NCBI GenBank assembly: GCA_031370785.1
Contig: JANMQY010000143.1
Location: forward strand, 1-13,222
Length of the DNA stretch: 13,222 nucleotides
Origin: Candidatus Eiseniibacteriota bacterium
GTDB taxonomy: Bacteria; Eisenbacteria; RBG-16-71-46
Direction of reading: 5' to 3'
A program made the translations under genes and the position numbers. Shown here piece by piece: positions 1 through 13,222 of the stretch (position 1 is its first letter; each line of letters begins with the position of its first letter). A model generated the notes under the pieces. The model did not search any database, was not told where the DNA came from, and worked only from the letters and a program-made list of their open reading frames with translations.

Positions 1-95
1 GGCGGGGTGCCCGATGGCGAGTGGGGCCAGGAGCGGTGAGGTCTTTTGGGAGGGGTGGGCGACGGGGGTCCCCGCGAGTCATCGGGTACCCCGCC
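1..95 (+). repeat. 18-bp imperfect inverted repeat forming a long stem-loop downstream of uvrA
   Basis: 1-18 GGCGGGGTGCCCGATGGC pairs with 78-95 GTCATCGGGTACCCCGCC. Both deviations are G-U pairs on the + strand. The repeat may extend beyond the window edge. Confidence 0.7.
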
Positions 96-126
96 CCCCG
101 ACGACACGCTCGAACGAAGCGAGGTT

Positions 127-2928
127 TCAGGCGCCAGCCGACGCCGATTTGGTCGCCTGCAGGTGCTGGCGCAGGAATCGGCCGGTCCATGAGTCAGGAG
201 CTTCGAGCAATGACTCCGGCGGACCCTCTACCACCAGCTTTCCCCCTCGATCGCCGCCGTCGGGGCCGAGATCTACTACCCAGTCGCAGTTCGAGATGAC
301 GTCGAGGTTGTGCTCGACGACGATCACCGTGTCTCCGCGGGCGGTCAGATCGTCGAGGACTTCCAGCAGCCGCTGGACGTCGCTGAAGTGCAGGCCGACT
401 GTCGGCTCGTCGAGCAGGTAGAGCGTCGGGCCCTCGCCTTTCTGCGAGAGCTCGCGCGCAATCTTGAGGCGCTGAGCTTCGCCGCCCGAAAGCTGGGTCG
501 CCGGCTGGCCGAGCCGCAGGTAGCCGAGCCCGACGCGGCGCAACAGGTGCAACGCGCGGGTGAACTTGGGCTCGGTCGCGAAGTGCTGGAACGCCTGGTC
601 CACGGTCATGTCGAGCGCATCGCGGATGTTCGCCCCGCGGAATCGCACCTCGAGCACTTCGCGCCGGAAGCGGTCGCCTCCGCACGCTTCGCACGGCACC
701 AGCAGGTCGGCGAGGAAGAACATCTCGACCGTCACCAGCCCCGCGCCCTCGCACTGCTCGCAGCGCCCGCCCGGGGTGTTGAACGAGAACGCGCCCTCGC
801 GCAGGCCGCGCGCAAGCGCCGCCGGCTGGCGCGCGAAGATCTCGCGCAATGGCGAAAGCGCACCCATGTAGGTCACTGGACACGAGCGCGGGCTGCGTCC
901 GATCGGAGTCTGATCCACCATCGCGATCCGGCGCAGCGACTCGAGCCCGCGCACCGCGCGATGCGCCCCCGCAGGCTCCTCTTCGCGGCCCTCGAGTGCG
1001 CGCCGCGCGGCGCGATACAGCACTTCCTCGACCAGGCTGCTCTTGCCCGAACCCGAGACGCCGGTGACCGCGCTCAGCCGCCCGAGCGGGAAGCGCACGC
1101 TCACGTCGCGCAGGTTGTGGTGCGTGGCGCCTTCGACGCTCACGAAGCCGCTCGGGACGCCGCCTCGACGCGCGCGGCTGACGCGCTTCTCGCCGCGCAG
1201 ATAGCGCGCGGTCTCGGAATCGGCAGCGCTCAAGGCTTCTCCCCCGGGCCCGGCGTAGAGCACGTTGCCACCGAGCTGGCCGGCGCCCGGCCCCAGGTCC
1301 AGCAGATGATCCGCGGCGCGCATGATCATGGGCTCGTGCTCGACCAGCACCAGCGTGTTTCCGCGCCCGGCCAGCTCTTCGAGGATCGAGATCAGGCGCT
1401 CGGTGTCGCGCGGATGAAGCCCGACGGTCGGCTCGTCCAGCACGTAGAGCGTGTCGGCGAGGTTGGCGCCGAGCGCGTTGGCCAGCTCGATGCGCTGCGC
1501 TTCGCCTCCGGAAAGGGTCCGGGTCAGGCGATCGAGCGTGAGATAGCCGAGATCCACGCGCTCGAGAAAGCCGAGCCGGGAATTCAGCTCATCCAGCACC
1601 GGCCCCGCGATCTCGCGCTCGAGCGCGCTGAAGTCGAGCGCGGCGATGAATGCCGCCGCCTGAGTCACGGTGAGCGCGACCACCTCCGCGATGTTGCGCT
1701 CTGCGATCCGCACGCTCAGCGCCTCGGGACGGAGCCGCGCGCCGCCGCAGGTCTCGCACGGGAGCGCGGTCTGGTAGGCCTTGACCAGGAACCGGTTGCC
1801 GGCCTTGTACGACTTGGCCTGCAGGCGCTCGAGGAATGGCATCACCCCGCGGAATCCTTCGCCACCTTCGAGCAGGATCTTCCGCTGCGCGGCGCCGAGG
1901 CGCTTCCACGGCATATCGAGCGGAATGCCCTGCTTCTTCGCAAAGGCTTCGAGCCTCGGCATCGCGATCTTCTTCCACGATCCGGCCCACGGCCTGATCG
2001 CGCCTTCGCGCAGCGTGAGCGAGGGGTTGGGGACCACCAGGTCCGCCGTGAACGTGAGCACGTTCCCGAATCCGCGGCAGGTCGGACACACCCCGAGCGG
2101 GCTGTTGAAGGAGAACAGCGCGGGCTCGGGCTGGATCGCGGCTGCACCGCACCGGCCACACTCCCAGCGCTCGCTGCGGCGCTCGACGTCTGCCGAGCCG
2201 CGCTTGAGCTCGAGCACTCCCTCACCGCGCCGGAATGCCTGCTCGCACGCTTCGGCGAGGCGTGCGTTCTCGGTCGCCTTCCACGTGAAGCGATCCACCA
2301 CGATTCGAACCTGTTTGGTCGCGCGCGGCAGCTTGGGCACCGGGTCCAGAGCGACGATCTCGTCTCCGAGCAGAATCCGGGTGAACCCGGCGCGCAGCAG
2401 GTGGGCGGCCTGTTCCTCCCAGGTGAGTCCCGCCGCGAGCCTGACTGGCGCCAGCACCAGCAGCGCCTCGCCCTCAGGCCAGCCGGCCGCTTCCCGGACG
2501 ATGGTTTCGGGGCGGTCGGGCGCGACCTTTCGGCCGCAGTTCATGCACTGCACCGTGCCCAGGCGCGCGAACAGCAGGCGAAGGTAGTCGTGCAGCTCGG
2601 TGGCGGTCGCCACCGTGGATCGCGCACTGCGCGTCTTGGCGGACTGCTGGATCGCGACCGCCGGCGTGAGCCCCGTAATCGAGTCCACATCGGGCCGCGG
2701 CAGACGATCGAGGAACTGCTTGGCGTAGGTCGAGACCGACTCGACGTAGCGTCGCTGGCCCTCGGCATACAGCGTGTCGAAGGCCAGCGACGACTTCCCT
2801 GAGCCCGAGACGCCGGTGATCACGCTCAGGCGGCCGCGCGGCAGATCCACGTCGATGTTCTGGAGGTTGTGCTGCCGGGCGCCACGGATGCGAATGACCG
2901 TCGCCCCGCGATGGTCGTGGTCGTTCAA
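127..2928 (-). CDS. uvrA: Excinuclease ABC subunit A (UvrA family), possibly a second paralog
   Basis: 933 aa. N-terminal [15 protein letters not shown], two Walker A motifs (GVSGSGKSS), [11 protein letters not shown], two ABC signatures (LSGGEAQR), Walker B motifs ([22 protein letters not shown]), multiple CxxC zinc modules and C-terminal [11 protein letters not shown]. The TTG start at 2928 is uncertain by a few codons. Confidence 0.96.
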
Positions 2929-2980
2929 GGATGCCTCGCGTGAGGTCGTCCGGCCTTGTGGGATGAAGGAAGGTCGGCGA

Positions 2981-2989
2981 ACTATATCA
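2981..2989 (-). promoter_or_regulatory. Candidate extended -10 sigma70-type promoter for uvrA
   Basis: The minus strand reads TGaTATAGT (TGn plus a 5/6 match to TATAAT) about 50 nt upstream of the uvrA start, in a GC-rich context. There is no good -35 at 17 nt spacing. Confidence 0.5.
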
Positions 2990-3028
2990 CGCGGGTCACG
3001 ACCGGAATGACAGTGCGTGGGAGGCGAA

Positions 3029-3054
3029 CGGCTCGCTCTTCCATGAGCGAGCCG
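3029..3054. repeat. Perfect 10-bp inverted repeat (hairpin)
   Basis: CGGCTCGCTC (3029-3038), loop TTCCAT, GAGCGAGCCG (3045-3054). Confidence 0.8.
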
Positions 3055-3180
3055 CCGCAGTGAACTGGAGGAAAACAGCCAGCCCTAGCGCAAAGCCCCC
3101 AGCCCCCAGGCGAGACTCGTCGTCACCGCGGAACGCGGCAGATCGCGAGTCCGATTCGTCCGGCACATCCAGTGCCCCTC

Positions 3181-3222
3181 TAAACAATCGGGGATTGGCC
3201 GACGTGGAGCCGACCAATCCCC
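3181..3222 (-). terminator. Probable intrinsic terminator or 3' stabilising hairpin of the micropeptide transcript
   Basis: Minus-strand RNA GGGGAUUGGUCGGC-UCCAC-GUCGGCCAAUCCCC forms a 14-bp stem. Its two G-U pairs work only on the minus strand. It starts 24 nt after the TAA and is followed by an imperfect U-rich tail, GAUUGUUUA. Confidence 0.65.
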
Positions 3223-3246
3223 TGAGGACGTGCCAGGTCCAGATGG

Positions 3247-3315
3247 TTACTTCTTCTTCTTCGCAGCCTTCTTCTTCGTGCCCTTCTTCTTCGCAGCCTT
3301 CTTCTTGGCAGCCAT
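3247..3315 (-). CDS. 22-aa lysine/alanine-rich micropeptide MAAKKKAAKKKGTKKKAAKKKK (histone H1-like composition)
   Basis: Translated by hand: ATG at 3315-3313, TAA at 3249-3247, 69 nt. GAGGAGGTGA lies 6 nt upstream and a strong hairpin follows. It is too short for the supplied ORF track. Confidence 0.8.
   Translation of the reverse strand: MAAKKKAAKKKGTKKKAAKKKK
3253..3306. repeat. Exact 24-bp direct repeat, period 30, inside the micropeptide ORF
   Basis: CTTCTTCTTCGCAGCCTTCTTCTT at 3253-3276 and 3283-3306, encoding KKKAAKKK twice on the minus strand. Confidence 0.9.
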
Positions 3316-3321
3316 TACGAA

Positions 3322-3331
3322 TCACCTCCTC
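3322..3331 (-). promoter_or_regulatory. Very strong Shine-Dalgarno for the micropeptide
   Basis: Plus-strand TCACCTCCTC is minus-strand GAGGAGGTGA, followed by spacer TTCGTA and then ATG. Confidence 0.88.
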
Positions 3332-3412
3332 ATTTCTGAACTCGATGCGACGGAGCGAACCCCGCCAGGACGTCGTTGGCGGCCGCGTTCTCTGCGGCCC
3401 TTGCGGCCCGCG

Positions 3413-3436
3413 CGCGAAGCACCCGAGTGCTTCGCG
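3413..3436. repeat. Perfect 10-bp hairpin near the predicted 5' end of the sigma54 transcript
   Basis: CGCGAAGCAC (3413-3422), 4-nt loop, GTGCTTCGCG (3427-3436). Flanking GGCC/GGCC can extend the stem. Confidence 0.8.
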
Positions 3437-3456
3437 TGGCCTTGCATTCAGGATTA

Positions 3457-3472
3457 AGCAGCAGCTATGCCA
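3457..3472 (-). promoter_or_regulatory. Sigma54 (RpoN) -24/-12 promoter
   Basis: Minus-strand TGGCATAGCTGCTGCT matches consensus TGGCAC-N5-TTGCW with exact GG-N10-GC spacing. It lies about 210 bp downstream of a sigma54 activator gene and points at the micropeptide ORF. Predicted start site is about 3446. Confidence 0.78.
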
Positions 3473-3595
3473 CGAGGCCGCGAGGTCTCTGGATTCTGCT
3501 CGCAAGATGATGTGTCGAATTAGATTAGTAATTTACGAGAGCGCGCGAAGCTCTGTGGAGAAGCGTGGAAAGCCGCGTGGATAAACCCCGTAACC

Positions 3596-3684
3596 GTCAA
3601 GTTTATTGCGGCTTACTGCGATTTCATTACGCAAGCGCTTGCGAATGAATCAATTGCCCGCGAGTGTCCAGAAATTTGTGGGTG

Positions 3685-3698
<14 letters not shown>
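3596..3698. promoter_or_regulatory. Candidate upstream activator sequences (GTCAA-N5-TTG repeats)
   Basis: GTCAAGTTTATTG (3596), GTCCAGAAATTTG (3666) and GTCAAGAGACTTGAC (3684, palindromic). They lie roughly 150-250 bp upstream of the predicted sigma54 start, in a relatively AT-rich stretch. Confidence 0.45.
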
Positions 3699-5055
<1,357 letters not shown>

Positions 5056-5062
5056 CGAGGGC

Positions 5063-6163
5063 TCATTCCTCCGGTTTGCCCGACGGCTCGGCCGGCACCG
5101 GGAACGAGACGCGCAGCGTAGCACCGCCGCCCGCATTGTTCTTGGCGGTGATCACGCCGCCCACGTCGCGCACGATCTGCACCGAGATCGGCAGCCCGAG
5201 CCCGGTGCCCATGGAGCGCGTGGTGAAGAACGGGTCGAAGATCTTCTCCATCAGCTCGCGCGGGATCCCGACCCCGCTGTCCTGGAACGAGACGTCGATC
5301 ATGGAGCGCCGCGTCCGGTAGCGGCGCACCGCCGTCGCCACGTGCAACTCGCCCCCCTCGGGCATGGCCTGCACCGCGTTCAGGCACAGGTTCAGGAACA
5401 CCTGCTGGGTCAGATCGGGGTCCACCACCACCTGCGGCACGTCGTCGTCGTAGTCGCGGACCAGCTTCACCTCGGCGTCTCCGAGCTGCAGCTCGAGCAG
5501 ATCGAGGGTCTTGTCCAGGATCGGATGGAGATCGCACGGCTGGGGCTTGGCGGCCGGAGGGCGCGCGAACATGAGCAGTCCGGTGATGATCTGCTCGATC
5601 CGGTCCAGCTCCTTGATCACGTCTTCGAGGTCCTCGCGCCGCGAGTCGTTGGGCTTGAGCTTGGAGCCCACGAACTGGACCGTGGTGCGGATCCCGGTCA
5701 GCGGATTGCGGATCTCGTGGGCCACGTAGGCGGAAAGCTCGCCGAGTGAGACCAGCCGGTCGATCTTCTTCTGGAATTCGCCGTCCTCGGTCTCCGAGAT
5801 GGCTTCGCCGAGCACGACCGACCCGACCACCTCGCCGTCCTCGTCTCGCAGCGGCAGGGACTCGGCCTTGAGCGTGAGCTGGCGCCCTTCGGCCTCGAGC
5901 TTGAAGTCGCGCGGCTCGCGCGAGGCGCCCTTGAGCCAGCGGGCCTCGGCCCCGGGGAACAGGCGCGAGCCGGGCATGCCGATCAGGGCCCCGGCCTCGA
6001 GCCCGAGCAGCTCCTCGATCCGCCGGTTGCTGTAGATCACCTTCCGTTCGCGGTCGAGCGCGACCACCCCCTGCTCGAGCGCATCCAGGACCAGCTCGGG
6101 CACGGGGTCCGGGCGCGCCGCGGGCTCGGTCTCGGCGTGGCGGCTGACGGCATCGCTGCGCAT
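5063..6163 (-). CDS. Cytoplasmic PAS-domain sensor histidine kinase (NtrB/AtoS-like)
   Basis: PAS-like VLDALEQGVVALDRERKVIYSNRRIEELLG, H-box AYVAHEIRNPLTGI, N-box QVFLNLCLNAVQAM, G1 DSGVGI, F-box IFDPFFTT and G2 GTGLGL. No hydrophobic membrane segment. ATG 6163 is preferred because GGGAG lies 5 nt upstream; GTG 6223 is the alternative. Confidence 0.93.
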   Translation of the reverse strand: MRSDAVSRHAETEPAARPDPVPELVLDALEQGVVALDRERKVIYSNRRIEELLGLEAGALIGMPGSRLFPGAEARWLKGASREPRDFKLEAEGRQLTLKAESLPLRDEDGEVVGSVVLGEAISETEDGEFQKKIDRLVSLGELSAYVAHEIRNPLTGIRTTVQFVGSKLKPNDSRREDLEDVIKELDRIEQIITGLLMFARPPAAKPQPCDLHPILDKTLDLLELQLGDAEVKLVRDYDDDVPQVVVDPDLTQQVFLNLCLNAVQAMPEGGELHVATAVRRYRTRRSMIDVSFQDSGVGIPRELMEKIFDPFFTTRSMGTGLGLPISVQIVRDVGGVITAKNNAGGGATLRVSFPVPAEPSGKPEE

Positions 6164-6294
6164 GAGCACTCCCGAACGGCGGGTGAACAGATCGACAAAG
6201 ACGTAACACCGGTGCGGCGTCACGCTCCATCATAGCCGCTCGCACCGACCTCGCGGGTGCGGAATTTCGATGGGACCGGGACGCGGCCGCGCGG

Positions 6295-6323
6295 TTGTTT
6301 CGCCTTTACGCGGCTGCTAGACT
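6295..6323 (+). promoter_or_regulatory. Candidate sigma70-type promoter for the PpiD-like gene
   Basis: TTGTTT (6295-6300), 17-nt spacer ending in TGc, TAGACT (6318-6323). GGAG RBS at 6385-6388 precedes ATG 6395. Confidence 0.55.
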
Positions 6324-6394
6324 CCCCGGTCGCTTTCCAAACACATCCTTCTCTTCGACCATAGAACGGCTTCTCGAGCCGCCTGGAGTAACGA

Positions 6395-8224
6395 ATGCTT
6401 CGAGTTCTGCGCAGCGGCAGCAAGCGCGTCAAGATGCTCTGGTGGGCGATCGCGATCGTGACCATCGCGACGTTCATCGGCGGCTTCATCTTCCTGTTCG
6501 GTGCCGGCCTCAATTCTTCGATGCGGGCCCAGGCCACCGGCGCGATCGGAACCGTGAACGGTCTGCCGATCACGCGAAGCGACTGGCAGAGTGCGCTGGC
6601 CGACCAGCGCGAGGCCTTCAAGCGCAACTACGGCAACGAGCCTGCCGAGCGCGACCTCAAGATGATCGAGCTGCAGACCTGGCGCACGCTGGTCACGCAG
6701 CGCCTGCTCGCCGAGCAGGCGAAGAACCAGGGGCTCTCGGCGAAGGACGAGGAGATCAAGATCGCGATCCAGACCTCGCCGCCGCAGGCCGTTGCCACGC
6801 TCCCGGCGTTTCAGACCGACGGGAAGTTCGACCCGAACAAGTATCGCGCCGCGCTCGGCGACCCGAACCAGAACTGGGCTCCGGTCGAGGAGATGATGCG
6901 CGAGCAGCTGCCGATCCGTAAGCTCCAGGAGCGCCTGCTCTCGTCGATCAAGCTGGCCGAGCCGGAGCTACGCGAGGCGTATCGCGACCGCTACGAGAAG
7001 CTCGACGCCACCGTGATCCAGCTCGTGCCCGACATGACCGCCAAGGTCACGCCGCCGAACGATGCCGAGCTCAAGCACATCTACGACCAGTACAAGGGCC
7101 GCTTCAGCGCCCCCGCCCGCACCCAGCTCGAGCTGCTCATCCAGCCCAAGAAGTTCGGCGATGAGGAAGTGCGGGTCGCGCGCGAGCTGGCGGTGAGCCT
7201 GGTCGCCCGCGCCCGTAAGGGCGAGGAGTTCGGCGTGCTGGCCCGCGACTATTCGGACGGGCCGGGCAACGACAAGGGCGGCGAGATTGGGCGCCCGCTC
7301 ACCCCCAACGACTTCGGTCCCGAGCTCGCGCCGCAGGTTGCCGCGATGCAGCCGGGACAGATCAGCGATCCGTTCCAGGACGGCGGCCGGTTCATCATCC
7401 TCAAGTACATCGAGCGCCTTCCGCCCGCTCTGGGCGCGCCGACCGGCGGAATGCGCATCGCGCAGATCGTGGTGCGGGTTCGCCCCAACGAGAACTCGCT
7501 GCGCGACCAGTACCAGGCCCTGCAGAAGCTGCGCAATCGCGCGGGTTCGGGCGGGCTTGGGAAGGCCGCGGCCGAGGCCGGGCTCGCGACGATCAAGACG
7601 CCGTTCTACGACCTCAGCAACATGCCGCAGCAGCTCTATACCGTGCCCGAAGTCGCGGACTGGGGCATCAGCGCGAAGCAGGGCGCGGTCAGCCACGTCT
7701 TCGAGGGCATCGATGAGTTCGTGGTCGCTCAGGTGGCCGGAAAGCACGCCGCCGGCGCGCCGCCTCGCGAGGAAATCGCCGATCGACTGCGCGAGCTGGC
7801 GGAGATGGACAAGCGTGTGTTGGCCGACAAGCCGCGCGCGGATGCGATCGCTGCAGAGCTGGCCAAGGGCAAGTCGCTCGAGCAGGCCGCGAATGAGAAG
7901 GGCGTGACGCCGATCGTGGTCAAGGGCATGAACCGCGCGACTCCGGAGCCGCGGCTGTTCGCGGTGCCCGAGATCACGGGCGCGATGTTCGCGGCGCCGA
8001 CGGGCAAGGTGCTGGGACCGCTGCACGGGGTCAACGGCTGGTATTTCGTGCGGGCCGATCGGCGGATCGCCGCGAACCCGGCCATGTACGACAGCCTCAA
8101 GGGCACGCTGAGCAGCGAGATCCTCACCCGCCGCCAGCAGAGCTTCTTCGGCGGCTACCTCAGCGACCTTCGCGACAAGGCGAAGGTGCAGGATCTGCGC
8201 GCCGGCGAAACCTCGGGCAACTAG
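6395..8224 (+). CDS. PpiD/SurA-like membrane-anchored periplasmic chaperone with parvulin-type domain
   Basis: 609 aa. Basic N-terminus MLRVLRSG then a hydrophobic anchor (LWWAIAIVTIATFIGGFIFLFG), SurA_N-like IGTVNGLPIT...LLAEQAKNQGLS...FQTDGKFD, and parvulin-like FGVLARDYSDGPGNDKGGEIG...PGQISDPF. Confidence 0.88.
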   Translation: MLRVLRSGSKRVKMLWWAIAIVTIATFIGGFIFLFGAGLNSSMRAQATGAIGTVNGLPITRSDWQSALADQREAFKRNYGNEPAERDLKMIELQTWRTLVTQRLLAEQAKNQGLSAKDEEIKIAIQTSPPQAVATLPAFQTDGKFDPNKYRAALGDPNQNWAPVEEMMREQLPIRKLQERLLSSIKLAEPELREAYRDRYEKLDATVIQLVPDMTAKVTPPNDAELKHIYDQYKGRFSAPARTQLELLIQPKKFGDEEVRVARELAVSLVARARKGEEFGVLARDYSDGPGNDKGGEIGRPLTPNDFGPELAPQVAAMQPGQISDPFQDGGRFIILKYIERLPPALGAPTGGMRIAQIVVRVRPNENSLRDQYQALQKLRNRAGSGGLGKAAAEAGLATIKTPFYDLSNMPQQLYTVPEVADWGISAKQGAVSHVFEGIDEFVVAQVAGKHAAGAPPREEIADRLRELAEMDKRVLADKPRADAIAAELAKGKSLEQAANEKGVTPIVVKGMNRATPEPRLFAVPEITGAMFAAPTGKVLGPLHGVNGWYFVRADRRIAANPAMYDSLKGTLSSEILTRRQQSFFGGYLSDLRDKAKVQDLRAGETSGN

Positions 8225-8421
8225 CCTAGCGGCTTGTTGTCGGGCGGCTTCGCCGGCGGATCGTCGCGGTTGATCTCGTCGGTGATCTCGCGCTGCGCCT
8301 TGCGGAACTCGCGCATCGCCTGCCCGATCCCCCGCGCCATCTTCGGGATCTGACTCGGCCCGAACACCAGCAGGATGATCAGGAACAGCACTCCCATTTC
8401 CGCACCACCGAGACCGAACAC
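8221..8421 (-). CDS. tatA: Twin-arginine translocase TatA/E subunit
   Basis: MFGLGGAEMGVLFLIILLVFGPSQIPKMARGIGQAMREFRKA: GxxE, a TM helix, the FG hinge and an amphipathic helix. GTG start at 8421 with GAGGAGG 5 nt upstream; 66 aa, the C-terminal part of track ORF 8221..8826. Confidence 0.92.
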   Translation of the reverse strand: MFGLGGAEMGVLFLIILLVFGPSQIPKMARGIGQAMREFRKAQREITDEINRDDPPAKPPDNKPLG

Positions 8422-8441
8422 GTCTGCCTCCTCGCCTTGGC

Positions 8442-8864
8442 CTATTCCAGCCGCAACCGGCTGCGATCGCTGCCGACCACCACGGTGACGTCCGCCAGAT
8501 CCAGACCCCACGCCTGCCGGATCACCGGCGGGCCGCCCAGGTATCGGGACACCGCACGCGCCGCCGCGGCATCCTCGCGCCGCGCGACCACCAGGGTCGC
8601 GAAGTAATCGGTGCGGTCGGCGTTCCTCACTTCCACCACCTGAAATCCTCCGTCGCGCAGGTACGAGGCGACGCGCGAGGCGATGCCGCCCTCGCCCGAG
8701 CCGTTCAGCACCTGCACCCGGATCACCCGGTTCTTCGGTCCGCCCAGATTCGGCGTCGGATGAGGCACGAAATGCGCCCATACGACCGAGCCGACCAGCG
8801 CCGCGACCACCGCTCCCAGCAACCACACCAGGAACTGGCCGGCGCGGCTAGCCTTTGCTGCCAC
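8442..8864 (-). CDS. Membrane-anchored LytR C-terminal (LytR_C) domain protein
   Basis: N-terminal TM helix, then IRVQVLNGSGEGGIASRVASYLRDGGFQV...NAD...DVTVVVGSD, the typical LytR_C pattern. Confidence 0.85.
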   Translation of the reverse strand: MAAKASRAGQFLVWLLGAVVAALVGSVVWAHFVPHPTPNLGGPKNRVIRVQVLNGSGEGGIASRVASYLRDGGFQVVEVRNADRTDYFATLVVARREDAAAARAVSRYLGGPPVIRQAWGLDLADVTVVVGSDRSRLRLE

Positions 8865-9384
8865 CGGTGCTCCGCCCGATACGCCGCGGACGCTCGATCG
8901 CGCGGATCGCGGCCCGCAGGCGCGACCAGGTGCGGCCGAGCGATTCCGGGAGCACCTTGGTTTCGCCGATCACCGACATGAAGTTCGTGTCGCCGTTCCA
9001 GCGTGGGACCAGATGCAGATGCAGGTGCCCCGGAAATCCCGCGCCCGCTCCCGCGCCGACGTTGGCTCCGTAGTTCATGCCGTGCGGGCGATATTCCGCC
9101 TCGAGCGCCCGCTCCGCAAGCGCGGTCAACGAAATCAGCGCCTCGCGCTCGGCCGGGCTCAGGTCGCGGAACTGCGCGACGTGCCGCCCGACCGCCACCA
9201 TCAGGTGCGCGGGATTGTAGGGAAACCGGTTGAGCATCAGCATCGCGTGCGGGGTGCGCGCCAGCACCAGGTCCGCGCGGTCGGCACGGACCCGGCGCAC
9301 GCGGCAGAACAGGCACCCGGCGGGTTTCGATGCCTTGCGCACGTATTCCATGCGCCACGGCGCCCACAGCCTGTCGATCGCCAC
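8848..9384 (-). CDS. HIT-family nucleotide hydrolase/phosphorylase (Ap4A phosphorylase-like)
   Basis: RLWAPWRMEYV N-terminus, CLFC, LNRFPYNPAHLMV, GMNYGANVGAGAGAG and triad HLHLHLVPRWNGDTNFM. GTG start at 9384 lies 1 nt after the upstream stop; 178 aa. Confidence 0.92.
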   Translation of the reverse strand: MAIDRLWAPWRMEYVRKASKPAGCLFCRVRRVRADRADLVLARTPHAMLMLNRFPYNPAHLMVAVGRHVAQFRDLSPAEREALISLTALAERALEAEYRPHGMNYGANVGAGAGAGFPGHLHLHLVPRWNGDTNFMSVIGETKVLPESLGRTWSRLRAAIRAIERPRRIGRSTGGSKG

Positions 9385-9385
9385 C

Positions 9386-10174
9386 TCAGCGCCCCCGCCC
9401 CGAAGGGTCCAGCTCACGGTAGATCTGCTCCGCCTCGGCGAGCTGCTCCACGGTGTTGATGCCCAGCAGCTCGCGGTAGTCGGGCGCGCACACCACCGAC
9501 GTGACGCGGCCGGCGCGCCGCAGCAGCGCGACCGTGTCGGTGAGGTAGTACTCGCCCTGCGCATTGTGCGCGGTCAGCCCCGACAGCACCGTGACCAGCT
9601 CGGGGTAGTCGAATGCGTAGATCGCCGAGTTCACCTCGTCGATCGCTTTCTGCTCGGGCGTGGTGTCGCGGTCTTCCACGATCGAGAGGATTGCCCCCGG
9701 CACTCCCGGCTCGGCGGGCCCGCTGCGCACGATGCGTCCGTAGCCGGTGGGATCGGGCAGGCGCATCGAGAGTACGGTCACCGCCGCGCCGCTCGCCTCG
9801 TGCGCGGCCAGCAGGCCGTGCAGGGTCGAGGCGCGCAGCAGCGGCGTGTCGCCGCACACCACCAGCAAGGTTCCCGCGAAATCTTCGAGCGCGCTTCCGG
9901 CCACCAGCACGGCGTGCCCGGTGCCGCGCTGCTCGGCCTGCACCACCCACTCGAGATCATCGTCGGGGAATGCGGCGCGCACCTTCTCGCGCTGGTGCCC
10001 GATCACCACGATCTGGCGCCCCACGCCGAGCTGGTCGAGCGTCTGCAGCACGTAGCCGAGCAGCGGACGCCCGGCCATCGGATGCAGCACCTTGGCGAGG
10101 TCGCTCTTCATGCGCGTGCCCTGTCCCGCGGCGAGCACCAGCGCGGCCACGCCGGGATGCGAGTACGAGCTCAT
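9386..10174 (-). CDS. Sugar-phosphate nucleotidyltransferase equivalent to the GlmU N-terminal uridyltransferase domain only
   Basis: LVLAAGQGTRMKSDLAKVLH, QAEQRGTGHAV, GDTPLL, PTGYGRIVR, IVEDRD, EVNSAIY, NAQGEYYLTD and GIN. The protein ends at 262 aa with no hexapeptide-repeat acetyltransferase domain. Confidence 0.9.
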   Translation of the reverse strand: MSSYSHPGVAALVLAAGQGTRMKSDLAKVLHPMAGRPLLGYVLQTLDQLGVGRQIVVIGHQREKVRAAFPDDDLEWVVQAEQRGTGHAVLVAGSALEDFAGTLLVVCGDTPLLRASTLHGLLAAHEASGAAVTVLSMRLPDPTGYGRIVRSGPAEPGVPGAILSIVEDRDTTPEQKAIDEVNSAIYAFDYPELVTVLSGLTAHNAQGEYYLTDTVALLRRAGRVTSVVCAPDYRELLGINTVEQLAEAEQIYRELDPSGRGR

Positions 10175-11073
10175 CTAGGCTCCCATTCGAAGTTGTCGAT
10201 CAGGCGGGTGCGCCCGACCCGCGCCGCGACCGCGACCAGCACGCGGCCCTTGACCCTGCGTACCGGCGACAGCGTCTCTGCATCCACCACCGCGACGTAG
10301 TCCTCCTCCACGCCGGACCAATCGCGCCAGACCTTCCGGACCTGTGCGCGAAGCCGGTTCGCCGAACGCTCGCCGTCCTGAAGCGCGCGCCGCGCGGCGG
10401 CCAGCCCGAGCGACAGCGCGACCGCGCTCGATCTCTGTTCACGGGACAGATACCGGTTCCGCGACGAGAGCGCCAGTCCGTCGGCTTCGCGCACGATGCG
10501 CGCGCGGTGCACCCTGACCGGCAGAAATAAGTCGCGCGCCATCTGCTCGATGAGCCGCGCCTGCTGCGCATCCTTCTGCCCGAGCCACAGGTCATCCGGC
10601 GCGACCACGTTGAGCAGCTTGAGCACGATCGTCGACACGCCTTCGAAGTGGCCGGGTCGCGAAGCGCCTTCGAGCACCGCATCGAGCCCGTCCACGCTCA
10701 CGCGCGTCCTGTCCCCGGGCGGATAGAGATCGGCGACGCCGGGCTCCCACAGCAGGTCCGCGCCGGCCGCGGCGAGCAGGGTGTGATCGCGCCGGCGCGG
10801 CCGCGGATAGGCGCGATAGTCCTCGCCCGGACCGAACTGCAGCGGATTGACGAACACGCTGACCACCACTCGATCCGAAGCCGCGCGCGCCAGCCGGATC
10901 AGCGACAGGTGTCCGGCGTGGATCGCGCCCATGGTCGGCACAAATCCGATGCGCAGTCCGCGCGCGCGCCACGCGCCGGTCGCGCGCCGCGCCGCCGCCA
11001 CTGCGCGCACCGTCCGCATCCTGACCTTTGCCCGGCTCGGGCGCCGGGGGGCCGACGCCCTTGATGCTGCCAT
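10171..11073 (-). CDS. panC: Pantoate--beta-alanine ligase
   Basis: GFVPTMGAIHAGHLSL, SVFVNPLQF, RPGHFEGV, GQKDAQQ, READGLALSSRN and RLIDN. ATG overlaps the panB stop (TGATG); ATG 11019 is an alternative start. Confidence 0.96.
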   Translation of the reverse strand: MAASRASAPRRPSRAKVRMRTVRAVAAARRATGAWRARGLRIGFVPTMGAIHAGHLSLIRLARAASDRVVVSVFVNPLQFGPGEDYRAYPRPRRRDHTLLAAAGADLLWEPGVADLYPPGDRTRVSVDGLDAVLEGASRPGHFEGVSTIVLKLLNVVAPDDLWLGQKDAQQARLIEQMARDLFLPVRVHRARIVREADGLALSSRNRYLSREQRSSAVALSLGLAAARRALQDGERSANRLRAQVRKVWRDWSGVEEDYVAVVDAETLSPVRRVKGRVLVAVAARVGRTRLIDNFEWEPR

Positions 11074-11915
11074 CAGTACGACTCCGTCTCGTTCGGAAAG
11101 CGGCGCGCGCGCACGTCGGCGACGAAGCGCTCGAAGGCGTCGCGGGTCGCATCGCCCAGCTCGGCATAGCGGCGCACGAACTTGGGAGTGTGGCCGAGGT
11201 AGAGCCCGAGCAGGTCGTGGCTCACCAGCACCTGTCCATCGCAGCCCGGGCCGGCGCCGATCCCGATTGTCGGGATCGCCAGCTCGCGGCTCACCGCGGC
11301 GCCCAACCGCGAGGGAATGCCCTCGAGCACCAGCGAGAAGCAGCCGGCCTGCTGAAGCGCCGTCGCTTCGCGCATCAGGCGCTCCTGATCCGCTTCGCCG
11401 CGCGCCTGCACCTTGTAGCCGCCGAAGGCGAGCACCGACTGCGGCGTCAATCCGAGGTGACCCATCACCGGAATGCCGGCTTCGACGATCCGCTTGACCG
11501 CCTCGACCACGCGCTCGCCGCCTTCCAGCTTGATCGCGTCCGCGCCGCCTTCCTGAACCAGTCGCCCCGCGTTGGCGATCGCCTGCTCGGCGCTCACCTG
11601 GTAGGACATGAAGGGCATGTCGCCGACCACCATCGCGCTCGGCCTGGCGCGCGAGACCGCGCGCGTGTGATGGAGCATGTCGTCCATGGTCACCGGCAGC
11701 GTGCTGTCATAGCCGAGCACCACCGTGCCGACGCTGTCGCCGACCAGCAGGATCTCGACGCCCGCCTGATCCGCGAGCCGCGCGGTCGGGTGGTCGTAGG
11801 CGGTCACCACCGTGATGATCTCGCCGCGGCGCTTCATCTCGATGATCTGAGGCGCGGTGATCTTGGCGCGCGGGCCTTGCGTCGCGCGCACTCCCCCGCC
11901 CTTTTCAACGCTCAT
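11073..11915 (-). CDS. panB: 3-methyl-2-oxobutanoate hydroxymethyltransferase
   Basis: TAYD, LLVGDSVG, VVGDMPFMSY, IKLEGG, MGHLGLTPQS and IGIGAGPGCDGQVLV. ATGA overlap with the upstream gene. Confidence 0.97.
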   Translation of the reverse strand: MSVEKGGGVRATQGPRAKITAPQIIEMKRRGEIITVVTAYDHPTARLADQAGVEILLVGDSVGTVVLGYDSTLPVTMDDMLHHTRAVSRARPSAMVVGDMPFMSYQVSAEQAIANAGRLVQEGGADAIKLEGGERVVEAVKRIVEAGIPVMGHLGLTPQSVLAFGGYKVQARGEADQERLMREATALQQAGCFSLVLEGIPSRLGAAVSRELAIPTIGIGAGPGCDGQVLVSHDLLGLYLGHTPKFVRRYAELGDATRDAFERFVADVRARRFPNETESY

Positions 11916-12562
11916 GGCGTGCTCCCCCGCTCGATCGGCGCGTAGTACACCGTGCCCTGCCGGTGCGACACGATGCGCTTGAGAAGGTCTTCGAAGTCTT
12001 CAGAGTTGTTGACGAAGTCGATCGCATTGGTGTTCACCACCAGCAGCGGCGCCTCGAGGTAGTGGAAGAAGAAGTGATTGTAGGCCTCGTTGAGCTGGCG
12101 GATGTACTCGCGGTCCATGTCGCGCTCGAACGGGCGCCCGCGGCGGGCGATGCGCTCCATCAGCGTGTCGGGATTCGCCTGCAGGTAGACGACCACGTCC
12201 GGCTTCATCACGTCGAGCTCGAGCCAGCCGATCAGCTTGTCGTAGAGCGCCAGCTCCCGGTCCGACAGGTTGAGCCCCGCGAAGATCCGGTCCTTGGAGA
12301 ACAGGTAGTCCGAAACCATGCGCTCGCTGAACAGATCCAGCTGGCGAAGCGTGCGCTGCTGCTGGTAGCGGCTGAACAGGAAGTGCATCTGGGTCTGGAA
12401 CGCGAATCTCTGGCGGTCGCGGTAGAAATCCTTGAGGAACGGATTCTCTTCCACCTCCTCGAGCACCAGGCGCGCCTGAAGCTGCTCGCTCAGCAACTTC
12501 GAGAGACTCGTCTTGCCAACCCCGATCACGCCCTCGACGACGACGTAGCGGTTATCCGCCAT
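11912..12562 (-). CDS. Deoxynucleoside kinase family protein (dNK)
   Basis: P-loop VEGVIGVGKTS, ENPFLKDFY, FQTQMHFLFSRYQQ, PDVVVYLQA and lid RIARRGRPFE. Confidence 0.93.
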   Translation of the reverse strand: MADNRYVVVEGVIGVGKTSLSKLLSEQLQARLVLEEVEENPFLKDFYRDRQRFAFQTQMHFLFSRYQQQRTLRQLDLFSERMVSDYLFSKDRIFAGLNLSDRELALYDKLIGWLELDVMKPDVVVYLQANPDTLMERIARRGRPFERDMDREYIRQLNEAYNHFFFHYLEAPLLVVNTNAIDFVNNSEDFEDLLKRIVSHRQGTVYYAPIERGSTP

Positions 12563-12563
12563 C

Positions 12564-13058
12564 CTAGTTCCAGAGCCGGGTACCGCGCTTTACCGGCGGC
12601 CGGGTATTGAGCCGCGACAGAAGGTCGAGCAGCGTCTCGCCGGTGATCGGATGCACCAGCAACGGATCCAGCTCCACCAGCGGAACCAGCACGAACGATC
12701 TGCGCGTCAGCTCGGGATGCGGCACGTTCAGATCGGATTCCTCGACGACCTGCGAGCCGTACAGCAGGAGGTCCAGGTCGATGGTGCGCGGGCCCCACTT
12801 CTGGGTGCGCACGCGTCCGAGCCGCTTCTCGATGAGCAGCAGGTTCCACAGGAGCTGGCGCGCGGTCAGCTCGGTGTCGAGCTGAGCGACCGCGTTCAGG
12901 AAGTTGGGCTGATCCACATCCCCGGTCGGCTCGGTGTCGTAGAGCGACGAGGCGCGCACCAGCGTGGTCTGCGGCAGGCGCGCCAGGTCGTCGAGCGCGA
13001 GCCGGATCATGGCCTCGCGTTCTCCCAGGTTCGACCCCAGCCCGACGAATGCCCTCAC
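12564..13058 (-). CDS. folK: 2-amino-4-hydroxy-6-hydroxymethyldihydropteridine diphosphokinase (HPPK)
   Basis: AFVGLGSNLG, SSLYDTEP, FLNAV, WGPRTIDLDLLLY, VPHP and RSFVLVPL. GTG start at 13058 overlaps the folB stop (GTGA). Confidence 0.96.
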   Translation of the reverse strand: MRAFVGLGSNLGEREAMIRLALDDLARLPQTTLVRASSLYDTEPTGDVDQPNFLNAVAQLDTELTARQLLWNLLLIEKRLGRVRTQKWGPRTIDLDLLLYGSQVVEESDLNVPHPELTRRSFVLVPLVELDPLLVHPITGETLLDLLSRLNTRPPVKRGTRLWN

Positions 13059-13222
13059 TTCGCGCGCTCCCGCACCACCTCGATGACCGCGCGGCCACCG
13101 GTGGTCCATCCCAGGTTCTGCTTCGCGATCCGAACCCTCACCCGGCGCACCTGGAAGCGCTGGAGAATGGTCTCTGCGGTCGTGGCCGCCAGCGCCTCGA
13201 GCAGGTGGAAGCTCTTCGCGCC
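13055..13222 (-). CDS. folB: Dihydroneopterin aldolase, C-terminal part (cut by window edge)
   Basis: Manual translation GAKSFHLLEALAATTAETILQRFQVRRVRVRIAKQNLGWTTGGRAVIEVVRERAK*. It has the FxLLExLA and VxVxxxK motifs and is coupled directly to folK. Not in the ORF track. Confidence 0.85.
   Translation of the reverse strand, partial: GAKSFHLLEALAATTAETILQRFQVRRVRVRIAKQNLGWTTGGRAVIEVVRERAK

Follow-up and report, generated by a model that had tools for sequence, protein, structure and literature searches.

The known Lys/Ala repeat polycations (H1, Hc2, AlgP and HupB) are tails, or proteins of at least 150 residues. Among regulatory systems, LuxO-Qrr is a two-component sigma-54 system with an adjacent small transcript, and SgrS/SgrT is a dual-function sRNA. 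In the available text of the respective reports, Hc2 is described as a DNA-binding nucleoid condenser with lysine-rich pentamers, the number of which is variable between strains (PMC2848022); the Lys/Ala repeat tail of AlgP binds DNA and associates with polyphosphate granules in nitrogen starvation (PMC9239181); and in QseE/QseF(GlrR)-glmY a sigma-54 activator adjoins a small-RNA gene (PMC6075780, PMC8745638). In those parts of the literature that were accessible, neither a free-standing oligolysine micro-gene of bacteria nor gene regulation in Eisenbacteria was the subject of any paper found.

Here we describe a 22-codon ORF in a window of 13,222 nucleotides (the whole stretch of DNA that was analysed) from a Candidatus Eiseniibacteriota bacterium. 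The ORF is located on the minus strand at 3247..3315, with ATG at 3315 and the stop codon TAA at 3249..3247, and it encodes MAAKKKAAKKKGTKKKAAKKKK, which has 13 Lys in 22 aa, no Asp or Glu and a charge of +13, in the period M-AA-KKK-AA-KKK-GT-KKK-AA-KKKK. The preliminary description had claimed a 22-aa lysine peptide with an xxKKK period and no acidic residues, preceded by a very strong ribosome-binding site. Both are borne out by the ORF at 3315..3247 (minus) and by a near-perfect Shine-Dalgarno sequence (SD, GAGGAGGTGA, 3322..3331, minus) 6 bases ahead of the ATG, and an SD is kept in 92 of 92 related loci. We take GAGGAGGTGA as the anti-SD match from the general bacterial consensus; a 16S gene was not found in the assembly. 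The reading frame is open over 24 codons only, therefore there is no longer form of the peptide.

Lys accounts for 2.3% of residues in 582 long ORFs of the host genome (67.8% GC). Of all small ORFs (12-80 aa) in the 3.44-Mb assembly, only 3 reach 30% Lys or more, and the 22-codon ORF has 59%. Genome-wide, about 5 start codons are preceded at SD spacing by the 9-mer GGAGGTGAT. None of 7 peptides looked up, this exact one and 6 relatives, had a counterpart among about 15 billion predicted proteins, and the Pfam and NCBIfam profile search of the peptide gave no match to any curated model.

The ORF is intact in all 92 distinct related loci, which all come from Candidatus Eisenbacteria-type MAGs. 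The ATG or GTG start, the SD and the stop are always kept without any frame break, and the frame-breaking indels or lost ATG or SD in homologues, which the preliminary description had named as a refuting sign, did not appear in any of the 92. They encode 32 peptide variants of 17-27 aa. The SD core GGAGGTGA is found no more than 22 nt from the start in 84 loci, and GGGGGTGA in the remaining 8. These counts overstate independence, because the loci share kinship, and in the 46 of 92 loci that were retrieved by a pattern containing KK-stop plus the 3' element described below, invariance of those parts is by construction. In-frame length changes are weak evidence as well, since (AAG)n and 15-nt units slip by threes whether they are coding or not.

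Codon use adds further signals. All 1195 Lys codons in the 92 loci are AAG and none is AAA, while AAA makes up 8.4% of Lys codons genome-wide and 4.6% in the EF-Tu, GroEL and ribosomal-protein genes. Only 6 non-Lys codons occupy Lys positions, and all of them encode Arg (CGC 3, AGG 2, AGA 1); CGC does not share a base with AAG at any of the three positions. At the spacers, A, G, T, V, S and P all occur, and synonymous changes are frequent. The avoidance of AAA fits selection for clean poly-Lys translation, because iterated AAA is described, in the available text of the report, to reduce protein output more than AAG (PMC4363877). The rare Ala codon GCT is in strong excess: of 54 sequences, 42 have it at codon 2, 38 at codon 7 and 21 at codon 17, and its share in other genes is 4.4-4.6%.

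Judged from these comparisons, the 22-codon ORF is a genuine conserved gene and not a chance frame, and it is likely translated into the peptide. It might be argued that there is no gene and that a purine-rich AAG repeat is open by accident, as the low-complexity sequence and the lack of a database match would allow. But SD, ATG, stop, promoter and terminator are kept in register through 92 loci, Lys is replaced by Arg alone, and Lys is rare in the host genome; we regard an accidental frame as having hardly any probability. Other frames overlap the region, at 2996..3505 (minus), 3060..3584 (plus) and, Phe-rich and antisense, 3230..3457 (plus). None reached the Pfam cut-off, and we treat all three as shadows of a GC-rich genome, since they cross the promoter, the terminator and the variable spacers.

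The same genomic position in sister families is held by (xxKKK)n proteins of 16-124 aa. In those of 67-124 aa the xxKKK period persists, the spacers are made of other residues and the C-terminus carries a short hydrophobic tail; these positional homologs are proteins, not leader peptides. The pentamer number across the phylum ranges from 3 to about 17, and a K3-x2-K3 pattern is present in 172 of 206 genomes. Because such proteins hold the same position, the peptide of the window stands, on repeat pattern and gene position, at the short end of a family of pentamer-repeat proteins that are like histone-H1 tails. The peptide had been proposed in the preliminary description as a minimal stand-alone Lys/Ala repeat protein, and this proposal stands with the ORF kept in 92 of 92 loci and longer (xxKKK)n proteins at the same position elsewhere in the phylum. 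In the six-frame protein search with the peptide, identical copies score just 18.9 bits (E about 0.006), so the tally of 20 of 206 genomes reflects the threshold and not the distribution. A homology search with a 90-aa homolog gave only 10 matches, all of them K-rich tracts fused to SWIB domains, and was set aside as compositional.

In other families the gene order is activator, lone receiver gene and K-rich ORF, and by eye a TGGCAC -24 box precedes the receiver gene in 8 of 9 loci, the ninth having TGGTAT. The family of the window lacks the receiver gene, and here the ORF has a putative sigma-54 promoter and a leader to itself. That this leader is what remains of the receiver gene was considered and rejected, as tblastn of receiver proteins against the 400-nt intergenic regions of this family gave a best E of 0.38.

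Upstream of the ORF on the same strand are the genes of a two-component system. The NtrC-family sigma-54 activator (receiver, AAA+ and HTH; 3685..5136, minus) was assigned by NCBIfam with 444.5 bits for AtoC and 397 bits for NtrC, both below the equivalog cut-offs, and its start codon is uncertain, with the first 25 or so codons overlapping the kinase gene. The latter, upstream of it (5063..6223, minus), encodes a PAS / HisKA / HATPase_c sensor histidine kinase (Pfam HATPase_c 4.3e-21, HisKA 3.7e-15, PAS_4 8.4e-10). Of the 92 loci, 57 have an activator ortholog 5' of the ORF in the same orientation, and in the rest the flanks are too short to tell. The sigma-54 contact loop of the activator is GAFTDA, where the canonical loop is GAFTGA, a departure that counts against the predicted control; the variant is conserved, being GAFTDA or GAYTDA in all 18 loci whose fetched DNA included it. 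The genome has rpoN (TIGR02395, 442.2 bits against a cut-off of 277).

The predicted sigma-54-type promoter TGGCAT-N5-CTGC (3458..3472, minus) has the GG-N10-GC spacing and agrees with the -24/-12 form in being close to TGGCAC-N5-TTGC; it would start transcription at about 3446. Upstream of the ORF, 79 of 92 loci carry the motif TGG[C/A]A[C/T]-N6-TGC on the sense strand. On the antisense strand it is present in 2 of 92 and in the downstream DNA in 0 of 91, and 100 shuffles gave it in 0.41 loci on average. A search of 2800..3800 for sigma-70-like sites found none. Farther upstream, an inverted repeat GTCAAG-N3-CTTGAC (3684..3698) overlaps the activator stop codon, and together with TGGACA (3665..3670), CTTGAC (3596..3601) and the palindrome CGCAAGCGCTTGCG (3630..3643) it makes a candidate set of sites to which the activator may bind. 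Of the 45 loci with sufficient DNA this far upstream, 30 have the inverted repeat, 331-406 nt ahead of the ATG. Among 76 loci, the 7-mer GTGTCAA is present in 53, CTTGACA in 48 and CGTCAAG in 45. Transcription of the 22-codon ORF is thus predicted from its own sigma-54 promoter under the adjacent activator.

The 5' leader of about 130 nt (3316..3446, minus) contains a 10-bp hairpin with a UCGG loop at 3436..3413. Of 79 transcripts, 28 have a hairpin of at least 6 bp around a UCGG loop, and their stems comprise 23 different sequences. Loci with a short leader (80-100 nt) are without it, so it does not belong to the core of the unit. Six bases past the stop codon is an invariant 15-nt 3' element, GGACCTGGCACGTCC (3226..3240, minus), which is exact in 45 of 48 loci from two families that were found by similarity rather than by motif. 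It is followed by a terminator-like hairpin of 14 pairs with a loop of 5 and a weak T tail (3190..3222, minus), 24 nt from the stop codon. In a 47-sequence alignment 4 pairs of this hairpin change on both sides with pairing kept, and several loci have wholly different stems. Read from these features, promoter, leader, SD, ORF, 3' element and terminator form what is, by prediction, a self-contained unit. The putative sigma-54 promoter with the adjacent activator gene, the structured leader, the invariant 3' element and the conserved uvrA neighbour all lie beyond what the preliminary description had covered.

Contigs from metatranscriptome libraries of two studies cover 3186-3443 (X17) and 3160-3436 (X18) with no cover beyond, close to the predicted start (about 3446) and the hairpin end (3190). 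The transcript ends rest on these contigs, which are silent on strand, ends and level, and uncovered flanks and depth in X17 and X18 are unusable as evidence of absence; the rough match with the predicted transcript is a weak hint. In a third study (X8, X9), the stretch lies entirely within contigs of 4.8 and 8.1 kb, which may be DNA.

The invariant 3' element and the GCT excess are unexplained by a model of the peptide only. They leave room for a dual-function or mainly regulatory RNA, in which the transcript of about 260 nt would act via the 15-nt element and the terminator, as a 3'-derived sRNA seed or a protein-binding site, with the peptide as secondary or second function. The seeds of 3'-derived sRNAs sit just ahead of the terminator, and GGACCTGGCACGTCC is the most conserved part of the unit, single-copy in the genome and directly 5' of the terminator. 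In the ensemble fold it is mostly unpaired or in its own 4-bp mini-hairpin, hence accessible. The synonymous constraint on GCT is not accounted for by expression-linked codon bias, and a sigma-54 activator with an adjoining small-RNA gene has a precedent in QseF/GlrR and glmY, at least in the available text (PMC6075780, PMC8745638). On the other side, the search for targets turned up nothing convincing: the genome contains 141 complementary 10-mers where about 85 would be expected, and the sole match to a ribosome-binding site (purQ) falls within the end of the preceding coding sequence. This genome is rated 100% complete and no Hfq was found in it, and Rfam gave no match to the RNA even at E<=1. 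In families with a long ORF the element is absent or changed, while the ORF is universal, and an RNA-only function would leave the coding signals to be explained. An RNA role of this kind is unlikely in our estimate, but it keeps a place because the 3' element and the GCT excess have found no explanation.

Several more specific roles, most of them for the 3' element, were tried and rejected. Sequestration of the SD by the 3' element (GGAgGUG/CACgUCC in RNAalifold) involves two invariant sides whose flanks do not covary by eye, and the mean probability of this pairing over 79 transcripts is 0.05. As a second sigma-54 promoter the element would offer TGGCACG, but none of the loci inspected has a TGC at the -12 spacing. 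A search for a second copy of the RNA tail elsewhere in the genome found none, the best other match being 16 nt at E=0.039. A complement search of the genome for targets of an sRNA seed gave only chance-level matches, and (AAG)n as an Hfq-binding tract was dismissed with Hfq not found in the genome. For T-box-like or tRNA-acceptor pairing through UGGC there was no Rfam match (Rfam 15 gave no gathering-score match over the whole window and none at E<=1 over 3150..3700), and the discriminator base is wrong for tRNA-Lys. A LexA-type operator for uvrA is not suited to an element which is single-copy and stays beside the ORF, not beside uvrA at 209-890 nt.

The conserved downstream neighbour uvrA (127..2928, minus) was identified with TIGR00630 of NCBIfam at 1044.8 bits, over the cut-off. 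Of the 92 loci, 69 have uvrA 3' of the ORF in the same orientation, separated from it by 209-890 nt where the gap was listed; among 23 more distant loci the number is 13. In the loci of the 67-124-aa homologs, uvrA is absent from the fetched downstream DNA in 9 of 9 (about 0.2-1.6 kb by locus). The constancy of this neighbour, the weak T tail of the hairpin and the stop codon 24 nt ahead of it would agree with a leader peptide, whose 13 Lys codons, or poly-Lys stalling at the stop, control read-through of the hairpin into uvrA. But no alternative anti-terminator pairing was found by eye or in ensemble folds of 79 transcripts, a ribosome on the stop codon would fall short of the hairpin, and uvrA is unconnected to lysine supply. 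Moreover, the distance to uvrA varies, the X17 RNA contigs stop at the hairpin, and the 67-124-aa homologs are too long for leader peptides and are without uvrA in the fetched DNA. Attenuation of uvrA is accordingly very improbable.

It was also considered that the product is a ribosome-associated micro-protein lodged in rRNA, perhaps a stress-specific ribosome factor. Very small and very basic ribosomal proteins exist, such as bTHX, bS22 and eL41, and the size, charge and very strong SD fit them; the genome has another tiny basic ORF (31 aa, contig C45). In addition, the ribosome tunnel contacts cationic nascent chains, as stated in the available part of PMC9207662. But a length of 16-124 aa by repeat number is ill-suited to a fixed rRNA pocket, the sequence is of low complexity with freely varying spacers, and the gene lies outside a ribosomal operon, under a predicted sigma-54 switch dedicated to it, which leaves a ribosomal role quite improbable.

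The reading to which we lean, slightly more than half convinced, is that the ORF is a conserved gene, likely translated to an oligolysine of charge +13, under predicted sigma-54/NtrC-type control, and that the product is an H1-tail-like polycation binding DNA, RNA or polyphosphate. In such a scheme the PAS kinase would receive an unspecified signal and phosphorylate the activator, and the phosphorylated activator would bind the palindromes around its own stop codon and open the sigma-54 promoter. The monocistronic mRNA of about 260 nt would be translated very efficiently, and the peptide would neutralise and compact polyanions as a genetically encoded counterpart of a polyamine or an H1 tail. 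We infer the binding partner (DNA, RNA or polyphosphate); DNA and polyphosphate are candidates from the partners of AlgP, and the conserved uvrA neighbour hints at DNA as the polyanion. The activities put forward in the preliminary description (nucleoid condensation, binding of RNA, ribosomes or polyphosphate, and polyamine-like action in stress or dormancy) stay proposals. A bolder form, rather unlikely in our view, would be a two-component sigma-54 switch solely for an oligolysine "protein polyamine" tuned by pentamers, with the 3' element as a second, RNA-level effector in the short-peptide lineages and with DNA protection coupled to uvrA. If this was true, the dose per molecule would be tuned by evolution through the pentamer number (3 to about 17).

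The importance of the locus is that the polycationic tract alone (down to 16-27 residues) would be a free-standing gene, strongly expressed, under tight regulation and conserved across an uncultured phylum, invisible to gene callers and protein databases. It offers a natural system for the minimal working polycation, for tuning by pentamer number and for the signal behind an oligolysine flood, and it may supply the output of a sigma-54 two-component system that had no known function. Current models also do not account for the invariant RNA/DNA element or the peculiar constraint on synonymous codons. For annotation, the lesson is to keep micro-ORFs with low-complexity products.

Among the known polycations, Hc2 (HctB; PF07382) is alike in Lys-rich pentamers of variable copy number, in Lys/Ala composition and in having no acidic residues, and differs in size (165-237 aa against 22 aa in the window and 16-124 aa across the phylum), in regulation and in phylum. 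With PF07382 the peptide had no match at E<=10, the 96-aa homolog L050 gave E=1.1 and 9.8 bits against a cut-off of 40, and the 101-aa L052 gave none; with NF038053 (Histone H1-like DNA-binding protein, Burkholderia-type; cut-off 80 bits) the peptide gave none, L050 13.9 and L052 8.2 bits. The label "histone-H1-like" in the preliminary description thus holds for the lysine-pentamer architecture, as in Hc2, and does not extend to HMM membership of the Hc2 or H1-like families. AlgP (AlgR3) of Pseudomonas aeruginosa, the HupB tail and the C-terminal domain of linker histone H1 share the repetitive, polycationic H1-like tract; in AlgP it is a 154-aa KPAA tail on a folded domain, whereas in Eisenbacteria the tract is the whole protein. 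SgrS/SgrT is comparable in the order of small ORF, highly conserved short element and terminator, and the Eisenbacteria unit differs from it in that neither a convincing target nor the chaperone Hfq was found. QseE/QseF(GlrR)-glmY and LuxO-Qrr resemble the locus in kinase, NtrC-type activator, upstream sites, sigma-54 promoter and a short monocistronic RNA beside the activator; their RNAs are non-coding, whereas the Eisenbacteria RNA carries a conserved, SD-led ORF.

The minus strand of the window carries a 22-codon ORF (3315..3247) encoding the peptide MAAKKKAAKKKGTKKKAAKKKK, in which 13 residues are Lys and none is acidic. The codons after ATG are GCT GCC (AAG)3 GCT GCG (AAG)3 GGC ACG (AAG)3 GCT GCG (AAG)4 TAA, and the ATG is preceded by a TTCGTA spacer and the Shine-Dalgarno (SD) sequence GAGGAGGTGA (3331..3322). 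This reading confirmed the preliminary description, which had claimed a 13-Lys micropeptide of 22 aa lacking acidic residues behind a strong SD. The assembly (3.44 Mb, 147 contigs, 67.8% GC; the window is one entire 13.2-kb contig) is poor in Lys, with 2.3% Lys and 8.7% Arg among the residues of 582 long ORFs. Only three small ORFs assembly-wide reached at least 30% Lys, and the focal ORF has 59%. The peptide had no match in Pfam or NCBIfam, and a set of some 15 billion predicted proteins contained none of the seven sequences looked up, the peptide and six relatives. Given the scarcity of Lys, the count of three ORFs and the absence from databases, the description holds, and chance is a very poor explanation of the ORF.

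Three shadow ORFs lie over the locus, at 3230-3457 (plus), 2996-3505 (minus) and 3060-3584 (plus), and include a Phe-rich frame antisense to the Lys codons. All three stayed below the Pfam cut-offs. Gene callers choosing one of these may conceal the micro-ORF. Outside the window, another contig of the same assembly (C45, plus strand, start 59013) has a 31-aa basic ORF, MGSGKKRKRKKIATHKRKKRLRKNRHKKRIR, preceded by the SD-like AAAGGAGA. It had no match in NCBIfam, and we take it to resemble a bS22-type small ribosomal protein.

Similarity searching across 61 related genomes detected the segment running from the SD to slightly beyond the 3' hairpin in all genomes of the window's family (best E-values 2e-14 to 2e-81), and the intergenic DNA flanking it was mostly unaligned. 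A pattern search of one-genome-per-species contigs (KK-stop followed, after a short gap, by the 15-nt 3' element described below) gave 86 matching stretches. Among the 80 matches listed, most were titled as Candidatus Eisenbacteria (Eiseniibacteriota) MAGs, and the rest were named "uncultured bacterium" or "bacterium", with three other names. Loci L106, L121 and L138 carry an Eisenbacteria-type ORF and 3' element, and their MAGs are labelled Saccharimonadaceae, Methylomirabilota and Udaeobacter; these contigs are likely mis-binned. After removal of duplicates there were 92 distinct loci; 46 of them came from the pattern search containing the 3' element, so that its constancy there is by construction.

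Frame breaks or a lost ATG or SD in homologous loci would have counted against the preliminary description, but a start codon (ATG 90, GTG 2), an SD (GGAGGTGA 84, GGGGGTGA 8) and a stop codon (TAA 74, TAG 18) were present in 92/92 loci. They encode 32 different peptides, 17-27 aa long and all free of acidic residues. The two-residue spacers between Lys blocks use A, G, T, V, S and P, with many synonymous changes, while Lys positions are near-constant. The six exceptions are all Arg (CGC 3, AGG 2, AGA 1), and since CGC differs from AAG in all three bases, the replacements point to selection on charge. None of the 1195 Lys codons is AAA, a codon that makes up 8.4% of Lys codons across the genome and 4.6% in a highly expressed set (EF-Tu, two GroEL genes, the ribosomal-protein cluster); iterated AAA is reported to cut protein output more than AAG (PMC4363877). 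Length differences are whole codons and often whole pentamers (17, 22, 27 aa), but carry little weight because AAG repeats and 15-nt units would slip in this way regardless of coding.

The strongest argument for coding is the positional homologs in neighbouring families. At the same genomic position, families f14-f16, f10 and f6 have ORFs of 67-124 aa, such as MVAKKKTAKKKTAKKKVAKKK... and (TAKKK)n; their spacers use V or T, and some Lys residues are replaced by Arg. Families f11 and f13 have versions of 16-18 aa. Of the phylum's 206 genomes, 172 have the K3-x2-K3 pattern, which in the window's family is typically confined to a single locus. Judging from the long homologs, the window's peptide is the short end of an (xxKKK)n protein family, and we consider it very probable that the ORF is translated. 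Long proteins of this type (L147, L148, L153, L154, L052) have a brief hydrophobic C-terminal tail rich in proline (MPSPFMPPL, MPALPPL, MPPSLPPL, IMPPA, MEPPITIL) which the micro versions lack, and which may be a docking or degradation tag.

Across loci, the stop codon is followed by 5-20 variable bases and then by a 15-nt element, GGACCTGGCACGTCC (3240..3226, minus), the most conserved piece of the unit. The exact 15-mer was found in 45 of 48 loci found by similarity; one locus has a single change, and two from another family read GGGCGCGTCC. Directly after it lies a 14-bp hairpin with a weak T tail (3222..3190, minus). In a 47-transcript alignment four of its pairs were changed on both sides yet still paired, and several loci have wholly different stems with pairing retained. 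A second hairpin just past this terminator (GGCAC-TGGAT-GTGCC, within 3100-3190) is unconserved in relatives. The element and hairpin arm are single-copy in the genome. Ensemble folds gave no consistent pairing partner for the element, which was on average 38% unpaired, 20% in its own 4-bp mini-hairpin and 5% paired with the SD.

The rare codon GCT is retained at Ala codons 2, 7 and 17 in 42, 38 and 21 of 54 related 22-codon ORFs, although its share of Ala codons is 4.4% genome-wide and 4.6% in highly expressed genes. The activator proteins of these loci are only about 70-80% identical, so synonymous sites would be expected to have drifted. The peptide alone does not account for the element and the GCT retention, which both point to constraint at the nucleotide level. 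We therefore keep, as an unlikely reading, that the transcript also acts as an RNA beside the peptide, for which the sigma-54 small-RNA gene glmY beside qseEGF is a reported precedent (PMC6075780, PMC8745638). Searches of the genome gave no credible target and no second copy of the element, and Rfam no relative.

For the peptide-coding unit, no sigma-70-like promoter was found in 2800-3800. We identified a sigma-54-type -24/-12 motif, TGGCAT-AGCTG-CTGC with GG-N10-GC spacing (3472..3458, minus), which predicts a transcription start near 3446. The motif TGG[C/A]A[C/T]-N6-TGC was present upstream on the sense strand in 79/92 loci, lying 105-170 nt before the ATG in loci with a single match, against 2/92 antisense and 0/91 downstream; 100 shuffles averaged 0.41 loci. 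Most of the 13 motif-less loci come from families in which a receiver gene immediately precedes the ORF, and a few have near-variants such as CGGCAC and GGGCAC. The host genome encodes rpoN (442 bits).

Directly upstream of the unit is an NtrC/AtoC-type activator gene (receiver-AAA+-HTH by profile match; 3685-5136, minus), preceded by a PAS-HisKA-HATPase kinase gene (5063-6223, minus). Read at its longest, the activator ORF runs about 70 nt into the kinase gene, and the true start is probably a later Met before "RLTVLVVDD". The activator ortholog was upstream in 57/57 loci whose flank reached that far. Its sigma-54 contact loop read GAFTDA or GAYTDA in 18/18 orthologs examined, a conserved variant of GAFTGA; six-frame translation of the genome gave 4 GAFTDA versus 8 GAFTGA motifs. 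An inverted repeat, GTCAAG-N3-CTTGAC (3684..3698), encloses the activator stop codon and is kept in 30 of the 45 loci that extend far enough upstream. It is accompanied by TTGACA/TGGACA elements and a CAA-N-TTG palindrome (3665-3670, 3630-3643, 3596-3601), all conserved across genera. These are plausible candidate sites for activator binding, and with such sites around the stop codon the coding end of the activator likely doubles as regulatory DNA.

The leader of about 130 nt opens with a UCGG-capped hairpin of 10 perfect base pairs (3413-3436, minus), roughly 10 nt into the predicted transcript. Such hairpins of at least 6 pairs occurred in 28/79 transcripts with 23 different stem sequences; they covary in long-leader relatives, are absent where the leader is 80-100 nt, and may serve as a 5' stabiliser. 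Eight metatranscriptome runs contain 25-44% of the sampled words of 3150-3520, roughly the conserved part, and contigs of four were placed on the window. Run X17 (study P12) gave short contigs over 3278-3443, 3186-3275 and 3188-3295, and X18 (study P13) a 330-nt contig over 3160-3436, with no cover beyond these limits. X8 and X9, from a third study, gave 4.8- and 8.1-kb contigs across the whole stretch, which may be DNA. The outer ends of the X17 and X18 contigs lie 3-10 nt from the predicted start on one side and at the terminator hairpin, or slightly beyond it, on the other; this weakly hints at agreement with the predicted transcript, strand and level not being readable from contigs.

Downstream, uvrA lay on the same strand in 69/92 loci, the remaining loci having short flanks. 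The gap was 209 to 890 nt in the loci printed, and in some relatives this spacer is long enough for another small gene. Among 23 more distant loci uvrA was downstream in 13, and in 12 a lone receiver gene stood between the activator C-terminus and the K-rich ORF, ending 40-90 nt before the latter. The nine loci of f14-f16 have activator, receiver, long K-rich ORF (8/9 by scripted detection) and hairpin, with no uvrA within the fetched downstream DNA (about 0.2-1.6 kb by locus). A TGGCAC-type -24 box precedes their receiver gene in 8/9 loci (by eye TGGTAT in L147), with -12 boxes of TTGC/GTGC, TGGTA or TTGTA by eye. The phylum-wide constant partner of the K-rich gene is thus the sigma-54 two-component module, whereas uvrA linkage applies to some of the families only. 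The window's family lacks the receiver gene; there the ORF comes with a promoter and leader of its own, and no relic of the receiver was found in the spacer between activator and ORF.

We propose that the PAS kinase would sense a cytoplasmic signal and phosphorylate the activator. The activator, bound to the palindromes that surround the stop codon of its gene, would then open the sigma-54 promoter. The product would be a monocistronic RNA of about 260 nt, with high translation initiation from a near-perfect SD; across the genome, GGAGGTGAT precedes a start codon at SD spacing about five times. The +13, probably unstructured peptide would bind polyanions through charge, and DNA is the first guess because of the uvrA neighbour.

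The HMM family tests run on the peptide and long homologs gave no membership, and a search with a 90-aa homolog matched only K-rich tracts fused to SWIB domains. Titles and abstract listings held no paper on a stand-alone bacterial oligolysine micro-gene or on Eisenbacteria gene regulation. The interpretation in the preliminary description, which called the peptide histone-H1-like, was partly supported: it was right in kind, as the peptide is a short (xxKKK)n polycation of the H1-tail-like Lys/Ala repeat type, but overlooked the regulatory context. The new features here are the free-standing micro form of such a polycation, the repeat-number series across the phylum, the predicted dedicated sigma-54 switch and the 15-nt 3' element. 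Among known polycations, AlgP is reported to bind DNA and to be on polyphosphate granules during nitrogen starvation (PMC9239181). The closest architecture to the (xxKKK)n family is that of Hc2, with its lysine-rich pentamers, which is reported as a DNA binder (PMC2848022).
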